Source of the DNA: an uncultured Bacillota bacterium
GTDB lineage: Bacteria; Bacillota_I; Bacilli_A; RF39; UBA660
Reading direction: 5' to 3'
DNA length: 64,000 nucleotides
Assembly: GCA_946630315.1 (NCBI GenBank)
Contig: CAMOYT010000001.1
Coordinates: 895-64,894 of the forward strand
Shown: positions 1 through 64,000 of the stretch, one piece after another
Layout: each line of letters starts with the position of its first letter
Numbering within the stretch: the stretch's first letter is position 1
Notes under the pieces: model-generated
The model's input: only the letters and a program-made list of their open reading frames with translations
Told to the model about the DNA's origin: nothing
Databases searched by the model: none
Program-made: the position numbers and the translations under genes

Positions 1-372
1 GGTAAGATTATGATGTCACAAAAGAAAGGTAAAATAATAAATATTAGTAGTACAAATGCTATTGATACTTATTATCCTGAAAGTTGTGATTATGATGCTT
101 CTAAAGCAGGAGTTATTTCTTTAACTCATAATTTTGCTCGTGAGTTAGCTCCTAATATTACAGTTAATTGTATATGCCCTGGATGGGTAAAAACAGATAT
201 GAATAAAGAATTAACTGTTGAGCAAGTTAATAAAGAAAAAAGAAGGATATTACTAGAGAGATTTGCTGATGCTAAAGAGATAAGTCAAGTTGTTATGTTT
301 TTAGCAAGTTCTAAAGCTAGTTATATAAATGATTCTATTATTAGAGTAGATGGTGGAAAATACAACGATTAG
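1..372 (+). CDS. Short-chain dehydrogenase/reductase (3-oxoacyl-ACP reductase-like), C-terminal part. The gene is truncated by the window start.
   Basis: NISS...YDASKAG (S/YxxxK catalytic motif) and a C-terminal IRVDGG motif typical of FabG-like SDRs. Only ~120 aa are present, so the 5' end lies upstream of the window. Confidence 0.75.
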   Translation, partial: GKIMMSQKKGKIINISSTNAIDTYYPESCDYDASKAGVISLTHNFARELAPNITVNCICPGWVKTDMNKELTVEQVNKEKRRILLERFADAKEISQVVMFLASSKASYINDSIIRVDGGKYND

Positions 373-383
373 GGAGGAACAAA

Positions 384-1643
384 ATGTATAAAGAATTGGG
401 AATTAGTGATGAAGTAGTAGAATTAGTTAATAAGAGTGAAGAAAAATGTTTAGAAGAATTTAAAAAGATAGAGGAAGCTGAAGAGTTTAATACTTTAAAA
501 GTTTTAAAAGCTTTTAAACAAAATAGAGTAAATGAATCATGTTTTAATAGTACTACTGGATATGGTTATAATGATTATGGTAGAGAGGTAATTGAAAAAG
601 TATTTAGAGATGTACTTGGAGCTGAGGATGCTTTAGTTAGAAGTCAATTTATTTCTGGATCTCATGCTCTTACAGTATGTTTATTTGCTTTACTTAGACC
701 AAATGATTTATTGTTAAGTATTAGTGGAAAACCATATGATACTTTAGATGAAGTTATTGGTATTAAAGATAATAAATCTTCTTTAATGAGTTATGGAGTT
801 AAGTATGATCAAATTGATTTAGTTAATGATGATTTTGATTATGATAAGATAGAAGAATATTTAAAAAATAATAAAGTAAAGGTAATTGAAATACAAAGAA
901 GCAAAGGATATTCTACTAGACGTAGTATTGATTTAAGTAAAGTAGGTAAAGTTATTAAATTAATTAAAAGTATAGATAGTGATGTTATAGTAATGGTAGA
1001 TAATTGCTATTGTGAATTTGTTAGTGAAGCAGAGCCACTTAGTGTTGGAGCTGATGTTATAGTTGGTTCTTTAATTAAGAATCTAGGTGGTGGTATTGCT
1101 CCTAATGGGGCATATATAGCTGGTCGACATGATTTAGTTGATTTATGTGGAGAGAGATTAACATTACCTGGTGAAGGTAGAGAAGTTGGTCCTACACTTG
1201 GTATTAATAAAAGTATTTTACAAGGAATTTATATGGCACCTAGTGTTGTTGCTAGTGCGTTAAAGACAGCTATTTTAACTGCTAAGGTATTAGAAGATTT
1301 AGGTTATGAAGTAGAACCTAAATATAATGAGGATAGAGTAGATATAGTACAAAATATTATATTTAGAGATCCTAATAAGTTAGTGGAATTTACCAGAGGT
1401 ATTCAAATGGGTTCTGCAATAGATTCTGATGCTATTGTAGAGGCATGGGATATGCCGGGATATGATGATAAAGTTGTTATGGCAAGTGGTTCTTTTACAC
1501 AAGGTAGTTCAATTGAACTTTCATGTGATGGACCAATGAGAGAACCTTATATTGCTTATATGCAGGGAGCGCTTACATATCCTTATGGTAAATTAGGATT
1601 GATGAGCGCAGTCCAAAGAATATTAAAGAATGGAGGAGAATAG
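384..1643 (+). CDS. PLP-dependent 'aluminium resistance' family protein (Cys/Met-metabolism PLP enzyme family).
   Basis: 419 aa. I recognise the overall similarity to the ~420-aa YnbB/aluminium-resistance family of Firmicutes. RBS GGGAGGAA upstream. Confidence 0.6.
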   Translation: MYKELGISDEVVELVNKSEEKCLEEFKKIEEAEEFNTLKVLKAFKQNRVNESCFNSTTGYGYNDYGREVIEKVFRDVLGAEDALVRSQFISGSHALTVCLFALLRPNDLLLSISGKPYDTLDEVIGIKDNKSSLMSYGVKYDQIDLVNDDFDYDKIEEYLKNNKVKVIEIQRSKGYSTRRSIDLSKVGKVIKLIKSIDSDVIVMVDNCYCEFVSEAEPLSVGADVIVGSLIKNLGGGIAPNGAYIAGRHDLVDLCGERLTLPGEGREVGPTLGINKSILQGIYMAPSVVASALKTAILTAKVLEDLGYEVEPKYNEDRVDIVQNIIFRDPNKLVEFTRGIQMGSAIDSDAIVEAWDMPGYDDKVVMASGSFTQGSSIELSCDGPMREPYIAYMQGALTYPYGKLGLMSAVQRILKNGGE

Positions 1644-1646
1644 AAT

Positions 1647-2333
1647 ATGTATAATTCAGGATATTATGGAGATTATGGTGCTTATAATAGTGGAGTAGGA
1701 GCTTTATTTGGTGGAATGTTTGCTGCATTAATAATCTTTTGGATTGTTATGATGATAATTTGTATTGGATTTGCAGTAATTAAAATAATTGGTCAATGGA
1801 AAATGTTTACTAAAGCTAAAGAAGAAGGATGGAAAGCAATTATTCCAGTATATAATCAAATTACATTATGTAATATAGTAGGAATTACTCCTTGGTGGAT
1901 TTTAATTGTATTTTGTCTTTCACTATTATCAATGATTCCTTTCTTAGGAATAATATTTAGTTTAGTAGAAATGGCTGCTGCAGTTTACTTTGTTATTATA
2001 CTTAATGTTAGTGTAGCAAGAAGTTATGGTAAAAGTGATACTTTTGCAGTAGGTCTAATTTTACTTTCACCAGTTTTCTATTTTATACTTGGTATTAGTA
2101 AAACAGATGAATTTGTTGGAGCTAAACCTATGGATGATCCTGTATGGGAATGGTTAAAGAAAACATTTAATGGTGGAACTGGTGCTAGTACACCTGCAGC
2201 TAATACTACTATTGCAAGTGAGGCAAAAGTAGAAGAGGTTAAGACAGTTAAATGTTCTGAATGTGGAGCAGATGTTCCAGAAAAGACAAAATTTTGTCCA
2301 GAATGTGGAAAAGAAATGAAAGGAAAGAAGTAA
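1647..2333 (+). CDS. Polytopic membrane protein with a C-terminal zinc-ribbon (CxxC...CxxC).
   Basis: Several hydrophobic helices. C-terminus has CSECGADVPEKTKFCPECG. Confidence 0.6.
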   Translation: MYNSGYYGDYGAYNSGVGALFGGMFAALIIFWIVMMIICIGFAVIKIIGQWKMFTKAKEEGWKAIIPVYNQITLCNIVGITPWWILIVFCLSLLSMIPFLGIIFSLVEMAAAVYFVIILNVSVARSYGKSDTFAVGLILLSPVFYFILGISKTDEFVGAKPMDDPVWEWLKKTFNGGTGASTPAANTTIASEAKVEEVKTVKCSECGADVPEKTKFCPECGKEMKGKK

Positions 2334-2352
2334 TCTTTCCTTTTTTCTTATA

Positions 2353-2381
2353 AAAATGCTTGAAAAATAAGTGAACATTTG
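2353..2381 (+). promoter_or_regulatory. Sigma-A type promoter (TTGAAA-17-TATAAT, extended -10 TGTTATAAT) for tRNA-Arg.
   Basis: ttgaaaaataagtgaacatttgttataat. It is near-identical to the rpsU promoter at 18371-18399. Confidence 0.6.
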
Positions 2382-2408
2382 TTATAATTCTATTTGTCAG
2401 CAAGTTAT

Positions 2409-2485
2409 GTCTGCGTAGCTCAGCTGGATAGAGCAATCGCCTTCTAAGCGATCGGTCAGGCGTTCGAGTCGCCTCGCGGACACCA
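2409..2485 (+). tRNA. tRNA-Arg (anticodon TCT).
   Basis: Cloverleaf by eye. Acceptor GTCTGCG/CGCGGAC, D-arm GCTC..GAGC, anticodon stem ATCGC/GCGAT with loop CTTCTAA, T-arm AGGCG-TTCGAGT-CGCCT, 3' CCA encoded. Confidence 0.85.
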
Positions 2486-2490
2486 TTATG

Positions 2491-2520
2491 TAAGAAAAGA
2501 CACTTAGTGTCTTTTTTTGT
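2491..2520 (+). terminator. Rho-independent terminator after tRNA-Arg.
   Basis: aagacacttagtgtctt hairpin followed by a T-run. Confidence 0.7.
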
Positions 2521-2585
2521 GTGTAAAGTAGCTAGTAAAAATTATATTATTTAGTAATTATCATGTTATAATATGTTTAGGATAG

Positions 2586-3458
2586 GTGATTAATATGAAT
2601 GGTATTAAAAATTTACATGTATTTAAAGAAAAAATTGTTCCAATAGCACTTGCTGCTACTCTTTCATTATCTTTATCAGCTTGTGGTGGTAAAGTAGAGA
2701 TGCAATCTGTTGATATGGGTGATTTAATGGCTATAGAAGAAGTTCAAGGAGCAACTATCATTGATGATATGATTGCTAGAGGTGAATTACAATATGATGA
2801 GGATTTAAATATTATACAAGCCGCTGATCAATTAGATAGATATATGAGAATAGTTGAGATGACAGATGGTATTGATTTTACTGGAGTAGATTCATTAGAA
2901 CCATTAAGTGATGAAGCATATCAACAAACTCTTAATATGAGTAAAGAAGAAATAGAAGCATTAATTGAACTTTCTAAATATAAAGGTGATGATGTAGTTG
3001 CACTTGAAGCTAAATTGACTGCTTTAAAAAAATTAAACTATTTACATAATTATTGTAGAGATTGGGTTTATAGTAATGGTGATAATATTTGTACAAGAAT
3101 TATGATTGTTGCGGTTAAAGGTAGTGTTGCCGATGAATTTGATAGAACTGATTTTGCTGGTATTACAATTCCTGAAAGACATAATTTTGGAGGAGAGCCT
3201 GATTCTTATTCAGTTAAAGTTGATGGTGAGGTATACATAGTACCAACAGGTGAAGGAGAAATTTGGAATACAATCAATTATATTTATGAATTACAAAGTG
3301 CAGATTTAAGTGATGGTGATCAAGAAAATAGATTTGCTACTTACGATAAAGCTATTAATTATGCTAAAACAACAATTGCTGCTGGAAGTAATGTTAAGAA
3401 CAATAAATTAGTAGCTCAATATGATGCTGATTATATAGAAGGAAATTTTGTTAGATAA
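2586..3458 (+). CDS. Lipoprotein of unknown function.
   Basis: Signal peptide with lipobox LSAC. 290 aa with an acidic mature region. Confidence 0.6.
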   Translation: MINMNGIKNLHVFKEKIVPIALAATLSLSLSACGGKVEMQSVDMGDLMAIEEVQGATIIDDMIARGELQYDEDLNIIQAADQLDRYMRIVEMTDGIDFTGVDSLEPLSDEAYQQTLNMSKEEIEALIELSKYKGDDVVALEAKLTALKKLNYLHNYCRDWVYSNGDNICTRIMIVAVKGSVADEFDRTDFAGITIPERHNFGGEPDSYSVKVDGEVYIVPTGEGEIWNTINYIYELQSADLSDGDQENRFATYDKAINYAKTTIAAGSNVKNNKLVAQYDADYIEGNFVR

Positions 3459-3527
3459 TTTCCTTTTTTTTGTGATTATTTTTAAATTATTGCGAATAAT
3501 ATAATAGGAAGTGATAAGAATAGTTAC

Positions 3528-5585
3528 ATGAAAGTTGTTTTGCAAGATGGAATTAAAGACTGTGGTATTTGTTCTTTACTAAGTATTATTCGATTTTATG
3601 GGGGAGATGTATCGAAGGAGTATTTAAGAGAAATTACTAATACTACAAAAGATGGAGTTTCTTTTTATCAATTAATAGAAGCTAGTAAATTGCTTGGATT
3701 GGATGCTATCGGCATGAATGGAGATATAACGAAAATACAAGAAAATAACTTACCTTGCATAGCACATATTATTGTAAACAAAAATTATAAGCATTTTGTA
3801 GTTATATATAAAATAGATAATAAGAAAAAGTTAGTTACACTTATGGATCCTGCTAAAGGTAAAAAAGTTATTTCTTTTAGTGAATTTAATTTACTTAGTA
3901 GTGGTAATTTTATTTTCTTTACAAAAGTTAAAAATTTACCAATACTAAAAAAAAGAAATATTATTTTTAAACAAGTTAATAAGTTTATAAAAAAATATAG
4001 ATTAATATTGTCATTACTCATACTTCTAATTATTAATTATTTCGTTTTGAATATCATCATATCTTTTTACTTTAAATATATCTTAACTTTCTCTATCAAT
4101 TATAATATTACGGATAATATTTATTTTATAAGTAGTATTATACTTGTTTTATATATATTAAGTAGTGTAATTAATTTAATTAAAAATAAAATAACTAATA
4201 AGTTATTTTTAATATTTGATTCTATCTTAACAACTAATACTTTCAAACAAATCTTATTACTTCCATATCTATTTTATAAAAATAGAACAAGTGGAGAAGT
4301 ACTTGCTAGAATAAGAGATTTAAATATAGTAAAGAATTATTTAATAAAAGTATTTTTATCAATATTTGATTTTATAAGCATTATTATTTTTTCTATATTA
4401 ATTTTCTCAATAAATAAGTATTTTGCTGTTATTATTATATTCTTTTCTATTGTATTGTTGATAATAATGTTTTTATTTAATAAGAGAAAAACTATTCTTA
4501 TTAAAAGAATAAAATCAGTAGAAGATTTAGTTAATAGTCACTTGATAGAAGCCGTAACATCAGTTGAGACTATTAAGGGAAGTCATCTAGAGAAAAGATA
4601 TATAGATACTTTTTTGTTAAAATATAACTCTTTATTAGATAGACAATTAAAGTATATTAATTTAGTAGAAATAATGGATTTTATTAAGACTAATGTTCAT
4701 TCTATATTAATAGTAGCTTTATATAGTATAGGAGGTATTTATATTATTAAAGGTACAATGAATATTAGTAGTATTATAATTCTTCAATCTTTTTTACAGT
4801 ATTATTATGACTCCTTTCAAAATATTATTAGTATCATTAATGATTATTCCGAATATAAAATAGTAAAAGAGAGAGTAGAAGAATTGTTTTTAATAAAAGA
4901 AGAGTCTTTTGTTGGTAACTATTTTTATTTGTCATATAAATTATTAGGTAATATTGAGATTAGTAATTTAAATTATAAGATTAGTAGTAAGAATATTTTT
5001 TCTAATCTGAATATAAATATAAAGTATGGTGAACATCTATTGATTAGTGGAGAGAGTGGATGTGGTAAATCTACTTTGATGAAGATGATTATGAGATATA
5101 TTGAAGTACCATATGGAATTATTAAAATTGATGGGATAGATATTAATCATTATCATTTAGAAAATATTAGAAAAAATATTACTTATGTTACTAGCTCTGA
5201 GTATTTATTTACTGATACTATTAGAAATAATATTATTTTAAATAATAATATTTTAGAAGAAGAATTTTTAAAAATATGTAAGATTTGTATGGTAGATGAA
5301 ATATGTAGTTCATATGAAGATTTAATTGAAGAGAATGGCTTTAATTTTAGTAGTGGAGAGAGACAAAGAATTATTTTAGCAAGATCTCTTGTTCGTAATA
5401 GTAATATTTATATATTTGATGAAGCACTTGGTCAAATAGATATTACTAAAGAAAAGAAGATATTAACTAGTATTTTTGATTATCTAAAAGGAAAGACTAT
5501 TATTGTTATTAGTCATAGATTTAATAATAAGAAATTATTTGATCGAGTAGTCAAACTAAGTGAGGGTAGAATAATTGATACTTAA
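3528..5585 (+). CDS. Bacteriocin-processing/export ABC transporter with an N-terminal C39 peptidase domain (ComA/LagD-like).
   Basis: N-terminal QDGIKDCGICSL (C39 catalytic Cys). ~6 TM helices. Walker A GESGCGKST, signature FSSGERQR, Walker B IYIFDEA, H-loop ISHR. Extremely Ile/Asn/Lys-rich and lower GC than neighbours. Confidence 0.85.
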   Translation: MKVVLQDGIKDCGICSLLSIIRFYGGDVSKEYLREITNTTKDGVSFYQLIEASKLLGLDAIGMNGDITKIQENNLPCIAHIIVNKNYKHFVVIYKIDNKKKLVTLMDPAKGKKVISFSEFNLLSSGNFIFFTKVKNLPILKKRNIIFKQVNKFIKKYRLILSLLILLIINYFVLNIIISFYFKYILTFSINYNITDNIYFISSIILVLYILSSVINLIKNKITNKLFLIFDSILTTNTFKQILLLPYLFYKNRTSGEVLARIRDLNIVKNYLIKVFLSIFDFISIIIFSILIFSINKYFAVIIIFFSIVLLIIMFLFNKRKTILIKRIKSVEDLVNSHLIEAVTSVETIKGSHLEKRYIDTFLLKYNSLLDRQLKYINLVEIMDFIKTNVHSILIVALYSIGGIYIIKGTMNISSIIILQSFLQYYYDSFQNIISIINDYSEYKIVKERVEELFLIKEESFVGNYFYLSYKLLGNIEISNLNYKISSKNIFSNLNINIKYGEHLLISGESGCGKSTLMKMIMRYIEVPYGIIKIDGIDINHYHLENIRKNITYVTSSEYLFTDTIRNNIILNNNILEEEFLKICKICMVDEICSSYEDLIEENGFNFSSGERQRIILARSLVRNSNIYIFDEALGQIDITKEKKILTSIFDYLKGKTIIVISHRFNNKKLFDRVVKLSEGRIIDT

Positions 5586-5982
5586 GAACTTCGAAAAATT
5601 AAAAGTAGTTATATTTTTTAGTATTTTATTAATACTTTTTGAGATATTTTTATATTGTTTCTTTTTATCTATTAAGATTAATACTTATCATAAGTATTCA
5701 GGAATTATATTTAGTAATAAGTTAGTATATTTAATGGTTAATGATAAGGAGCTGAATGATATTTATAAGAATAAAGCATTTATTTATGATAAGAATAAAT
5801 ATAAATTAGATATTGATCATATTAATAGAAATGTCTTAAAAAGAGATGGTAAGAATATTAATCAAGTATTTATTAAATATAAGAGTGTTAATAGAGATAA
5901 TGAGGTTATAGATATTATCCTTTATAATAAAAAAATAAATGTAATAGAAATGTTTAAAATTATTTGGAAGGAGGATGTATGA
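5575..5982 (+). CDS. Small membrane-anchored accessory protein of the bacteriocin locus (truncated HlyD-like accessory or immunity protein).
   Basis: N-terminal TM helix followed by a beta-rich soluble region. Overlaps the ABC gene end and the prepeptide start. No family motif recognised. Confidence 0.4.
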   Translation: MILKNFEKLKVVIFFSILLILFEIFLYCFFLSIKINTYHKYSGIIFSNKLVYLMVNDKELNDIYKNKAFIYDKNKYKLDIDHINRNVLKRDGKNINQVFIKYKSVNRDNEVIDIILYNKKINVIEMFKIIWKEDV

Positions 5983-6131
5983 GCGAAATTTCAAATGACA
6001 AGTTAGATAAAATTAATGGAGGCATGACAACAACAGCTGCTGTATTAATTGGAGTAGCAGTAACAGCAGTTATAGTTTTTGTATCAGGTCTTATTGAAGG
6101 AATCACCAATCCTTTGAGGTGTAATGGATGA
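5979..6131 (+). CDS. Double-glycine-leader bacteriocin prepeptide 1 (50 aa; mature 35 aa). Not in the ORF track.
   Basis: MSEISNDKLDKINGG|MTTTAAVLIGVAVTAVIVFVSGLIEGITNPLRCNG. Leader fits the LS..EL..I.GG consensus. Mature peptide is hydrophobic with a GxxxG motif. RBS GGAAGGAGG upstream; start overlaps the stop of the upstream gene. Confidence 0.8.
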   Translation: MSEISNDKLDKINGGMTTTAAVLIGVAVTAVIVFVSGLIEGITNPLRCNG

Positions 6132-6301
6132 AGCAAATTGATAAAAATGTGTTAGATAATATTTATGGAGGTACTAATACTATTTCTTCAACAGTTATTA
6201 ATGCAATTACTAATTTAATAAAATTACTTAAGGATGCTGGATACTCACTAGGTAGTGGAATGCGAAGAATTGGAGAAGATAAGATGTGTCCATTGGAATA
6301 A
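6128..6301 (+). CDS. Double-glycine-leader bacteriocin prepeptide 2 (57 aa; mature 42 aa). Not in the ORF track.
   Basis: MKQIDKNVLDNIYGG|TNTISSTVINAITNLIKLLKDAGYSLGSGMRRIGEDKMCPLE. ATGA start/stop overlap with peptide 1. GxxxG motifs. Single Cys. Confidence 0.75.
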   Translation: MKQIDKNVLDNIYGGTNTISSTVINAITNLIKLLKDAGYSLGSGMRRIGEDKMCPLE

Positions 6302-6404
6302 AAAAAGCAATTTTTATAATTATTTCTATTCCTCTTTTTTATCTATTGTTAAATTTACTATTTGCTTTTGGATTTTATATTGGAAAAATACTAGGTTGTA
6401 TGTA

Positions 6405-6433
6405 AAGAGCTTTAATAGCTCTTTATTTTTTTA
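6405..6433 (+). terminator. Rho-independent terminator closing the bacteriocin operon.
   Basis: 7-bp stem AAGAGCT/AGCTCTT with loop TTAAT, followed by a U-run. Confidence 0.7.
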
Positions 6434-6625
6434 TGTTTAAAAACAAAGGAAAAAGCACTATATAAAAATTAATTATATTTTCTATAATTTTATTTTATTA
6501 TAAGTTTTTTTTAAGTTATTATTTTTAAAAATTTTAATAAAAAATAATTATAAATTTTATAAAAAATAGGTATTTGTTTTTTGAAATAAAAGGTATTTAT
6601 ACTTGAATTAAGAGGAGGAGATTAG

Positions 6626-7111
6626 ATGAAAAAGTTTGCGAATACTTTAGAAGTTTTTCAAAAAGCAATGCAAGGAAGAGACTTTAGTTATGATATTTAT
6701 TTTCGTATTGCAGTAATTAGAGAATACTTAAATGGAAATGAAAAAATATGGAATTTATATCAAGAGATGCAAGAAAAGAGATGTGGAGAAATAAAAGAAA
6801 TTCCAGAAGAGATGGTAAATCATATTGATGCTTTTAAAGAGTTAATTGATGACTTTAAGGATAATGGTTATGATCCAATATATCCAATACTTGTTAATAA
6901 AGATGGTTATATCATTGATGGAGCACATCGAATGGCATGCAGTTTATTCTTTAATGTGGAGGAAGTAGTTATTATGACTAATAATCAATATTATGTTTTT
7001 TATCCAGCTGAGTATACAAAAGAATGGTTTATCAAAAATGGTTTGGAAGAATGTATAAAATTTGCTGAAAGGGAAAAAGAATTGTTAGAAAAAAGATATG
7101 TTCAAGAATAA
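6626..7111 (+). CDS. Hypothetical protein, first gene of the nonulosonic-acid cluster.
   Basis: 161 aa, good RBS AGAGGAGGAG. No recognisable motif. Confidence 0.5.
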   Translation: MKKFANTLEVFQKAMQGRDFSYDIYFRIAVIREYLNGNEKIWNLYQEMQEKRCGEIKEIPEEMVNHIDAFKELIDDFKDNGYDPIYPILVNKDGYIIDGAHRMACSLFFNVEEVVIMTNNQYYVFYPAEYTKEWFIKNGLEECIKFAEREKELLEKRYVQE

Positions 7112-7772
7112 AAAGATACTTGCTTTTATTCCAGCTAGAGCAGGGAGTAAGAGAGTAGTAAATAAGAATAAAAGATTATTCAGGGGTAAACCATTATTTA
7201 CTTATAGTGTTGATGTTGCGATGAAGTCAAAATACATTGATAAAGTTTTAGTTAGTAGTGATTCTTTAGAAATACTAGAGTTAGCTTATCAGATGGGTTG
7301 TATTAAAAATAGTTTGAGACCGGAATATCTATCAGGGGATAAGGCCAGAATAATTGATGCAATGCTTTATGAAGTTGAACATAATAATTTAGAATTTGAT
7401 GCAATTGTTTTGTTACAACCAACATCTCCTTTTAGAACAGTAGATATGCTTGATAAAGCAATTGAAAAATATTTTGAGACAGAAACATCTTTAATAACTG
7501 TTTTAAAAGCAAAAGAACAACCTTTATTTATGAGAACAATAGAAGATGGAAAACTTACTAAAGTAATTAATTCTTCTAGTGATGTACGTAGTCAAGATTT
7601 TAGAGATGTCTATAAAATTATTGGATCTATTTATATAAATAATTTGAAATTAATAGATAAAAATACTGTGTTAAATGAAAATGAAATTCCTTTTGTTATA
7701 GATGATAAGTTTGATGTTGATATTGATACTATTGAAGACTTTGTCAAAGCAGAAAAGGAGATTTGTATATGA
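7098..7772 (+). CDS. neuA: Acylneuraminate (nonulosonate) cytidylyltransferase, CMP-NeuAc synthetase family (NeuA/LegF/PseF-like).
   Basis: N-terminal ILAFIPARAGSKRVVNKN and LLQPTSPFR motifs typical of the CMP-sugar synthetase family. ~224 aa. Confidence 0.8.
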   Translation: MFKNKKILAFIPARAGSKRVVNKNKRLFRGKPLFTYSVDVAMKSKYIDKVLVSSDSLEILELAYQMGCIKNSLRPEYLSGDKARIIDAMLYEVEHNNLEFDAIVLLQPTSPFRTVDMLDKAIEKYFETETSLITVLKAKEQPLFMRTIEDGKLTKVINSSSDVRSQDFRDVYKIIGSIYINNLKLIDKNTVLNENEIPFVIDDKFDVDIDTIEDFVKAEKEICI

Positions 7773-8614
7773 AAGTTTATATGTTTCATTATGTAAAAGA
7801 TAAGTCTAATTACTTTCATTTCGATGCTAAATTATTTGAGGATAAGATAAAAGAATTATTAAAAAAATATAAAATTATATCTTTGAAAGATATGAAGAGT
7901 AATAATGATTTAAATAATTCTATAATGCTTACTTTTGATGATGGAACAATTGATCATTATGAGATAGTTTATCCAATATTAAAGAAATTAAATGTATCAG
8001 GATTATTTTTTATACCTAGTTGTATTAAAAGTAAAAAGATGTTGGATATTCAAATTATTCATAAATTATTAGAAGTTGAAAATAGTGAAATTTTACTTAA
8101 AAAAATATGTAGAAAACTAGATGGTTTTGGAATAGATATTAATAATTATAAAGTAGATAAGTCACTTGACTCTAATAGTATGGCATTAGTAAAACAATTA
8201 TTACAATTTAAACTAGATAAAGATATTAGAGAAAAGATATTAAATGATTTGGCTAATTCATATCATATTAATTTAAATGTAGAAGATAGTTATATAAGTA
8301 TTAAGCATTTAAAAGAAATGAAAGATAATAATATGTTTTTTGGTATTCATACTAAGACTCATCCTAGATTAGGTTTATTAGATAAAGATGAACAAAGAGA
8401 AGAAATATCTTCTAATTTAAATTTTTTAAAAAGTATTGGGATTGTTGATGAAGACTTAATTAGTATTGCTTTTCCATATGGTTCTTATAATGATGAAACG
8501 ATTGAGTTAATGAAGGAATTAAATATTAAATATGGATTTAAAGTTAATGAAGATAAAGATAATTACAATTTAATAAGTAGGATTGATTGTAATTGTTTGA
8601 AGGAGGAGATTTAA
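7763..8614 (+). CDS. Polysaccharide deacetylase (NodB-homology) family protein.
   Basis: [30 protein letters not shown] (NodB motifs 1-2). Confidence 0.65.
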
Positions 8615-9654
8615 TGAGTAATTATATTCAAATAGGAGATAGAAAAATAGGTGAGGATTATCCACCTTTGGTAATAGCAGAAATTGGTATTAATCATAAT
8701 GGTAGTTTGGAAGTTGCTAAAAAAATGGTATTAGCTGCCAAAGAAGCTGGTTGTGAAATTATTAAACATCAAACTCATGTTGTTGATGATGAGATGAGTC
8801 ATTTGGCTAAAGAAGTAATACCAGGTAATGCTGATATTTCAATATATGAGATTATGAAGAGTTGTGCTTTGTCAGAAGAAGATGAATATGAATTAATGAA
8901 GTATGTAGAATCACTTGGAATGATATTTTTAAGTACTCCTTTTTCTAGAGCAGCAGCAGATAGGTTGGAAAAGTTTGGAGTAAAAGCTTATAAGATTGGT
9001 TCTGGTGAATGTAATAATTATCCATTAATTGAACATATTGCTAAGTTTGGTAAGCCAATGATTATATCAACTGGGATGAATAATATTGAGAGTGTAAAAA
9101 GAACAGTAGAAATTGTTGAAAAATATAATGTACCTTATGCATTACTTCATACAACTAATTTATATCCAACTAAACCTAGTCAAGTAAGATTGGGAGCAAT
9201 GTCAGAGTTAAAAGATAATTTTCCAAATGCCGTAATTGGTCTATCTGATCATACATTAAATAATAATGCTTGTTTAGCAGCAGTTGGACTTGGAGCTTCT
9301 ATTTTAGAAAGACATTTTACAGATAAGAAAAGTAGAAGTGGGCCGGATATAGTTTGTTCTATGAATAAAAATGATTTAAGAGAACTAATTAAAGATTCTA
9401 GAGAAGTATTTGAAATGCGTGGAGGAGTAAAAGAAGCCTTAGAAGAGGAACAAGTAACAATAGATTTTGCTTATGCTACTGTTTTAACAATTAAAGATGT
9501 AAAAAAAGGTGAAGTATTTAGTATGGATAATATTTGGGTTAAAAGACCTGGTGTTGGGAAAATACTTGCTAAAGACTTTGATGATATTTTAGGAAAAGTT
9601 GCTAAATGTGATATTTCAAATGATACGCATTTGTCGTGGGAGATGATTGAATGA
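8615..9654 (+). CDS. neuB: N-acetylneuraminate (nonulosonate) synthase, NeuB/LegI/PseI family. Start set at ATG 8615 after RBS GGAGGAG; the track ORF begins at 8593.
   Basis: [22 protein letters not shown]...HQTH signature. C-terminal SAF/antifreeze-like domain. ~346 aa. Confidence 0.85.
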
Positions 9655-10778
9655 TGAAAAAGATTGTTTTTTTAACAGGTACTAGAGCAGATTATGGAAA
9701 GATAAAATCTATTTTAAAAATATTAGATGGAAATAGTGACTTTAAAGTTTATATATATGTTACAGGAATGCATTTATTAGAAAAGTATGGCAGTACATAT
9801 AAAGAGATAGAAAAAGATGGATTTAAAAATATATTTCTATCTAAGCCTATTGATAGAGATTTATCTATGGATCAAGCTCTTGCTAAAAATGTATTAGAAT
9901 TTTCTAATTATGTAAAAGATATTAAACCAGATATGATTTTTGTTCATGGTGATAGATTAGAAGCACTTGCCGGAGCTATTGTTGGGGCACTTAATAATAT
10001 TTATGTTTCACATATTGAAGGTGGAGAGATTAGTGGAACAATAGATGAGTCTATTAGACATTCTATTAGTAAACTAGCCAATTTTCATTTTGTATCTAAT
10101 CCAACTGCTAAAAAGAATTTAATTCAAATGGGTGAGAAAAATGAAAGTATATTTGTAACTGGTTCACCTGATATAGATATTATGCTTAAGAATAATTTTG
10201 ATATTAATGAAATTAAGAAAATGTATGATATAAATTTTGATAATTATGGAATATTTATTTATCATCCGGTTGTTAGTGAAATACGTCTTTTAAAAAGACA
10301 TATTAAGAGTGTAGTAGATGCTTTAATTGCTTCTTGCAAAAACTATGTTGTTATCTATCCAAATAATGATTTAGGTTCAGATATTATTTTAGAAGAATTA
10401 AAAAGATTAGAAGGTAATGATCATTTTAAAATGTTTCCTTCAATACGTTTTGAATATTTTTTAACATTACTTAAGAATGCATCTTTCGTTATTGGAAATT
10501 CTAGTTTAGGAATTAGAGAAAGTGGAATATATGGAGTACCTACAATTAATATTGGTACAAGACAAAATAGTAGATATAACTTAAATGTTCAAAAGAATTT
10601 ATGTTGTGTAAAAGAAAATAGCCAAGAAATTATTAGAGCTATTAAGAATATAGATAAATATCGTTTTAAAGATGAGTATTTTGGAGTAGGTAATAGTGAT
10701 AAGAGAATACTAGGTATTTTAGAAAATAATGATATATGGAAAATACCAATTCAGAAAATGTTTGTTTCTATTTGGTAG
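9651..10778 (+). CDS. neuC: UDP-N-acetylglucosamine 2-epimerase (hydrolysing), NeuC/LegG-like.
   Basis: [11 protein letters not shown]...[19 protein letters not shown]...[27 protein letters not shown], the hydrolysing-epimerase signature. Confidence 0.8.
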
Positions 10779-10789
10779 GGAGAATAATT

Positions 10790-11320
10790 ATGGTTTGTTT
10801 AGGAATATTATGGAATAGTATGCAAGATTATCTTGGAGAAGCTATAGAAGATATTAGTAGTTATGGTTCTATTAAAGGAGCTTTTACAATGGAACTTAAT
10901 GATCAATATGAAAGTTTTGTTAGGGATATTTATAGCCAAGATGATATTGCAGAATGGAAAGTAGATAAGAAATTAGAGACTATGTTTAAGTGTAGTGATA
11001 ATAGAAATATTACAGTAGTTATTGTAGATGTTGATAGTAGTAAGCAAGTTTATCATCCATTAAAAAAGAGAATGGTATATGAAAATTTAGAAAAGATGAA
11101 AACTAATTTACGAAAAAAGTATAGTGAAAAAGTAGATCATTACTTCTTTGATAATGTCTTTCATATGACTGATGATGAAAGAGAATATGATGCAGATCTT
11201 GGTATTGTAAAACAATATATGGATAGAGTAGATGTAGTGCCAATTGATTTAGGAGAAGAGAAAGCTAAAGATAAAGTTTTAACATTAGGAGTTAGAAATG
11301 AAACTGAAAGAAAGAATTAG
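10790..11320 (+). CDS. Hypothetical protein. Start set at ATG 10790 after RBS GGGAGAA; the track ORF begins at 10736.
   Basis: 176 aa soluble, no motif recognised. Lies within the sugar cluster. Confidence 0.45.
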   Translation: MVCLGILWNSMQDYLGEAIEDISSYGSIKGAFTMELNDQYESFVRDIYSQDDIAEWKVDKKLETMFKCSDNRNITVVIVDVDSSKQVYHPLKKRMVYENLEKMKTNLRKKYSEKVDHYFFDNVFHMTDDEREYDADLGIVKQYMDRVDVVPIDLGEEKAKDKVLTLGVRNETERKN

Positions 11321-12302
11321 TAAAAAAGTATCTGATAGTGGATTTAATACTTTTATGTCTTTTCCTAAAAAGAATTTATTAATTGAAGTAACTAATTATT
11401 GTAATAATAGATGTATATTTTGCTACAACGACTGTATGAAAAGAGAAAGAAAATTTATTGATAAAGATTTATGTTATAGAGTATTAAGTGATGCTTATCA
11501 ATTGGGTATGAGAGAAGTTGGTTTTTATGTTACAGGAGAGCCATTACTTGATAAGAGATTAAAAGATTTTATTAAAAGAGCTAAGTTGATAGGTTATGAA
11601 TATATTTATATTACTACTAATGGTATTCTTGCTAATCTAAGTAGAGTTAAGGAATTATATGAGGCTGGTTTAAATAGTATTAAGTATAGTATTAATGCTA
11701 GTAATGAAAAAGATTATTTAATGATTCATGGTACTGATAATTTTACTAGAGTAGTTAATAATTTAGAAGAAGTTTATAACTGGAAAACGAGTAATAATAT
11801 TAATTTAAAAGTATATGTATCTTATATTATGATTGATGCTACTAATAAAAAGAGTGAGATAGATAAATTATTTAAGAATAAGTGTGATGAATATGTAGTT
11901 ATGTCTGCTATTAATCAAGGAGGATTAATACCTAGTATTTGTGAAATATCTCATGAGAAAGGAATTAATAGTTTTAAATTACCTTGTTCTTATCCCTTTA
12001 AATCAGTAGTAGTTACATGTGAAGGGTATCTTACTGGTTGTTGTATGGATTTTGAAAACTTACTTGCATATGCAGATTTAAGTAAAGAAAAGTTAGAAGA
12101 TGCTTGGAATAATAGTATTATTAGAGAACTTAGAAAAAGACAATTAGAAGGTAATGTTAATGGTACTATTTGTTCTAATTGTATTTATAATTCTTTAGAA
12201 ATACCAAATGAGATTAATACTAAGCTATGTAAATTAAAAAATAAAAATAATATATTTTGTAAAGATTTAGATAGAATAAGGAGGAGTAATGAAAGCTATT
12301 AA
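11298..12302 (+). CDS. Radical SAM enzyme with a Cys-rich C-terminal (SPASM-like) region.
   Basis: VTNYCNNRCIFCYN (CxxxCxxC). C-terminal CEGYLTGCCMDF...CSNCIYN extra cysteines. Confidence 0.75.
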   Translation: MKLKERISKKVSDSGFNTFMSFPKKNLLIEVTNYCNNRCIFCYNDCMKRERKFIDKDLCYRVLSDAYQLGMREVGFYVTGEPLLDKRLKDFIKRAKLIGYEYIYITTNGILANLSRVKELYEAGLNSIKYSINASNEKDYLMIHGTDNFTRVVNNLEEVYNWKTSNNINLKVYVSYIMIDATNKKSEIDKLFKNKCDEYVVMSAINQGGLIPSICEISHEKGINSFKLPCSYPFKSVVVTCEGYLTGCCMDFENLLAYADLSKEKLEDAWNNSIIRELRKRQLEGNVNGTICSNCIYNSLEIPNEINTKLCKLKNKNNIFCKDLDRIRRSNESY

Positions 12303-13722
12303 GACATTCTTAAAAAAAGAAATAAAAGATAATATGTTTTTAAGAGAAGTTAATGGGGAAAAGTATTGGGAATATATTAGACCTCTTGTATCTTGTGAAG
12401 TAAATGCTGTTATATCAACAGGTAGTCCGATGTTTTCAAAGACTAAGTTTAATATAAAAAAGTATTTATTAAATATTAGTAATTTTCCTAAGTATTTTTT
12501 AAAAAAGAAAAAGTATGATATTTTAATGATTTCACAACCAAGAAGAGTATTAGCTGATAATAATAAATATAGAAATAATTATATAGATTATTATGTTGAT
12601 TATTTGAAAGATAAGTATGATGTTTTGACATTAGAAGAACCTACTTATAGTTCTTTAGGAGTTAGTGATACTGCTCATAGTTTTCCATTATATACTGATA
12701 ATATTTATTTAACTGATATATTAGAATTAAAATTTTTATTAAAGAAAAAGTTATATAAAATAATTCATCCAATTCATTATAAGAATTTATTATTGGAATA
12801 TGAGAACATAGAGAAAATAGTTAATTCTTGGTATCCTAATAATGATAAGCTAATTAGTTTTAAAAATTTATTTATGGATGCTTTGATTAGAATAGAATTA
12901 GAGAGAAAATATGTTAAAAAGATATTAAAAGTAGTAAGTCCAAAAATTGTTATGTTACATTATATGCCTTCTACTTTTAAAGAATTAATTATTAATGAAT
13001 GTAATAGATGCGGTATTGATTCTATAGAAGTACAACATGGTACTATTACTAAAGTTGATCCTTTAGTTAATAAGTGTTTGGATGTATCAGTACTTAATAA
13101 TACGACTAAATATATATTTAGTTTTGGTAAGAATCAAATACAAAAAGATAATTTGTCTATTAATGATATTAATAATGTTATCGATATTGGATTTCCTTTT
13201 TTTGAAGAAAAATTAAAGAACTTAAAGAAGAAAAAGAAAAAATATATATTAGTAATTAGTCAATCAACTATTGGTTCTGATATGGCTAGATTTGCTAGTG
13301 AATTAGCAGACTTAGTTGGTAATAAATATAGTATTGTATTTAAGTATCATCCTAATGAACTAAGTAATGATTATGAATGTTTAAAAAATAAAAATATAAT
13401 TGAGATTAGAAATGAAATGACAATATATGAGATACAACAAGAAGCAATATTACAAATTGGATCTTATTCTACTTCTTTATATGAAGGATTTGCTATGAAA
13501 GTACCGACATTAGTATTAAAGAGCATGTTTGGATCAATCGAAGTAGTTGATATATTTGAAGGTATTAATAAAGGTGTTTATTACATAAATAAGCCAAAAG
13601 ATGTATTGAGATACTTGAGATTGAATGATATAATTCCACTAGATAAAGATATTAAAAAATTATGGCAAAGTGATAGTAAAAATAGATTATTAAAAGAAAT
13701 TGAAAAAATAATTGGGAGGTAG
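12289..13722 (+). CDS. Putative GT-B glycosyltransferase (possible sialyl-/nonulosonyl-transferase or TagF-like).
   Basis: 477 aa. The C-terminal half carries a KYHPNE 'HP' motif of the kind seen in CMP-sugar GT-B transferases. Context is the NeuABC cluster. Weak call. Confidence 0.35.
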   Translation: MKAIKTFLKKEIKDNMFLREVNGEKYWEYIRPLVSCEVNAVISTGSPMFSKTKFNIKKYLLNISNFPKYFLKKKKYDILMISQPRRVLADNNKYRNNYIDYYVDYLKDKYDVLTLEEPTYSSLGVSDTAHSFPLYTDNIYLTDILELKFLLKKKLYKIIHPIHYKNLLLEYENIEKIVNSWYPNNDKLISFKNLFMDALIRIELERKYVKKILKVVSPKIVMLHYMPSTFKELIINECNRCGIDSIEVQHGTITKVDPLVNKCLDVSVLNNTTKYIFSFGKNQIQKDNLSINDINNVIDIGFPFFEEKLKNLKKKKKKYILVISQSTIGSDMARFASELADLVGNKYSIVFKYHPNELSNDYECLKNKNIIEIRNEMTIYEIQQEAILQIGSYSTSLYEGFAMKVPTLVLKSMFGSIEVVDIFEGINKGVYYINKPKDVLRYLRLNDIIPLDKDIKKLWQSDSKNRLLKEIEKIIGR

Positions 13723-13724
13723 TT

Positions 13725-14267
13725 ATGGAATTAGTAGATATTTATAATGATAAGCATGAGAAGTTGAATTATACAAAAGGTAGAAAAGAATTAGAAGAGG
13801 GAGAATTTAGATTATCTTGCTTTGTTTGGATTATTAATGATAAAGATGAAATATTAATTCAACAAAGATTAGCTACAGCTAAGAAGTGTCCTAATATGTG
13901 GGAGACAGCATCTGGTGGAGCAGAAGCAGGTGATGATGCTATTGGTGGAGCAATAAGAGAAGTAGAAGAAGAGTTAGGATTAAAAGTTAAAAAGAAAGAT
14001 TTAAAATATATTGGATCATTTGCTCGTATTAATGATTTTGTAGAAGTATTCTTGTTAAAATCTAATGTTAAAATTAATAAATTAAAATTACAAGAAGATG
14101 AAGTACAAGCTGCTAAATGGGTAAGTATTTCTGAATTTGAAAAGATTATTGCTGATGGTATGGCAAGTGATACTAGTTTCTTTATATTCAAAGAATATTT
14201 TGAAAAGTATTATAATAGATATTTAGAATTTGTTGATGGAAAACCTGTATATAAAAAAAAGAACTAA
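13725..14267 (+). CDS. NUDIX hydrolase.
   Basis: Nudix box GGAEAGDDAIGGAIREVEEELGL. Confidence 0.75.
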   Translation: MELVDIYNDKHEKLNYTKGRKELEEGEFRLSCFVWIINDKDEILIQQRLATAKKCPNMWETASGGAEAGDDAIGGAIREVEEELGLKVKKKDLKYIGSFARINDFVEVFLLKSNVKINKLKLQEDEVQAAKWVSISEFEKIIADGMASDTSFFIFKEYFEKYYNRYLEFVDGKPVYKKKN

Positions 14268-14278
14268 GATAGTTCTTT

Positions 14279-14968
14279 TTAATTTACATAGAATTTATAT
14301 GATACATCTTCTAAGTAGAAACTAGTTTCTTTTTCACTATAAATATTATAGTCTAAATATACGACTAGATTTCCTTTTTCAATGTAATAAGTAATTGATT
14401 TATCTAAGTTAGTTAATTCTCTTAGTTTTAGATAATTATTATATGTAGTAGATGAATCAATTATTTTATTAGTTAATTCTTCTTTATAATATTTAGAAAA
14501 TATATTATTAATATAATTATGAATATAATCTTTATTTGTATTAAACATTGATAAATACTCATCTTCTGTTAATATTTTTAATTTACTTAAATCAATTATA
14601 TATGATTTAAATGTATAATCTGGTATTTCATTACTAAAGTCAGTAATTATTATTATTAATGATAAGATATTACCATTTATTTCATAGTTATTAGTTATTT
14701 CTACTGCTTTATTATTTAGATAAGGATTAGTAAAAGTATCGATGTCATTATTAATAGTAGTACTTATTTCTTTAATATTAATATTAGGTACATATTGATT
14801 TAAATCTTTGTTTTCTATTTTGTTATAGACTATGTCTTTATTATTATCTAATAAGATAGTTTTATTTGTATTTAAGATTTGAAATATTCCATATATTATT
14901 AGTAGAATTATTAATAAAATTACTATATATAGGTATGTTTGATAATTATTTTTTTTATTCTTTTTCAT
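14279..14968 (-). CDS. Membrane-anchored hypothetical protein.
   Basis: N-terminal TM helix. Asn/Ile/Tyr-rich extracytoplasmic region. Confidence 0.5.
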   Translation of the reverse strand: MKKNKKNNYQTYLYIVILLIILLIIYGIFQILNTNKTILLDNNKDIVYNKIENKDLNQYVPNINIKEISTTINNDIDTFTNPYLNNKAVEITNNYEINGNILSLIIIITDFSNEIPDYTFKSYIIDLSKLKILTEDEYLSMFNTNKDYIHNYINNIFSKYYKEELTNKIIDSSTTYNNYLKLRELTNLDKSITYYIEKGNLVVYLDYNIYSEKETSFYLEDVSYKFYVN

Positions 14969-14976
14969 AGTACCTC

Positions 14977-15930
14977 CTAATCATAAGCTGTAAGATGGAT
15001 AAAAGATGTGTAGCTGCTGGCATGAGTACCATGTGTTACACCACGTCCACTATTACAACCTATAGATTCACCATTTCCTATATATATTTCAACATGTCCA
15101 ACTCCTCTAGAATTAAAGCCCATAAATAAGACATCACCTGGTACTAAATGAGACATATCTGAATACATAATAGTTCCTTTTACATTACATGATCCCCATA
15201 CTGTTGACTTTATCTGATGGTCTATGATGCCGAAATGTTTTAGAACACGATAGACAAAATGAGAACAATCACATTGACCATTTGGTTTTAGTTCCATACT
15301 TGAACCCAATTCATATGTTAATCCTTTATTTAACCAAGATTTAGCATAGTTTGCTACATCTTGTCCGTTTGCTTTACCAACTATTTTGGCAGTTGCTCCT
15401 GAATCATTTTCTTTTAGTTTTACATTATTATCTCCTATAGTACAAGTTGTTGAGATAGGAGCATTACTTGGATTATAACTAGTTACTGTTCCATTATCAT
15501 TTACTTCTGGTTGTTTTTCGTCTCCTTTTTCATAAGTATTATTAGTTATTATAGGAGTAGCTTTTTTCTTGTCATTTTTTATATAAGTAGTTGATGTTGA
15601 TACTTTAATATTTTTTGCTTCCTTTAGACAAGCAGAGAAGTTAGTACTTTCACTTGTCATATTTATTACTATATTAGCAAGCATTGGTATAAAAAATATT
15701 ACTATTGCTGCTGCAACTTGATTAAATAATTTTTTCATATTCTTTTTTTCATCTGGATTAATCATCATTTGCATTAATTGATAGGCTACCATTAATAGTA
15801 ATAGAATAGGTACTATTATTTGAATAATATTTATAATGTTTGCTGCTACAGAAAGAATGTTTTTTAAAGAAGCATCTTTGCAACAATTACCTAAGTTACT
15901 ATTACAACTAAGTATAAGTATATTTTTCAT
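14977..15930 (-). CDS. NlpC/P60 (C40) cell-wall peptidase with an N-terminal two-TM membrane region.
   Basis: C-terminal GQCDCSHFVYRV...GDVLFMG...GHVEIYIGNG...HG (Cys-His-His triad). N-terminal hydrophobic segments. Confidence 0.7.
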   Translation of the reverse strand: MKNILILSCNSNLGNCCKDASLKNILSVAANIINIIQIIVPILLLLMVAYQLMQMMINPDEKKNMKKLFNQVAAAIVIFFIPMLANIVINMTSESTNFSACLKEAKNIKVSTSTTYIKNDKKKATPIITNNTYEKGDEKQPEVNDNGTVTSYNPSNAPISTTCTIGDNNVKLKENDSGATAKIVGKANGQDVANYAKSWLNKGLTYELGSSMELKPNGQCDCSHFVYRVLKHFGIIDHQIKSTVWGSCNVKGTIMYSDMSHLVPGDVLFMGFNSRGVGHVEIYIGNGESIGCNSGRGVTHGTHASSYTSFIHLTAYD

Positions 15931-15978
15931 ATAATCACCTATAATAAGTATAACATAATAAAAAATAGTTCCATAGAA

Positions 15979-17028
15979 CTATTTTTTTCTATCTTTTAGG
16001 AAGTAAACTAATTCTTCTAAGATTGTTTTATCTTCACTTTTTAACCAATTAATACTATTTAATTTGTTTAGAGATTGTTCGTATAATTCGTTCATTTTAT
16101 TTTGGCAATATTCTAATGATTTAGATTCGATGAATAACTCTCTAACTTTGTCGATATCGTATTCTTCTTTTCCATAATATTTTAATAATTTATCATAGTA
16201 TTTAGTCTCTTTTATGTGAGCATAAAGAAGCGTTTGTTTAAATTCTCTTATATCAGATCCTATAGGTTTACCTAATGTTTCATTAGATGAAAATATTCCT
16301 AAGATATCATCTTGAATTTGGAAAGCTATACCTAATGGTAAAGTAAATTCTTCTATATCTTTTATTTCTTCTTCTTTTGAATTAGCTAAGATCATACCTA
16401 ATGACATAGGACCTACTAATGTATAATATGATGTTTTTAGTCGATAAATATCCATAGTAGTATCTTCTACATTACCTTTAAATATTTTATTTTTTTCTTC
16501 ATATGGAGTTACTACATCTATTATTTCTCCTCTAATAGTATCAAGTACTATATCATTATACTTATTTAGTATATTATAAAAGTTTTTATCATCTTTATAG
16601 TTTTCTATTAATAATTTGGTAGATTTAAATAATCCATAATCACCAATACATAAAGCAATAGAGTGTGATAAATGATTATTATCAGATAAGTTTTTATATT
16701 TTTCTTTATTGTATGAATGTATAGTTGTTTTACCACGCCTAAAGTCATCATTATCTATAATATCATCATGTACTAAGATAGATGTTTCAAATACTTCATA
16801 GGCTGTTGATAGAGGAATAGCATAATCAAGATTATCATTATTTAATTTATAACCAAGTTGGATTAATGTACCTCTTATCATCTTACCTGATATATTTAAA
16901 TCACTATATACTTTTAAATTTTCATTTATAGTTATATTTTCTTCTTTTAATATTTCATTATTGAAATTAGAAAGAGATTTTTCTATTTTTTGTTTTTGCT
17001 CTTTATAGAAATCTAAAAATTTAGACAT
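15979..17028 (-). CDS. Polyprenyl diphosphate synthase (trans-isoprenyl diphosphate synthase family).
   Basis: First aspartate-rich motif LVHDDIIDNDDFRRG and second motif FQIQDDILG. Confidence 0.8.
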   Translation of the reverse strand: MSKFLDFYKEQKQKIEKSLSNFNNEILKEENITINENLKVYSDLNISGKMIRGTLIQLGYKLNNDNLDYAIPLSTAYEVFETSILVHDDIIDNDDFRRGKTTIHSYNKEKYKNLSDNNHLSHSIALCIGDYGLFKSTKLLIENYKDDKNFYNILNKYNDIVLDTIRGEIIDVVTPYEEKNKIFKGNVEDTTMDIYRLKTSYYTLVGPMSLGMILANSKEEEIKDIEEFTLPLGIAFQIQDDILGIFSSNETLGKPIGSDIREFKQTLLYAHIKETKYYDKLLKYYGKEEYDIDKVRELFIESKSLEYCQNKMNELYEQSLNKLNSINWLKSEDKTILEELVYFLKDRKK

Positions 17029-17069
17029 ATTTTCACCTCAATCTTATTATAGCATTATATATTATAATT

Positions 17070-17426
17070 TTGTATAATAATTATAGGAGTGATATTATGG
17101 CAAGTTTTGATGATTTTATGAAATTAGATATTAGAGTAGGTACTATAATTGGTGTAGATGATTTTCCTAAAGCAAAAAGACCTGCATATAAGTTAACTAT
17201 TGATTTTGGAGAAGAAATTGGTATAAAGAAGAGTTCTGCTCAGATTACTGAAATATATAAAAAGGAAGATTTAATTAATAGACAAATACTTGGAGTAGTT
17301 AATTTTCCTCCTAGACAAATAGCTGATTTTTTTAGTGAGGTATTAGTTCTTGGTACTTATAGTGATCAAGGAGTTGTATTAATAAAACCAGATATGAAAG
17401 TTAATAATGGAGATAAGCTAGGATGA
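17070..17426 (+). CDS. csaA: tRNA-binding domain protein (CsaA/EMAP-like). The true start is probably ATG 17098.
   Basis: FMKLDIRVGTIIGVDDFPKAKRPAYKLTIDFGEEIG, the OB-fold tRNA-binding (Myf) signature. Confidence 0.7.
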   Translation: MYNNYRSDIMASFDDFMKLDIRVGTIIGVDDFPKAKRPAYKLTIDFGEEIGIKKSSAQITEIYKKEDLINRQILGVVNFPPRQIADFFSEVLVLGTYSDQGVVLIKPDMKVNNGDKLG

Positions 17427-18310
17427 GGGAAGAGAATATTAAAATTAAATCTTTATATGATGGATTAGAATTAGATACTAAGTTATTTATTCCTAAAGGT
17501 AAAATAATTGGAATTGTTCAATTATCTCATGGAATGGTAGAGGATAAAAAATATTATTATCATTTTATGAAGTATTTAACTAAGAATGGTTTTGTTACTA
17601 TTATTAATGACCATAGAGGGCATGGATTAAGTATTAAAGATGAAAAAGATTTAGGTTATTTGTATGATGAAGAAGGAGAAGCTATAGTAGATGATTTATA
17701 TGAAGTAACTAAATATGTTAAGAATAGATTTCCTAATAAGAAAGTTACTTTATTTGGTCATTCTATGGGTAGTTTAGTAATTAGGTGCTATTTAAAGAAA
17801 TATGATAAGGAGATAGATAAATTAATAGTATGTGGATCTCCTAGTGTAAATAGTATGAGTAAGATGGGATTATCTATTTGTAAATTATTCAAAAAAATAA
17901 AAGGTGATAGATATAGAAGTAAATTACTAAATAAATTAGCTTTAACTAGTGATAGTAGTAATAGTTGGATTAGTTATGATACTAAGTATGTAGAAGAATA
18001 TAATAATGATAAAAATTGTGGTTATATTTTTACAGTTAATGGATTTATTAATTTAATGCATTTAATGATTAATACATATAGTGATGATTATAAAGTAAAG
18101 AATAAAGATTTAGATATCTTGTTTATAGCAGGTGAAGATGATATAGTAATTAAAAATAAGAAGTTATGGATGAAGAGTATTAATCATTTAAAAAGTATGG
18201 GTTATAAAAAAATAGAGTATGTTTTATATAGTAGAATGAAACATGCTTTAATAAATGAAAAAGATAAAAATAAGGTATATGAAGATGTGTTAGATTTTGT
18301 AAAAAGTTAA
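17423..18310 (+). CDS. Alpha/beta-hydrolase (lysophospholipase / monoacylglycerol lipase-like).
   Basis: HRGHGLS...GHSMGS nucleophile elbow. Confidence 0.7.
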   Translation: MREENIKIKSLYDGLELDTKLFIPKGKIIGIVQLSHGMVEDKKYYYHFMKYLTKNGFVTIINDHRGHGLSIKDEKDLGYLYDEEGEAIVDDLYEVTKYVKNRFPNKKVTLFGHSMGSLVIRCYLKKYDKEIDKLIVCGSPSVNSMSKMGLSICKLFKKIKGDRYRSKLLNKLALTSDSSNSWISYDTKYVEEYNNDKNCGYIFTVNGFINLMHLMINTYSDDYKVKNKDLDILFIAGEDDIVIKNKKLWMKSINHLKSMGYKKIEYVLYSRMKHALINEKDKNKVYEDVLDFVKS

Positions 18311-18370
18311 AAGTTTATACACAAAACTGTGGACAAATGTTTTAAAAACGTTAAAAAAAGTGCAAAAATT

Positions 18371-18399
18371 GTTGAAAAATAAGAAATCATTTGTTATAA
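18371..18399 (+). promoter_or_regulatory. Sigma-A promoter for rpsU (TTGAAA-17-TATAAT with TG extension).
   Basis: ttgaaaaataagaaatcatttgttataat. Near-identical to the tRNA-Arg promoter at 2353-2381. Confidence 0.6.
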
Positions 18400-18432
18400 T
18401 TCTTTGTAGTTAGTGCGAAGGGAGGGATAAAA

Positions 18433-18633
18433 TTGGCGACTAAAGTAGCTGTTAGAGGTAACTTAGATCAAGCTCTAAGAAAGTTCAAGCAAAAAGTAGC
18501 AAGAGACGGTGTCCCTTCAGAGTTTAAGAAAAGAGAAGCTTATGACAAACCAGGGGTAAGAAGAAGAGCTGCTAAAAAAGAAGGAATTAAAAATTCTAGA
18601 AAAAGAGAAAGATCAAGAAGTAGAGATTATTAA
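18433..18633 (+). CDS. rpsU: 30S ribosomal protein S21 (TTG start).
   Basis: Basic 66-aa protein with ...LRKFK..V.R.GV..E...RE.YDKP..RR... RBS GGAGGG; TTG start. Confidence 0.85.
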   Translation: MATKVAVRGNLDQALRKFKQKVARDGVPSEFKKREAYDKPGVRRRAAKKEGIKNSRKRERSRSRDY

Positions 18634-18693
18634 TCTCTATTTTTTTTGTGATGAATTTATATTTATGTTATAATAGGACAAAGGAGTGGTAAT

Positions 18694-19131
18694 ATGGTAG
18701 AAAAATTAGATAAAGATATGATTGAGGCTATGAAAAATCATGAGAAAGAAAGACTTGCAGTTATTAGAGCTGTTAAAGCTGGATTAAAACAAGAAGCTAT
18801 TGATCATAAGAGAGAAATTAATGATGATTTATTAATTGAAGTTGTTAATCGTCAAGTTAAGATGAGAAGAGAGTCTATTGTTGAATTTGAAAAAGGTAAT
18901 AGACAAGATTTAATTGATCAAACTCAAGCTGAAATTGATGTTTTAATGGCTTATTTACCTGAACAATTAAGTAAGGAAGAAGTATTAAAGATAATTGATG
19001 AAATATTTGATGAAGTTAAACCTGAAAGTCAAAAAGATATGGGTAAAGTAATGAAGGAAGCTCAAGCTAAATTAAAAGGTAAAGCTGATATGAAAGAAGT
19101 TTCTACAATTATTAGAGAAAAGTTACAATAA
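18694..19131 (+). CDS. yqeY: GatB/YqeY domain protein.
   Basis: Conserved position after rpsU. LKQEAIDHKREINDDLLIEV...IDVLMAYLPEQLS. Confidence 0.8.
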   Translation: MVEKLDKDMIEAMKNHEKERLAVIRAVKAGLKQEAIDHKREINDDLLIEVVNRQVKMRRESIVEFEKGNRQDLIDQTQAEIDVLMAYLPEQLSKEEVLKIIDEIFDEVKPESQKDMGKVMKEAQAKLKGKADMKEVSTIIREKLQ

Positions 19132-19211
19132 ATACACTTAGGTGTATTTTTTCTTTGGTTGAAAAAGATTAGGATTAATAGTAAAATATTATTAGATTGA
19201 GGAGGGATAGT

Positions 19212-19820
19212 GTGATACAGCCACTTACTGATACAATTCAAGGTGTAGTTAATTTTACTTGGCCAATGATAATTATTAGTATTGTTGTTTTGGTATCTTG
19301 TAGAATTAGCTATTTGGTTAAAAATAGAGAAACTGAGAGATTTGTTATTTATAAGGAATTATTAATGCTGTCTTTTGCAATATATATATTATGCTTATTC
19401 CAAGTAGTTACTTTTCAAGATGATGTTACTTGGGCTAGTAATAATTTTATTCCTTTTAAAGAGATATTTAGATATAATATTACATCTAGATTATTTATAA
19501 AGAATGTTATTGGTAATATGATTATGTTTTTACCTTTTGGATTCTTTATTAGTTATTATTTAAAGAATGAAAAGATATGGTTAACGTTATTTATTACTTT
19601 GATTACTAGTGTTGCGATTGAGGTAGTACAATTAACAATGATTGGAAGAGTATTTGATGTTGATGATATTATATTGAATGTACTTGGTGGTATTATTGGT
19701 TATTTAATATATCATTTATTATCAAAGATTGGGGAAAAGTTACCTAGTGTATTTAAGAGTGAATGGTTTTTGAATATTATTAGTATTATTATACTAATTG
19801 GAATTATTGTTTTAATATAG
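19212..19820 (+). CDS. VanZ-like family membrane protein. GTG start at 19212 after RBS GGAGGG; the track ORF begins at 19197.
   Basis: NFIPFKEIF...NVIGNMIMFLPFGFF...NVLGGIIGYLIY, typical VanZ-like motifs. Confidence 0.6.
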   Translation: MIQPLTDTIQGVVNFTWPMIIISIVVLVSCRISYLVKNRETERFVIYKELLMLSFAIYILCLFQVVTFQDDVTWASNNFIPFKEIFRYNITSRLFIKNVIGNMIMFLPFGFFISYYLKNEKIWLTLFITLITSVAIEVVQLTMIGRVFDVDDIILNVLGGIIGYLIYHLLSKIGEKLPSVFKSEWFLNIISIIILIGIIVLI

Positions 19821-19828
19821 GAGGAAAA

Positions 19829-20278
19829 ATGAATAAAGTAGAAATATTTAATCAAACTGCTGAAGATATATTAGAATTAAAAAAAGTTAATGAAGTATTA
19901 GTTTATGCTATGAAGAAAGAAAAATTAGAGAATACTAGTTTTAATGTAATTATAGTAGATAATGATTTTATTCATGAATTGAATAAGAAATATAGAGGAA
20001 TAGATAGAGAAACTGATGTTATTACTTTTGCATTAGAAGATGATGATAGTTTGATTGTTGGTGGAGAAGAGAGAATACTTGGTGATATTTATATTTCTAT
20101 TGATAAAGCTAGAAGTCAAGCAAAAGAATATGGACATAGTTTTATGAGAGAAATTTGCTTTTTAGCAGTACATGGTTTTTATCATTTACTTGGTTATGAT
20201 CATATGACTGAAGAAGAAGAGAAGGTTATGTTTTCTAAACAAGAGGAGGTATTAAGTGATTGTGAGATTACTAGATAG
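19829..20278 (+). CDS. ybeY: Endoribonuclease YbeY (rRNA maturation factor).
   Basis: HGFYHLLGYDH metal-binding motif. Confidence 0.9.
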   Translation: MNKVEIFNQTAEDILELKKVNEVLVYAMKKEKLENTSFNVIIVDNDFIHELNKKYRGIDRETDVITFALEDDDSLIVGGEERILGDIYISIDKARSQAKEYGHSFMREICFLAVHGFYHLLGYDHMTEEEEKVMFSKQEEVLSDCEITR

Positions 20279-20693
20279 GTTGTTTAAAAAGACTCCAAAA
20301 AGAAATAAAGATGAGGGTAATTTTTTAGTTAGATATTGGAAGAGTTTTAATCATGCTTTAGACGGATTAATATATTGTTTAAAATATGAACATAATATGA
20401 TTATTATTCTTATTTGTACAATTGTTGTTATATGTCTTGGTTTTTTATTTAATATAAGTCTTGTTGAATGGTTATTTGTTATTTTTATATGTGGTACTAT
20501 TGCTGCATGTGAGTTTATTAATTCGGCAATTGAGGCAACAATTGATTTAATTACTACTGAGATTCATCCGCTTGCTAAGATTGCTAAAGACTGTGCAAGT
20601 GCGGCTTCTCTTGTTTTATGTATAGTTGCATTAATTGGTGGAGTAGCAATATTTGGTAGTGATATTATTAAATTTATAGGAGGTTTATTATGA
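20256..20693 (+). CDS. dgkA: Diacylglycerol/undecaprenol kinase DgkA family.
   Basis: Three TM helices. EFINSAIEATID signature. Conserved position between ybeY and cdd. Confidence 0.8.
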   Translation: MIVRLLDRLFKKTPKRNKDEGNFLVRYWKSFNHALDGLIYCLKYEHNMIIILICTIVVICLGFLFNISLVEWLFVIFICGTIAACEFINSAIEATIDLITTEIHPLAKIAKDCASAASLVLCIVALIGGVAIFGSDIIKFIGGLL

Positions 20694-21076
20694 TAGAAAA
20701 ATTAAGAGAGTTACATAAGAACAGTTATAGTCCATATTCACATTATCCAGTTAGTGCTATTGTTGTAATGAATGATGGAGTAGAGTTCGTTGGAGTTAAT
20801 GTTGAAAATGCATCATATGGTGCTGGTATTTGTGCTGAGAGAAGTGCTATTTTAGCAGCTGTTAGTAATGGATATAAAGTAGGAGATTTTAAGGAACTAC
20901 ATGTAATGGTTGGTTCTGGAAAAATTGGTATGCCTTGTTTTATATGTAGACAAGTAATTGGAGAGTTCTTTAGTGAAGATGCTAAAGTTTATGCATATAG
21001 TACAGAAGGAGATGTTGAAGTTCATACAGTAGGTGAACTTTGTCCATTTCCATTTGGAAGTGATGATTTAGAATGA
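20690..21076 (+). CDS. cdd: Cytidine deaminase.
   Basis: CAERSAI and PCFICRQ zinc-ligand motifs. Confidence 0.9.
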   Translation: MIEKLRELHKNSYSPYSHYPVSAIVVMNDGVEFVGVNVENASYGAGICAERSAILAAVSNGYKVGDFKELHVMVGSGKIGMPCFICRQVIGEFFSEDAKVYAYSTEGDVEVHTVGELCPFPFGSDDLE

Positions 21077-21966
21077 AATGTGGATTTGTTAGTTTAGTAG
21101 GTAGACCTAATGTTGGTAAAAGTACTTTACTAAATAGTATTTTAGGTATGAAACTTGCAATTACTTCTAATGTTTCAGGTACTACTCGTAATGTTATACA
21201 AGGTATCTATAATGATGATGATTCACAAATTATATTTGTAGATACACCTGGTATTCATAAACCTAGTAGAAAATTAGAATCTTTAATGAACAAAAGAGCT
21301 TATGATAATACTGAAGGGGTAGATGTTATTCTATTCTTAGTAGATATTGCTTCTGGATTTGGTAGAGGTGATGAGTTTATTCTTAATAGAATTAAGGATA
21401 AAGATGTTCCAGTGTTTTTGTTGTTGAATAAGATTGATCAAGTTAAGAATAAAGAAAAATTACTTAGTGAAATTGATAAATTAAAAGATAAGTATGATTT
21501 TAAGGAAATTATTCCTATTAGTGCTAAAAAGAATGATAATATTAATACTTTAATTGATTGTATAAAGAAGTATTTAGATGATAGTGAAGCTATATATTCT
21601 GAAGAAGATTTAACTAATGTTTCTACTAGATTTATTATGGCTGAATTAGTCCGTGAGAAAATACTTGAATTAACTAGAGAAGAAATTCCTCATACTGTTA
21701 CTTGTTATGTAGAAAATTATGAAGAAGATGATGAAGTAGTACATATTCAAGTATTAATAGTTGTTGATAGAGATAATATTAAGAAGATTATTATTGGTAA
21801 ACAAGGACAAATGCTAAAGAAAATTGGTACTTTAGCTCGTCATGATATGGAAGAGTTTTTAGGTAAAAAGGTTTATTTAGAAACTTATGTTAAGACTTTA
21901 AAAAATTGGAGAGATGAAGAGAAATACTTTGTTGAACTTGGTCTTAAGGATGAAGATGAGAAATGA
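21073..21966 (+). CDS. era: GTPase Era.
   Basis: GRPNVGKSTLLN (G1), DTPG (G3), NKID (G4). C-terminal KH domain. Confidence 0.9.
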   Translation: MKCGFVSLVGRPNVGKSTLLNSILGMKLAITSNVSGTTRNVIQGIYNDDDSQIIFVDTPGIHKPSRKLESLMNKRAYDNTEGVDVILFLVDIASGFGRGDEFILNRIKDKDVPVFLLLNKIDQVKNKEKLLSEIDKLKDKYDFKEIIPISAKKNDNINTLIDCIKKYLDDSEAIYSEEDLTNVSTRFIMAELVREKILELTREEIPHTVTCYVENYEEDDEVVHIQVLIVVDRDNIKKIIIGKQGQMLKKIGTLARHDMEEFLGKKVYLETYVKTLKNWRDEEKYFVELGLKDEDEK

Positions 21967-22715
21967 AAATAGAAAGTATTGATGGTATTGTACTTAGTGA
22001 AACTAATTATAGTGAATCTAGTAAGATACTTAATGTTTTAACTGAAGAATATGGTCTCATTGGAGTTATGTCTAAAGGATGTAGAAATATTAAAAGTAAA
22101 CTTAGAGGTGTAAGTAGAAAGCTAATATATGGTACTTTTAATATTTATCATAAAGAGAATGGTTTATCTACTTTGATTAGTGTTGATGTTAAAAGTAGTT
22201 TTTCTAAAGTACTTAGTGATTTAGAAGGTGTTAGTTATGCAGCTTTTATGCTAGACTTAGTTCTTCAAGTAGTTAGACAAACTGAAGATAGTAGTATATT
22301 TAATTTACTTAGAGATGCTTTATTAAAACTAGAAGAGGGATTTTCTGGAGTAGTACTTACTAATATTTTGGAATTAAAAGTATTAGATTATTTAGGTGTT
22401 ACTCCAAGTATTGATGCTTGTAGTATATGTGGTAGTGATAAAGGTATTGTTACTTTGAGTAGTGATGATGGCGGATATGTATGTAGAGATTGTTATACTA
22501 ATCAAATAATGGTTAGTGAAAAGACTATTAAAATGATTAGATTATATTATTATGTAGATTTAAGTAAAATTACTAAGTTAGAAGTTAGTGATGAAGTAAC
22601 TAAAGAGATTAATCAATTCTTAGATAATTATTATGAAAGATATACGGGATTATATTTAAAAAGTAAAGATTTTATGAAGCAAATTGAGAAGTTATCTACT
22701 ATTAAAGATAGCTAA
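21963..22715 (+). CDS. recO: DNA repair protein RecO.
   Basis: Conserved position after era. C-terminal CSICGS...CRDC zinc finger. Confidence 0.8.
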   Translation: MKIESIDGIVLSETNYSESSKILNVLTEEYGLIGVMSKGCRNIKSKLRGVSRKLIYGTFNIYHKENGLSTLISVDVKSSFSKVLSDLEGVSYAAFMLDLVLQVVRQTEDSSIFNLLRDALLKLEEGFSGVVLTNILELKVLDYLGVTPSIDACSICGSDKGIVTLSSDDGGYVCRDCYTNQIMVSEKTIKMIRLYYYVDLSKITKLEVSDEVTKEINQFLDNYYERYTGLYLKSKDFMKQIEKLSTIKDS

Positions 22716-22779
22716 TAATTTGCTTTTTTTGTGGTTTTATGGTATAATATGCACACATTGAGTGAAGAGGGGGATTTCG

Positions 22780-23028
22780 ATGAAAAAAGGATTATTAGTA
22801 TTAGATATATTACAATTAGTATTATCTATTATTGGTATGTTTGTATTTGCTTTTGTATTTTTTGTTGTAAGTAGTTTACAAAGATATTTATTCTTAGCTT
22901 GTATTATATATGCTGCTTATACATTTATTAGTGCATGGCAAGATATAGAATTAGATTTGAGAACTATGAAAGTTAAATCAAAAGAAGTAAAAGTAAAAGA
23001 AAAATCATTTAAGAAAATATCTGCATAG
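22780..23028 (+). CDS. Small membrane protein (~82 aa, two TM helices). The track ORF begins at 22762.
   Basis: RBS GAGGGGGA, then two hydrophobic helices. Own promoter ..tggtataat upstream. Confidence 0.5.
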   Translation: MKKGLLVLDILQLVLSIIGMFVFAFVFFVVSSLQRYLFLACIIYAAYTFISAWQDIELDLRTMKVKSKEVKVKEKSFKKISA

Positions 23029-23104
23029 ATATTTTTTCTTTGTATATAAATTGAATTATTAATTGTTTTATGTTATAATATAGCCGCAAATTGGGGGAGT
23101 TATT

Positions 23105-23938
23105 ATGATATCTAGATCTATAAAAGAATATATTGATAATAATATAGTAGATTGTAATAATGATTTAGAAATTGCCTATACTATTTATATACTATTAGGT
23201 AAAGTATTATATTATAGTCCATTATATGTTAGATATAAATTAGATAATTTATTACCTTCTAATATTAGTCTAGATAATCCATATGTTAATTGTGGTACTT
23301 GGAGTAGTTTATATAATGAATTATTACTTAGTTATGGAATTGATTCTAGAGTAGTTGGAGATAAACATAAATATGTTGAATTTAATAATGGTGATATGAA
23401 AGTTAGAGCTGATGCTACTCTTTATTTACCAGATGATGTATTTGATGTATCTTCTGATTTAACTAATATTAAGTTTGGATTAGATATTTTATATTTTAGA
23501 TTAATAAATAATAAATATAGAGATGAGTTTAATAAAAGTATTGATAAAGTTAATACTAGATTTGGTATTAATAAAGGAGTAGATTATAAAGTATTAGAAA
23601 ATATTAAACGTAACATAGATAAAAGTGAAAATATTATTGATTATGGTATGGATTTTTATAATAGTTTTTATAGTTTATGTGATGGAGAAGTTGAGAGAAG
23701 ACAATTATTTGAAAGATATTATCCTTTATTATTTGGTAAAGTTAATAATGATTTAGTAGATTTTTATGATGAGGGAATTATTAGTAAACATTTAATTATG
23801 TTTGGAGATAGTTATTGTTTAGAAACTAAAGATGGATTTGTTAAAAAGAGTTATGATGAGGTAATAGACTTAATTGAGAATAGTAATATTAGTTTAAAAT
23901 ATAGTACTAGCAAGGATAAGGTCTATAAAAGAATGTAG
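23105..23938 (+). CDS. Hypothetical protein.
   Basis: 277 aa, RBS GGGGGAG. No motif recognised. Confidence 0.5.
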   Translation: MISRSIKEYIDNNIVDCNNDLEIAYTIYILLGKVLYYSPLYVRYKLDNLLPSNISLDNPYVNCGTWSSLYNELLLSYGIDSRVVGDKHKYVEFNNGDMKVRADATLYLPDDVFDVSSDLTNIKFGLDILYFRLINNKYRDEFNKSIDKVNTRFGINKGVDYKVLENIKRNIDKSENIIDYGMDFYNSFYSLCDGEVERRQLFERYYPLLFGKVNNDLVDFYDEGIISKHLIMFGDSYCLETKDGFVKKSYDEVIDLIENSNISLKYSTSKDKVYKRM

Positions 23939-23974
23939 CTTGACTTTTTATAAAAATAGTTTATAATTTTATAC

Positions 23975-24098
23975 ATAAGTGCGATGATGGGGTGGAATCC
24001 TGGAGCAGTATAGTTAAGAGTGATTCTTCTAGAATAAGTAAGGTGGAACCGCGAGTAATTCGTCCTTACATTGTTCTAGAAGTTTTTTTATTAGGAGG
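23975..24098 (+). promoter_or_regulatory. T-box riboswitch leader of glyQS. Preceded by promoter TTGACT-17-TATAAT at 23940-23968.
   Basis: Conserved T-box sequence AAGGTGGAACCGCGAG, then a terminator hairpin and T-run immediately before the glyQS RBS. Confidence 0.8.
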
Positions 24099-24104
24099 GA
24101 TAAG

Positions 24105-25478
24105 ATGGAAGAATTAACTATGGAAAAGATGGTAAATTATTGCAAACAATATGGATTTATATTTCAAGGAAGTGAAATATATGGAGGATTATCTAATTCG
24201 TGGGATTATGGGCCTTTAGGAAAAGAGGTTAAAGAAAATATTAAAAAAGCTTGGTGGACAAAGTTTATTCAAGAAGAAAAGAATAGTTATGGACTAGATG
24301 CTGCTATTATTATGAATCCAGAAGTTTGGGTAGCATCAGGTCATGTTTCTAGTTTCTCTGATCCATTAATTGATTGTAAAAATTGTAAGAGTAGGCATAG
24401 AGCTGATAAGTTAATTGAAGACTTTACTAATGGAGAAGAAACTGGAGATGGCTGGGATAATGAGAAATTAGAAAAGTATATTGCTGATAATAAGATTACT
24501 TGTCCTAAATGTGGTAAGAGTGATTTTACTAGTATTCGTCAATTTAATTTATTATTTGAGACACATATTGGTGTTACTGAAGATTCAGCTTCTAAAGTAT
24601 ATTTAAGAGGAGAAACTGCTCAAGGTATATTTGTTAACTTTAATAATGTACAAAGAAGTCAAAGAGCTAAGATTCCTTTTGGTATAGGACAAATTGGTAA
24701 AGCTTTTAGAAATGAAATAACACCAGGTAATTTTATTTTTAGAACTCGTGAATTTGAACAAATGGAGTATGAATTTTTCTGTAAACCAGATACTGACTTA
24801 GAGTGGCATGCATATTGGAAAAAGAAATGTTTGGATTTCTTAGAAGAATTAGGATTAAAGGAAGAAAACTTAAGATATAGAGATCATTCTCCTGAAGAGT
24901 TATCATTCTATAGTAAAGCTACTACTGATATTGAATATAAATATCCAATGGGATGGGGAGAACTTTGGGGTATAGCTGATAGAACTGATTATGATTTAAC
25001 TGTTCATCAAGAACATTCTAAAGTTGATCAAAAATATTTAGATCCTGAAACAAATGAGAAATATGTTCCATATGTAGTTGAGCCAAGTGTTGGTGTTGAT
25101 AGACTTTTCTTAGCAGTACTATGTGATGCTTATAATGTTGAAGAGTTAGAAGGAGGAGATACTAGGGAAGTACTTAGAATATTACCAAGTCTTGCTCCTT
25201 ATAAAGCATGTGTTTTACCACTTGCTAAAAAATATCATAGTGAGAAAGCTGAAGAAGTATATCAAATGTTAAATAAACAATTTATGGTTAACTATGATGA
25301 AACAGGATCAATTGGAAAGAGATATAGAAGATGTGATGCGATTGGTACTCCTTGGTGTATTACAGTAGATGATGAAACTATTAATAATGATACTGTTACT
25401 ATTAGAAATAGAGATACTATGGAGCAAGAAATTATTAAAGTAGATGAAATAGTTGATTATATAAAAGATAGAATGTAA
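24105..25478 (+). CDS. glyQS: Glycyl-tRNA synthetase (class II, homodimeric GlyQS type).
   Basis: YGFIFQGSEIYGGLSNSWDYGPLG N-terminus, class II motifs, 457 aa. Confidence 0.9.
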   Translation: MEELTMEKMVNYCKQYGFIFQGSEIYGGLSNSWDYGPLGKEVKENIKKAWWTKFIQEEKNSYGLDAAIIMNPEVWVASGHVSSFSDPLIDCKNCKSRHRADKLIEDFTNGEETGDGWDNEKLEKYIADNKITCPKCGKSDFTSIRQFNLLFETHIGVTEDSASKVYLRGETAQGIFVNFNNVQRSQRAKIPFGIGQIGKAFRNEITPGNFIFRTREFEQMEYEFFCKPDTDLEWHAYWKKKCLDFLEELGLKEENLRYRDHSPEELSFYSKATTDIEYKYPMGWGELWGIADRTDYDLTVHQEHSKVDQKYLDPETNEKYVPYVVEPSVGVDRLFLAVLCDAYNVEELEGGDTREVLRILPSLAPYKACVLPLAKKYHSEKAEEVYQMLNKQFMVNYDETGSIGKRYRRCDAIGTPWCITVDDETINNDTVTIRNRDTMEQEIIKVDEIVDYIKDRM

Positions 25479-25602
25479 AAGAGGTAATTATTTTACTTCT
25501 TTTTTTATGTAAAGTCATAAAATATGAATTGTCTTTTTTTGTAAGATGGTTTATACTTGAATATAGAATAGGTGAGCTATTTCATTGGAAGGAGATATTA
25601 AT

Positions 25603-26148
25603 ATGAAGGGTAAAAAGAAAAAGTATTTGAGTGTTATTATTTTATTGCTATTATTAGTTGGTATTACAGTTGGTTATGCTACTTTAAGTTCTAATTTATC
25701 TATTTCTGGTACATCTACTATTAATAGTGCTAGTTGGGATGTTCATTTTGAAAACTTATCAGTTACAGCAGGAAGTGTAGATGCTCTTGAAGACAATGAG
25801 CCTACTATTTCTGCAGATAGTTTAAATATTACATATGGAATTGAGTTAACTCAACCTGGTGATTTTTATGAATTTACTGTAGATGTAAAAAATGCTGGTA
25901 GTGTAGATGCTAGATTAAGTGAATTACCAACACTTGGTGGAGTATCAACTGAACAAGATAAGTATGTAAATTATACATTTACTCATACTGATGGATCTGC
26001 AATAGCTGTTGGTGAAACTTTAGCTGCTGGAGCTTCAAAGAGTTTTAAAGTAAGAGTAGAATTTGATGAGAATGTTTCTTCAACTGATTTACCAAAATCA
26101 AGACAAGATATGACTTTAACAGTTGATATGAATTATGAACAAAAATAA
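25603..26148 (+). CDS. TasA/camelysin (peptidase M73)-family secreted protein with a SipW-type signal peptide (locus A). The track ORF begins at 25585 and includes the RBS.
   Basis: N-terminal KKKK-hydrophobic segment then VGYA|TLSSNLSISG (AXA site). LTQPGDFYEFTVDVKNAGSVDARL matches the TasA LKPGD..F.F.N.GS core. Confidence 0.7.
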   Translation: MKGKKKKYLSVIILLLLLVGITVGYATLSSNLSISGTSTINSASWDVHFENLSVTAGSVDALEDNEPTISADSLNITYGIELTQPGDFYEFTVDVKNAGSVDARLSELPTLGGVSTEQDKYVNYTFTHTDGSAIAVGETLAAGASKSFKVRVEFDENVSSTDLPKSRQDMTLTVDMNYEQK

Positions 26149-26159
26149 TAATAAATTAT

Positions 26160-26195
26160 AAAGAAACTACTATGTAGTTTTCTTTATAATTTTAT
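26160..26195 (+). terminator. Terminator/attenuator after the TasA-like gene.
   Basis: GAAACTACtaTGTAGTTTC hairpin plus T-rich tail. Confidence 0.6.
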
Positions 26196-26250
26196 ATGTT
26201 TATTAGTAATAGTAGGCATATAAAGTTATGAAGAATAATGAGGGATTTAT

Positions 26251-27387
26251 ATGCATAGAAATATAAAAAACATTAGTTTACTACTTATTGTTTTTGTATA
26301 TATTATCTTATATAGATTCTTTATCTTTACTAATTATATGAAAATTTCTGAGATAGTAAGTGCAGCCTTTTTGCTTTTAGTACTTGGTATTGCGATTGGC
26401 TTTTTGGGTATTAGAAAAGATAAAAGGACTATATTGAGGGATAATATTTTTCGTATTGTTATTTTTTATCTTATATTGACCTTTGTAATTATGTTTGGGA
26501 TGGGATTCTTTACTGGATATTTAAAGAATGCTTATTCAAGGTCTAGTTTTACATTATTTGATAATATAGCTGCACCAATATTAATAATTGTTTTTACTGA
26601 ATTGTTTAGATATGTATTTATTGGGGCTAATAAAGATAAGAAAGTATTTATTTATATAATGACTATACTTTTAATTTGTTTAGAGACGGTTATTAGTATA
26701 GGAGTGTTAAAATCATATGATGCTGAAAGTATATTCCATGCTTTTGCTTCAATATTCTTACCTTGTGTGGTTAAGAATATTGTATTAACTTATTTATGTT
26801 ATCATGTTGGATATAAAGTACCTTTATTATATAGATTAGTTGTAGATACTTATATATTCTTTGTACCAATTGTTCCTAATTTGGGAGAATATATTAATTC
26901 AATGATATTTATAAGTTTACCAATACTTATTTATATGAGTTCTTTTGGATTAATTGATGATAGAACTAAGAAGTTGGAACCGGTATTTAATAATGATAAT
27001 TTTACTTTGTTAGATATTCCAATAGCAGCTGTATTAATTATAATGATTTGTTTAATATCAGGATTCTTTACTTATACTATGATGGGTGTTGGATCTGATT
27101 CTATGACTCCTAAGATTAATAAGGGAGATGCTGTTGTGATGAGAAAGATTACTGATAAAACGGTTATTAAGAAAGGTGAAATAGTTGCTTATCAAAAAGA
27201 TAAAAAGGTAATAGTACATAGAGTTTATAAAATAAATAAAAATGGAACTTTTGTTACAAAAGGAGATGCTAATAATACACCTGATAAAAGTGCTGTTAAG
27301 AGAAAGCAAATAAAGGGTGTAGTTAAGTTTAAGATTCCATTTATTGCATATCCTACTTTATGGTTTAATGATTTGATTAATGGATAG
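26251..27387 (+). CDS. Fusion protein (locus A): N-terminal ~260-aa polytopic membrane domain of unknown function plus a C-terminal archaeal/ER-type signal peptidase I (SipW-like).
   Basis: C-terminus GSDSMTPKINKGDAVV...VHRVYK...KGDANNTPD parallels B. subtilis SipW SGSMEP...VTHRIV...KGDNN. It is preceded by ~8 predicted TM helices. Confidence 0.75.
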   Translation: MHRNIKNISLLLIVFVYIILYRFFIFTNYMKISEIVSAAFLLLVLGIAIGFLGIRKDKRTILRDNIFRIVIFYLILTFVIMFGMGFFTGYLKNAYSRSSFTLFDNIAAPILIIVFTELFRYVFIGANKDKKVFIYIMTILLICLETVISIGVLKSYDAESIFHAFASIFLPCVVKNIVLTYLCYHVGYKVPLLYRLVVDTYIFFVPIVPNLGEYINSMIFISLPILIYMSSFGLIDDRTKKLEPVFNNDNFTLLDIPIAAVLIIMICLISGFFTYTMMGVGSDSMTPKINKGDAVVMRKITDKTVIKKGEIVAYQKDKKVIVHRVYKINKNGTFVTKGDANNTPDKSAVKRKQIKGVVKFKIPFIAYPTLWFNDLING

Positions 27388-27398
27388 GAGAAGGAAAT

Positions 27399-28208
27399 AT
27401 GAAAAAGAATGTTTTGGGGTTTATTTTATTAGCAATAGCTTTTATTGTATTAATTCTTGGACTAGTAATGCTTAAGACTAGATTTAATAATTATGCTATT
27501 ATTGCTTATGCTCTAGCAGCAGTAGTTGGCTTTGTAGGATTATATTATATTATTACTAATAGTAATCCTAAGACAGCATATGAGAGTGCAGTTAGAGGAG
27601 TGTTAAATACATATGATTCTGTATTAGTTCAAAGTAATAAAGTACCTAATTTAGATGGTAGAAACATTGTGTATATTGGTACTATAGATGATTTAATTGA
27701 TGCTCAATTAGAAATTAGAAAACCTATTTGTTATGTTAAACAAAGTGAGTCTTGTTCATTTATTTTATTAGATGATAAGGAAGCATTTGTTCATATAATG
27801 AAGCTAAGTCCTGAAGTATTATCTCCTTTAGAAATAGAGATTAAAGAAAATGACTTAAAGGTTAAGAATCAAGATGAGATGGATGCTGAAATGTTAAGAG
27901 AAATTGAGAAGACTACTATTGTTAAGTTGTCTAATCATAAGAGTTATAAAGTATCTCCTATAAGAAAGAAAAAGGAAGAAGAAAAAGTAGAAGATAAGGT
28001 AGAAGAAATAGTTGAAGAACCTGAAGAAGTAAATAAAGAAGTTAAAGAAGAGCCTTATTTTGAAGAACCTTTAATTAGAAAAGAAGAGAATAATGATACT
28101 GAAGAAGTATTAGATGATAAAAAAGAAGAGAATAATGATACTGAAGAAGTATTAGATGATAAGAAAGAAGAAAAAGAAAAAGAAGATGATATAGAAGTAT
28201 TATTCTAG
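27399..28208 (+). CDS. Membrane accessory protein (locus A): two N-terminal TM helices, a conserved ~70-aa domain shared with the 56766 protein, and an acidic C-terminal tail with a tandem repeat.
   Basis: YDSVLVQSN...IDDLIDAQLEIRKPICYVK aligns with the 56766 protein's YDRIIVDTK...FNELVDARDTLGKPIVYEK. A 45-bp tandem repeat encodes EENNDTEEVLDDKKE twice. Confidence 0.55.
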   Translation: MKKNVLGFILLAIAFIVLILGLVMLKTRFNNYAIIAYALAAVVGFVGLYYIITNSNPKTAYESAVRGVLNTYDSVLVQSNKVPNLDGRNIVYIGTIDDLIDAQLEIRKPICYVKQSESCSFILLDDKEAFVHIMKLSPEVLSPLEIEIKENDLKVKNQDEMDAEMLREIEKTTIVKLSNHKSYKVSPIRKKKEEEKVEDKVEEIVEEPEEVNKEVKEEPYFEEPLIRKEENNDTEEVLDDKKEENNDTEEVLDDKKEEKEKEDDIEVLF

Positions 28209-28272
28209 TCATCTTTTTTTATTATTTGGTGCTAAGTTTATCTTTTTTTGCTATAATTTATTTGGTGATATA

Positions 28273-28962
28273 ATGGTAAGAATTGGAATTCCTTTAAGAT
28301 ATAGTCATTTAGAAGATGGAAGATGTATTTTATACTTAGGTGAGAAGATTAGAAGGTGTTTTCAAGAAGCTGGTAGTTTAGTTATACCAATTGTTCAAGT
28401 ACAAGATGTTGATTATTGTGATACTAAATATAATGAATTTACTAAGTTAACTAAAGAAGAAAAAGATAGTATTGATAAATACTTAGATATGGTTGATGGA
28501 GTAGTATTTCCAGGTGGTAATAAGATTACTCCATTTGATAAATATTTACTTGAGAGATGTATTGAGAGAGATATTCCAACTCTTGGTATATGTTTAGGAA
28601 TGCAATTAATGAGTTGTTTTAGAGATGATTTTCAAGTGTTTAAAATAGAATCTAGTATTAATCATTATCAAGATAGTGATGATGTATTAACTCATGGTAT
28701 TAAAATTAATAAAGAATCTATTCTTTATAAAATACTTGGAGTGGAAGAGTTAAAAGTAAATAGTTTTCATAAGTATCATGTTAGTGAAAATGATTATTTT
28801 AAAAATATTGCTTATAGTGAAGATGGTTATATTGAAGGAATTGAGATGCCTAATAAAAAGTTTGTTGTTGGTATTCAGTGGCATCCAGAGATTAGTTATT
28901 CTTTTGACGAAAATTCTAAAAAATTAATTGATAGTTTTATTAATATTTGTAAAAGATATTGA
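28273..28962 (+). CDS. Class I glutamine amidotransferase-like / peptidase C26 (gamma-glutamyl hydrolase PuuD-like).
   Basis: LGICLGMQLM (catalytic Cys) and GIQWHPE (His) motifs. Confidence 0.7.
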   Translation: MVRIGIPLRYSHLEDGRCILYLGEKIRRCFQEAGSLVIPIVQVQDVDYCDTKYNEFTKLTKEEKDSIDKYLDMVDGVVFPGGNKITPFDKYLLERCIERDIPTLGICLGMQLMSCFRDDFQVFKIESSINHYQDSDDVLTHGIKINKESILYKILGVEELKVNSFHKYHVSENDYFKNIAYSEDGYIEGIEMPNKKFVVGIQWHPEISYSFDENSKKLIDSFINICKRY

Positions 28963-29094
28963 CATATTTTTTATTTGTGATATATTTAAATTACTAATAG
29001 GATAATATCTTGTAATAACTTTATTGATCTTGTAATAATTGTTATTACAGTAAATCTTATCATACCTATTAGGTCGAAATTACATTTTATTGGA

Positions 29095-29110
29095 AGAGAA
29101 GGAAAACTCT
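29095..29110 (+). repeat. Hairpin element, copy A (AGAG-AAGGAAAA-CTCT).
   Basis: One of four similar hairpins (29095, 29579, 61969, 62154). A downstream GATAA box and A-rich/ACTCGG-like tail follow. Confidence 0.5.
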
Positions 29111-29299
29111 CAGTACGACATTGTGGCTAGACAAACAATGATAAAGTCGATGTTGATAGTAGAAATACAAAAAAAATCAACGGCCCCCTGTTAAACCAAT
29201 GATATAATTAGTCTTATCAGAGTCAGTTATATCTAGAAAAATATAAGCTTATTGATTGTATAATAAGTCTCGCAGGAAAAGTAGTTCCTTAGTTATATT

Positions 29300-29337
29300 T
29301 TTGGAATACAAGTAATCATTGGACTTGTATTTTTTTT
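29300..29337 (+). terminator. Rho-independent terminator inside the essC upstream region.
   Basis: atacaagt-aatcattgg-acttgtat hairpin followed by T8. Confidence 0.65.
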
Positions 29338-29578
29338 ATTGACTTTTTTTGTATATGAGTATATACTTAAGACATATCCTAGATAAAAATAGCATTTCTC
29401 AATATATTATGGAAGTTATGAGATTAGAAGTAATCAAAATAATGGAAATAGTAAAAAAGAGAAACCGGGATTCAAGAGAATTAAGGATAAGCTATTAAAA
29501 TTCAAATAACCAACAGGGAATGGACAAGCTCCATTTTAAAAAAAATAACGTGTCGGGACTAGGATATATGTAATTTCT

Positions 29579-29594
29579 AGAGAAAGAAAACTCT
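29579..29594 (+). repeat. Hairpin element, copy B (AGAG-AAAGAAAA-CTCT).
   Basis: Followed by ..ACTGATAAT.. and ..AAAAAAACTCGGAT.., as in copy C at 61969. Confidence 0.5.
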
Positions 29595-39161: not shown

Positions 39162-40151
39162 ATGACTGTTGTATCAATGAATTATTTATTAGAAGCTGGT
39201 GTTCATTTTGGACATCAAAAGAGAAGATGGAATCCTAAGATGAAGGAATATATCTTCACTACAAGAGATGATATTTATATTATCGATTTACAAAAAACTG
39301 TTAAAAAATTAGAAGAAGCTTATGAAGCAATGAAAGAAGTAGCTGCTAATGGTGGAAAAGTTTTATTTGTAGGAACTAAAAAACAAGCTCAAGAAGCTGC
39401 TGAAGAATGTGCTACAAGAACAAATATGTTCTTTGTTAATGAAAGATGGTTAGGTGGAACTTTAACTAACTTCAAGACTATCCGTTCAAGAATTAGAAGA
39501 ATGGAAGAAATCGAAACTATGGAAAATGATGGTACTTTTGAAGCTTTACCTAAAAAAGAAGTTATTAAAATTAGAAAAGAATATGATAAGTTAAATAAAA
39601 ACTTAAGAGGAATTCGTGAAATGAAGAGAATGCCTCAAGCTATGGTTATTGTTGATCCTCGTAAAGAAGATATAGCAATTAAAGAAGCTAGAATTTTAGG
39701 TATTCCTGTATTTGGTATCGTAGATACTAACTGTGATCCTGATATGGTTGATTATGTTATTCCAGGAAATGATGATGCAGTTCGTTCTGTTAAATTATTA
39801 ATTGGAGTATTAACTAATGCTATTGCTGAAGTTAATGGTAATGAAGTAATTGATTATATTTCAGAAGATGATAAGAATAAAGCTGATAAAGCACAAGAAG
39901 AAGCACCTAAGAAAGAAAAAGAAGTAGTAAAGGAAGAAAAGAAAGAAACTAAGAAGGCACCTAAACAAGAAGAGAAAAAGGAAGAAGTTGTAGAAGCTAA
40001 AGAAGAAAAGAAAGAGACTAAAGAAGAAGCTAAAGGTGAAGATTTAGAAAGTTTAACATTAGCTGATTTAAAAGCTAAAGCAAAAGAAGCAGGTCTTAAA
40101 GGATATTCTACAATGAAAAAAGCTGAATTAGTTGAAGCTTTAAGTAAGTAA
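39162..40151 (+). CDS. rpsB: 30S ribosomal protein S2 with an ~85-aa C-terminal extension (K/E-rich linker plus Rho-N-like domain).
   Basis: S2 core ([19 protein letters not shown]...). The extension ends [32 protein letters not shown]. Confidence 0.85.
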
Positions 40152-40257
40152 TAAAATGGGGTGTTTTGATAACACTCCTTTTTTATTAAAATTATCTTTT
40201 AGAATAATAAAAAATAAGATATAATATTAAATGTAAATTAATAAAAGGAGGCACATT

Positions 40258-41148
40258 ATGTATAGTGTAAGTGATGTAAAAGAATTAAGAGAAAAAACTG
40301 GAGCTGGAATGATGGATTGTAAAAAAGCATTAGAAGCTACAGAAGGAAATATGGAAAAAGCAATTGATTGGTTAAGAGAAAAAGGTATTGCAAAGGCTGA
40401 AAAGAAAGAATCTAGAATTGCTGCTGAAGGATTATGCCAAATTAAAGTTGATGGAAATGATTGTGTAATCGTTGAAGTTAATAGTGAAACTGATTTTGTT
40501 GCTAAGAATGAAGAATTTACTACATTTGTTGATGAAATAGTAGATGCTTTACTTAAGAGTGATGCTAAAACTATTGAAGAAGCTCAAGAATTAAAAATAG
40601 GAAAAGAAACTATTCAAGAAAAATTAGTAGCTTTAGTTGCTAAGATTGGAGAAAAAATTAGTTTTAGACGTTTTGAAAAAATTACTAAAGCTGATGATGA
40701 GGTATTTGGTACTTATAAGCATATGGGAGGAAAAATTGGTACTGTTGTAGTATTAAAAGGTGCTAATGAAGAAATAGCTAAAGATGTTGCTATGCAAGCT
40801 GCTGCTATGGCTCCAATTGCTGTTAATAGAGATGGTGTTCCAGCTGAAATGGTTGAACATGAAACAAGTATTATTAAAGAACAAATTAAAAACGATGAAA
40901 AGAATGCTAAGAAACCAGAAGATATTATTGAAAAGATGGCAACTGGTAGACTTTCTAAATTCTTTAAAGAGATTTGTTTAGAAGAACAAGATTTCATTAA
41001 AGATTCTGGAGTAACTGTTAAGAATTATGTTAAAAATAATGGTGGAGAAATCGTTTCTATGGTAAGATTTGCTGTAGGAGAAGGTATTGAAAAGAGAGAA
41101 GAAAATTTCGCTGAAGAAGTAGCTGCTCAAATGAATGCTGCTAAATAA
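40258..41148 (+). CDS. tsf: Elongation factor Ts.
   Basis: VKELREKTGAGMMDCKKAL N-terminal UBA-like signature. 296 aa, after rpsB. Confidence 0.9.
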   Translation: MYSVSDVKELREKTGAGMMDCKKALEATEGNMEKAIDWLREKGIAKAEKKESRIAAEGLCQIKVDGNDCVIVEVNSETDFVAKNEEFTTFVDEIVDALLKSDAKTIEEAQELKIGKETIQEKLVALVAKIGEKISFRRFEKITKADDEVFGTYKHMGGKIGTVVVLKGANEEIAKDVAMQAAAMAPIAVNRDGVPAEMVEHETSIIKEQIKNDEKNAKKPEDIIEKMATGRLSKFFKEICLEEQDFIKDSGVTVKNYVKNNGGEIVSMVRFAVGEGIEKREENFAEEVAAQMNAAK

Positions 41149-41167
41149 TAGTTACTAGGAGATTTTT

Positions 41168-41707
41168 ATGAAAAAATTATTATGTTTACTTCTTTGTATA
41201 ATTCTTTTAGCAAGTGGATGTGAAGTAAAGAAAATGGATGATGTTACTTCTGCTGAAGACTTTGCTAGAGAATACTCAGTATCAACTAAAAATCCATTTG
41301 TTTATGCATCACTTAATGATGTTTATGATATATTAGAAGATGGTACAGGTATTATCTTCTTTGGTAATTCTGATTGTGATGTTTGTAATGTTGGTGCAAA
41401 GACTATTACAGATGTATTAATTAAGAATAAGATTAAAGAAGCTTATTATTATAATCCTAAAAATATTATGGATGAGAATGGTAAGAAATATAAAAAACTT
41501 ATTAAATTAATTAATGAAGATAGTGATGAAGAGATTAATTTTGATATACCTAGTGTCTTTATTGTTAAAGATGGTAAAGTAATTGGATATAATAGTGACT
41601 TGGGTACATTGAAAAATGAAGATATTGATTTAGCACTTGATAGTGATACAAAAAAAGATTTAAAGAATAAATATAATGAATTAATTGTTAATTTTAGAAA
41701 ACAGTAG
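41168..41707 (+). CDS. Lipoprotein, thioredoxin-like (CxxC).
   Basis: Lipobox LLASGC. FFGNSDCDVCN CxxC motif. Confidence 0.55.
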   Translation: MKKLLCLLLCIILLASGCEVKKMDDVTSAEDFAREYSVSTKNPFVYASLNDVYDILEDGTGIIFFGNSDCDVCNVGAKTITDVLIKNKIKEAYYYNPKNIMDENGKKYKKLIKLINEDSDEEINFDIPSVFIVKDGKVIGYNSDLGTLKNEDIDLALDSDTKKDLKNKYNELIVNFRKQ

Positions 41708-41763
41708 TGTAAAGTCTACTGTTTTTTTTATATTTGTTTGATATAATGGTAGTAGGTGATGAT

Positions 41764-42615
41764 ATGTATACAAAGTATAATTATGATGGGATTGATTATA
41801 GAGGAAAAGATACACAAATTAGAAATGATAGGGCTTTTGTAAATAATACTAAAGTTGTTAATGACTTTAAAGGTGTTGCGGCTAGTGCTAAGAGTATGAA
41901 GGATGTCAAAACTGAAACTGTTTCTCTAAATTTTACTAGAGATGCATGTAAAAATGATAGATTTGTTGGTGATTATCAAGGATATAATGGTGATGGTTTA
42001 GATATTATTATCAGTCGTGAATATAATAGGGGTGATTATGGTGTGGCAACTGATCAAACATATCATAGTAGAGATGAAGTAATTGCTGATTTAGAGAAGT
42101 TAAATAAAATATATAGTGATTATCCTGGTTTTACTTATTATAATCAAAATTTATATTTAGAAAATTATAAATATGATTCTATTCAAGTAGCAGGTTGTTG
42201 TCCAACTTCTTTTGCGATGGTTGCTACTTACTTAACGGGAGAGGATGTTTTACCTACTGATGTTATTGGAGCATTTCAACCTTATTGTTACGAAAGTGGT
42301 ACTGATGTAACTGGAAACTGTTTTCCTGATGTTGCTAGTCAATATGGGTTAACTCCCAAAATGTTAGATTGGCATAATCCTGATGTATTAAAGGCTGAAT
42401 TAGAAGCAAATCATCCAATTATTTTAAATGTATCTGCTGGAGACTTTACAAATAGTGGGCATTATATTGTTTTACTTGGAATGGATAAAGATGGAAATGT
42501 TATTGTAGCTGATCCTAATAGTGTTTCTAATAGTACTAGAACATACTCTTTAGATAGATTAATTAGTCAAACTCATGATATAGATGCTGCAGCATGGTCT
42601 TTTTCAAAGAACTAA
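41764..42615 (+). CDS. Papain-like cysteine peptidase, C39-like family. The track ORF begins at 41734.
   Basis: VAGCCPTSFAMV (Cys) and SGHYIVLLGMD (His) motifs in an arrangement reminiscent of the C39-like/BtrH family. Confidence 0.5.
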   Translation: MYTKYNYDGIDYRGKDTQIRNDRAFVNNTKVVNDFKGVAASAKSMKDVKTETVSLNFTRDACKNDRFVGDYQGYNGDGLDIIISREYNRGDYGVATDQTYHSRDEVIADLEKLNKIYSDYPGFTYYNQNLYLENYKYDSIQVAGCCPTSFAMVATYLTGEDVLPTDVIGAFQPYCYESGTDVTGNCFPDVASQYGLTPKMLDWHNPDVLKAELEANHPIILNVSAGDFTNSGHYIVLLGMDKDGNVIVADPNSVSNSTRTYSLDRLISQTHDIDAAAWSFSKN

Positions 42616-42678
42616 TATTAGTTCTTTTTTTATTTACTTTGAGACAAGTTTTGATATACTTATAATAGAGGTGAGTCT

Positions 42679-44727
42679 ATGAACGATGATATTAAAAAGA
42701 TAGATGAAGAAATCGAAAATTTAAAAAATCGCGGAAAACATGAACATGTGGAAGAAAAGGAAGAGAAAGAGACTGATACTAAGAAATTTGATATTGATAA
42801 CTATGAAGAAGAAGTAGTTGAAGATGAAGATACTAAAGAAATTGAAGAGGTCAAAGAGACAAGAGAAGAGAGATTAAATAAGGAAGAGGCAGAAGAAAAA
42901 GTAGAGGCAAAAGAAGAGAAGAAAGAAGAAGAAAAACCAAAGAAAAAGAAAAAAATATGGCCTTTTATTCTTATTGGTATTATTCTTTTAATTATTATTA
43001 TAATTGTAGTTGCTTTATTATTACTTAATAAAGGTAAGGAAGAAGTAGAAGTTGATACTAAGGATACTTTAAGTAGTAAAGAACAAAAAGAAGTTATTAA
43101 TGGTTATGGAGAAGCAATAGAGAAAGTTATATCAGTTTATTATAATGATCAAAATGTTTTATTAAAATTTGATGATGCTGCTAAACTTGTTAATTATGAT
43201 TATAAAGTTAAATGTAGTACTCATGAAGTTTATGAAGATGGTAAAGTTTATCTTAATAAATGTAAGATAGATGGTGTTAGTACTAAGTATTCTTATGGAG
43301 AAGAACAAAAAGAAATAGAATTTAATGAAGCTACTAGTTTTAAAGTTTATTATGATAAGACTAATAAGAAAGCTAGTTTAGAAAAGATTACTGGTGCTAA
43401 AGAATATATTGTTAATACTGGTGGTAAGTTTAGTGAAGTTAATCTATTATCTAAAAAGGATAATCTACAATATGTAGAATGGATGGATGAAGAGTATAAA
43501 ACTCATGTTGCTGACTATACTACTGGAAAAGAAGTTTTAGCAAATATTACTTATTCATCTTGTCAGCCTATTCATAATAATAGTGGATATACCTCTTATG
43601 CAGTTGTTACTATTGGTGATAAATGTGCAATTTATAATTATGTAACTGGTGATAAGATAACTAGTACAGTTTATGATTACGCTAGAAGTTTCTTTGGACT
43701 TGGTGTATCAGGACCAGCTGAAGATATTCCTGCTTTAGAAGATACTAATAATGTTGTATTACAAAAAGGTAATAGTCAAGAAGTCGTTGATTTTACAAGT
43801 GGACAAGTTATTCTTTCAGGATATAATTATCTAGCTACTAGTGGTAATTATTTAGTTGTAGGTGAAGAGTATAATTCATTTAAAGAAATATATGATTTTG
43901 ATGGTAATAGGTATTTCCAAAATAAGTATGAAAAAATATATGACTTAATAGATGGCAAATATATGTTAATTAATCAAGATGATCATATTTTACTTGTTAA
44001 TACTAATGGTACCATATTAAATGATTTTGGCTCTAATGAGAAGTTTGGTTCATATAATTTTGGATTAAAATATAATGATGGAGTATTATTCCAAATTGGA
44101 TATGAAGATAATGAAAATGATTGTATTGAATTAATTTATTCTAAGAGTAGTGGTAGTGAAAAGAAGACTACTATGTGTGGTGGTATTGCTAAACCTATAT
44201 TGTATTTATATCCTAAGAAGACTACTAATGTTACTGTTAGTTTTGAACATCCAGAATATTTAGAAACTACTTATCCTAAATTTACTAATAAGTGGAGTGT
44301 TAAAGCTCATAGTAATGGTGACTTATATGATAAAGATAATAAGTATTATTATGGATTATATTGGGATGAGAAGAAAGTACATAGTGTTGACTTTAGTGAA
44401 GGTTTCTATGTGGAAGCAGATGATGCAATTGAATTTTTAGAAGAGAAACTTACATATATTGGTTTAAATGATAAGGAAAGAAATGAATTTATTACTTATT
44501 GGTTACCAGTTATGGAGAAAAATAAGAAGAATTTAGTATATTTTGAACTTACTGATGAGAGAGAAAGTTATAATAAGATTAATATTAGTCCTAAACCAGA
44601 TACTTTACTTAGATTAGTAATTCATATTAAGAAAGTTAATAAGAAAGTGGATATTCCAAAAGAGTCTCTTACTCATACAGCAAGACGTGGATTTGTTGCG
44701 GTTGAGTGGGGAGGAACTACTTATTAA
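42679..44727 (+). CDS. Large membrane-anchored protein: K/E-rich cytoplasmic N-terminus, one TM helix, ~560-aa extracytoplasmic domain.
   Basis: TM at WPFILIGIILLIIIIIVVALLLL. No motif recognised. Confidence 0.5.
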   Translation: MNDDIKKIDEEIENLKNRGKHEHVEEKEEKETDTKKFDIDNYEEEVVEDEDTKEIEEVKETREERLNKEEAEEKVEAKEEKKEEEKPKKKKKIWPFILIGIILLIIIIIVVALLLLNKGKEEVEVDTKDTLSSKEQKEVINGYGEAIEKVISVYYNDQNVLLKFDDAAKLVNYDYKVKCSTHEVYEDGKVYLNKCKIDGVSTKYSYGEEQKEIEFNEATSFKVYYDKTNKKASLEKITGAKEYIVNTGGKFSEVNLLSKKDNLQYVEWMDEEYKTHVADYTTGKEVLANITYSSCQPIHNNSGYTSYAVVTIGDKCAIYNYVTGDKITSTVYDYARSFFGLGVSGPAEDIPALEDTNNVVLQKGNSQEVVDFTSGQVILSGYNYLATSGNYLVVGEEYNSFKEIYDFDGNRYFQNKYEKIYDLIDGKYMLINQDDHILLVNTNGTILNDFGSNEKFGSYNFGLKYNDGVLFQIGYEDNENDCIELIYSKSSGSEKKTTMCGGIAKPILYLYPKKTTNVTVSFEHPEYLETTYPKFTNKWSVKAHSNGDLYDKDNKYYYGLYWDEKKVHSVDFSEGFYVEADDAIEFLEEKLTYIGLNDKERNEFITYWLPVMEKNKKNLVYFELTDERESYNKINISPKPDTLLRLVIHIKKVNKKVDIPKESLTHTARRGFVAVEWGGTTY

Positions 44728-44813
44728 TAATATAGACACAGTTTTAGCTGTGTCTATTGCTTTTTTTAGCTTTATATGTTATAATACTGGCGAATTGTGG
44801 TTGGGGTGGTATT

Positions 44814-45458
44814 ATGAAAAAAGACGTTGATAAATTAGAAAAACAAATAGAAGCTTTAACAAATATTGTTAAGAAAGATGACCGAGAAGTTGAAGAAATG
44901 AAAAAGAAAGAATTAGTAGAGAAAGTAAGAAGAGCTACTACAGAAGAAAAAGTTGATACTTCAAAGAAAACAACTACTAGTAAGAAAAAGAATAGTGTTC
45001 CTAAAACTAAGAGTAATAAAAGAACATCTAAAAAGAATACTACTAAGAAGACTAATACTAAGAAATTAAATAAAGAAGTTAATGAAATACTTAATGATTT
45101 AGAAGAAACTAAGAAATTAAATGCTATTAGTGAGACTGATACTAGTTTTGTTACTAAAACTGTTAATGATTTAGAAGAAGAAATACGTAATTTATATGAT
45201 GATAATACTTTAGTAATGAAACCTGTGGAAGATGTTAAAGAAAAGAAGAGTATCTTTAAGAAAAAAGAAAAAAATAATATTGAAAAGAAGGAAAAGTTTA
45301 CTAAGATTAGTCCTGTTACTTCAGGAAGTGCAGTAATTGATAAGATAGAAGCTGTAGATGATAAGTTATTTAGTACTTTAACTAAGGTTTTATTTATTAT
45401 TTTTATGCTTATGTTTATTTTTGTATGTGCTATGGTTTTTTATATTACAATTGCTTAA
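44814..45458 (+). CDS. Coiled-coil protein with a C-terminal TM anchor (tail-anchored). The track ORF begins at 44757.
   Basis: Charged helical region then C-terminal hydrophobic segment FIIFMLMFIFVCAMVFYITIA. RBS GGGGTGG. Confidence 0.45.
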   Translation: MKKDVDKLEKQIEALTNIVKKDDREVEEMKKKELVEKVRRATTEEKVDTSKKTTTSKKKNSVPKTKSNKRTSKKNTTKKTNTKKLNKEVNEILNDLEETKKLNAISETDTSFVTKTVNDLEEEIRNLYDDNTLVMKPVEDVKEKKSIFKKKEKNNIEKKEKFTKISPVTSGSAVIDKIEAVDDKLFSTLTKVLFIIFMLMFIFVCAMVFYITIA

Positions 45459-45506
45459 TTTTTATCTTTGTATTATAATTTAATTATTAAGGAGAGATAA
45501 AAATAT

Positions 45507-46055
45507 ATGGATACTGAGACGTTAATTTTAGAAATTGATGAATTATTAGATAAGGCATTAGAAGCTTTAGAAAAAAGATTTGCTACTGTAAGAGCAGGAA
45601 GAGCTAATCCTTCTAGTTTAGATGGAGTTAGTGTTGATTATTATGGGTCTATGACTCCATTAAAGCAACTTGCTACTATTTCTGTTCCGGAAGCTAGACA
45701 ATTACTTATTAAACCATTTGATAAGAGTAGTTTAGCTGGTATTGAAAAAGCAATACTTGCTTCTAATTTAGGATATAATCCAAGTAATGATGGTGAGACA
45801 ATACGTATTATTATTCCTGAACTTACTGAAGAGAGAAGAAAAGAACTTGCTAAACAAGTTAAGGCTTTAGCAGAAGAAGCTAAAGTATCTGTTCGTAATA
45901 TTAGAAGAGAAGCTATTGATGATCTTGAAAAGATGGAATTACCTGAAGATGAAGAAAAAGGTATGGAAAAAGAAATTCAAGATATGGTAAATGAATATAA
46001 TAAAAAAATCGAAGCTAAATTAAAAGAAAAAGAGACTGAATTACTTACTGTATAG
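45507..46055 (+). CDS. frr: Ribosome recycling factor.
   Basis: RFATVRAGRANPSSLDGVSVDYYGSMTPLKQLA...182 aa. Confidence 0.9.
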   Translation: MDTETLILEIDELLDKALEALEKRFATVRAGRANPSSLDGVSVDYYGSMTPLKQLATISVPEARQLLIKPFDKSSLAGIEKAILASNLGYNPSNDGETIRIIIPELTEERRKELAKQVKALAEEAKVSVRNIRREAIDDLEKMELPEDEEKGMEKEIQDMVNEYNKKIEAKLKEKETELLTV

Positions 46056-46093
46056 TAAGTAATTTTTTTGTTATAATAATTGTAGGTGATAGT

Positions 46094-46669
46094 ATGGATA
46101 GAGAAGAGTTAGACTTGGCTGTTGAAGGTAGTTGTAGAGAATATTACAATTATTTAATTAATAATGATGAATTTAAGAGAGTTATTAGTAAAGTAGATAG
46201 TGATGAAAAATTAAATGATGATGAATGGTTATATATATTAGAAAGATTATCTATTGTTAGTTATAAGAGTTTACAAGAAGAAGAAAAAGTAGAGTTTGCT
46301 GATAAGTTCTATTCTTTAGTATGTCGTATTGGGATGAGAGTGTTTAAAAATAATTCTCATATGTATAATGAGTGCTTGAAGATGTTTAAGTTAATTGAGT
46401 TTATGAAAAATAGAGTAGAGATTGATAAGGACTTATATTTAGGATATGACATAGTAGATGATAATAGAGATGAGAATAGTTTAGCTATTTTAATAAAACA
46501 ACATATGGAAGCTAATATTTTTAGGAATAATAGTGAATATTATAGTGATTGCTTTGAAGAATCTTTAGCTGGATCTATTAGTTCTAAAGATAGAGTTAGT
46601 ATGAATGCTACTACATATAGTTATCAAAGAGAAAAAGAGCTTGTAAAAAAATATAAAGATGTGATATAG
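46094..46669 (+). CDS. Hypothetical protein.
   Basis: 191 aa, no motif recognised. Confidence 0.45.
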   Translation: MDREELDLAVEGSCREYYNYLINNDEFKRVISKVDSDEKLNDDEWLYILERLSIVSYKSLQEEEKVEFADKFYSLVCRIGMRVFKNNSHMYNECLKMFKLIEFMKNRVEIDKDLYLGYDIVDDNRDENSLAILIKQHMEANIFRNNSEYYSDCFEESLAGSISSKDRVSMNATTYSYQREKELVKKYKDVI

Positions 46670-46726
46670 TATGACTACGGATATTTAGATAACTAGGAAT
46701 AGTTATCTTTTTTGGGGGATAGGTTA

Positions 46727-47350
46727 ATGAAAAGATTTGTTTTTGATTTAGATGGAACTTTACTTACAGGAAGTTTTGATTTTGAACATGAGTATTTTAA
46801 AACAGTTTATAAAGATGAAGCAGGTAGATTATTTGATAAGATGGGAGAATATTTAGATGAGTATGAAAGAACTTATCCTAGATATAGTAATGATACTTTA
46901 GCTTATTTTTTAACTACTAAGAGTGGACTTGTTTTTAATGATAAAATAATTAATGGTTGGTGTGATGCGATGAGTGTTGTGCCTGATAAAATAGAAGATA
47001 ATATTTTTGAATTATTAGAACATTTAAAGAGTAAAGATTGTAGTTTAGCTGTTTTAACAAATTGGTATGGTAAGACACAAATACCTAGATTAGAGAAGGC
47101 TGGCATGCTTGATTATTTTGATGAAGTGTATACAGGTGATATGGTGTTAAAGCCTCATAAGAAGTCATATTTAATGGCAATGGATAGGTTTGCTAAAGAG
47201 GAATGTGTTTTTATTGGGGATAATGTTGATAAAGACTATATTGGTCCTAGAGCATGTGGTATGGAGTCTGTTTTATATGATAAGAATAATGATCATCATG
47301 AATCATTAGTAAAAGTTAAGAATATGAGAGAATTAATAAAAAAATATTAA
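46727..47350 (+). CDS. HAD-superfamily hydrolase. The track ORF begins at 46712.
   Basis: FVFDLDGTLL (motif I), LTNW (motif II), GDNVDKD (motif IV). Confidence 0.7.
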   Translation: MKRFVFDLDGTLLTGSFDFEHEYFKTVYKDEAGRLFDKMGEYLDEYERTYPRYSNDTLAYFLTTKSGLVFNDKIINGWCDAMSVVPDKIEDNIFELLEHLKSKDCSLAVLTNWYGKTQIPRLEKAGMLDYFDEVYTGDMVLKPHKKSYLMAMDRFAKEECVFIGDNVDKDYIGPRACGMESVLYDKNNDHHESLVKVKNMRELIKKY

Positions 47351-47389
47351 TATTTGACAAAGAATAAAAAAAGTACTAAAATAAAATGG

Positions 47390-47605
47390 AAATTTGATGA
47401 AGAAGTTATCTAAGTAGTTAATTTGAAACTCTTTACAGGAAATTATGGTCAGCGACTGAGAGCCATAGAAGAAAGGCAAATTAATGAATTTCAATAATGG
47501 AGTCAAATCGTGTTAGAGCGTTAATCTATTGAGGTAGTAGAAATACTATGAATAAAGGTGGTACCACGAGATTTCGTCCTTTGGATGAGGTCTCGTTTTT
47601 TATTT
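47390..47605 (+). promoter_or_regulatory. Phe-specific T-box riboswitch leader. Promoter TTGACA-17-TAAAAT at 47354-47382.
   Basis: T-box AAAGGTGGTACCACGAG at ~47551. Candidate UUC(A) specifier at ~47488. Terminator cgagat...ggtctcg plus T6 at ~47565-47600. Confidence 0.75.
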
Positions 47606-47609
47606 ATAT

Positions 47610-47685
<76 letters not shown>

Positions 47686-47733
47686 AATTGAATATAAGCT
47701 ATAAGCTTTACAATAAAAGAAAGGAAGAAAATT

Positions 47734-48771
47734 ATGAAAGAGAAACTTACTGAGATTAAGAAAGATGGATTAGAAAAAATTGAAAAGTCTCAAAGTATGG
47801 ATGAATTACAAGAAGTTCGTAAAGAATTGATGGGTAAAAAGAGTGGTTTATCTGAAATATTAAAATCTATGAGTAGTTTATCAGTTGATGAGAAAAAAGA
47901 AATTGGTATGAAGACTACTGAGATTAGAGAAGAATTTACTAAAAAAATTGAAGAAAAAGAAGCTGAAATAATATCTAATAAGAGTGTTTTAAGTGAACCT
48001 ATAGATATTAGTTTACCTGGAAAGAAGGTAAGTGGAGGAGCATTACATCCTATTACACAAATGTGTTATGACTTAAATGAAGCATTCTTATCACTTGGAT
48101 TTGAAGTATATAGTGAAGATGATATTAGTTCTGAAAAGTATGCTTTTGATAATTTGAACTTTGCTAAAGATCATCCGGCTAGACAATCTATGGATACTTT
48201 CTGGTTAGAAGGTACTGAAGATAAGGAAGGTACTGAGAGATTATGTTTGAGACCTCATCTAACTGGTGGATCTGTTAGAAAGTTATTAAAAGATGGAGCT
48301 CCTGCTCGATTTGTATATCCAGGTAGAGTTTATCGTAATGAAACTACTGATGCTAGACATGAGAGAGCTTTCTTCCAATATGAAGCTTTAATAGTTGATA
48401 AAGATATATCTTTCTCTTCTGGAATGGTTATGATTAAGACTATTCTTGAAAAAGTATTTGGAAGAGAAATTAATGTTCGTATGAGAGAAGGATTCTTCCC
48501 ATTTACTGAACCTGGATATGAAATTGATATGGAATGTTTAGTATGTGGTGGAAAAGGTTGCAAAGTATGTAATCATAATGGTTGGATAGAAGTTATGCCT
48601 GGTGGTGTAATTCATCCAAATGTATTAAAAGCAGCTAATTTGGATCCTAATGTTTGGACAGGATTCTATATTAATATAGGATTGGATAGATTAGTAATGA
48701 TGCGTTATGGAGTAGATGATGTTAGATTATTCCATAGTGGAGATTTACGATTCTTGAAACAATTTAAGTAG
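47734..48771 (+). CDS. pheS: Phenylalanyl-tRNA synthetase alpha subunit.
   Basis: Class II motifs (FPFTEPG...). 345 aa. Confidence 0.9.
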   Translation: MKEKLTEIKKDGLEKIEKSQSMDELQEVRKELMGKKSGLSEILKSMSSLSVDEKKEIGMKTTEIREEFTKKIEEKEAEIISNKSVLSEPIDISLPGKKVSGGALHPITQMCYDLNEAFLSLGFEVYSEDDISSEKYAFDNLNFAKDHPARQSMDTFWLEGTEDKEGTERLCLRPHLTGGSVRKLLKDGAPARFVYPGRVYRNETTDARHERAFFQYEALIVDKDISFSSGMVMIKTILEKVFGREINVRMREGFFPFTEPGYEIDMECLVCGGKGCKVCNHNGWIEVMPGGVIHPNVLKAANLDPNVWTGFYINIGLDRLVMMRYGVDDVRLFHSGDLRFLKQFK

Positions 48772-48783
48772 GAGGGAGAAAAT

Positions 48784-51207
48784 ATGAAATTATCATTAAA
48801 TTGGATTAAAAAATACATTGATTTACCAAAAGATATAACTCCTAGTCAAATAGCTTATGATTTAACACTTAGAACTGTTGAAGTTGAAGGAGTAGAAAAT
48901 ACTAAAGATAAGTTTCATGATATTGTAGTTGGAAAGATATTAGAAGTTAAGGATCATCCAAATGCAGATACTTTAAAAGTATGTATTGTTGATATTGGAG
49001 AAGATACTCCTAAACAAATTGTTTGTGGAGGATCTAATCTTTATAAAGACGAGCTAGTTGTTGTATCTAAACCAGGTAGTGAGGTTTATTGGCATGGAGA
49101 AGATCAATTAGTTAAGATTAAAGAAACTAAAATGCGTGGAGAAGATTCATATGGTATGATTTGTGGAGCTACAGAGGTTTACTTAGATAAGTTCTTCCCA
49201 CCAAAAGATGAAAGAGAAATAGTTGATTTATCTGGAATAGATTGTAAAGTAGGAGATAATATTGCTGATGTTGTATTTATGGATGATACAGTATTAGAAA
49301 TAGATAATAAATCACTTACTAATAGACCAGATTTATGGGGACATTATGGAGTAGCTCGTGAACTTTCAGCAATTTATAATGTTCCATTAAAAGAATTACC
49401 TAAGTTTAGTATTGATAAAGATTTACCAAAATATAAAGTAGAAATAAAGGAACCAGAAAAGTGTAATAGATATACTGCTACTGAAATAGAGGGGATTGAT
49501 ACACGTGAAGCTCCTCTATGGATGAAGGCTTTAATTATTAATGCTGGTATGAGACCAATTAATGCTATTGTTGATATTACTAATTATGTAATGATGGCAG
49601 TTGGACAACCTTCTCATGCATTTGATAGAACTCATGTTGAGGGAGAACAAATTATTGTTAGAAATGCTAAGAAGAATGAAAAATTATTATTATTAGATGA
49701 AAAAGATTTAGATTTAACTGTAGATGATTTAGTTATTGCTGATAAAGAATCAGCTTTATGTCTTGCTGGAGTTAGAGGTGGTAAGAAAGATTCAATTCTT
49801 CCTGATACTACAGGAGTATTACTTGAAGTTGCTAACTTTACAGCTAGTACTATTAGAAAGACAGATAAGAGATTTGATGAAAAGACTGATAGTGCTATTA
49901 GATATGAAAAAGCAATTGATACTGAAAGAGTACAAGAAGGATTAGAATATGCTTTATACTTAATTAAAGAAATATTTAAAGATAGTAAGATTATTGCTTT
50001 TAATGATGTTTATCCTATCAAGACAGAAAGATGTAAGATTGATATTGAACAAGATTTCTTAGATGTTAGACTTGGAAAAGTACTAGATAGAAAAACAATT
50101 GAAGGTGTATTAAAAGCTATTGGATATGATGTTAATTATAAGAGTGGAGTATATCATGTTACTGCTCCTGTATGGAGATCAACTGGAGATGTGTCTTTAA
50201 AAGATGATGTAATGGGAGATATTGCTAGACTTTTAAGTTTTGAAAGTTTTGAAGCTAAACCATTACCAGTAAAGTTTACTAAGGCAGTTAAACAAAATAA
50301 AGTGTCTTTAGAGAGAAATATTAGAGAGTATTTAGCTTTTAGATGTGGATTTAATGAAATATTTACTTATCCTTGGATAGATGATAAGTATATTAAAGCT
50401 AGTAAGATAGATATTTCTAAATCTGTTAAGTTAGCAACTCCACCAGCTCCTGAATTAGCTATTCTTAGAAGTTCGTTAGTTCCAGGTGCTTTAGAAGTTA
50501 TTTCTAAAAACTTAAGATATTATAATGAATTTAGAATATTTGAAGTAGCCCAAGTGTTTGAAAAAGGTGAATATCATGAAAGTAGTGAAGATGAGACTCT
50601 TCCAATTCATAAGAAATTAATTACTGGTGCTATAGTTGGAAAGAATGCTAAAGATTTATTCTTTGAAGCTAAAGGTGTAATTGAAGATATGGCTAGCTTC
50701 AATCATATGGAAGAATTACATTTTGAAGTTAAGTCTCAACCTAGTTGGGCTGATAAAAATGCTTATTTAAATATTATGTTAGGTGATGAAGAAATTGGTG
50801 CTTTAGGACTTTTATCTTACTTTGCTATGAGTGAAGCTAAAATTAAGAGAGTAAATGTTGCTATATTTGAAATTAATTTTGATAAGTTAGTTCCATTTGC
50901 TTCTCGTACAAATGAGTTTGTACATTTACCACAATTCCCATTAGTTGAGAAAGACTTATCTATTATTGTAGATGAAGATGTTACTTGGGATAAGATTTCT
51001 AAAGTTATTAAATCTAAAGTTAAGAATTTAGAGTTTATTGAAGAATATCGTGGTAATCAAATACCTGAAGGTAAGAAATCAATTACTTTAAGAATACATA
51101 TAGGTAATGATGATAGTACTATGACAAGTGATGAGATTAATAAAAAGATGAGTAGTCTTATGAATAGTCTTAATCATGTATGTGGTGCAGAATTAAGAGA
51201 AGAGTAG
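48784..51207 (+). CDS. pheT: Phenylalanyl-tRNA synthetase beta subunit.
   Basis: 807 aa. N-terminal tRNA-binding domain; B3/4, B5 and FDX-ACB regions. Confidence 0.9.
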   Translation: MKLSLNWIKKYIDLPKDITPSQIAYDLTLRTVEVEGVENTKDKFHDIVVGKILEVKDHPNADTLKVCIVDIGEDTPKQIVCGGSNLYKDELVVVSKPGSEVYWHGEDQLVKIKETKMRGEDSYGMICGATEVYLDKFFPPKDEREIVDLSGIDCKVGDNIADVVFMDDTVLEIDNKSLTNRPDLWGHYGVARELSAIYNVPLKELPKFSIDKDLPKYKVEIKEPEKCNRYTATEIEGIDTREAPLWMKALIINAGMRPINAIVDITNYVMMAVGQPSHAFDRTHVEGEQIIVRNAKKNEKLLLLDEKDLDLTVDDLVIADKESALCLAGVRGGKKDSILPDTTGVLLEVANFTASTIRKTDKRFDEKTDSAIRYEKAIDTERVQEGLEYALYLIKEIFKDSKIIAFNDVYPIKTERCKIDIEQDFLDVRLGKVLDRKTIEGVLKAIGYDVNYKSGVYHVTAPVWRSTGDVSLKDDVMGDIARLLSFESFEAKPLPVKFTKAVKQNKVSLERNIREYLAFRCGFNEIFTYPWIDDKYIKASKIDISKSVKLATPPAPELAILRSSLVPGALEVISKNLRYYNEFRIFEVAQVFEKGEYHESSEDETLPIHKKLITGAIVGKNAKDLFFEAKGVIEDMASFNHMEELHFEVKSQPSWADKNAYLNIMLGDEEIGALGLLSYFAMSEAKIKRVNVAIFEINFDKLVPFASRTNEFVHLPQFPLVEKDLSIIVDEDVTWDKISKVIKSKVKNLEFIEEYRGNQIPEGKKSITLRIHIGNDDSTMTSDEINKKMSSLMNSLNHVCGAELREE

Positions 51208-51260
51208 TCTTCTCTTTTAATTTTCTTTATTTTATTGTAAAATATACGTGTGGTGGTATT

Positions 51261-51899
51261 ATGGACTTGAAAATTAACGGAGTAAAATATCCAGTTGTAA
51301 TTGAAAAGAAGATGAAGAATCGTAATACTTATATTAGAGTTACTAAAGATTTAGAAATAAAAGTTACTACTAATTATTTTAGTACTAATAGATATATTGT
51401 TAATTTGCTTGAAGAAAGTTATTCAAGAATATGTGATATGTTAGAAGTACAACTAAAGAAAAAAGAAAATAATACAGGTTTCTTTTATTTAGGAAAAAAA
51501 TACGAAGTAGTATATAAAGATATAGATGGTATTGAGTTTATTGATAATAGAGTATTTATGAGTCGTGATTTTGATATATATAAATGGTATAAGAAGCAAG
51601 CTAAAGTACTATTTTTAGAACATTTAAATAAGATATATGATAATTATAGTATTAAACTACCTAAGCCTAGTCTTAGAATTAGAAAGATGACTAGTAGATG
51701 GGGAGTATGTAATATTAAGACACATATTATTACAATAAATCTTGAATTAATTAAACGAGATACTAAGTATTTAGATTATGTTATTACTCATGAAATTGCT
51801 CATTTGAAACATGGTGATCATTCTAGTAGATTTTGGGCTTTAGTTGAGGATAATATGCCAGATTATAAAAAGTATAAAGAAGAAATGAAGGAGTTTTAA
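51261..51899 (+). CDS. YgjP-like (DUF45) metal-dependent hydrolase. The track ORF begins at 51180.
   Basis: HEIAHLKHGDHSSRFW zinc-binding motif. Confidence 0.7.
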   Translation: MDLKINGVKYPVVIEKKMKNRNTYIRVTKDLEIKVTTNYFSTNRYIVNLLEESYSRICDMLEVQLKKKENNTGFFYLGKKYEVVYKDIDGIEFIDNRVFMSRDFDIYKWYKKQAKVLFLEHLNKIYDNYSIKLPKPSLRIRKMTSRWGVCNIKTHIITINLELIKRDTKYLDYVITHEIAHLKHGDHSSRFWALVEDNMPDYKKYKEEMKEF

Positions 51900-52627
51900 T
51901 GGTAATTAGTAGTTGTGATAATGAGAAAATTAAAAAGTATAGTAAACTAGCTAAAAAGAAGTATAGAGATAGTTTAGGTCTTTATTTAGTAGAAGGTGAA
52001 CATCTAGTACAAGAAGCTTTAAAAGTTGGAAATGTAGTTGATTTATTTATATTAGAGAATAGTAATTTATCCTATGATGGGACTTTGGTTAGTATTGATG
52101 TCATGAAAAAGTTAAGTACTATGGATACTCCTTGTAATATTTGTTGTGTGTGTAAAAAGAATAATAGTAATGAGATTAAAGGTAGTAGATTATTACTATT
52201 AGATGAAATACAAGATCCTGGGAATATGGGTACTATTATTAGAAGTAGTGTAGCTTTTAATATAGATACTATTATTCTTAGTAATAAGTGTTGTGATTTA
52301 TATAATCCTAAAGTTTTAAGAGCAACACAAGGTATTTATAATTATATTAATATTATTAATATGGATAGTATGGAATGTATTAATAAAGTAAAAGAATTAG
52401 GTATTTGTGTTTATGGTACTGATGTTAATAATGGAATTGATGTTAGTGAATTAAGTAGGGAAGATAAGAGTAGTTTTTTACTTATACTTGGTAATGAAGG
52501 TAATGGTATAAGTGATGAAGTAAAAGCATTAGTTGATAAAAATATTTATATTTCTATGAATAGTAATGTAGAAAGTTTAAATGTTGGAGTTGCTGGTAGT
52601 ATAATATTATATGAATTAGGAAGGTGA
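51899..52627 (+). CDS. TrmH/SpoU family RNA 2'-O-methyltransferase.
   Basis: LLLLDEIQDPGNMGTIIRSSVAF and LGNEGNG SPOUT motifs. Position after pheT as in B. subtilis ysgA. Confidence 0.8.
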   Translation: MVISSCDNEKIKKYSKLAKKKYRDSLGLYLVEGEHLVQEALKVGNVVDLFILENSNLSYDGTLVSIDVMKKLSTMDTPCNICCVCKKNNSNEIKGSRLLLLDEIQDPGNMGTIIRSSVAFNIDTIILSNKCCDLYNPKVLRATQGIYNYINIINMDSMECINKVKELGICVYGTDVNNGIDVSELSREDKSSFLLILGNEGNGISDEVKALVDKNIYISMNSNVESLNVGVAGSIILYELGR

Positions 52628-52631
52628 TAGT

Positions 52632-52751
52632 ATGAGTAGTACATTAGCTTTAGTATTAATAATTTTATTTGCTGCTTTAGTAGTAGTTGGATGTGTAACA
52701 GCAGGAATTATTATATTAATTAAGTCACTTGATAAAAAGGGTGATAAGTAA
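52632..52751 (+). CDS. Possible small membrane protein (39 aa). Not in the ORF track.
   Basis: RBS GGAAGGTGA, then ATG. MSSTLALVLIILFAALVVVGCVTAGIIILIKSLDKKGDK: a single TM helix plus basic tail. Stop abuts the rimM start. Confidence 0.35.
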   Translation: MSSTLALVLIILFAALVVVGCVTAGIIILIKSLDKKGDK

Positions 52752-53224
52752 TGGATAATATTTATATTGGTAAAATTGTAAGTACTCATGGTATTAAAGG
52801 TGAAGTTAAGATTATTAGTAGTTTTCAATTTAAAGATAAAGTATTTGTCGTTGGTAATAAGTTAATTATTGATGATAAAGAATATACTATTAGAACTTAT
52901 CGTCATCATAAGAATTTTGAGATGGTTACTTTAGATGAATATAATGATATTAATCAAGTATTGTTTTTATTAAGAAAAAAAGTTTATTTTAGAAAAGAAG
53001 ATTTAAAATTAGGTGCTGAAGATATATTAGATAGTGATCTTCTTGGTTACAAGGTATTAACAAATACTAAAGAAGAAGGTATAATAAAGGAAATATTTTA
53101 TGCAAGTCCTAGTAATAAAGTAATTAGAATATTTACTACTAGGGAGTATTTAATACCTTATAGTTTAGTTAAAATAGATAAGGATAAAAAAGAAGTATTT
53201 GTTGAAATAATGGAGGGGATGTAA
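52751..53224 (+). CDS. rimM: Ribosome maturation factor RimM.
   Basis: IGKIVSTHGIKGEVKI N-terminus. Position before trmD. Confidence 0.85.
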   Translation: MDNIYIGKIVSTHGIKGEVKIISSFQFKDKVFVVGNKLIIDDKEYTIRTYRHHKNFEMVTLDEYNDINQVLFLLRKKVYFRKEDLKLGAEDILDSDLLGYKVLTNTKEEGIIKEIFYASPSNKVIRIFTTREYLIPYSLVKIDKDKKEVFVEIMEGM

Positions 53225-53886
53225 TGATAATAGATATACTTACATTATTTCCAGAAATGTATAATGGGGTTTTTACTGAGAGTATTATTAAAAGAGCAGT
53301 AGAAGAAGATAAAGTAAAAATAAATATACATAATTTTAGGGATTATAGTACAGATCCTCATCATAAAGTAGATGATACTCCATATGGTGGAGGAGCAGGT
53401 ATGGTTCTTACTTGTCAACCAATATTTGACTGTGTTAAAAATTTAAGAAAAGAAAATAGTAAAGTAATATTACTTACTCCAGATGGAGTATTATATAAAG
53501 AGAAAATGGCTTATGATTTAAGTCAGGAAAAACATCTAATACTTATTTGTGGTCACTATGAGGGATTTGATGAGAGAATTAGAAGTATATGTGATTTAGA
53601 AATAAGTATTGGAGATTATGTACTTACTGGTGGTGAAATACCTAGTATGGTATTAGTAGATAGTATAGTTAGATTAATTCCTGGAGTTATTGAAGAAGAG
53701 AGTCATTTAAATGATAGTTTTAATGATAATTTGTTAGATTATCCTACTTATACTAAACCTAGAGTATATGAGGGAATGGAAGTTCCTGAAGTATTAGTTT
53801 CAGGAGATCATAAAAGGATTAATGAATTTAGAGAAAATGAAAGATTAAAAAGAACTAAAGAGAGAAGACCAGATTTATTAGATTAG
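53224..53886 (+). CDS. trmD: tRNA (guanine37-N1)-methyltransferase.
   Basis: IIDILTLFPEMY..., ...GHYEGFDERI..., GGEIP motifs. Confidence 0.9.
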   Translation: MIIDILTLFPEMYNGVFTESIIKRAVEEDKVKINIHNFRDYSTDPHHKVDDTPYGGGAGMVLTCQPIFDCVKNLRKENSKVILLTPDGVLYKEKMAYDLSQEKHLILICGHYEGFDERIRSICDLEISIGDYVLTGGEIPSMVLVDSIVRLIPGVIEEESHLNDSFNDNLLDYPTYTKPRVYEGMEVPEVLVSGDHKRINEFRENERLKRTKERRPDLLD

Positions 53887-53896
53887 GAGGAATATT

Positions 53897-54346
53897 ATGT
53901 ATATTCTTGATAAAAAGTATGATAATAAAAATGTAATTATTGATAATACGGAAATATATAATTTACGTGGTTTTCCTATGGGTGATGGAAGAAGTTTCAT
54001 GATACAAGGTAATAGTGTTAGTAATATTAATATTATGAATAGTGAACTTAATCATCCATTAGTTATTAGAAAAGTTTATAATCAATATTCTAGATTAGTT
54101 GAACTAATTACTAATTTATTATTAGATGATAATGACGATGATGGAGCAAGTTATAGAGAGGCATTAAATCAAATAGAGAGATTTAGAATTATCGTTAAAA
54201 ATCAATATAGAGCTTTTTTAGAAAAAGAAGAACTTGCTTTTATGGGTAAACAGTTATCTATATTAAGGCAAGAAGCTGGGGTAAAGCTTATGGAAATACA
54301 AAATAGTTATGATAGATATATGGAGACATCTCGCAGAGGAAAGTGA
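53897..54346 (+). CDS. Hypothetical protein at the proximal edge of TasA/SipW locus B.
   Basis: 149 aa, RBS AGGAGGAA. A terminator hairpin overlaps its 3' end (gagacatctc...gagatgtct plus T6). Confidence 0.45.
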   Translation: MYILDKKYDNKNVIIDNTEIYNLRGFPMGDGRSFMIQGNSVSNINIMNSELNHPLVIRKVYNQYSRLVELITNLLLDDNDDDGASYREALNQIERFRIIVKNQYRAFLEKEELAFMGKQLSILRQEAGVKLMEIQNSYDRYMETSRRGK

Positions 54347-54423
54347 GATGTCTTTTTTAAAATATATTGAAAATGTTTAAAATTAGTGTTATTCTTTTAA
54401 TAGTAAGATAGAGGAGGAATAAT

Positions 54424-54999
54424 ATGGATAGGGCAGAGAGAAATCAAAGAGAAATGCGTATTATTACTGTAGTTGCTTTATGTGTTGCGGTTATTTGTTT
54501 AAGTGTTGCTTATGCTGCAATGAATCAAACTTTAAAAGTATCAGGAGAAGCTAATATGAGAGTTGCAGATTGGAGTATTCATTTTAATAATGTTAATGCT
54601 TCAACTACTGGAGTTGCTACTTATACTATGCCAAATGTTTCTAATACTCAATTAAGTGATTTTGGAGTAGTCCTTACTAAACCAGGTGATTCTGTTACAT
54701 TTACTTTTGATATTGTTAATGATGGTGGTATTAATGCAGTACTTGGTACTCTTACTAAAGGTAAACCTGAATGTAGTAGTTTGACTAGTGATAAAGATGC
54801 TAAAATAGTATGTGATAATCTTATCTATACTTTAGAATATGATAATGGAAGTGCAGTAGAAGTTGGAGATACATTAGATAGTAATACTCATATGAGTGCT
54901 AAATTAAAAATTGCTTATAAAGATGGAGCAAAAGAAGTGCCTGAGTCTACTGTTAATATTAATGGGCTTGATTTAGTTCTTATTTATAACCAAGATTAA
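54424..54999 (+). CDS. TasA/camelysin-family secreted protein with a SipW-type signal peptide (locus B, copy 1).
   Basis: Signal ends VAYA|AMNQTLKVSG. LTKPGDSVTFTFDIVNDGGINAVLG core. Confidence 0.7.
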   Translation: MDRAERNQREMRIITVVALCVAVICLSVAYAAMNQTLKVSGEANMRVADWSIHFNNVNASTTGVATYTMPNVSNTQLSDFGVVLTKPGDSVTFTFDIVNDGGINAVLGTLTKGKPECSSLTSDKDAKIVCDNLIYTLEYDNGSAVEVGDTLDSNTHMSAKLKIAYKDGAKEVPESTVNINGLDLVLIYNQD

Positions 55000-55030
55000 A
55001 GAAAAGAGTTCTTTTCTTTTTTTTTGCTTT
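55000..55030 (+). terminator. Terminator/attenuator between the two TasA-like genes.
   Basis: agaaaagagttcttttct hairpin plus T9. Confidence 0.6.
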
Positions 55031-55063
55031 ATGGTATGATTTATAAAGATAGGAGGAGTACTT

Positions 55064-55639
55064 ATGACAATGGATCGTAGTAGGCGTTTTAAGATTGTTT
55101 CAATCTTTATATTGATAATTGCGGTTATTGGTTTATCTATTGCTTATGCTGCAATGAGTGAAGTTTTAAGTATTTCTGGAACAGCTAAAATGAATAGTGC
55201 TAATTGGAAAATTAAGTTTGAAAATTTGAAAGCTGAAAAAACAGGTGATGCTACTTTTGTAGTACCTACTATTAGTGATACATCTCTTATGAATTATGAA
55301 GTTAATTTAACTAAGCCAGGTGATTCTGTTACATTTACTTTTGATGTTTATAATAATGGTAATATTGATGCAGTACTTGGTACTCTTACTAAAGGAAAAC
55401 CTGAATGTAGTGGAGTTGGTTCTAATGGGGTTAATGATGCTAATATAGTATGTAATAATATTACTTATAATTTAAAATATAGTGATAATAATGTAGTTAA
55501 AGAAGGAGATTCTTTAGAGAAGGGTACTTTTAAAACAATGGTTTTATCTCTGCAATATAATAGTGATTCAACTAGTTTACCTAATGATGATGTTATAGTT
55601 AGAGGGTTAGATATTAATTTAATATATGATCAAGATTAG
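55064..55639 (+). CDS. TasA/camelysin-family secreted protein (locus B, copy 2).
   Basis: Signal ends IAYA|AMSEVLSISG. LTKPGDSVTFTFDVYNNGNIDAVLG core. Paralogous to 54424 and 25603. Confidence 0.7.
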   Translation: MTMDRSRRFKIVSIFILIIAVIGLSIAYAAMSEVLSISGTAKMNSANWKIKFENLKAEKTGDATFVVPTISDTSLMNYEVNLTKPGDSVTFTFDVYNNGNIDAVLGTLTKGKPECSGVGSNGVNDANIVCNNITYNLKYSDNNVVKEGDSLEKGTFKTMVLSLQYNSDSTSLPNDDVIVRGLDINLIYDQD

Positions 55640-55651
55640 GAGTTGATTTTT

Positions 55652-56779
55652 ATGAGAGATGAATCTTCTCGTATTCTACTTATAGAAATTTTACTACTAA
55701 TTGTAAGTTTATGGGGATTATTTACTAGTCAATTTAATTTATTATTATATTTAATTCTATTAATAGTTCCTTTGGTTTTAACTATATATTTATTAGGAGT
55801 AGAAAAAAGAGGGGAAAGGCTAACCAAAGATAGTTTATTAATTCTATTGATTGGTAGTATTAGTTATTACTTAATTACTTATATTATTGGATATTTTAGT
55901 GGCTTCTTAAGAAGTGGATATAGTCATGATTTAGGAAGTATTATTTATAATATTAGTCTTTGGAGTATATTTGTAATAATAATAGAATTTATACGTGGTA
56001 TTATTATAAAAAAAGGTAAATATTATAATAAATTAATATATTTTTCTATATTTGTATTTACAATACTTGAAGTAGTTACTAATATGTCTATATATAATAT
56101 TATTAGTAAGATGGTATTATTTGATACTATATTTAGTGTTATAATACCTATTTTTACTAAGAATTTATTAATGACTTATATTTGTTATCATGCTGATTAT
56201 AAAAATAATATTATTTATAGATTAATTATGGAATTACCTATATATGTAGTTCCTATAATTCCTAATATGGGAGATTATTTAAGAAATCTTATTTTGATGT
56301 TGTTGCCACTAATACTTATTTATTGGCATAATACTAGTTTTTTTAATAGTAGAGAGATTAAAGATGGAAAAAATTTGCATAAGAAATATGTTATAGAGAA
56401 AATTTGTGATATAATGGTTATGATAGTGCTAGTAGTTGTTGTAGTACTTGAAAGTGGTATCTTTAGATTTGTTGCTTTAACAATAGGTAGTGAATCTATG
56501 ACTAGTACAATTAATAAAGGTGATGTAGTTATTATTGATAAGGGTAGTAATAACTATAAGGTAGGAGATATTATTGCTTTTAGAAAGGGTAGTCATATCT
56601 TAGTACATAGAATTGTTTATAAGTCAGAAAATGGATACAATACAAAAGGGGACTTTAATAAAGAAAAGGATAATTGGTTGGTTAAGGAAGACAATATAGT
56701 TGGAAAATATGTTTTTAAAGTTAATTACATAGGTTGGCCAACTGTTAAACTGAATGAATGGTTAAGTGGTGGTGTCTAG
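55652..56779 (+). CDS. Fusion protein (locus B): polytopic membrane domain plus C-terminal SipW-like archaeal/ER-type signal peptidase I. The track ORF begins at 55643.
   Basis: GSESMTSTINKGDVVIID...VHRIVYK...KGDFNKEKD. The N-terminal domain shares KNLLMTYICYHADYK / YRLIMELPIYVVPIIPNMGDY motifs with the 26251 protein. Confidence 0.75.
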   Translation: MRDESSRILLIEILLLIVSLWGLFTSQFNLLLYLILLIVPLVLTIYLLGVEKRGERLTKDSLLILLIGSISYYLITYIIGYFSGFLRSGYSHDLGSIIYNISLWSIFVIIIEFIRGIIIKKGKYYNKLIYFSIFVFTILEVVTNMSIYNIISKMVLFDTIFSVIIPIFTKNLLMTYICYHADYKNNIIYRLIMELPIYVVPIIPNMGDYLRNLILMLLPLILIYWHNTSFFNSREIKDGKNLHKKYVIEKICDIMVMIVLVVVVVLESGIFRFVALTIGSESMTSTINKGDVVIIDKGSNNYKVGDIIAFRKGSHILVHRIVYKSENGYNTKGDFNKEKDNWLVKEDNIVGKYVFKVNYIGWPTVKLNEWLSGGV

Positions 56780-57977
56780 TATGGAAAAATTTAAATTTGT
56801 CAAAGATGAAATTGAATTAGAAAAAGAAGATCAAGCTAGGGAAGAAAAGAAGCAAGAAGCTTTAAAAGCTATAGATGAAAAAGAAGAGACTGAAGTAACT
56901 GAAGTAGTAGAAGAACCAACTGAAGAAGTTGATATTGAAGGGTTTAGAGTTAAGAAACGTCCTTATTTTGGATTTAAGGCAAGAGTATTTTTCTTCTTTA
57001 TAGTTGCTTTACTATTCTTTGTAGGTGGTTGCTATTTCTTAGTTGAATCAGTTGATAAGAGCAAAAGTGATAAAGTTACTTATGATGAGGTAAGTTCTAC
57101 TGCATATCAAGTATGTATGAAGAATGCTAGTCATTATCAAGATACTTGTCAAAAAGAAGGAAGAGCTTATATTTCTGAAGTTGCTAATACAATTGAGTCT
57201 ACATTTAAATATAATGTTAATATTAGTGATGAAATAGAGTATAATGTTAAATACTATATAGAAGCTAAGACTAGTATTTTTGATAAAGATGATAGTACTA
57301 AATTATTATATTCTTCAGCAGAAAACTTAGTAGATAATACTCCTTTAAGTGGAGTTGGTAATAAGATTTCAATACTTGAAGATATTAAAATACCATATAA
57401 AAAGTATAATGACTTTGTATTAAGTTATAAGAGTAAATATGCTATTAATGCTGATGCTAAATTAGATGTTAATTTATATTTAGTAGAAGATGGTAAGAGT
57501 CGTAAGATATCTGGATTAAGTATGGATCTTGGTAGTAAGACATTTAGTATTAAGAAAGCTAATACTACTAATATTAAAAAAGTAGTAGATTTAGAAAATA
57601 ATAGTTGGGATGAATATAATACTGTTTGTTTTGTAGTAGGAGTTATATTATTACTATGTAGTTTATTTGTTATTATTAAACTTAGTAGTTTTGTAAACAA
57701 GGTTATTAATAATAAGAGTAAATATCAAAGAATATTACAAACTATACTTAGAGAATATGATAGAATTATTGTTGATACTAAGGATGGATATATTGTTCCT
57801 GAAGATAAAGTAATATTAGAACTTGATAGTTTTAATGAATTAGTAGATGCTAGAGATACTTTAGGAAAACCAATTGTTTATGAAAAAGTAAATGATGTTA
57901 AGAGTCAATTCTTTGTAGAAGATGATAATAAAGTTTATAAATTTACTTTAAAAGAAGCAGATGTAGATGAAAATTAG
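56766..57977 (+). CDS. Membrane accessory protein (locus B): acidic N-terminus, TM, ~200-aa extracytoplasmic region, second TM, and a C-terminal domain homologous to part of the 27399 protein.
   Basis: TMs at FFFFIVALLFFVGGCYFLV and VCFVVGVILLLCSLFVIIKL. C-terminal domain aligns with 27399 (see that entry). Confidence 0.55.
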   Translation: MVVSSMEKFKFVKDEIELEKEDQAREEKKQEALKAIDEKEETEVTEVVEEPTEEVDIEGFRVKKRPYFGFKARVFFFFIVALLFFVGGCYFLVESVDKSKSDKVTYDEVSSTAYQVCMKNASHYQDTCQKEGRAYISEVANTIESTFKYNVNISDEIEYNVKYYIEAKTSIFDKDDSTKLLYSSAENLVDNTPLSGVGNKISILEDIKIPYKKYNDFVLSYKSKYAINADAKLDVNLYLVEDGKSRKISGLSMDLGSKTFSIKKANTTNIKKVVDLENNSWDEYNTVCFVVGVILLLCSLFVIIKLSSFVNKVINNKSKYQRILQTILREYDRIIVDTKDGYIVPEDKVILELDSFNELVDARDTLGKPIVYEKVNDVKSQFFVEDDNKVYKFTLKEADVDEN

Positions 57978-58000
57978 TTTTCATCTACATTTTTTTATGT
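57969..58000 (+). terminator. Terminator after locus B.
   Basis: gatgaaaa-ttag-ttttcatc hairpin plus T-run. Confidence 0.6.
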
Positions 58001-58031
58001 TATAATATGAAACTATGGAGGGGAAATTATA

Positions 58032-58340
58032 ATGGTTGTAGAGAAAGCAGATCAATTTTTAAACTTACATAGTGAATATGAAAGTAAGTTAGTAGTAATT
58101 AATAGTTATTTTACTAATGCATTAATTAATTTAGAGAGTGATTCTAGTAAGGAAGCTATTTCTAATATGTTTAGAGATTTTTATCAAGTAATTGCTAAAT
58201 TTACTGATGAATTAAATGCTGAAGTAAGTATGGATAAGAAATTAGAGATTGCGCTTAGAAGAGATGCATTTTTAAATAATTTAATAAGTACTTATGGAAT
58301 AGAGTATAATACTAAAGAAAAAAGTGAATTTAAGAAATAA
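58032..58340 (+). CDS. Hypothetical small helical protein.
   Basis: 102 aa, RBS GGAGGGGAA, own promoter (tgttataat). Confidence 0.45.
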   Translation: MVVEKADQFLNLHSEYESKLVVINSYFTNALINLESDSSKEAISNMFRDFYQVIAKFTDELNAEVSMDKKLEIALRRDAFLNNLISTYGIEYNTKEKSEFKK

Positions 58341-58389
58341 ATCGTTGATTTTATTGTGTTTTAGTGTTATAATTTAATTCGTCTAGTGA

Positions 58390-58464
58390 AAACTAGTGCA
58401 GAATGATTCGCTGGTCAGATGATTATAATCATTTCAAGGTATATTTTTAGAGAGGAGAGCTAAT
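58390..58464 (+). promoter_or_regulatory. Putative rplS (L19) leader, with promoter TTGATT-17-TTATAAT at ~58349-58377.
   Basis: Structured ~75-nt leader (ctagtgaaaactag hairpin). Position matches the Firmicutes L19 leader element. Not verified against the model. Confidence 0.35.
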
Positions 58465-58809
58465 ATGAATATTATTGACAAAATCAATGAAAAACAAATT
58501 AATCCTAACGTTCCAGAATTTCGTGTTGGAGATACTGTAAGAGTAGACGTTAAGATTATCGAAGGTAAAAGAGAAAGAATCCAAGCTTTCGAAGGTACAG
58601 TAGTTGCTCGCCGTGGTGGTTCAGTAAGTGAAACATTTACAGTACGTAAAATGTCTAGTGGTATTGGAGTTGAGAGAACTTTCCCAATTCATTCACCAAA
58701 AGTTGCTGGTATCACTGTAGTACGTAAAGGTAAAGTTAGACGTGCTAAACTTAACTTCCTTAAAGGTATGGTTGGCGGATATCGTATTAAAGAAAGAGGA
58801 CAAAAATAA
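58465..58809 (+). CDS. rplS: 50S ribosomal protein L19.
   Basis: ...[32 protein letters not shown]... Confidence 0.9.
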
Positions 58810-58835
58810 GGCCAAAGCCTTATTTTTTTATTAGA
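58808..58835 (+). terminator. Terminator after rplS.
   Basis: aaggccaaagcctt hairpin plus T8. Confidence 0.65.
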
Positions 58836-58843
58836 GGTGTTGT

Positions 58844-59347
58844 ATGGAAGAGAATAAAAAGAAAAGTTTTATTAGAGAATGGGGACCATTTATATTAATA
58901 ATTATTATAATTTTAATTGTAAAGTTTTTTATAGTTACTCCTATTAAAGTAAATGGTGATAGTATGAATCCTACTTTAAAAGATGGAGATATTATGATAC
59001 TTAATAGAATTGATTATAAATTAAATGGTTTAAATAGATTTGATATCGTGGTACTTAAAAAAGATGGAGAATATTTAATTAAACGTGTTATTGGCTTACC
59101 TGGTGAAGAGATTAAATATAAAAATAATAAATTATATATTAATGGGAAATATATAAAAGAGAATTATACTAGAAAAGTAAGTGTTGATATTGATGAAGTA
59201 ATACCTGAAGGTAAATATTATGTTTTAGGTGACAATCGTCTTAACTCACTTGACAGTGAAGAATTTGGTCCGGTTAGTGGTAGTAAAATACTAGGTAAAA
59301 CTAAACTAACTTTATTTCCATTTAAACATTTCGGTAATAAGAAGTAA
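58844..59347 (+). CDS. lepB: Signal peptidase I (bacterial S26 type).
   Basis: NGDSMNPTLKDGD (catalytic Ser) and IKRVIGLPGE (Lys) boxes. 167 aa. Confidence 0.85.
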   Translation: MEENKKKSFIREWGPFILIIIIILIVKFFIVTPIKVNGDSMNPTLKDGDIMILNRIDYKLNGLNRFDIVVLKKDGEYLIKRVIGLPGEEIKYKNNKLYINGKYIKENYTRKVSVDIDEVIPEGKYYVLGDNRLNSLDSEEFGPVSGSKILGKTKLTLFPFKHFGNKK

Positions 59348-59397
59348 GAAAGATATTTCTTTCTTTTTTTTTATGTGTTAAAATGATATAGGATAGG

Positions 59398-60252
59398 GTG
59401 ATGATAGTGTATAAGGTTTTATATAATAAACAACTAAATAAAGATTCATGGGAAATGGAGATTAAAGCTCCATTAGTTGTTAAGAATTGTATGCCAGGAC
59501 AATTTGTAATATTAATGGCAAAAGAAGATAGTGAAAGAATTCCTTTAACTATTTATGATTTTGATAGAAAAAAGGGATTATTAAAAGTTATTTATCAAGT
59601 TATTGGAGGATCTACTGAAGAATTAACTTATGTTAAAGATGAAATATTTTCAGTATCTGGACCACTTGGTAATGCTAATGAAATATGTGCTGATCCTAAG
59701 AAGTATTTAGGAAAGAGAATATGTTATATTGCTGGTGGAGTTGGTATTGCTCCTGTTTATCCACAGGTTAAATATTTAAAAGAAAATGGTATTGATTGTG
59801 ATGTAATATATGGAGCACGTAATGTTGAATTATTATTGATACGTGATGAATGTGAAAAGATAGTTAATAAGATTAGTTATGCTACTGATGATGGATCATA
59901 TGGTACTAAGGGATTTGTTACAGATATTTTGAAAGAAAGAATAAATGATTATGATATTGTTGTAGCAATAGGTCCTGTGATTATGATGAAGAATGTAGTT
60001 GCATTAACTAAGAAGTTTGGAATAGATACAATTGTTTCTATGAATCCACTTATGGTAGATGGTAGTGGTATGTGTGGTGCTTGTCGTTGTGAAGTAGATG
60101 GTAAGCCTAGATTTGCCTGTATTCATGGACCAGAGTTCGATGGATTTAAAGTAGATTTTGATTTAGCTTTAAAACGTATGAAAATATATCATGAAGAAGA
60201 AGCTGAAAAATGGGAAATGATGAAGAAAAAATTAAGTAAGGAAAAGAGATAG
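59398..60252 (+). CDS. nfnA: NfnA/SudB-like ferredoxin-NADP+ reductase small subunit (PyrK-like).
   Basis: FAD/NAD-binding PyrK-like fold. C-terminal [2Fe-2S] cysteines GSGMCGACRC...C. Confidence 0.7.
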   Translation: MMIVYKVLYNKQLNKDSWEMEIKAPLVVKNCMPGQFVILMAKEDSERIPLTIYDFDRKKGLLKVIYQVIGGSTEELTYVKDEIFSVSGPLGNANEICADPKKYLGKRICYIAGGVGIAPVYPQVKYLKENGIDCDVIYGARNVELLLIRDECEKIVNKISYATDDGSYGTKGFVTDILKERINDYDIVVAIGPVIMMKNVVALTKKFGIDTIVSMNPLMVDGSGMCGACRCEVDGKPRFACIHGPEFDGFKVDFDLALKRMKIYHEEEAEKWEMMKKKLSKEKR

Positions 60253-60263
60253 GAGGTAAGTAT

Positions 60264-61622
60264 ATGAACGATAAGAAAGTTAAAGGGAAGATACAGTCTC
60301 CTGAAGATAGAGTTACTAATTATAAAGAAGTAGAATTAGGATATACTCCTAAACAAGCTATTGAGGAAGCTAGTCGTTGCCTACATTGTGCTAATCCAAG
60401 ATGTGTACAAGGATGTCCAGTAAGTATTGCTATACCTGAATTTATTAAAGCAATAAAAGAAGATAATTTAAAGAAAGCATACCAAATTATTACTGAGTCA
60501 TCTAGTTTACCTGCAGTATGTGGTAGAGTATGTCCACAAGAGAAACAATGTGAGTCTTTATGTATAAAAGGACTTAGAGGAGAGTCAATTTCGATTGGTT
60601 CATTGGAAAGATATGTTGCAGATCAAGCAATTATTAATAATTTCAGTAGTGCTAAGCCTAAGACTAAGAATGGTAAGAGAGTAGCAATTGTTGGAAGTGG
60701 ACCAGCTGGTCTTACTTGTGCAGGAGATCTTGCTAAAGCTGGATTCTCTGTTGATGTTTATGAAATATTACATAAAGCTGGAGGTGTTTTAACTTATGGA
60801 ATACCTGAGTTTAGATTACCAAAAAGCATTGTAGAAAAAGAAGTAAATAGTCTAAAAAAACTAGGAGTTAAGATATATACTGATGTTCCTATTGGAAATG
60901 CATTAAGCTTAAATGAACTAAGTGAAGATTATGATGCAGTATTTTTAGGTACAGGAGCAGGGCTTCCTAAGTTTATGGGTATTAAAGGAGAAGATGCTAA
61001 TGAAGTCTTTTCAGCTAATGAAATACTTACTCGTATTAATTTAATGGGTGGATTTAAGAAAGATGCTAAAACACCAATAAAGAAAGGCAAGAAAGCTTAT
61101 GTAATTGGTGGAGGTAATGTTGCAATGGATGCTGTTCGTTCACTTAAAAGACTTGGAATAGATGCTCATTTAATGTATAGAAGAAGTGAAGAAGAATTAC
61201 CTGCACGTAAAATGGAAGTTGAACATGCTAAAGAAGAAGGTATTAAATTTGACTTATTAACTAATCCTGTAGAAATATTAGTTGATGAGAACAATAGTGT
61301 CATTGGTATGAAAGTAGTTGATATGATGCTTGGTGAAATAGGAGAAGATGGAAGAAGAAGCGTAATAGAAAAACCTAAGAGTTTACATGAAGTTAAATGT
61401 GATATGGTTGTTATGGCTCTTGGTACTAGTCCAAATCATGGAGCACTTAAAAATAGTAAAATTAAATTAACTGATCGTGGTTTAATTGATGTAAATAATA
61501 CTAAGACAAATCTTAAAAATGTATATGCAGGAGGAGATGCTGTCACAGGAGCAGCAACGGTTATACTTGCTATGGAAGCTGGAAAAAAAGCTGCTAAAGA
61601 GATTATGGAAGATATTCTATAA
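60264..61622 (+). CDS. nfnB: NfnB/SudA/GltD-like NADPH-dependent oxidoreductase (glutamate synthase small-chain family).
   Basis: N-terminal [4Fe-4S] cysteines CLHCANPRCVQGCP...C..C. Two dinucleotide folds VAIVGSGPAGL and YVIGGGNVAMD. Confidence 0.75.
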   Translation: MNDKKVKGKIQSPEDRVTNYKEVELGYTPKQAIEEASRCLHCANPRCVQGCPVSIAIPEFIKAIKEDNLKKAYQIITESSSLPAVCGRVCPQEKQCESLCIKGLRGESISIGSLERYVADQAIINNFSSAKPKTKNGKRVAIVGSGPAGLTCAGDLAKAGFSVDVYEILHKAGGVLTYGIPEFRLPKSIVEKEVNSLKKLGVKIYTDVPIGNALSLNELSEDYDAVFLGTGAGLPKFMGIKGEDANEVFSANEILTRINLMGGFKKDAKTPIKKGKKAYVIGGGNVAMDAVRSLKRLGIDAHLMYRRSEEELPARKMEVEHAKEEGIKFDLLTNPVEILVDENNSVIGMKVVDMMLGEIGEDGRRSVIEKPKSLHEVKCDMVVMALGTSPNHGALKNSKIKLTDRGLIDVNNTKTNLKNVYAGGDAVTGAATVILAMEAGKKAAKEIMEDIL

Positions 61623-61968
61623 TCTTTTTTTTGACAGTGGTTGACAACAACATTTTTTTTATTTTTTTAAAAGTATTGACTTTTTTTCTCAGTAGTTTAT
61701 AATGGTATTAGAAACTAGAGAGGCGAGGGAAAATAATTTAAATTAGAATTTATAGTTATTATTGATATTAGAGTTTATCGATATAATTAGTTATTATGAT
61801 TATTATAATAAAATTTATTAAGTAATTATGATAATTCGTTATATGTTAAATTTGATATTTTGATAATATTTAATTTTATGTTTATTTGTTTTTATTACTA
61901 TAATATAGTAATTCGTACTTATGACTATGATTGTAATGATTATCTAGGCTGGTTTTATATAATTATGT

Positions 61969-61984
61969 GGAGAAAGAAAACTCC
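61969..61984 (+). repeat. Hairpin element, copy C (GGAG-AAAGAAAA-CTCC).
   Basis: Flanked upstream by ATAATTATGTG and downstream by ..ACTGATAAT..AAAAAACTCGGAT. Closest to copy B at 29579. Confidence 0.5.
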
Positions 61985-62153
61985 TCAGGTAAGTTGTATG
62001 TATTCACTGATAATGAATATATATAAGAAAAAACTCGGATGAATAATCTTAAGAATAAACAATAGCAACTGCTTTGATTAATCGGAGAAATTGAGGTTAA
62101 TGATCGATAAGCAATGAAAAAAATTCTTACTGGCTATTGTGACATAATTATAT

Positions 62154-62169
62154 GGGGAAGGAAAACCCC
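62154..62169 (+). repeat. Hairpin element, copy D (GGGG-AAGGAAAA-CCCC).
   Basis: Flanked upstream by ATAATTATATG and downstream by ..GATAATGAC..ATAAAAAACCAATGA. Confidence 0.5.
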
Positions 62170-62397
62170 TTAAAGATAATGACGAAGTATTGAACGGATG
62201 CTAAACGTTATTCATAAAAAACCAATGAAAATTCTTTATCAGAGAATAATTCATCTACTAAATATAGAGTGATATATTTATAAAAAGTGTAGGATACGTT
62301 ACTCCTATATTTTTTTTTGTAAATTAATTGCTGTAATATTGAAATAAATATTTATTATTGATACAATTTATATAGTATGATATTGGAGGTTGTTATT

Positions 62398-62667
62398 ATG
62401 GAAAAGCAAACTTTTAGAGGAGCTGATAAAGTTGAATTCAACTTAGAAAATCATAATAAAAATAATTCTTTAAGTGGACTTGTTGAAAATAACAAACCAA
62501 GTAGTTTAATTGAAAGTCAAGATAATTCGAGAAAAGTTGAAGTTGAATCTGTAGACTTTAGTACTTTATTTACTAGTGAGATGGAACAAGGATTTAGTAC
62601 TGTTAGTGATGCTGATTTAAAAAATGTTCAAATTTATAATGACAATAATAGTGGAGAGATATTATAA
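62398..62667 (+). CDS. Hypothetical small Asn/Ser/Glu-rich protein. The track ORF begins at 62377.
   Basis: RBS GGAGG then ATG at 62398. ~89 aa, no motif recognised. Confidence 0.4.
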   Translation: MEKQTFRGADKVEFNLENHNKNNSLSGLVENNKPSSLIESQDNSRKVEVESVDFSTLFTSEMEQGFSTVSDADLKNVQIYNDNNSGEIL

Positions 62668-62686
62668 TAGGGATATATTAATTTAT

Positions 62687-62725
62687 TACTAGTTAGCCTA
62701 CACAACCTAGTATAAAAAAGGGAAG
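62687..62725 (+). promoter_or_regulatory. preQ1-I riboswitch candidate (translational) upstream of the yhhQ-like gene.
   Basis: tactag-TTAGCCTACACAAC-ctagta hairpin followed by TAAAAAAGGGAAGGAG. Compare B. subtilis queC preQ1-I AGAGG-UUCUAGCUACAC-CCUCU-AUAAAAAACUAAGG. The A-rich tail runs into the SD. Confidence 0.6.
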
Positions 62726-62735
62726 GAGTTTTTTT

Positions 62736-63398
62736 ATGAATATTTTATTGGGATTTATTAATATTGTTGTAGTATTTTCATTAGTAGTTTTAATTTCTAA
62801 ATTATTTAAAAAAGAAGGTTTATTTGCTTGGATGAGTATAGCAACAATACTTGCTAATTTGACAGTATGTAAAATGATTGGAATATTTGGTGTTACTACT
62901 TCACTTGGTAATGTATTATTTGCTTCTACTTTTTTAGCAACAGATATTATATCTGAGAAGTATGGTAAAGAAGAAGCTAAGAGGGCTGTTTATTTAAGCT
63001 TGTTTTCTGGGATAGCTTTTATAATTATTACACAGATTACTTTATTATTTATTCCAAGTAGTGATGATATAGTTAATGAAGCTATGAAAACTTTATTTGG
63101 TATAAGTGTTAGGACTACTATTGCAAGTATGACGATGTTCTTTATTAGTAATATGATGGATATTTATGTTTATAATAAAATAAAAGATAAGTTTCCTAAA
63201 CATTTGTGGCTTAGAAATAATGTTTCGACGATATTATGTAATTGTTTAGAGAATTATTTCTTTAATACATTAGCATTTGCTGGTATATTTAGTATTCCTG
63301 TTATCATTTCAATTGCAACAACAACAACTATAATAGAGGCAATAATTGCAGTATGTGATACACCATTTTTATATTTAGCTGTACATAAAAAGAAATAG
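62736..63398 (+). CDS. yhhQ: Queuosine-precursor (preQ1/preQ0) transporter, YhhQ/DUF165 (VUT) family.
   Basis: 220 aa, 6-TM membrane protein. Size and topology as YhhQ. Sits directly behind the preQ1-type riboswitch. Confidence 0.55.
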   Translation: MNILLGFINIVVVFSLVVLISKLFKKEGLFAWMSIATILANLTVCKMIGIFGVTTSLGNVLFASTFLATDIISEKYGKEEAKRAVYLSLFSGIAFIIITQITLLFIPSSDDIVNEAMKTLFGISVRTTIASMTMFFISNMMDIYVYNKIKDKFPKHLWLRNNVSTILCNCLENYFFNTLAFAGIFSIPVIISIATTTTIIEAIIAVCDTPFLYLAVHKKK

Positions 63399-63446
63399 TT
63401 GACTATTTCTTTTTTTATATATATTATAAGCAACTAGGAGTTACTT

Positions 63447-64000
63447 ATGAATGAATGTTATGATGAAGAATTATATTTAAATAGTGAATATTTAATAGAG
63501 TATTATTCTAAATTAGGAGTTAAATATACTAATTTAGTTGAAAGAGAAAAGATTATATATGCAGATGTTTTTTATTACTATGATTTATTATTAGATAGAA
63601 CTATTAAGTTACTTAGGAATATTGGGTTTAATAATAGTTTGGAGTATTCTATTGCTCTTAGTTATTTGATTGAATGTGGATATTTATCTAAAGATTTTGT
63701 GTTTAAGCCTGGGATTGATACAAACGAAATAAAGACTAAGATGGGTATTAGTATTATTGATGGAGTAGGATGTTGTCGTAATTTTAGTTCATTACATAAA
63801 GATATATTTGATAAAATGGATTTGTCTATTAAGCCTTTTTATTGTTACGAAGGAAATAATTTCTTTAAAAAGAGTAGAAAAAGAGCTGCTAATCATGTGC
63901 TTAATTTAGTTGAATATGATGATAATACGTATGGTATAGATCTTTATAATAATAATATGTTATATCATTTTAAAAATAAGTATTTTTTAAAGTCTATATC
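63447..64000 (+). CDS. Partial CDS open to the window end: hypothetical, possibly a papain-like peptidase.
   Basis: RBS GGAG then ATG 63447, no stop before 64000. Contains GVGCCRNFSSLH, resembling the VAGCCPTSF Cys motif of the 41764 protein. Confidence 0.35.
   Translation, partial: MNECYDEELYLNSEYLIEYYSKLGVKYTNLVEREKIIYADVFYYYDLLLDRTIKLLRNIGFNNSLEYSIALSYLIECGYLSKDFVFKPGIDTNEIKTKMGISIIDGVGCCRNFSSLHKDIFDKMDLSIKPFYCYEGNNFFKKSRKRAANHVLNLVEYDDNTYGIDLYNNNMLYHFKNKYFLKSI

Follow-up and report, generated by a model that had tools for sequence, protein, structure and literature searches.

A conserved gene cassette for two double-glycine-leader peptides in uncultured gut Bacilli: a putative two-peptide bacteriocin with a candidate immunity protein

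Organization of the peptide cassette

The DNA analysed here is a 64-kb stretch from an uncultured Bacillota bacterium, referred to as the window throughout. Its forward strand carries a five-gene translationally coupled unit comprising a C39-ABC exporter (PCAT; 3528..5585), a 135-aa accessory protein (5575..5982), peptide 1 (pep1; 5979..6131), peptide 2 (pep2; 6128..6301) and a 39-aa ORF3 (6286..6405), followed by an intrinsic terminator (6402..6426) that closes the operon. Based on Pfam, NCBIfam and PDB matches the 685-aa PCAT combines C39 peptidase, ABC transmembrane and ATPase domains. Its stop overlaps by 11 nt with the TTG start of the accessory gene, the product of which is predicted to consist of an N-terminal TM helix and a small, mostly β domain. 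The TGA stop of the accessory gene and the ATG of pep1 share the sequence ATGA (5979-5982), and a second ATGA couples the two peptide genes, with the pep2 ATG at 6128-6130 and the pep1 TGA stop at 6129-6131. An SD sequence (GGAGG) is located 4 nt 5' of the pep1 ATG, and that of pep2 (GAGGTG) sits inside the R-C codons of pep1. An earlier note, made from the sequence alone, had proposed two small ORFs of 50 and 57 aa with GG leaders at 5979-6301, behind a C39-ABC transporter and a small accessory membrane gene; the coordinates, the domains and the overlaps, including the ATGA, are confirmed.

Both prepeptides start with a 15-residue leader (pep1, 5979..6023, MSEISNDKLDKINGG; pep2, 6128..6172, MKQIDKNVLDNIYGG) with GG at positions -2/-1 and hydrophobic residues at -4, -7, -12 and -15. 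Their match to the GG consensus, recognised before, is perfect in register, and the register -4/-7/-12/-15 is kept in every species examined (n > 20). A register-aware leader pattern selects only pep1 and pep2 among 458 candidate small ORFs of the 64-kb window, and shuffled sequence yields 0.28 matches per window compared to the 2 observed. Each mature peptide contains exactly one GxxxG motif and one Cys, as had been stated, both at fixed positions. The pep1 core (35 aa, 6024..6128, MTTTAAVLIGVAVTAVIVFVSGLIEGITNPLRCNG) has the character of a hydrophobic TM-like helix (GRAVY 1.33) and harbours G37xxxG41, P45 and C48, and the pep2 core (42 aa, 6173..6298, TNTISSTVINAITNLIKLLKDAGYSLGSGMRRIGEDKMCPLE) that of an amphipathic helix (muH 0.52) with G38xxxG42, R46 R47 and C54. 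Among homologues G37xxxG41 of pep1 is invariant; in 80 sequences of the pep2 family Gly38 is invariant and Gly42 is found in at least 90%, and the single C-terminal Cys is invariant in each peptide family. As the AF2 model of pep2 is of low confidence (pLDDT 59), it was used solely to place the helix (residues 21-36). The mature peptides of the window have net charges of 0 (pep1) and +1 (pep2) and pI values of 5.75 and 7.83. Over the 22-23 tabulated loci net charges lie between -2 and +1 (pep1) and between 0 and +2 (pep2), with one exception of +4 (L043). The computed monoisotopic masses are 3499.9 Da for mature pep1 and 4522.4 Da for mature pep2, and a disulfide-linked heterodimer would come to 8020.259 Da.

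ORF3 (MSIGIKKAIFIIISIPLFYLLLNLLFAFGFYIGKILGCM) is a putative single-pass membrane mini-protein, the GTG start of which is formed by the last base of the pep2 Met53 codon and the first two bases of the Cys54 codon. Its frame, length and start position are kept in the loci L016, L019 and L024 with ATG, GTG or TTG as start, and at about 67% nucleotide identity it is free of indels and stops (pN/pS 0.26-0.60). The ORF is also present in L029-31, L033, L034, L036, L039, L040, L043, L047 and L048, and it was called independently as a gene in L043-L047. ORF3-type proteins are 31-59 aa long, overlap the end of pep2 and have the motif (F/Y)x(I/L)G.(Y/F).G in common; they have no Pfam match and no resemblance to known immunity families. 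About half of the species lack ORF3 although their peptides are intact. Since a conserved 39-aa membrane ORF overlapping the end of pep2 is an obvious candidate for an immunity protein, the earlier view that no obvious immunity gene is visible is wrong. The strong terminator reported behind the peptides does exist, as a hairpin with a 10-bp stem and a T-run at 6402..6426, but it lies about 100 nt past the pep2 stop and directly behind ORF3, its stem starting within the ORF3 stop codon. Three terminator-type sites were found in the region compared to 0.3 expected, and L016, L019 and L024 contain an equivalent hairpin 3' of ORF3 with different stem bases.

Immediately 5' of PCAT the forward strand encodes a putative lipoprotein (2595..3458; 287 aa from ATG 2595, lipobox LSLSAC), which has no family match in Pfam or NCBIfam. 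Reading the sequence directly, we located a TGnTATAAT box at 2564-2572 and an SD sequence 5' of this gene, which is possibly co-transcribed with the cassette. Its conservation is confined to the clade of the window itself, at 64-67% identity, and to a weak counterpart in L022 (28%), and whether it is part of the system is uncertain. A scan of the operon leader for RNA elements returned tRNA-Arg only, and no riboswitch or leader element.

Conservation and distribution of the cassette

The two peptide genes are under strong purifying selection, with pN/pS values of 0.10-0.20 for pep1 and 0.12-0.16 for pep2 at a pS of 0.4-0.8. Identical pep1 and pep2 proteins have been called independently in metagenome assemblies, and an exhaustive search (E<=1e-3) places pep2 in a family of 158 clusters at 50% identity. 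We also considered genetic code 4, in which TGA encodes Trp and pep1 would be longer. It was rejected: the long ORFs contain 113 in-frame TGG codons and no in-frame TGA, and TGA ends 7 of 58 long ORFs and is thus a genuine stop in this genome.

The same design recurs in over 25 lineages of gut Bacilli, all uncultured and low in GC. Gene order is retained in loci with PCAT identity down to 34-54%, and pep1 and pep2 are paired wherever an intact locus was examined; only in L007 and L029 is pep1 truncated by an insertion. The accessory gene is present in all loci but L049 and L050; an apparent N-terminal truncation in L019 and L024 is an artefact of start-codon calling, as the full-length frame is open. 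Across deep divergence (PCAT only 34% identical) the cassette occupies a fixed site upstream of rpsU-yqeY, and its neighbours across loci are housekeeping and sporulation genes. No HK, RR or LytTR is among the upstream genes of distant clades, the products of which are, according to Pfam, HD-domain, GerM, SpoIIIAH and tRNA-binding proteins. Neither LytTR nor histidine-kinase nor induction-peptide genes were found near the cassette in the loci examined. Judged from sequence comparison, the cassette is inherited vertically and is no patchy accessory island. Between clades the identity of the pep2 core (0.67-0.71) is at the level of YqeY, YbeY and RecO; that of its own transporter is 0.42-0.54.

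Some loci are decaying. A mobile element splits pep1 in L007 and L029, PCAT is split in L022, and the pep2 variants P0062, P0068 and P0128 are frameshifted. The serine-recombinase element that splits pep1 has no relative in IMG/VR, and a tblastn search for plasmid carriage against PLSDB gave no match.

Exporter, accessory protein and relation to known families

The window transporter contains PF03412 (1.5e-30), PF00664 and PF00005 and matches PCAT1 (4RY2, E 5e-77) and ComA (8HF4, E 7e-69) over the full length. Its best NCBIfam match, TIGR01193, scores 313.8 bits at a cutoff of 523.85. By domain content and PDB relatives it is clearly classified as a PCAT, and the C39 catalytic residues Q6, C12, H89 and D105 are invariant in all 20 orthologues compared. 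It shares the three-domain architecture and the catalytic residues with PCAT1 of Clostridium thermocellum and ComA of Streptococcus. In contrast to these systems, it is paired with a single-pass protein of 135 aa and with no adaptor of ComB/HlyD size.

For the accessory protein, AF2 on a shallow alignment gave a best model with a pLDDT of 85.8, the other four models being much worse. Foldseek with this model returned nothing significant and recurrent weak matches to β-barrels of membrane-fusion proteins, so that the idea of a 'mini membrane-fusion protein' is a hint only. The only recurrent family is NF045999 (MAG1140 family), which is matched by the window protein with 15.5 bits (E 0.015, cutoff 35; positions 5-124 of 126) and weakly by 7 of 16 orthologues (best E 2e-4). 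This suggests remote homology to the MAG1140 family, at scores below its membership threshold. In mycoplasmas a C39-ABC transporter of the Mbov_0121 family (NF045998) is likewise paired with a MAG1140-family protein of about 130 aa (NF045999); window PCAT scores 276.7 bits on NF045998 (cutoff 500), and the hosts studied here differ from mycoplasmas in keeping sporulation genes and a Bacillus-like synteny. In the literature on the Mbov_0121/MAG1140 pair we found nothing published on function.

Class IIb bacteriocins are encoded by adjacent prepeptide genes with 15-30-residue GG leaders and GxxxG motifs, and their operons include a dedicated leader-cleaving ABC transporter, an accessory protein and an immunity gene (PMC2850506). 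In the window the two prepeptide genes are co-oriented and ATGA-coupled, both leaders are GG leaders of 15 residues and both peptides have a GxxxG motif. The exporter gene with its three domains and catalytic residues and the overlapping accessory gene would provide the export functions of such an operon. ORF3 is rightly placed for the immunity gene, but it is without similarity to known families, and roughly one species in two lacks it. The charges of 0 and +1 depart from the cationic character that is usual, though not strictly required, for class IIb peptides.

Both window peptides score under the curated cutoff of every bacteriocin model. On TIGR03949 (lactobin A/cerein 7B) window pep1 reaches 14.5 bits (cutoff 21.5); the model is matched by 15 of 18 pep1 homologues, and individually rescored relatives reach 17-29 bits, with two of eight above the cutoff. 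The likeness lies in the GG leader and the hydrophobic, Gly/Ala-rich stretch behind it, whereas the pep1 tail G-x3-G-x3-P-x2-C is outside that model, and leaderless pep1 cores give no match to it. PF10439 (Bacteriocin_IIc) matches pep1 with 21.2 bits over residues 1-31 only (gathering threshold 27.1); pep2 is unmatched, and 22 of 80 members of its family match below threshold. As to similar leader/core pairs, a search for which the earlier note had advised, pep1 and its relatives are weak or borderline on TIGR03949, and for the cores we found no curated family and no solved structure. No known relative of the pep2 core was found, nor any paper with the core motifs, and these taxa do not appear in the main text of the IIBacFinder paper.

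The closest layout is that of lactococcin G-type systems (lagA-lagB-immunity-ABC-accessory; PMC2850506), in which two prepeptide genes likewise lie side by side and share an operon with genes for a C39-ABC exporter, an accessory factor and a small protein of the membrane. Common to both are 15-residue GG leaders and mature peptides of 35-42 aa, each with GxxxG, of which one is TM-like and one amphipathic. However, no similarity of the cores was detected, and matches to NF038034 and NF038035 are weak and leader-driven. The window order puts the exporter first, and its peptides, neutral where lactococcin G-type ones are strongly cationic, have an invariant C-terminal Cys each. With just 135 aa the accessory protein is small, and the putative immunity ORF (31-59 aa) overlaps the end of pep2. 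Finally, the locus is chromosomal, syntenic and slow-evolving, and not mobile or variable.

Proposed function of the peptide pair

As the features of class IIb systems that can be read from sequence are present, we prefer a two-peptide bacteriocin with ORF3 as its immunity protein, an explanation that we judge slightly likelier to be right than wrong. The C39 domain would recognise both prepeptides via their 15-residue amphipathic GG leaders and cut after Gly-Gly, with export being helped by the membrane-anchored accessory protein; that the C39-ABC protein processes and exports both peptides is highly probable. The start/stop overlaps are expected to result in roughly equimolar synthesis of pep1 and pep2. 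Outside the cell, the 35-aa TM-type pep1 and the 42-aa amphipathic pep2 may pair in the membrane via their GxxxG motifs. Such pairing would bring the invariant C-terminal cysteines close, which might then be joined as an inter-peptide disulfide. We infer that the pair would hit a conserved membrane target of competitor bacteria in the manner of class IIb bacteriocins, and that ORF3, the translation of which would be coupled to that of the pep2 end, may shield the producer.

The class IIb-like bacteriocin proposed in the earlier note thus stands with regard to the features readable from sequence, but the neutral charge, the fixed synteny, the slow pep2, the lack of regulators and the patchy ORF3 speak against it. 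The same features favour a second explanation, in which the peptides are exported in the same way and are no weapon. The pair, perhaps a Cys-linked heterodimer, would then insert into the membrane or envelope of the producer itself or act between siblings and have a lineage-wide physiological role, e.g. in kin signalling or in the functioning of membrane or envelope, with ORF3 as an optional third subunit or modulator. The housekeeping rate of pep2 core evolution and the rpsU-yqeY synteny, fixed despite a PCAT identity of 34%, are consistent with such a role, as are the neutral peptides with their invariant Cys and the lack of regulation or induction genes. The same holds for ORF3 being dispensable in roughly every second species and the accessory protein in L049/L050, and for the weak likeness of the accessory protein to the uncharacterised MAG1140 family, the partner of a Mycoplasma C39-ABC transporter. 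However, we found no precedent for a GG-leader peptide pair in such a role, and the layout, including a small membrane ORF right after the structural genes, is that of a textbook bacteriocin. Moreover, receptor-targeting bacteriocins can be well conserved too, and the decay seen in L007, L029 and L022 and in P0062, P0068 and P0128 is more typical of dispensable genes. On balance we regard a non-antagonistic role as possible though unlikely.

With similar reserve, we tentatively consider the locus as an ancient lineage-core cassette upstream of rpsU, encoding a neutral heterodimer that has a conserved function and would open a new functional class among GG-leader peptides. PCAT and the two peptides may always belong to it, the accessory protein in most lineages and ORF3 in about half, and it may predate the divergence of the clades. 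The heterodimer may be held together by GxxxG packing and a Cys-Cys bond or metal site. Its role may be self- or kin-directed, in the membrane or in signalling, or it may be a bacteriocin locked onto an invariant receptor. The mycoplasma C39-ABC/MAG1140 pair, itself uncharacterised, may also be a relative of the cassette.

The full-length match of PCAT to ComA and weak, leader-mediated matches of a few family members to the ComC, BlpC and EntF induction-factor models could point to ComC/BlpC-type pheromones for quorum sensing or competence, with a ComAB-like PCAT as their exporter. This is very unlikely, as these model matches disappear once the leader is removed, the mature peptides (35-42 aa) resemble strongly hydrophobic or amphipathic membrane-type helices, and no histidine kinase or response regulator is found within +/-5-8 kb in more than 25 loci examined. 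It is equally improbable that the peptides are RiPP precursors with cysteines modified (by thioether formation, glycosylation or similar) by unlinked enzymes such as the radical-SAM/SPASM protein encoded at 11298..12302. The invariant Cys of each core and the presence of this gene in the window, 5 kb downstream, would fit such a modification. However, the gene belongs to a sugar-biosynthesis island (6626..~14270) that is absent from L016, L019, L024 and all distant loci, where the peptides are unchanged, and a modification enzyme accompanies the cassette in no locus. As these genes form a strain-specific island, a link of the cassette to the downstream radical-SAM/SPASM and sugar genes was ruled out. 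Finally, the tiny size of pep1 and pep2, their omission from the ORF track of the earlier note and the interrupted or frameshifted metagenomic variants might suggest chance ORFs or a decaying remnant, the latter raised in that note itself, but this reading has a negligible probability and is effectively refuted by a pN/pS of 0.10-0.20 although synonymous divergence is near-saturated, motifs kept across 80 diverse sequences, the 158 clusters of the exhaustive search and the retention, in over 25 lineages, of an intact transporter gene together with intact peptide genes.

The cassette comprises three previously unnamed families of small proteins, those of pep1, of pep2 with its 158 clusters (50% identity) and of the overlapping ORF3. 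In humans and livestock they occur widely among uncultured low-GC Bacilli of the gut and rumen. The locus also exemplifies how linked mini-ORFs with starts embedded in the preceding gene are overlooked by gene finders. To our knowledge, almost nothing is known about the interbacterial chemistry of these Bacilli. If the peptides are bacteriocins as we prefer, they would constitute a new unmodified two-peptide scaffold (35 and 42 aa) from an uncultured group that is synthetically accessible. If they are not, their housekeeping-like conservation and the adjacency to rpsU would point to an unrecognised conserved role of PCAT-exported peptides, which may extend to the unexplained C39-ABC/MAG1140 pair of mycoplasmas.

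Two small genes with double-glycine leaders

Translation of the region confirms the two small ORFs of the earlier note, pep1 (5979..6131, + strand; 50 aa, leader MSEISNDKLDKINGG, core MTTTAAVLIGVAVTAVIVFVSGLIEGITNPLRCNG) and pep2 (6128..6301, + strand; 57 aa, leader MKQIDKNVLDNIYGG, core TNTISSTVINAITNLIKLLKDAGYSLGSGMRRIGEDKMCPLE), together with their ATGA start/stop overlap. Of 458 candidate small ORFs across the window, only these two fit a double-glycine (GG) leader pattern (hydrophobic at -12, -7 and -4, then x-G-G), against 0.28 matches per window in shuffled sequence. Because relatives carry Tenericutes or Mycoplasmatota annotation, the genetic code was checked. Long ORFs in the window contain no in-frame TGA, compared with 113 TGG, and 7 of 58 end with TGA, demonstrating that pep1 truly stops at its TGA. 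Independent gene calls in metagenome assemblies from rumen and gut include both proteins with the same sequence. With a pN/pS of 0.10-0.20 for both peptides, a degenerate remnant is unlikely.

The computed properties of the 35-aa pep1 core are a GRAVY of 1.33, a pI of 5.75, net charge 0 and a TM-type helix, while the 42-aa pep2 core has a GRAVY near 0, a pI of 7.83, net charge +1 and an amphipathic segment (muH 0.52). Across loci, pep1 carries a net charge between -2 and +1 and pep2 one between 0 and +2 (+4 in one lineage), with 0 the commonest value. A low-confidence AF2 model places a pep2 helix at residues 21-36, followed by a Gly/Arg-rich tail.

Word-indexed searches returned no more than 8 pep2 relatives and 5 pep1 relatives, none named. 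Scanning species-representative genomes added 17 loci. They come from Candidatus Faecimonas and from MAGs that bear the label uncultured Bacilli, Tenericutes, Mycoplasmatota or Erysipelotrichaceae; the MAG titles indicate gut sources as diverse as rabbit, goat, chicken and Hadza human samples, among others. An exhaustive profile search expands the pep2 family to 158 clusters at 50% identity (E<=1e-3), nearly all of 50-60 aa and aligned over their full length. No family member looked up carries a name, no paper containing the peptide motifs was found, and neither was a plasmid copy. G14, G15, G38, R46, R47 and C54 are invariant in 80 diverse pep2 members, as are G14, G15, G37, G41, P45 and C48 in 18 pep1 sequences.

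Fifteen of 18 pep1 homologues match TIGR03949 (class IIb, lactobin A/cerein 7B), with 2 of the 8 scored individually passing its cutoff; the window pep1 reaches 14.5 bits against a cutoff of 21.5, and leaderless pep1 cores give no TIGR03949 match. The pep2 core matches nothing in Pfam, NCBIfam models or PDB sequences; the only models to respond to pep2, and weakly, are generic GG-leader ones. Among metagenomic variants of the family, P0054 and P0117 fuse pep1 to pep2 by read-through, P0068 fuses pep2 to ORF3 through a frameshift, P0062 and P0128 have a C-terminal frameshift in pep2, and P0122 and P0140 have internal deletions, which suggests occasional natural decay of the locus, or sequencing errors.

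Transporter, accessory protein and ORF3

Upstream of the peptides, as previously proposed, lies a C39-peptidase ABC transporter (PCAT; 3528..5585, + strand; 685 aa), in which Peptidase_C39, ABC_membrane and ABC_tran domains are recognized. Among solved structures it is closest to PCAT1 (4RY2, E 5e-77, over the full length) and ComA, and the C39 Gln, Cys, His and Asp are unchanged in 20/20 orthologues. PCAT is a single 709-aa ORF in one of L022:4223-6351 and L023:4224-6353, assemblies of two sequencing runs of the same species, and is split into 333 + 380 aa in the other, through an assembly error or else a frameshift that made a pseudogene variant.

The accessory gene (5575..5982, + strand; 135 aa) shares 11 nt with the end of the ABC gene, stop included, while its own TGA stop overlaps the pep1 ATG. 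The best AF2 model of its product (pLDDT 85.8; the other four 58-71) comprises a TM helix and a small domain rich in beta structure. No Foldseek match to it is significant; roughly 12 of the best 50 fall on beta-barrel domains from membrane-fusion proteins (MexA, MacA, AcrA, Spr0693, ZneB; TM-scores 0.30-0.37), a hint of possible resemblance. Seven of 16 accessory orthologues weakly match NF045999 (MAG1140 family, Mycoplasma), the sole recurrent family, and PCAT scores 277 bits on its partner model NF045998; no functional publication on this Mycoplasma pair was found.

While no immunity gene had been apparent to the earlier note, the end of pep2 overlaps ORF3 (6286..6405, + strand; 39 aa, MSIGIKKAIFIIISIPLFYLLLNLLFAFGFYIGKILGCM), a conserved membrane ORF and candidate immunity protein. 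Its GTG start consists of the last base of the pep2 Met53 codon and the first two of the Cys54 codon. In L016, L019 and L024 (pep2 66-84% identical) the frame, the 39 codons and the start position are kept, with TTG or ATG as start, without indels or stops at ~67% nucleotide identity, and in each locus the ORF is followed by a terminator hairpin whose stem bases differ. An ORF at the same embedded start occurs in L029, L030, L031, L033, L034, L036, L039 and L040, and ORF3 is also found in the far more distant L043, L047 and L048, gene callers having annotated it in L043 and L047. A basic N-terminus, a single TM helix and the motif (F/Y)x(I/L)G.(Y/F).G are common to every version; pN/pS is 0.26-0.60, and there is no Pfam relative. 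From this comparative evidence we conclude that ORF3 is a real gene. It is missing from L022, L026-28, L032, L035, L037, L038, L041, L042 and L049.

The Shine-Dalgarno (SD) sequences of pep2 (GAGGTG, 6115-6120) and ORF3 (GGAGAAG, 6271-6277) lie within the preceding coding sequences, encoded by the conserved L-R-C of pep1 and I-G-E of pep2, respectively. Part of the C-terminal conservation could thus reflect dual coding; the Cys, however, stays invariant where the SDs are separate and intergenic (L043, L047). The strong terminator reported after the peptides exists, but it follows ORF3 rather than pep2 directly: just one intrinsic terminator is convincing (6402..6426), and it starts within the ORF3 stop codon. 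Overlaps, embedded SDs and a single terminator therefore indicate five translationally chained genes with one common end.

Inspection of the sequence shows two candidate promoter boxes, TGnTATAAT at 2564-2572, ahead of the upstream lipoprotein gene, and TATAAT at 3500-3505. Behind the lipoprotein gene stands a weak hairpin with a T-run. The strong promoter-like site at 2360-2388 (near-consensus TTGAAA-17-TATAAT with TG) most likely serves the tRNA-Arg(TCT) gene (2409..2485, + strand), located between the terminator of a DUF5684/zinc-ribbon gene and the lipoprotein gene, with a terminator-like hairpin behind it at ~2493-2520.

Neighbourhood and evolution of the locus

The order PCAT, accessory, pep1, pep2 is kept in all intact loci. 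In the compared clades A to C the cassette is flanked on one side by an adh_short / Met-gamma-lyase / DUF5684 (/ SpoIIIAH / GerM) block and on the other by rpsU-yqeY-(yqfC-yqfD)-vanZ-ybeY-dgkA-cdd-era-recO, variable insertions occurring exclusively between pep2/ORF3 and rpsU. This site holds a sugar island of ~7.6 kb in the window (6626..~14270), holds other cargo in L016 (DUF4176 and others) and is empty in L019 and L024, and is therefore an insertion hotspot. The strain-specific island, which separates the peptide operon from the conserved genes downstream, encodes CMP-sugar transferase-like (CTP_transf_3), polysaccharide deacetylase, NeuB, UDP-GlcNAc 2-epimerase-like, radical-SAM/SPASM and NUDIX proteins and unknowns, and looks like a nonulosonic (sialic-like) acid pathway.

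Even where PCAT is just 34% and pep2 30-41% identical (L043, L048, L049) the cassette remains directly upstream of rpsU, and in L047 it adjoins obg. L049/L050 have neither the accessory gene nor ORF3; since this distant lineage reads PCAT, pep1, pep2, rpsU (L049/L050:2741-5174), the conserved core comes down to PCAT and both peptides. Mean identity between clades is 0.67-0.71 for the pep2 core, 0.64-0.72 for YqeY, YbeY and RecO, 0.44-0.57 for the pep1 core, 0.42-0.54 for PCAT, 0.33-0.54 for the leaders and ~0.26 for the accessory protein.

Sporulation genes (SpoIIIAH-like, GerM, YqfD, YabP/YqfC) flank the cassette in Bacillus-like order in Tenericutes-/Mycoplasmatota-labelled relatives (for example L038:2342-2950, L032:2453-3412, L031:11360-12562, L032:9974-10294). 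The taxonomic labels of the L026-L042 MAGs are probably misleading about cell biology. The window's own clade is without yqfC and yqfD at this position.

In two divergent lineages (L007:1-1541, L029:~2050-3727) pep1 is cut down to its last ~10 codons (ITNPERCNG and stop), corresponding to window ~6099-6131, the pep1 3' end. Pep2 is 100% identical to that of the window in one and 57% in the other, a goat-jejunum MAG. [quoted passage not shown] The attachment site of an integrative element thus appears to lie within pep1, around codons 40-42, GGnATTACnAATCC, so that insertion splits the operon. No relative of this element was found in IMG/VR.

A probable exported peptide pair

PCAT-exported two-peptide loci are a known type of system; in the sources searched, no description was found of the three families of small proteins, of the mini-ORF with its embedded start, of the small accessory protein or of the evolutionary behaviour. 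Class IIb bacteriocins are recognized by adjacent genes, GG leaders of 15-30 residues, GxxxG motifs, a dedicated ABC transporter with accessory protein, and an immunity gene in the operon (PMC2850506). All features readable from sequence occur here, the immunity gene plausibly among them. This likeness makes one mechanism the most likely: PCAT would cleave both peptides in a leader-directed manner and export them, the two helices would associate in a membrane via GxxxG, and ORF3 would protect the producer. We lean slightly towards this full bacteriocin reading.

Caution is warranted by five features: vertical, syntenic inheritance, a pep2 core evolving at a housekeeping-like rate, the neutrality of both peptides, the invariant Cys in each, and the absence of ORF3 from about half of the species. 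These would fit a possible, if doubtful, alternative, an exported heterodimer with a conserved non-antagonistic role. A pheromone is unlikely, as genes for a histidine kinase, a response regulator or LytTR are absent near the cassette in every locus, and a RiPP is unlikely as well. Much more secure than the full bacteriocin reading is its first step: PCAT very probably processes and exports both peptides.

Follow-up and report, generated by a model that had tools for sequence, protein, structure and literature searches.

Two loci of probable AbpX-type donor-strand fibres, each with a polytopic signal peptidase and a DUF5305 partner, in an uncultured rumen Bacilli lineage

We believe that the two loci described here, A and B, probably belong, as bacterial representatives, to the AbpX branch of the TasA-superfamily extracellular donor-strand fibres, and that each has a processing complex of its own. 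Both lie in the window, i.e., the whole stretch of 64,000 nucleotides analysed. The initial annotation had the anatomy right, and its interpretation is partly supported. All three open reading frames of locus A are where it placed them on the + strand, and the duplication it reported is borne out by a second set of cassette genes, locus B, at 54424-57977. The features are as follows.

25603..26148, + strand: AbpX-like (TasA-superfamily) fibre subunit A, 181 aa
26153..26192, + strand: AT-rich stem-loop directly 3' of the subunit A stop codon, followed by UUUUAUAU
26251..26955, + strand: eight-helix membrane domain, residues 1-235 of the 378-aa peptidase, predicted fold CPBP/Rce1/SpdC/APH-1-like
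27001..27084, + strand: signal-anchor helix of the peptidase domain, the ninth membrane segment (about residues 251-278), predicted orientation inside to outside
27085..27387, + strand: extracytoplasmic ER/archaeal-type signal peptidase I catalytic domain (about residues 279-378)
27399..28208, + strand: short-form DUF5305 accessory of locus A, 269 aa (PF17231, 4.8e-10, 39.7 bits against a cut-off of 29)
54424..54999, + strand: locus B subunit B1, AbpX-like, 191 aa (A2 HMM match 7e-55, which is not independent, B1 being itself a member of profile A2)
55064..55639, + strand: locus B subunit B2, AbpX-like, 191 aa, 34% identical to subunit A
55652..56779, + strand: polytopic signal peptidase I of locus B, 375 aa when read from ATG 55652 (TTG 55643 in the list of reading frames)
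56766..57977, + strand: full-length DUF5305 accessory of locus B, 403 aa (PF17231, 2.3e-11, 44 bits, positions 2-217 of 217)

The reading frames of both loci are real genes, considering that identical or near-identical proteins occur in public metagenomes (P0001 at 100%, P0271 at 99%); the 375-aa database protein P0204 is 100% identical to the locus B peptidase over the aligned positions. Identity between the loci amounts to 31% for the peptidases (BLASTP E 4e-42), which share the same architecture, 34% for the subunits and 24% over 118 aa for the DUF5305 proteins; judged from these sequences, the paralogues stem from an old duplication. The cassette is kept in 17 of the 17 related GTDB loci, with a DUF5305-like gene directly 3' of the peptidase each time, and the distant loci L030 and L032 also keep it in other genomic contexts. 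A metagenome scan with the locus B peptidase gave matches from the same organism only, and conservation of the B type is seen via L030, where a homologue of the locus B DUF5305 protein follows a B-type peptidase (phmmer 2.6e-95). A separate housekeeping peptidase of the LepB type is encoded at 58844-59347; together with the conservation of the cassette, this supports a dedicated role of the fused peptidase. No tip or anchor protein is encoded within the window, whereas related loci have such proteins.

Two observations concern the surroundings of the genes. One cassette copy is flanked by glyQS and a C26 glutamine-amidotransferase gene, the other by trmD and rplS; the former position, the only one of the two compared, is conserved in relatives. 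The stem-loop between the subunit and peptidase genes of locus A (RNA fold -15.4 kcal/mol, z -3.7, none of 200 shuffles as good) is a candidate partial terminator or attenuator, and its G-C pairs are too few for a consensus terminator scan to have called it.

The substrate candidate had been described as a protein with an AXA cleavage site and a TasA-type LKPGD core. The site (G-Y-A) and the membership in the TasA superfamily stand; the motif reads LTQPGD, and the gene most likely starts at ATG 25603 and not at TTG 25585, since an AAGGAGA ribosome-binding site lies 8 nt upstream of that ATG and the database protein has 181 aa. The signal peptide of subunit A is MKGKKKKYLSVIILLLLLVGITVGYA, with cleavage predicted after G-Y-A, and the mature form (155 aa, pI 4.2 (4.17), Asp+Glu 15.5%) has as its N-terminal strand TLSSNLSISGTSTI, the predicted donor strand. 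Subunit B1 contains two Cys, is predicted to be cleaved after A-Y-A and has a mature pI of 4.5 (4.50) with 12.5% Asp+Glu, while mature B2 (pI 4.45, Asp+Glu 13.0%) begins with AMSEVLSISGT and thus has Glu at position 4. The signal peptides are of the ordinary Sec type. The n-region of subunit A is Lys-rich and lacks an Arg-Arg pair, and the SRRF of B2 does not fit the Tat consensus.

The affiliation with AbpX is seen in profile comparison. The subunit profile A2 matches AbpX (9sj2) with E 6e-4 over the whole mature chain, residues 3-160; this cryo-EM fibril protein is the only significant solved relative by sequence, and the alignment covers its donor strand. The hhalign comparison of the subunit profile with AbpX gives a probability of 94% and E 1.3e-7, and the A2 HMM retrieves AbpX of Pyrodictium abyssi at 2e-11 among the reading frames of the compared loci. 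Pairwise BLASTP is weak (0.064), and a single-sequence search of the PDB with the subunit gave no match; a search with AbpX itself returned 7 proteins only, so there is no direct bridge from it to the window subunits. A Y-A cleavage site is common to both, as is acidity: AbpX has pI 4.05 and 14.7% Asp+Glu, the window subunits 4.2-4.5 and 12.5-15.5%.

Considering the Pfam results, one might take the small proteins not for fibre subunits but for CARDB/DUF11-like beta-sandwich proteins that are simply secreted or displayed at the surface, and the peptidase for a signal peptidase specialised on a small regulon. The window subunit does not reach the threshold of the TasA/camelysin model PF12389 (Peptidase_M73); the small proteins give only weak matches of the DUF4352, DUF11 and CARDB type; their similarity to solved pilins is modest; and UniRef labels AbpX itself 'CARDB domain-containing protein'. 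The first four mature residues are T-L-S-S in subunit A, A-M-N-Q in B1 and A-M-S-E in B2 (family consensus x-L-S-x), so that the donor-strand signature of AbpX (Trp2/Glu4, an aromatic residue at 2 and an acidic one at 4) is lacking in subunit A, which has Leu2 and Ser4, and is matched only in part by B2, which has Met2 and Glu4; Ca2+-triggered assembly may therefore not apply. We nevertheless find this explanation quite unlikely. The sole significant solved relative is a fibril protein aligned through its donor strand, the motif of the N-terminal strand (L34, L38, I40, G42, W51) is better conserved than most of the subunit, related loci encode larger multi-domain proteins that begin with this N-terminal module, in the manner of minor or tip pilins, and the top structural neighbours of the predictions (made for monomers) are repeatedly donor-strand filaments. 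A donor-strand fibre of the AbpX type thus remains our preferred reading. A sortase-anchored pilus was rejected, as neither the subunits nor the related larger subunit-like proteins contain LPXTG or a C-terminal sorting signal.

The assignment of the C-terminus of the 378-aa protein to a SipW-type catalytic domain was accurate in kind. The locus A and locus B peptidases score 82.9 and 73.4 bits (1.8e-20 for the latter) with TIGR02228 against a cut-off of 51.85, and by sequence this domain is an ER/archaeal (Sec11/SipW-type, MEROPS S26B) signal peptidase I that retains its catalytic residues. These are Ser and His (not Ser-Lys) and two conserved Asp six residues apart: Ser284 (codon 27100-27102), His323 (27217-27219), Asp339 (27265-27267) and Asp345 (27283-27285). 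The loss of Ser or His, against which the initial annotation had cautioned, is not the case; 50 homologues have all four residues without exception, and among 118 diverse family members their conservation is 95-97%. Of the solved proteins, SEC11A is nearest in sequence (E 3e-6); the domain aligns with its active-site motifs SGSMEP, VHRV and KGDNN, and the Asp pair has the spacing of D103 and D109 of yeast Sec11. The locus B enzyme retains E117, R120, S284, H323, D339 and D345. A SipW equivalog was rejected: NF046067 gives 63.6 (A) and 51.3 (B) bits, far under its cut-off of 190.

About eight transmembrane helices had been counted in the first ~260 residues. Eight are indeed found, within residues 3-235, and a ninth segment is to be added, the anchor at ~251-278, with a hydropathy peak of 2.71 at residues 251-269 and AF2 helices at 255-269 and 274-278. 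Ahead of the anchor, loop 236-254 contains 3 Lys/Arg and 4 Asp/Glu; this charged loop is predicted to be inside from helix parity and from the Lys/Arg-rich inner loops 53-60 and 127-130; with nine hydrophobic segments and these three loops inside, the catalytic domain is placed outside.

The membrane domain (residues 1-235) has no family in Pfam or NCBIfam, even at E <=10 in 50 members, and a single-sequence search of the PDB with it gave no match. Used alone as a query, it nevertheless retrieves 578 clusters at 50% identity, and the best 150 of them are mostly 375-385 aa long, the shorter ones resembling fragments. At least 92% of the wider family share G85, G89, E117, R120, Y194, P206, P209 and P224; E117 and R120 form an ExxR on helix 4 in the inner leaflet, and the conserved loops GFLKNAYS and VPIxPNLGxY are on the outer face, the side of the catalytic domain. 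In hhalign comparisons with the full-length peptidase, the AbpX-linked enzymes of P. abyssi and of an archaeal MAG reach 99.1% and 99.6%, respectively, and in each case the alignment extends through the membrane domain. Taken alone, the membrane domain matches the archaeal MAG enzyme with E 4e-6 and a score of 45 (maximum of 20 shuffles, 22), and its score with the P. abyssi enzyme, 20.6, is not above the controls (shuffle maxima 17.3 for that sequence and 21.9 for the other). It is thus the full-length alignment, together with the conserved residues in common and the archaeal MAG enzyme as an intermediate, that supports homology to the P. abyssi membrane domain.

A comparison with CPBP proteins, proposed earlier as a check, is favoured by structure and not by sequence. 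The fold of residues 1-235 is predicted to be CPBP/Rce1/SpdC-like, with the eight helices of the CPBP fold; this assignment comes from one AF2 model with an overall pLDDT of 76, and there is no sequence signal. The best structural match is SpdC, a CPBP-fold protein acting with the glucosaminidase SagB in a peptidoglycan-release complex (according to the entry title). None of the 50 members matches the Pfam CPBP model PF02517, and a motif scan found no canonical CPBP protein in the reading frames of the window and loci L001-L026.

It is tempting to regard such a domain as a second, active intramembrane protease, which would degrade the released signal peptide or trim a substrate elsewhere; we consider this decidedly unlikely. 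The catalytic motifs of CPBP proteases are EExxxR, FxxxH and HxxxN/D. The spacing of the Glu-Arg pair here is ExxR rather than ExxxR, the domain has no conserved His, and no His, Asn or Asp in it reaches 85% conservation across the family, so that motifs 2 and 3 are missing; Pfam CPBP matches none of the 50 members, as noted; and SpdC is a non-catalytic scaffold. A non-catalytic domain is what we prefer.

The initial annotation had suggested instead an export or polymerisation platform by sortase/exosortase logic, which would amount to a new kind of secretion or assembly system. The strict fusion of the domain to the peptidase (the best 150 of the 578 clusters) and the outer-face loops on the side of the catalytic domain would suit this proposal, and CPBP-fold enzymes include sorting proteases, e.g., myxosortase (PMC11980579). 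We hold it to be very improbable: with their classical Sec signal peptides, the subunits require no further exporter; the domain has no ATPase or channel-like feature, and nothing points to transport by it; C-terminal sorting signals are missing, as stated above; and AbpX polymerises in vitro without a chaperone, according to bioRxiv 10.64898/2026.01.04.697558. In our preferred reading the membrane domain most likely acts as a scaffold.

The third membrane protein, noted earlier for its acidic repeat tail, does carry there an exact 14-aa tandem repeat (EENNDTEEVLDDKK x2) and, further, belongs to the known Pfam family DUF5305. In locus A only profile positions 118-214 of 217 of PF17231 are matched; the two helices of the protein (5-23, 34-52) form a hairpin that leaves hardly any ectodomain, and the cytoplasmic DUF5305 C-terminal domain (~55-135) and the tail come after them. 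The locus B protein has an acidic cytoplasmic N-terminus, TM1 (74-92), an ectodomain of ~190 aa, TM2 (286-304) and a cytoplasmic C-terminal domain.

The three-part arrangement, which had been presumed undescribed, is known, and so is a pairing of a dedicated peptidase with DUF5305. The abpX loci of archaea and bacteria combine an AbpX-like subunit, a ten-TM SPase I and a DUF5305 accessory; the AbpX cleavage site is a prediction there too, and the preprint itself likens DUF5305 fusions to the eukaryotic SPC (bioRxiv 10.64898/2026.01.04.697558). Of the features of an AbpX-type locus, subunit homology, a low pI (~4) with ~15% acidic residues, an adjacent multi-TM SPase I and DUF5305 are found in the window. 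The likeness extends to an acidic subunit of ~160 aa when mature, with a Y-A site and an N-terminal donor strand, to an adjoining dedicated TIGR02228-type multi-TM signal peptidase of ~380 aa homologous through the membrane domain, and to minor and large subunit-like proteins in related loci. The differences are nine predicted helices instead of ten with no C-terminal TM, a subunit A without the Trp2/Glu4 Ca2+-site signature, a locus A DUF5305 without ectodomain, no SLH, LPXTG, sortase or regulator genes near the loci, and the host, an uncultured low-GC rumen Bacilli lineage not among the organisms in Table S3 of the preprint.

In the tafi pili (Tat-fimbriae) of haloarchaea, too, the pilins TafA and TafE are TasA-like and of the donor-strand kind, TafD is a dedicated signal peptidase of the S26 type, and TafG, a DUF5305 protein, is its proposed helper (PMC11821415, PMC12337348). 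The pairing of DUF5305 with the dedicated SPase was shown there genetically, and deletion of tafD abolishes TafA processing and tafi filaments (PMC11821415). However, TafD has an N-terminal peptidase, four TM helices and a second external domain (PMC11821415), whereas the peptidase domain here is C-terminal behind nine TM helices. A Tat-dependent tafi system was rejected in view of this architecture and the lack of fit to the Tat consensus.

The tapA-sipW-tasA operon of B. subtilis also unites a TasA-superfamily subunit with a dedicated ER/archaeal-type signal peptidase, and assembly is by donor-strand exchange, as we presume for the window proteins. SipW, in contrast, is small and stand-alone (~190 aa against 378 aa with the extra eight-helix domain), TapA is missing at the window loci, and the B. 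subtilis operon has no DUF5305 partner. The CPBP/Abi superfamily (Rce1, SpdC (LyrA), APH-1, TMEM147) differs in that there is no sequence match, His motifs 2 and 3 are absent here and the domain is fused to a signal peptidase. As in the eukaryotic signal peptidase complex (SEC11A/C with SPCS1-3; PDB 7p2p, 7p2q), a catalytic subunit would work with membrane accessories, but the accessory parts are unrelated in sequence, and one module, of CPBP-like fold, is covalently fused here.

The following mechanism can be proposed. As its sequence shows, the small acidic subunit is made with a Sec-type signal peptide (Lys/Arg-rich n-region, hydrophobic core, G/A-Y-A end); it is presumably carried across the membrane by Sec. 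The neighbouring enzyme would then cleave after Y-A with its Sec11/SipW-type Ser-His-Asp site at the outer membrane face; the residues are in place, the topology is predicted, and the activity is suggested by homology and by the genetics of archaeal TafD. The eight-helix CPBP-like domain, which has lost the CPBP His motifs and kept Glu-x-x-Arg, is most likely a non-catalytic intramembrane scaffold like SpdC and APH-1. To judge from its fold and conservation, it would hold the signal peptide of the subunit and/or the DUF5305 partner and so make the enzyme specific for its cognate subunits. DUF5305 is probably the accessory subunit of the peptidase complex, as strict adjacency and the published SPase-DUF5305 fusions suggest. 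By analogy with the AbpX, TasA and AbpA structures, cleavage would release the amphipathic N-terminal strand (xLSxxLxIxGT) for insertion into the open beta-sandwich of the next subunit, and the resulting fibrils are probably matrix or adhesion fibres in the rumen.

A bolder version is conceivable, though we regard it as unlikely: the Sec11-like domain, the CPBP-like domain with its Glu-Arg pair and DUF5305 might form a holo-complex that does more than cleave, capturing the signal peptide in a cavity, coupling cleavage to donor-strand hand-over at the fibre base or degrading the signal peptide. If true, it would be a membrane-embedded assembly machine for chaperone-free donor-strand fibres, and the CPBP/APH-1 fold would be newly used as a partner of a serine protease, in parallel to APH-1 in gamma-secretase.

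What we report as new is the CPBP/Rce1/SpdC/APH-1-like predicted fold of the extra membrane domain and its near-invariant Glu-x-x-Arg; the literature searched gave no description of a fusion between a CPBP-like domain and a signal peptidase. TasA-superfamily donor-strand fibres are an emerging cross-domain route to biofilm matrices, and the wider question is that of processing and assembly without ushers or sortases in Gram-positive bacteria and archaea. An abundant uncultured rumen Bacilli lineage holds two diverged kits of the AbpX type, and the peptidases form a large family (the membrane domain alone retrieves 578 clusters at 50% identity). The predicted CPBP-like fold and Glu-x-x-Arg may offer a hypothesis, accessible to mutation, for fibres that need a signal peptidase of their own.

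The observation of the initial annotation, a small secreted protein followed by a polytopic signal peptidase and a third membrane protein, is confirmed, and its anatomical reading is largely right. The features relevant here are as follows.

25585-28208, + strand: locus A, three co-directional ORFs (a small secreted protein, subunit A; a 378-aa protein, the peptidase; a 269-aa protein)
54424-57977: locus B, the paralogous set, with two small proteins instead of one (subunits B1 and B2)
58844-59347: LepB, a housekeeping signal peptidase I of bacterial type (PF10502 at 9.5e-44), encoded shortly 3' of locus B and behind rplS

Identity between the two loci is 31% for the peptidases, 34% for the subunits and 24% over 118 aa for the third proteins; thus, the paralogues are old. 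Within 35 kb this genome encodes one P-type (LepB) and two polytopic ER-type signal peptidases; considering that LepB is encoded separately, the two polytopic enzymes are extra, specialised peptidases. The window has 27% G+C and a nearly uniform GC skew over 1-64000 (about +0.2 to +0.5 per 2-kb step, except at 14-16 kb, where it falls to about 0); 59 of its 62 ORFs of at least 120 aa lie on the + strand. Proteins identical to those of the window are contained in sheep-rumen metagenome assemblies, and relatives come from MAGs of the ruminant gut that carry the label “Bacilli bacterium” or “uncultured Erysipelotrichaceae”. Among the neighbours, the product of 29745-34310 (1521 aa; 0.8 kb downstream of locus A) combines FHA with FtsK/SpoIIIE ATPase domains in an architecture like that of EssC of type VII secretion; small ORFs follow at 34610-35427. 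Locus B is flanked by small ORFs at 53897-54346 (149 aa) and 58032-58340 (102 aa), for which the Pfam search gave no match.

Residues 257-370 of the peptidase match TIGR02228 (ER/archaeal signal peptidase I) with a score of 82.9 against the curated cut-off of 51.85. The Bacillus SipW equivalog was rejected for the locus A enzyme (63.6, far under the cut-off of 190). By sequence, human SEC11A and SEC11C are the nearest relatives of known structure; the aligned part takes in the serine of SxSMxP, the histidine of VHRV and the aspartate of KGDxN. Loss of the catalytic Ser/His, named initially as grounds for refutation, is not observed: Ser284, His323, Asp339 and Asp345 are invariant among 50 homologues and 95-97% conserved in 118 family members with 21-49% identity to the window peptidase. 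Hydropathy and the positive-inside pattern fit a predicted N-in topology with an external catalytic domain; the Sec11-type active site is intact and predicted to face outward.

For residues 1-235 there is no sequence match in Pfam, NCBIfam or PDB. A search of residues 1-255 against 1.8 billion cluster representatives (E <= 1e-3) matched 578 clusters; among the best 150, most are 375-385 aa long and match at their own N-termini, so the fusion is the fixed architecture of a sizeable family. In the AlphaFold2 model (pLDDT 76 overall, mostly >80 in the membrane domain), eight helices lead via a charged linker into a ninth helix, the anchor, behind which lies the beta-rich catalytic domain. G85, G89, E117 (100%), R120 (99%), Y194, P206, P209 and P224 are conserved across the family and two archaeal homologues. 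The near-invariant Glu-x-x-Arg (E117/R120), predicted on the inner-leaflet side of helix 4, recalls CPBP motif 1. The family alignment has no conserved His in this domain, which means that CPBP motifs 2 and 3 are absent; an active second protease is therefore improbable. Given the retained Glu-x-x-Arg and the two missing motifs, we read the domain, whose CPBP fold is predicted from the AlphaFold2 model, as a scaffold like SpdC or APH-1. That it is a true export or polymerisation platform seems to us very improbable.

ATG 25603 is the most likely start of subunit A, with an AAGGAGA site upstream of it; the database counterpart is 181 aa long. Directly 3' of the subunit A stop codon, a strong AT-rich stem-loop with a trailing U-run (26153-26192; MFE -15.4 kcal/mol, z -3.7), not picked up by the consensus terminator scan, may be an attenuator setting a high subunit-to-peptidase expression ratio. 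Pfam gave only sub-threshold DUF4352 and DUF11 matches; the TasA/camelysin model matched weakly in 4 of 43 subunit homologues and in none of the rest. A profile built from these 43 has a single significant solved relative, AbpX of Pyrodictium abyssi (9sj2, E 6e-4; hhalign probability 94%), the alignment running from the donor strand as far as the C-terminus. Mature window subunits are acidic like AbpX (pI 4.2-4.5, Asp+Glu 12.5-15.5%), and their Sec-type signal peptides, in which a terminal Y-A is conserved, close with G/A-Y-A where AbpX has T-Y-A. The stretch that follows, xLSxxLxIxGT...W(D/N)(V/I)HFxN, is among the best-conserved subunit regions; an amphipathic N-terminal strand is predicted on an acidic beta-sandwich. 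That these are non-polymerising surface proteins is, in our opinion, unlikely. The B2 signal peptide (55064-55150) has the n-region MTMDRSRRFKIV, whose twin-arginine loosely resembles a Tat motif; no such pair occurs in the signal peptides of B1 and subunit A. It is possibly of interest, as switching between Tat and Sec has been reported for Tafi pilins.

The third protein of both loci is DUF5305 (PF17231 above cut-off). The locus B protein is full-length, with a predicted order of TM, ectodomain of about 190 aa, TM and cytoplasmic domain. In locus A the match is confined to the C-terminal half of the model, and the predicted topology is a TM hairpin with hardly any loop outside, followed by a cytoplasmic domain and an acidic tail with a repeat. 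This highly acidic cytoplasmic tail (residues 191-269, 27969-28208) contains an exact 14-aa tandem repeat, EENNDTEEVLDDKK x2; its length varies widely among homologues. In related genomes, every DUF5305-like gene beside an A-type peptidase encodes a short protein (191-300 aa).

A search of other genomes found the same arrangement throughout: in 17/17 loci recovered from GTDB species representatives a strictly linked DUF5305-like gene lies directly 3' of the peptidase gene, and at least one subunit-like gene flanks the latter. In relatives, the cassette occupies a conserved site, bordered by glyQS on one side and a C26 amidotransferase gene on the other; two distant family members carry it in other contexts. 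Many related loci encode additional proteins of 260-1132 aa in which this signal peptide, its G-Y-A site and the AbpX-like module are followed by a large C-terminal extension. None of them has LPXTG, and the window has no such protein; a role as tip or adhesin subunits is probable. The loci, fetched from other genomes, are listed below.

L007, L008, L012, L018-L023, L032: long subunit-headed proteins, e.g., L023:5715-9113, L012:5910-8138, L032:7178-9577
L032 (distant): subunit, peptidase, full-length DUF5305, 799-aa subunit-headed protein
L030 (distant): B-type peptidase relative, then B-type DUF5305

L023 is contig CAVDCT010000003.1, labelled Roseburia sp. AF12-17LB, with 26% G+C and infB-rbfA neighbours typical of low-GC Bacilli relatives; the label may reflect mis-binning of the contig and not a Lachnospiraceae host of this system.

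The claim of an undescribed system has been overtaken by the literature of 2023-2026. In haloarchaeal Tat-fimbriae, TasA-like pilins are accompanied by a dedicated peptidase, TafD, and a DUF5305 protein, TafG (PMC11821415; see also PMC12337348); upon tafD deletion TafA stays unprocessed and filaments are lost (PMC11821415). A preprint of January 2026 (bioRxiv 10.64898/2026.01.04.697558) describes AbpX homologues in archaea, Bacillota and Chloroflexota, a linked dedicated SPase I “structurally distinct, possessing ten transmembrane helices”, and a DUF5305 “SPase I accessory” usually encoded with minor and tip subunits. The 380-aa P. abyssi peptidase adjoining abpX aligns to the window family from helix 3 through the catalytic domain (hhalign 99.1%), and the 411-aa peptidase of an archaeal MAG locus, encoded with an AbpX-like gene and DUF5305, at 99.6%. 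The membrane domain alone matches the latter with E 4e-6, well over shuffled controls; against the P. abyssi enzyme it is not above them. On these alignments and the preprint description, the window loci are of the AbpX kind. They differ in having nine peptidase helices instead of ten, a locus A DUF5305 without ectodomain, no Trp2/Glu4 signature (the AbpX Ca2+ site of the preprint, absent from subunit A), no anchor, sortase or regulator genes found nearby, and a host lineage missing from the organisms listed in the preprint. Our literature search found no paper linking CPBP with these peptidases, nor is a CPBP/Rce1-like fold mentioned in the preprint.

We presume that the subunits would be exported via Sec and cleaved by the cognate polytopic enzyme, the CPBP-like domain and DUF5305 each having a scaffold or specificity role; the mature subunits would then polymerise by donor strand into matrix or adhesion fibres. 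Loci A and B are thus a fresh example of an already described but experimentally unexplored kind, to which one structural insight is added.

Follow-up and report, generated by a model that had tools for sequence, protein, structure and literature searches.

A putative AbpX-type filament cluster with a fused signal peptidase in the trmD-rplS interval of an uncultured gut Bacilli genome

Between the translation genes trmD and rplS, the genome of an uncultured Bacillota bacterium carries a small cluster that encodes secreted proteins next to a signal peptidase fused to a membrane domain. We asked what such a cluster could build and whether it is a recent arrival at this place. The window analysed is the whole stretch of 64,000 nucleotides of contig CAMOYT010000001.1 in which the cluster lies; a sequence-only reading had described a second TasA/SipW-type module inserted there. 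We found that the cluster belongs, as a diverged representative, with the AbpX/Tafi loci described in 2025-2026. It probably represents a self-contained filament or matrix unit of the AbpX type (TasA superfamily) that relies on its own signal peptidase.

Gene layout, genomic position and age

The module (locus B, 54424-57977) consists of genes for two paralogous secreted subunits of 191 aa each, a 375-aa signal peptidase and a DUF5305 protein, all on the + strand and placed as in the sequence-only reading. Subunit 1 (54424..54999) carries a signal anchor with an AYA|A cleavage site, and subunit 2 follows at 55064..55639. The ORF of the peptidase fusion (55643-56779, 378 aa) has a probable ATG at 55652, which gives the 375-aa product. 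Its N-terminal eight-helix membrane domain is encoded by 55652..56398, and the ninth transmembrane (TM) helix with the extracellular archaeal/ER-type signal peptidase I domain (Ser-His-Asp) by 56399..56779. For the accessory ORF (56766-57977, 403 aa) we took the start codon as called in L030, a probable ATG at 56781 giving 398 aa. In HMM scans, the subunit genes of the window numbered three and the fusion peptidases two. No anchor, sortase or regulator gene was found in the cluster, and the window as a whole has neither a tip nor an anchor gene.

Upstream of the subunit 1 gene, a consensus scan found a promoter-like site on the + strand (TTGAAA-17-TATTCT with TG, 54367..54395), just after the terminator-like hairpin and T-run that end a 149-aa gene (~54320-54352). 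This site is to be read as a consensus match only, because promoter-like sites were not enriched over shuffled sequences; terminator-like sites numbered three against 0.7 expected in shuffles. An AT-rich hairpin with a T-run (54992..55025, + strand; inverted repeat I18, direct repeat D3) lies directly 3′ of subunit 1; it may stop part of the transcripts and so favour subunit 1 over the genes that follow. A further hairpin, intrinsic-terminator-like with 15 pairs and a T-run (57959..57992, + strand), includes the stop codon of the DUF5305 gene, and the predicted transcription unit of the module ends there.

The flanking genes were checked by Pfam and are rimM (52751-53224), trmD (53224-53886; PF01746, 6e-65), rplS (58465-58809; PF01245, 4e-43) and the housekeeping lepB (58844-59347). 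The sequence-only reading counted ~4.5 kb (53897-58340) as the insert, which takes in two further genes. The 149-aa cytoplasmic protein gene (53897..54346, + strand) starts 10 nt after trmD, ends in a terminator-like hairpin, directly follows trmD in relatives too and was seen only in this context; it is probably part of the trmD operon and not of the module. At the other end, the 102-aa gene (58032-58340) turned up in no contigs but those of the window's own species. Upstream of rplS there is indeed a conserved promoter-like site (TTGATT-17-TATAAT with TG) followed by a ~90-nt leader with a conserved hairpin (58345..58464, + strand), which is backed by four compensatory pairs in a six-species alignment and has no match to the Rfam L19_leader at E <= 10. 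As rplS of B. subtilis also has a leader (Rfam L19_leader), the one seen here need not have been acquired.

Could the cluster be an island recently put into the trmD-rplS operon of this genome? In B. subtilis, rplS directly follows trmD, and the module has promoter-like and terminator-like sites of its own, both of which would fit such an event. The synteny contradicts it: other species-level MAGs, at least five in number (L002, L004, L005, L006 and L008), have the cluster between trmD (with the 149-aa gene) and rplS-lepB in the same order, and their peptidases are only 41-51 % identical to that of the window. Moreover, the GC content shows no anomaly (0.22-0.29 inside the cluster, 0.24-0.30 outside), and no flanking repeats, transposase or integrase were found around it, as the sequence-only reading had stated for transposases and repeats. 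A recent acquisition is thus highly improbable. The position of the cluster is ancestral within the clade and predates the split of the related species; it is not universal in Bacilli. Within the clade, this is the outcome that the sequence-only reading had itself named as refuting its view. The description "inserted between trmD and rplS" therefore holds for the position but not for an event in this genome.

A diverged copy of the module (locus A) is found ~26 kb away at 25585-28208, in a glyQS context, so that the recurrence of the three-part architecture is borne out. It comprises, all on the + strand, a 187-aa subunit ORF with a GYA|T cleavage site and without the Cys pair (25585..26148), a 378-aa peptidase fusion of a second subtype (26251..27387) and a DUF5305-related protein (27399..28208) with a TM hairpin, a cytoplasmic domain and an acidic repeat tail, in which the ectodomain is missing (PF17231 4.8e-10, profile positions 118-214 only). 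Alignment of the fusions encoded at 26251 and 55652 gave 31 % identity over 347 aa (E 2e-55); they share both the membrane and the catalytic domain, as claimed. A subunit of locus B and that of locus A share 29 % identity (E 1e-19). The DUF5305 proteins have only the C-terminal cytoplasmic domain in common (26 % over 84 aa, 8e-6). Paralogy of the two loci is far beyond chance. We regard them as old paralogues, in agreement with the duplication proposed from the sequence, because a neighbour-joining tree splits the peptidases into two subtypes that co-occur in other genomes.

The secreted subunits

The locus-B subunits are 48 % identical to each other (E 6e-65), and pairwise alignment confirmed the homology of all three subunits of the window. 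Both have a basic N-terminus, a hydrophobic segment of ~19 residues and the expected AYA|A site. In subunit 1, the core that follows an amphipathic donor-strand-like N-terminus (AMNQTLKVSGEANM) is an acidic beta-sandwich of 160 aa and contains one Cys pair, and the mature form has a pI of 4.50 and 12.5 % D+E. The predicted mature N-terminus of subunit 2 (AMSEVLSISGTA) aligns with xWSETLSLSATI of AbpX. An AF2 model of subunit 2 (pLDDT 86.5) places a TM helix at residues 5-35 and a beta-sandwich from residue 50; the segment after the cleavage site (~35-48) is low-confidence and unpacked in the monomer, as expected for a donor strand. We infer that cleavage takes place exactly at AYA|A and that the cleaved subunits polymerise.

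The term "TasA-like", used in the sequence-only reading, is appropriate at the superfamily level only. None of the three window subunits matched PF12389/Peptidase_M73 or NF046066 TasA (E <= 0.1), nor the TIGR04088 SipW-type signal peptide, and hhalign against TasA gave probabilities of 15-25 %. Direct TasA membership was rejected, as Pfam, NCBIfam, phmmer and hmmsearch against PDB, and hhalign all stayed below threshold. In the wider family, sub-threshold PF12389 matches were seen in 49 of 135 members (best 1.6e-4), and one subunit of a Peptococcaceae locus (L025) passes TIGR04088 with 23.8 bits (cutoff 19).

The detectable sequence link leads to AbpX-type subunits. A subunit adjoining the L023 peptidase matches the solved AbpX of P. 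abyssi (9sj2_C) with E 6.7e-5, and the subunit set of loci L023-L026 reaches 97.5 % against AbpX in hhalign. The window family aligns with this set at 96-98 % (E 1e-9 to 5e-12) over the full length including the signal peptide, and at 75.5 % (E 2.4e-5, 142 columns) for the mature part, a value under the usual 95 % comfort level; so is the direct comparison with AbpX residues 1-150 (88 %, E 3e-6). The window subunits are too diverged from AbpX for BLAST or HMMER, and a HMMER profile of them gave E 0.36 only for AbpX in the PDB. Nevertheless, the AbpX-type alignment spans the mature chain from end to end. It takes in the N-terminal strand and also the terminal one, in which the QWN of AbpX is replaced by Y-x-Q. 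AbpX has 163 aa, a pI of ~4 and ~15 % D/E (bioRxiv 10.64898/2026.01.04.697558), and the mature window subunits are likewise small and acidic (155-162 aa, pI 4.17-4.50, 12.5-15.5 % D+E). The aromatic-2/acidic-4 calcium signature of AbpX is lost or partly kept: the predicted mature N-termini are AMSE (M2/E4), AMNQ (M2/Q4) and TLSS (L2/S4), and neither an aromatic nor an acidic residue is conserved at these positions in the consensus of the family.

Fold searches with the subunits returned generic beta-sandwich, Ig-like or CBM-like matches only, and their central PGD...N.G region also matches repeats of giant surface proteins of 3000-6000 aa (P0147, P0149, P0157) as well as DUF11/DUF7507. Together with the absence of a tip or anchor gene from the window, this would suit ordinary secreted or surface beta-sandwich proteins (adhesins, binding modules or wall-associated proteins) that have a private peptidase and do not polymerise. 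We consider this unlikely. The remote AbpX-type homology covers the whole mature chain, and 135 family sequences share, almost without variation, an alternating L-x-I-x-G-x-A immediately behind the cleavage site. The loci contain 2-5 subunit genes, and related loci add proteins of 500-800 aa that begin with a subunit-like domain and resemble tip or adhesin proteins. Furthermore, a dedicated peptidase with a DUF5305 partner is the published hallmark of Tafi/AbpX filament loci.

The ~190-aa subunit family matches ~8000 clusters at 50 % identity (E <= 1e-3), some of which are generic repeat proteins. It has neither a Pfam family nor an annotation, so defining it would improve the annotation of thousands of metagenomic proteins.

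The peptidase fusion and its DUF5305 partner

Across 34 homologues there is no variation in the catalytic Ser (GSxSM, S285), His (VHR, H322) and two Asp (TKGDxNxxxD, D337 and D343). The two fusion peptidases of the window score 73.4 and 82.9 bits with TIGR02228 (S26B), for which the cutoff is 51.85. By sequence, the window peptidase is an intact archaeal/ER-type signal peptidase I (S26B) of the Ser-His and not the Ser-Lys kind. These residues speak against a SipA/LepA-like chaperone for sortase-assembled pili, as SipA lacks catalytic residues; the cluster moreover encodes neither a sortase nor an LPXTG subunit, and that role is scarcely credible.

The N-terminal domain has an eight-helix Rce1-like fold of the CPBP/CAAX-protease type (PF02517 superfamily). 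The assignment is by fold, the closest structure being the non-catalytic SpdC, and no sequence-level CPBP match was obtained with a profile of the domain (A5) against PDB, nor a Pfam CPBP match in any of the 34 members of the fusion family. Conservation is limited to ExxR in helix 4, a Gly motif and a PxxP motif; the canonical EExxxR, FxxxH and HxxxN/D motifs are absent. Canonical CPBP proteins were also sought by regular expression, both in the window and in the loci, but none came up from which a comparison profile could be built. Stand-alone homologues of the domain were sought as well, and only fused proteins or short, probably truncated sequences were found. The fusion peptidases of L023-L026 align with the window N-domain and share its invariant G, ExxR and Pro residues.

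With such a fold, the N-domain might be an active intramembrane protease that clears signal peptides or trims the N-region of precursors, so that the fusion would be a two-protease machine. This is quite improbable, as nothing conserved corresponds to the His of FxxxH or to the His/Asn of HxxxN (the domain contains no conserved His at all), and both the nearest structure, SpdC, and the other degenerate-motif homologues of S. aureus, SpbR and LnsB, are non-proteolytic (PMC12260438). SpbR is a degenerate CAAX-protease homologue that binds and regulates the signal peptidase SpsB of S. aureus (PMC12260438). As far as we could find, a CPBP-fold domain with degenerate motifs on a signal peptidase is new.

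The DUF5305 protein of locus B (PF17231 2.3e-11) has an acidic cytoplasmic N-terminus, a first TM segment (74-92), an ectodomain of ~190 aa, a second TM segment (286-304) and a cytoplasmic C-domain. It adjoins the peptidase as the DUF5305 accessory proteins of AbpX and Tafi loci do.

Assembly model and known systems

In the filament model that we favour, two acidic beta-sandwich subunits of ~17 kDa would be exported by Sec and tethered to the membrane by their uncleaved N-terminal signal anchors. The cluster's own archaeal/ER-type signal peptidase would cut after AYA and free an amphipathic strand (A-M-S-E-V-L-S-I-S-G-T-A), which would insert into the open beta-sandwich of a neighbour by donor-strand complementation and so give rise to extracellular fibres. 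The CPBP-like domain would be a non-catalytic scaffold that docks the peptidase TM helix and selects or gates cognate signal anchors, a fused equivalent of the S. aureus SpbR-SpsB and SpdC-SagB complexes, and the DUF5305 protein would serve as an accessory subunit of the peptidase; both roles we infer from the comparisons given here. More speculatively, the fusion peptidase and the DUF5305 protein could by themselves make up the whole machinery that assembles a donor-strand filament without a chaperone. The CPBP domain would then be an SpbR-like gate that holds the uncleaved anchor of the last subunit as the fibre tether and licenses cleavage once the next precursor has docked, and the subunits would form a very large pilin-like clade in gut Bacilli and other uncultured lineages. 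This extended version is possible but tentative.

The closest parallels are the AbpX loci of P. abyssi and its homologues, which have an acidic secreted subunit of ~160 aa with an amphipathic N-terminal strand right after the SPase I site, a dedicated SPase I whose membrane domain is large and polytopic, a DUF5305 protein and several subunit paralogues. In these loci the SPase I has ten TM helices (bioRxiv 10.64898/2026.01.04.697558), whereas the window peptidase has nine (eight in the N-domain plus the TM anchor) and lacks the C-terminal tenth. The window cluster also differs in having no anchor or regulator gene, and its host is of a low-GC lineage of gut Bacilli that is uncultured. Haloarchaeal Tafi pili (TafA/E, TafD, TafG) combine donor-strand subunits, a dedicated S26 peptidase and a DUF5305 partner; the window has similar parts, the polymer being predicted. 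TafD is needed for processing of the pilins, as shown by deletion and complementation, and TafG is the DUF5305 protein (PMC11821415, PMC12337348). Tafi subunits have Tat signals, in contrast to the Sec export proposed here, TafD, with four TM helices, carries an additional domain at its C-terminus instead of the N-terminal CPBP-like domain, and Tafi loci contain regulator and tip genes that the window cluster lacks.

The tapA-sipW-tasA operon of B. subtilis likewise has an archaeal-type signal peptidase gene beside a subunit gene. Cleavage exposes a donor strand there, as predicted for the window subunits, and TasA shares the PGD...N.G motif with them. However, SipW is a small two-TM enzyme without a CPBP-like domain, there is no TapA here, and no DUF5305 protein is known from that operon. 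In the S. aureus complexes the partners are separate polypeptides (PMC12260438; bioRxiv 10.1101/2020.05.21.109470), SpbR inhibits a housekeeping SPase whereas the window enzyme is a dedicated archaeal-type one, and the window N-domain has no sequence-level similarity to SpbR or SpdC. The fusion of a CAAX-protease fold with a signal peptidase is nonetheless a natural "Rosetta stone" for the recently discovered SpbR-SpsB interaction, and suggests for degenerate CPBP proteins a general role in partnering or regulating signal peptidases.

If the subunits polymerise, gut Bacilli (MAGs from rabbit, goat, sheep and other guts) make AbpX/TasA-type fibres from a minimal four-gene cluster beside core translation genes, which would bear on gut adhesion and biofilm formation and offer a compact system for studying how peptidase cleavage is coupled to donor-strand assembly. 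The search for related loci, with an alignment of 15 closer peptidase sequences as query, recovered the cassette of 1-5 subunit genes, fusion peptidase and DUF5305 gene in at least 22 loci. The hosts include Peptococcaceae and Actinobacteria as well as archaea of the Desulfurococcales (L023) and Thermoplasmatales (L024).

Gene content and transcription signals of the module

The + strand between 52751 and 59347 carries, in order, rimM, trmD (PF01746, 6e-65), an ORF of 149 aa, two ORFs of 191 aa, ORFs of 378, 403 and 102 aa, rplS (PF01245, 4e-43) and lepB (TIGR02227, 2e-45). Both 191-aa proteins (subunit 1, 54424-54999; subunit 2, 55064-55639) start with a basic N-region, continue with some 19 hydrophobic residues and carry an AYA|A site, and their predicted mature chains of 160-162 aa have a pI of 4.45-4.50 and one Cys pair. 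A stretch of 119 nt spanning the LTKPGDSVTFTFD...N.G core is 86% identical between the two genes (54659-54777 and 55293-55411), while the proteins overall are just 48% identical (E 6e-65), which suggests gene conversion or strong constraint. The 378-aa ORF encodes the fusion peptidase, with a probable start at ATG 55652 (375 aa) as in its homologue P0001 from the databases and the gene call of a same-species contig (L030). The 403-aa ORF, read from ATG 56781 (398 aa), is a DUF5305 protein (PF17231, 2.3e-11) with an ectodomain of about 190 aa between two TM segments, followed by a cytoplasmic C-domain.

Promoters and terminators were recognised as consensus matches only. The module at 54424-57977 looks like a transcription unit of its own, as a promoter-like site (54367-54395, + strand) lies 5′ of the subunit 1 gene and a terminator-like hairpin of 15 pairs (57959-57992, + strand) overlaps the DUF5305 stop codon; the region holds three terminator-like sites, with 0.7 expected. 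A weak AT hairpin with a T-run (54992-55025, + strand) directly follows the subunit 1 gene, which hints at subunit 1 as the major one.

The 149-aa gene (53897-54346) goes with trmD and is probably not part of the module. It begins 10 nt after trmD and has a hairpin and T-run at its end. Its cytoplasmic product matched no family, and homologues 43-48% identical to it lie directly 3′ of trmD in all relatives with the module at this place (L002:5132-5578, L004:4452-4892, L006:3793-4239, L008:4969-5406). The stretch between the DUF5305 gene and rplS is variable. In the window it holds the 102-aa ORF (58032-58340), which lies between the module terminator and rplS, has its own promoter-like site and showed no family match and no homologue in the locus of any related species; the searches located one further copy, in the same-species contig L030. 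L004 has a 299-aa ORF in its place. The sequence-only reading had given rplS its own promoter and leader, and we found both a TG-extended promoter-like site, again by consensus only, and a leader some 90 nt long (58374-58464). The leader hairpin is kept in six species (the window, L002, L004, L005, L006 and L008) with four compensatory pairs. The leader did not match Rfam L19_leader and could represent a diverged form of the autoregulatory leader of L19.

Family identity of the subunits

Regarding the subunits, the description as TasA-like holds only in the sense of remote similarity to AbpX, the TasA-superfamily filament subunit of P. abyssi. No Pfam or NCBIfam family scored above threshold, including Peptidase_M73/TasA and the SipW-type signal peptide model TIGR04088, and hhalign of the window family against TasA (TasA sequence verified as identical to 8aur) gave a probability of 15-25%. 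Sub-threshold matches to PF12389 were seen in 49 of 135 family members. The subunit model matched TasA 8aur with a Foldseek E of 0.077, and assignment to a family is not possible from the fold alone.

The connection to AbpX runs through subunits encoded beside homologous peptidases in four distant loci (L023-L026), which start with xW(S/T)D-x-L-x-(I/V)-x-G and end with QWN. One of them (L023:5424-5984) matches the solved AbpX structure 9sj2_C with E 6.7e-5, and one L025 subunit passes TIGR04088. In hhalign the window family matched this set with a probability of 96-98% over the full length (E 1e-9 to 5e-12) and of 75.5% over the 142 columns of the mature part (E 2.4e-5). The probability was 88% against AbpX residues 1-150, rebuilt from PDB alignments (E 3e-6), and 97.5% for the L023-L026 set against AbpX (E 7.7e-12). 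Subunit 2 is predicted to begin, once mature, with A-M-S-E-V-L-S-I-S-G-T-A, which aligns with x-W-S-E-T-L-S-L-S-A-T-I of AbpX, where W2-I12 form the donor strand (bioRxiv 10.64898/2026.01.04.697558), and this alignment supports the predicted AYA|A cleavage register. The aromatic-2/acidic-4 pair, which in AbpX is tied to calcium-mediated assembly (bioRxiv 10.64898/2026.01.04.697558), is unconserved in the window family; at position 4 subunit 2 has E and subunit 1 has Q.

Searched with a profile, 1.84 billion representatives gave 8061 clusters with E <= 1e-3, of which 632 reach E <= 1e-30; the total is inflated because a few giant proteins match only the central PGD...N.G region (P0147, P0149, P0157 and P0258; 2956-5970 aa with 19-35 such repeats). 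From these repeats the subunit core appears to be related to a common adhesin repeat. The top matches are mostly full-length proteins of about 190 aa, and some are proteins of 320-2180 aa with the domain at the N-terminus. In related loci, proteins of 540-824 aa share this signal anchor, have a subunit-like domain at the N-terminus and continue into large C-terminal regions (L011:10858-12870, L013:10235-12709, L014:9035-10777, L015:3234-4856, L019:10780-14254). They are candidates for tip or adhesin subunits, and the window encodes none of this kind.

The fusion peptidase and a possible assembly route

The fusion peptidase ends in a 120-residue signal peptidase I domain of the archaeal/ER type (TIGR02228, 73.4 bits; cutoff 51.85), and its first ~250 residues form polytopic membrane helices. 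In the AF2 model (pLDDT 88) eight helices, the N-domain, are followed by a ninth TM helix and the peptidase domain. At the structure level the N-domain matches the CPBP/CAAX-protease superfamily, a link detected by none of the sequence methods tried. Across bacteria and archaea only three of its motifs are kept, one with Gly at the outer end of helix 3, ExxR in helix 4 and PxxP in an outer loop; we infer that helix 4 corresponds to the Rce1 helix bearing EExxxR. That the N-domain is an active CPBP protease is unlikely, since no His is conserved among the bacterial and archaeal homologues and the canonical catalytic set is thus absent. In one search the N-domain matches were proteins of ~370-450 aa that contain a signal peptidase or are annotated as one; the sole exceptions were two short sequences, which are probably truncated. 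A functional precedent for pairing a degenerate CAAX-type domain with a signal peptidase comes from S. aureus. There SpbR, which is homologous to CAAX proteases but has degenerate motifs, binds SpsB, a signal peptidase, through TM-helix and ectodomain contacts and modulates cleavage, and SpdC plays the equivalent role for the hydrolase SagB (PMC12260438). The text of the AbpX preprint (bioRxiv 10.64898/2026.01.04.697558) mentions no CAAX or CPBP relationship of its SPase I, and a full-text search gave no literature linking SipW with CPBP. As far as we found, the CPBP-fold assignment and the SpbR-SpsB parallel are absent from the searchable literature.

The fusion peptidase is a dedicated S26B enzyme with its catalytic residues intact, and its cognate precursors have an AXA site directly followed by a conserved amphipathic strand. 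The intact catalytic residues, Ser285 and His322 among them, together with the lack of a sortase in the cluster, contradict the alternative of a SipA-like sortase-pilus chaperone. The gene set with its DUF5305 partner is homologous to the AbpX loci and to those of the haloarchaeal Tafi pili, whose dedicated peptidase TafD is needed for pilin processing according to deletion and complementation (PMC11821415). Precursors would be exported by Sec and remain tethered to the membrane until the cluster's peptidase cleaves AYA|A and frees the donor strand, which would complete the next subunit and so build fibres. The CPBP-like domain could serve the signal anchors as a scaffold or gate, with no catalytic role, and DUF5305 could help the peptidase. 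Less probably, the subunits are secreted proteins that do not polymerise.

TasA-superfamily filament loci that include DUF5305 and a polytopic SPase I of their own were described in 2025-2026, and we regard the cluster as a probable divergent variant of this kind. It differs from the AbpX loci in its minimal gene set, in a subunit clade that lies beyond BLAST reach from AbpX and misses its N-terminal signature, and in a peptidase with nine TM helices rather than the ten of the AbpX-associated SPase I (bioRxiv 10.64898/2026.01.04.697558).

Conserved position and the paralogue at locus A

Window proteins and HMMs were mapped onto 28 related loci, one genome per species. The cassette of 1-5 subunit genes, fusion peptidase and DUF5305 is present in at least 22 of them, mostly in MAGs of uncultured Bacilli from the gut of rabbits, goats, sheep and the like. 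Two archaea, one from Desulfurococcales (L023) and one from Thermoplasmatales (L024), also carry it, as do a Peptococcaceae MAG (L025) and an actinobacterial one (L026), whose contig stops before any DUF5305 gene would be visible. L002, L004, L006 and L008 have the cassette in exactly the window's setting, with trmD and the 149-aa-gene homologue on one side and rplS-lepB on the other; L005 has the rplS-lepB side, its trmD side being beyond the cut end of the locus. This shared synteny, the GC content of 0.22-0.29 matching the flanks and the lack of flanking repeats, which a repeat search bore out as the sequence-only reading had stated, argue for an ancestral position, and the common ancestor of the species concerned already had the cluster between trmD and rplS. 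The same reading had the module inserted between trmD and rplS; as a recent event this is contradicted by the conserved synteny. The position inside the rimM-trmD-rplS neighbourhood is unusual yet clade-conserved. TrmD and L19 of these relatives are 73-82% and 88-93% identical to those of the window, the trmD-rplS-located peptidases only 41-51%.

The claimed paralogy with locus A (25585-28208) was confirmed, as HMM scans of all window ORFs gave exactly three subunits and two fusion peptidases. Between the loci, the peptidases are 31% identical over 347 aa (E 2e-55), a locus B subunit and the locus A subunit 29% (E 1e-19) and the DUF5305 proteins 26% over 84 aa of the cytoplasmic C-domain only (E 8e-6). 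The locus A DUF5305-related protein (27399-28208) lacks the whole ectodomain, has a gap of only about 10 residues between its two TM helices and carries a long acidic C-terminal tail with two copies of the tandem repeat KKEENNDTEEVLDD; relatives of the same subtype have ~340-350 aa (L014:12628-13686, L019:3680-4708). In a neighbour-joining tree of 50 fusion peptidases, built without bootstrap, the locus B enzyme clusters with the orthologues sited at trmD-rplS, and that of locus A falls into another subtype with P0103, L014_11483, L019_2514 and L020_2495. L014, L019 and L020 each have a tandem of the locus A subtype and a module of a different one. The genome holds a second old paralogue besides locus B, and two old subtypes retained together fit the proposed old duplication with specialisation.

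About 1.5 kb downstream of locus A lies a gene for a 1521-aa protein (29745-34310) that by eye looks like an FtsK/SpoIIIE-type EssC ATPase of the type VII secretion system. A T-box leader is found at 35821-36013 (RF00230, 105 bits).

Follow-up and report, generated by a model that had tools for sequence, protein, structure and literature searches.

Four hairpins in an uncultured Bacillota genome as probable parts of two base-pairing units of PGK-type and sister-type RNAs

Results

Four related hairpins in two intergenic regions

The window, a 64,000-nucleotide stretch of contig CAMOYT010000001.1 from an uncultured Bacillota bacterium, contains exactly four hairpins of the form RRRG-AARGAAAA-CYYY, all on the + strand and in two intergenic regions only. 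All four were located where the preliminary description had placed them, and the stem sequences that it listed do exist, but in an order that does not match the positions. The correct assignments are as follows.

29095, + strand: copy A, AGAG-AAGGAAAA-CTCT
29579, + strand: copy B, AGAG-AAAGAAAA-CTCT, stem of 5 bp
61969, + strand: copy C, GGAG-AAAGAAAA-CTCC
62154, + strand: copy D, GGGG-AAGGAAAA-CCCC

With up to two mismatches allowed, the pattern RGAGAARGAAAACTCY matched only these four sites in the window, against 0.44 expected and with four or more matches in 0 of 100 shuffles. The octamer AARGAAAA by itself occurs 56 times on the two strands of the window, and is flanked by a stem of at least 4 bp only at the four sites. 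At two stem positions A-U is exchanged for G-C, a co-variation seen both within the window and over some 80 homologues. The shared contexts that had been described around the hairpins were also recovered: C and D have ATAATTAT in common upstream, which is a segment that is complementary between them, while B and C share ACTGATAAT, the loop of a second hairpin (P3), and AAAAAACTCGGAT downstream. AAACTCG is a conserved box preceding the terminator. Each of the four hairpins, here labelled P2 or P2′, sits within a larger conserved fold and is distant from any ribosome-binding site. Region 1 (28959-29681) comprises two predicted RNAs, A and B.

28959..28986, + strand: RNA A, predicted sigma-70 promoter, TTGACA-16-TATATT with TG, 11/12 matches; homologues have the same layout
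~28993, + strand: RNA A, transcript start predicted from the promoter
28994..29001, + strand: RNA A, P0 5′ strand, CTAATAGG, at the extreme 5′ end of the RNA
29041..29240, + strand: RNA A, core of partner (‘AAGG’) type, R2 match
29056-29062, + strand: RNA A, CTTATCA, complementary to TGATAAG of B
29065-29072, + strand: RNA A, P0 3′ strand, CCTATTAG, pairs with CTAATAGG
29076-29085, + strand: RNA A, H′, GAAATTACAT
29095-29110, + strand: RNA A, hairpin P2′ (copy A)
29116-29121, + strand: RNA A, CGACAT, complementary to GTGTCG of B
29193-29197, + strand: RNA A, AAACC
29214-29220, + strand: RNA A, TTATCAG of the K hairpin, loop CTTATCAGA
29306..29337, + strand: RNA A, predicted intrinsic terminator, ATACAAGT...ACTTGTAT then T8; read from sequence, kept in homologues
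29339..29367, + strand: RNA B, predicted promoter, TTGACT-17-TATACT; orthologous arrangement also in loci L159 and L141
~29374, + strand: RNA B, transcript start predicted from the promoter
29377..29382, + strand: RNA B, P0 5′ strand, TCCTAG, pairs with CTAGGA
29540..29638, + strand: RNA B, PGK-type module, RF03040 and R1 matches
29550-29555, + strand: RNA B, GTGTCG
29559-29564, + strand: RNA B, P0 3′ strand, CTAGGA
29568-29577, + strand: RNA B, H, ATGTAATTTC, exact complement of H′ of A
29578-29595, + strand: RNA B, hairpin P2 (copy B)
29597-29603, + strand: RNA B, TGATAAG
29620-29628, + strand: RNA B, P3 hairpin loop, ACTGATAAT
29647..29681, + strand: RNA B, AAACTCG box and predicted intrinsic terminator, GATATATC-GTGT-GATATATC then T8; ordinary loop that lacks UUAUCAG

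Region 2 (61676-62318) carries a single predicted RNA with two domains, C and D. There is no terminator between these halves, which lie 120-135 nt apart in this unit and its orthologues.

61676..61703, + strand: C-D RNA, predicted promoter, TTGACT-16-TATAAT, 11/12 matches; in orthologues the same promoter is followed by an AAACTAG 5′ end
~61710, + strand: C-D RNA, transcript start predicted from the promoter
61712..61718, + strand: domain C, P0 5′ strand, AAACTAG, pairs with CTAG (61944-61947) and TTTT (61953-61956) around a 5-nt bulge
61930..62037, + strand: domain C, PGK-type module, RF03040 and R1 matches
61939-61944, + strand: domain C, ATTATC, complementary to GATAAT of D
61957-61968, + strand: domain C, H, ATATAATTATGT
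61969-61984, + strand: domain C, hairpin P2 (copy C)
61988-61993, + strand: domain C, GGTAAG, complementary to CTTACT of D
62006-62014, + strand: domain C, P3 loop, ACTGATAAT
62031-62037, + strand: domain C, AAACTCG
62059..62066, + strand: domain D, P0′ 5′ strand, ACAATAGC, pairs with GCTATTGT
62111..62262, + strand: domain D, partner (‘AAGG’) module, R2 match
62126-62131, + strand: domain D, CTTACT
62133-62140, + strand: domain D, P0′ 3′ strand, GCTATTGT
62142-62153, + strand: domain D, H′, ACATAATTATAT, exact complement of H of C
62154-62169, + strand: domain D, hairpin P2′ (copy D)
62175-62180, + strand: domain D, GATAAT
62219-62223, + strand: domain D, AAACC
62236-62242, + strand: domain D, TTATCAG of the K hairpin, loop TTTATCAGA
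62287..62318, + strand: C-D RNA, predicted intrinsic terminator, GTGTAGGA...TCCTATAT then T9; kept in orthologues
62339..62367, + strand: predicted promoter of the downstream gene (89-aa gene and yhhQ), TTGAAA-17-TACAAT with TG

Copies B and C resemble PGK RNA, and copies A and D form a sister type

At the gathering threshold, a search of the window against Rfam gave nothing at the four sites, and the family RF03040 (‘PGK RNA’) surfaced only in E-value mode. Against its curated cut-off of 50.8 bits, C scored 49.8 bits (E 3.7e-5), 1 bit too low, and B scored 34.9 bits (E 0.026), 16 bits too low. For A and D there was no match to Rfam even at E up to 10, so that a known Rfam identity, which the preliminary description had named as grounds for giving up its proposal, applies to only half of the copies, and there below the cut-off. 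Homologues collected from other loci score 51.7-94.5 bits against RF03040; relatives close to B (of the class I described below) are at or below the cut-off as well, with locus L082 at 51.7 bits and others missed.

The preliminary description had proposed one covariance model for all four copies, but two were used. A clade-specific PGK-type model (R1; 38 sequences, of which 17 were checked against Rfam and 7 were above its cut-off) recovered both PGK-type copies, C at 62.7 bits (E 1.7e-8) and B at 53.9 bits (E 8e-7), while of the other type it gave D only 28.6 bits (E 0.044) and did not match A. A partner-type model (R2; 42 RNAs, 37 metagenomic and 5 from genome loci, with A, D and any sequences identical to them left out of training) recovered D (67.5 bits, E 4e-9) and A (65.2 bits, E 1e-8) and nothing else in the window. 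By these scores, B and C are divergent members of RF03040, and A and D are a previously undescribed sister family that is absent from Rfam. The hairpins do not, then, make up the single four-copy family first described, but two complementary partner types.

Both types have recognisable features. The PGK inner hairpin GAG-AAAGAAAA-CUC is present in B (29578-29595) and C (61969-61984), as is the second PGK hairpin with loop ACUGAUAAU (29620-29628 and 62006-62014), which is absent from A and D. The partner type has a CUUAUC box, a CUAUUAG box, a stem-AAGGAAAA-stem element, AAACC, a hairpin with a UUAUCAG loop and then a terminator, all found in A and D. Stems P2 and P3 of the PGK type and P2′ and K of the partner type co-vary with G-U pairs tolerated, which indicates RNA rather than DNA. 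The loci were gathered with exact patterns that fixed the P2, P3 or K loop, so the sample is biased towards canonical members. The P3 loop is kept in 28 of 29 partners collected without constraint on it. Contigs L001-L007 come from the same strain, are 99% identical and hence are uninformative. Single-sequence folding of the four copies gave Z-scores of -0.2 to -2.8, which is not decisive, and MAFFT with RNAalifold on the first 9 partner sequences recovered only the P2′ stem.

The PGK RNA motif reportedly originated with Weinberg et al. 2017, Nucleic Acids Res. Our literature search found no mention of the PGK RNA motif or RF03040, and the PGK motif does not appear in the main text of that article (PMC5737381). 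B and C come from the kind of host in which the motif is found, low-GC gut Bacilli, which include Clostridium sp. CAG:914, where it lies upstream of pgk.

The two types are neighbours and are complementary to one another

Among 41 loci chosen by the partner pattern only, 30 have an R1 match on the same strand, which lies 120-480 nt upstream of the partner in 25 of the 30. None of the 30 PGK-type copies adjoining partners has a UUAUCAG of its own. The partners are linked by four complementarities, namely a helix H, two short flanking helices and a 7-nt loop-loop match. Helix H involves the 10-12 nt directly 5′ of each P2 or P2′ hairpin, and in the window its strands are exact complements over 10 nt (A/B) and 12 nt (C/D).

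As automatic alignment missed helices P1 and P0, these were assessed by alignment-free scoring of cognate against non-cognate duplexes. The H duplex scored 20.9 for cognate and 15.4 for non-cognate combinations (33 pairs; permutation p<1/5000); here and below, the permutation tests ignore phylogenetic relatedness and their p-values overstate independence, though there are at least 10 different H duplex sequences among the pairs. The flanking helices, which we call swapped P1 since each joins a box of one RNA to a box of the other, also scored higher in cognate pairs (p=0.0004 and p<0.0002), and pairing in trans beat pairing in cis in 21/32 and 26/32 pairs. The outer stem (CUUAUC/GAUAAG) that the Rfam alignments draw within B and within C contains non-canonical pairs. 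These data support the view that H and swapped P1 would be intermolecular base-paired bridges between RNA chains.

The loop-loop match joins CUGAUAA in the PGK-type P3 loop to UUAUCAG in the partner K loop. Both loops are invariant, so the case for this kissing contact rests on complementarity and on complementary presence and absence, not on co-variation. Pairing of P0 within each RNA scored above non-cognate combinations across 84 elements (p<1/5000). For domain C, orthologous P0 strands include TAAACTAGG with CCTAGTTTA and AAACTAGT with ACTAGTTT; P0′ of D is also seen in locus L138, which is identical to the window, and co-varies in orthologues (TTCTAATAG with CTATTAGAA; CCAATAGC with GCTGTTGG). 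Two further ideas were dropped: that the P3 loop pairs with the 5′ strand of P1, as P1 co-varies and the loop stays invariant, and RNAduplex on whole RNAs, which returned giant AT-rich duplexes no better than those of shuffles.

Unpartnered PGK-type RNAs carry a palindrome in place of H

A second group of PGK-type RNAs, class II, has UUAUCAG in its own terminator loop and no partner. In genome loci, a partner lies beside 10 of the 11 class I copies with enough flank, compared to 0 of 26 class II copies. At the place of H, class II RNAs have a perfect palindrome of 6-12 nt (mean 9.7; in class I the mean is 4.3, against 4.7 in shuffles), in variants such as ACAAUUGU, CACGUG, AUACGUAU and CGAUCG, and no second copy of H in cis. 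This suggests that class II RNAs may form homodimers and partnered class I RNAs heterodimers, although in principle the palindrome might fold on itself as a small local hairpin. The window pairs would then be heterodimeric (A+B, in trans) and fused (C-D, in cis) versions of the class II assembly.

A paired RNA assembly as the probable explanation

Taken as a whole, we think it probable, with real room for doubt, that the four hairpins are P2 stem-loops of two composite units, each of a PGK RNA and a sister RNA that base-pair as a natural dimer. Every RNA would run from its own strong predicted sigma-70 promoter to a predicted intrinsic terminator, giving putative transcripts at ~28993-29337 (A), ~29374-29681 (B) and 61710-62318 (C-D, one RNA of ~610 nt). 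Helix H, of 10-12 bp, would join the segments directly 5′ of both P2 hairpins. Swapped P1 would link the CUUAUC-like 5′ box on each RNA to a GAUAAG-like box that lies 3′ of P2 on its partner, and a 7-bp kiss would connect the YUNR-type P3 loop, A-CUGAUAA-U, with the partner’s UUAUCAG loop. Within each RNA, P0 would pair the first transcript nucleotides with a box just upstream of H. In the predicted shape, H connects two four-way junctions from which the A-rich P2 loops would project, most likely to make tertiary contacts or to be contacted by a protein.

As to how such an assembly arose, we regard the chances as evenly balanced that PGK RNAs are natural dimer subunits in which an ancestral palindromic homodimer became a heterodimer (A+B) that in some lineages was re-fused (C-D). 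A pseudo-symmetric heterodimer could result from duplication and loss of one of two symmetric kissing contacts, and re-fusion would yield a single RNA of ~600 nt, as in C-D.

Transcription units and genomic setting

A different reading is that these RNAs are cis-regulatory leaders or riboswitch-like attenuators, in which the RNA is the 5′ UTR of the next gene, a ligand or factor decides whether its terminator forms, and the H and K pairings are part of the switch. Rfam types RF03040 as ‘Cis-reg’, and the gene downstream is on the same strand for 22/24 class II units and 40/47 partner units, starting soon after the terminator. As read from sequence, certain class II RNAs could pair the 5′ half of their terminator with the stretch that precedes the AAACUAG box. 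An essC-like gene follows B with no clear promoter in between (the best site has 9/12 matches), and read-through control is possible there. However, upstream genes share the strand at much the same rate (51/58), so orientation says little. Consensus-like promoters after terminators are far above shuffles, at 37.5% versus 4.5% for scores of at least 10.5/12 and 61% versus 10% for scores of at least 10. In the window, the promoter at 62339-62367 after D precedes a ribosome-binding site (GGAGG) and the ATG of the 89-aa gene at 62398, which implies that the C-D RNA is not the 5′ UTR of that gene. Locus L044 has two tandem units with a promoter each, and then a promoter for pgk. The downstream genes are diverse (murG, pgk, tgt, relA-like, pflB, essC-like, MTS methyltransferase, uvrA and small unknown proteins), arguing against a specific ligand, and the partners are sometimes on opposite strands. 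Overall, with B and its essC-like gene as a possible exception, the loci lack the two marks of a riboswitch or 5′-UTR attenuator, absence of an intervening promoter and a narrow gene set, and we consider the cis-regulatory reading unlikely. Of the suggestion in the preliminary description that these might be a small riboswitch-like or sRNA family, the part that stands is that they are structured non-coding RNAs.

It could also be that all long-range pairings are intramolecular and each pair is one long transcript, with a leaky or structural internal terminator and no dimer. The C-D unit and its orthologues, without a terminator between the halves, agree with this, as do the 25 of 30 loci with the PGK-type part directly upstream on the same strand. 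Against it, non-fused subtypes have a U-run hairpin and a consensus promoter between the halves, with the P0 strand of the partner at the start of that promoter’s transcript. Partner order is reversed in region 1 of the window and in loci L149, L152 and L159, loci L065, L100, L070 and L113 have the two partners on opposite strands, and the class II palindrome has no second copy in cis. We find a purely intramolecular structure quite improbable, and count this evidence in favour of partner RNAs that would act in trans.

The lead idea of the preliminary description, CsrA-type or other protein-binding hairpins whose GGA loops titrate or recruit a global RNA-binding protein, now seems very improbable. 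The 8-nt loops of A and D, each closed by a short stem, do contain AAGGA, and the strong loop conservation would fit recognition by a protein, but GGA is lacking in B, C and 28/28 PGK-type copies collected without constraint on the loop (21 AAAGAAAA, 4 AAAGACAA, 1 AGAGACAA and 2 other). Each RNA has one such hairpin and no cluster, and none is near a Shine-Dalgarno sequence. A search with a manually entered query found no CsrA-like coding sequence in the window and all loci, 1.4 Mb in total, which as a small fraction of the genomes is weak evidence.

Equally hard to credit are MITE-like or other selfish interspersed repeats with a promoter and terminator, another earlier suggestion: several copies occur per genome region, always intergenic, and each unit brings both signals, but no terminal inverted repeats or target duplications were noticed by eye, copies of one genome have only short motifs in common in pairwise alignments, the helices co-vary, viral contigs hold no copies (one chance match lies inside a tail-fibre-like ORF), and many species have the same subtype at the same syntenic position, be it after rplL, before essC-like genes or between ftsW and murG.

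Some other candidates were discarded. Read as small ORFs, the start codons adjacent to the hairpins open frames that differ between copies or contain stop codons, and encoded residues change with the compensatory substitutions in the stems; a reading-frame check of the four copies showed no conserved ORF. The ATAATTAT box is not a promoter, as the conserved helices P1 and P0 lie upstream of it and the predicted promoters are 100-260 nt farther upstream. Likeness to ANTAR, K-turn (C/D box) and hammerhead RNAs was weighed, and loop sizes and positions did not fit.

Discussion

B and C share with PGK RNA (RF03040) the hairpin GAGAAAGAAAACUC, the second hairpin loop ACUGAUAAU and a putative CUUAUC/GAUAAG outer pairing. 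The Rfam model spans ~92 nt, whereas RNAs of the B and C type appear to be 300-600 nt, and it contains neither the P0 helix, the AAACUNG box, the terminator/K hairpin nor the partner RNA. Its ‘Cis-reg’ type and its outer stem in cis are a poor fit with promoters that follow the terminators and with the better pairing in trans. An orphan motif labelled cis-regulatory thus gains a far larger context, in which the real unit appears to have its own predicted promoter and terminator, a 5′-end pseudoknot and an obligatory partner. In annotating this window, the DNA between genes ahead of its two essC-like clusters is best labelled as non-coding RNA genes and not as long 5′ UTRs. More generally, whole RNA families of uncultured low-GC gut Bacilli can stay hidden behind sub-threshold Rfam matches and ‘repeated hairpins’.

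Several known systems offer comparisons. Antisense kissing complexes with YUNR loops are found in CopA/CopT, RNAI/RNAII, hok/sok and the par RNA I/II of pAD1, and in par of pAD1 the terminator loops make first contact. As in those complexes, a YUNR (CUGA) loop here would contact a loop complementary to it throughout, with additional helices to follow. However, YUNR antisense pairs are sense and antisense transcripts of the same DNA, controlling replication or a toxin mRNA, while the window partners are paralogous, separately encoded structured RNAs. HIV-1 DIS, the retroviral dimerisation initiation site, is a palindromic loop; like it, the class II self-complementary segment varies in sequence while staying palindromic, but it lies in the junction strand beside P2 rather than in a hairpin loop, and further putative intermolecular helices flank it. 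CsrB/RsmZ-type CsrA sponges have purine-rich hairpin loops reminiscent of AAGGA in A and D, but the window RNAs have no array of GGA hairpins and the PGK-type partner has no GGA.

A stable, abundantly made RNA particle like OLE, ROOL or GOLLD, rather than a 5′-UTR switch, is our best guess for what these RNAs form. If PGK RNAs are indeed dimer subunits with the history proposed above, the window pairs would be, to our knowledge, the first natural bacterial RNA heterodimer of such a kind, and evolution from homodimer to heterodimer, familiar from proteins, would have occurred in RNA. OLE, ROOL and GOLLD are natural RNA-only homo-oligomers, OLE being a symmetric dimer, whose copies are joined by intermolecular base-paired bridges and kissing loops; the word ‘heterodimer’ is absent from the text of that report (Kretsch et al. 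2025, Nature, PMC12286853). They resemble the window RNAs in being bacterial, non-coding, large and ornate, with little or nothing known of what they do. There is no sequence or Rfam similarity, the window RNAs are multi-copy per genome, and their assembly is deduced from co-variation only, in contrast to the observed OLE, ROOL and GOLLD oligomers. Another difference would be that the window-type assembly comes as a homodimer, as a heterodimer encoded by two genes and as a fused RNA. Should the pairing be real, a genetically split, co-varying heterodimer joins this short list, and dozens of natural compensatory variants make the dimer idea directly testable.

A last observation concerns the P3 loop. 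No tRNA-Ile gene was found in the sequences collected for comparison. The invariant CUGAUAA has the sequence of the anticodon loop in bacterial tRNA-Ile(GAU), and AUC occurs in the partner loop, so the assembly might, speculatively, sense or mimic this tRNA.

Four hairpins, two RNA families

The four hairpins reported in the preliminary description were confirmed from the sequence at the positions it gave, although its list of hairpin sequences was out of order with the coordinates and has been reassigned as follows.

29095, + strand: hairpin A, AGAG/AAGGAAAA
29579, + strand: hairpin B, AGAG/AAAGAAAA
61969, + strand: hairpin C, GGAG/AAAGAAAA
62154, + strand: hairpin D, GGGG/AAGGAAAA

All are intergenic. 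A and B (region 1) are flanked by genes for a C26 peptidase and an FtsK/SpoIIIE-FHA (EssC-like) ATPase, and C and D (region 2) by NfnB-like, 89-aa and YhhQ/Vut_1 genes. A pattern search of the window, which has a G+C content of 27%, returned these four sites only (0.44 expected; none of 100 shuffles reached four), and of 56 occurrences of AARGAAAA these four alone are flanked by a stem of 4 bp or more. Readings of the hairpins as CsrA sites, MITEs, small ORFs or promoters were each rejected on the sequences sampled.

The hairpins belong to two RNA families, one known (PGK, RF03040; B and C) and one new (A and D). At the curated threshold, Rfam reports one T-box and two tRNAs in the whole window and nothing else; the T-box leader (RF00230, 35821-36013, + strand, 105 bits against a cut-off of 93) is unrelated to the paired RNAs. 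In E-value mode, C and B match 'PGK RNA' at 49.8 and 34.9 bits (cut-off 50.8), and A and D have no match even then. A genome collection scanned with the pattern GAAAGAAAAC...ACTGATAAT gave 120 loci, of which about 39 are true elements and the remainder chance matches within coding DNA; this sampling is pattern-based and E-values are rough. The true elements come from MAGs of 22-35% G+C labelled Bacilli, Erysipelotrichaceae, Clostridium sp. CAG:914 and similar. On rescanning 17 of them, seven exceeded the PGK cut-off (51.7-94.5 bits), as did the second tandem copy at one Clostridium locus (L044). A covariance model of 38 collected PGK-type elements (R1), in which compensatory changes back the reported hairpin (P2) and a further helix, P3, gives 62.7 bits for C and 53.9 for B, a weak 28.6 bits for D, and no hit for A.

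Hairpins with the AAGGAAAA loop adjoin PGK-type copies in seven genome loci. These partner RNAs share, from 5' to 3', CUUAUC, CUAUUAG, AAUUACA, stem-AAGGAAAA-stem, a variable core and AAACC, followed by a hairpin with loop UUUAUCAGR and, farther on, a terminator. No Rfam family matches them. Of the 82 loci obtained by scanning metagenomes with a partner pattern, 41 are genuine, and a second model (R2; 42 partner sequences, window-identical ones left out) scores D at 67.5 and A at 65.2 bits, with no further match in the window.

Adjacency and loop complementarity

The two families lie next to each other, and the UUAUCAG (K) loop is present or absent in a complementary manner. A same-strand R1 match was found at 30 of the 41 partner loci, which had been chosen without reference to PGK; it lies 120-480 nt upstream of the partner in 25 of the 30 and about 550-630 nt downstream in three, as in region 1. 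At five of the 11 loci lacking a match, the available upstream sequence is shorter than 400 nt. None of the 30 PGK-type copies at partner loci has its own UUAUCAG. For copies that do (class II, about 26, with terminator loop UUUAUCAGR), no partner was found nearby; for those that do not (class I), a partner is present in 10 of the 11 with sufficient flank. The P3 loop CUGAUAA, invariant in 28 of 29 copies gathered without constraint on it, is the exact complement of UUAUCAG. Taken with the class distribution, this indicates that the complement comes either in cis (class II) or from the neighbouring RNA.

CUGAUAA in the P3 loops (29620-29628 and 62006-62014) has the same sequence as the tRNA-Ile(GAU) anticodon loop of bacteria, and the K loops that complement it (29214-29220 and 62236-62242) contain AUC, an Ile codon. 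A tRNA-Ile gene, sought for comparison of anticodon loops, was not found in the window or the collected sequences.

Helices between partners

Three predicted inter-partner helices, together with helix P0 (below), co-vary. In helix H, the 10-15 nt or so directly 5' of P2 in the PGK-type RNA complement a segment 5' of the P2 counterpart (P2') in the RNA's own partner. Cognate pairs score 20.9 vs 15.4 for non-cognate pairs (p<1/5000, permutation, phylogeny ignored), using many different sequences. The pairing segments of the window itself are ATGTAATTTC and GAAATTACAT (B with A), and ATATAATTATGT and ACATAATTATAT (C with D); the shared ATAATTAT context noticed earlier is this C-D complementarity. 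In class II, the H segment is perfectly palindromic over 6-12 nt, with several different sequences, which is not so in class I (mean length 9.7 vs 4.3; shuffles 4.7-4.8). The P1 boxes, earlier taken for an intramolecular outer stem, pair more strongly between partners than within one RNA, and this swapped P1 co-varies with the cognate partner (p=0.0004 and p<0.0002, permutation, phylogeny ignored). Some partners are encoded on opposite strands (L065, L100, L070, L113), and region 1 has the reversed order; both indicate that pairing is able to act in trans.

From these complementarities we infer a dimeric assembly, which may be hetero-, homo- or fused, wherein H would connect two four-way junctions and a loop-loop kiss would clasp them, leaving the P2 loops for tertiary or protein contacts. 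The closest concept is that of the OLE, ROOL and GOLLD RNAs, which are RNA-only homo-oligomers (PMC12286853).

Transcription units

Strong consensus promoters are predicted 100-260 nt upstream of PGK or partner modules. In P0, the 5'-terminal nucleotides of the transcript as predicted (CUUAGUA, CCUAGAGG, UUUAGAG, CUAAUAG, among others) base-pair with a box that lies between H and the 5' strand of P1, forming a pseudoknot with cis P1. Promoter-like sites after terminators are far commoner than in shuffles, and one lies ahead of a window gene:

62339-62367: predicted promoter of the 89-aa gene, after the D-unit terminator

L044 (6100-6960, - strand, Clostridium sp. CAG:914) holds two complete class II units in tandem directly upstream of the pgk promoter, each with a TTGACA promoter; in the first of them the P2 loop is a 7-nt variant (AGAGAAA) and the palindrome is imperfect. 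From the predicted promoters and terminators and this tandem, we read A (~345 nt), B (~308 nt) and fused C-D (~610 nt) as probable stand-alone ncRNAs. Within the window, read-through control may apply in one case, that of B ahead of essC. The predicted 5' domain of RNA B also includes a 29-codon ORF (MEVMRLEVIKIMEIVKKRNRDSRELRISY, 29409-29498, + strand), followed by a small hairpin and U-run at about 29518-29538.

Gene neighbourhood

Genes downstream of the units are diverse: murG, pgk, tgt, a relA-like gene, pflB and a 118-aa protein follow class II copies, and a 130-aa protein (16 cases), an MTS methyltransferase after rplJ-rplL (10), EssC-like ATPases (6), uvrA and others follow partnered units. 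Genes upstream and downstream of the units show the same-strand bias to an equal degree, so gene orientation does not speak for cis regulation.

Two EssC-like FtsK/SpoIIIE ATPases, each about 1520 aa long, are encoded in this organism (window 29745-34310; same-strain contig L001, 5459-6663), and one RNA unit precedes each cluster. Same-strain contigs place the second gene just beyond the window end, downstream of region 2, after yhhQ, a 268-aa protein and a sortase-like protein. At four more distinct metagenomic or genome loci (L154, L183, L091, L131) an EssC-like gene immediately follows the partner RNA. Several units are flanked by small proteins whose W-N-G motif recalls WXG100 secretion substrates (84 aa, upstream, L181-type; 87 aa, downstream, L142); Pfam gave nothing significant for the L142 protein or the recurrent 130-aa protein.

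The methyltransferase leader, behind a TTGACT-17-TATTAT promoter just past the partner RNA terminator, carries a conserved hairpin GAAGAAAAC...GUUUUCUUC and then a U-run (L148, L193, L082, L204, L181), which looks like a separate short attenuator. At four related loci (L154, L162, L197, L091), fused C-D-type units have a tRNA-Arg(TCT) gene 1.4-2.3 kb upstream; in the window this tRNA gene lies at 2409-2485, 27 kb from the nearer unit (region 1), so this linkage probably reflects synteny only.
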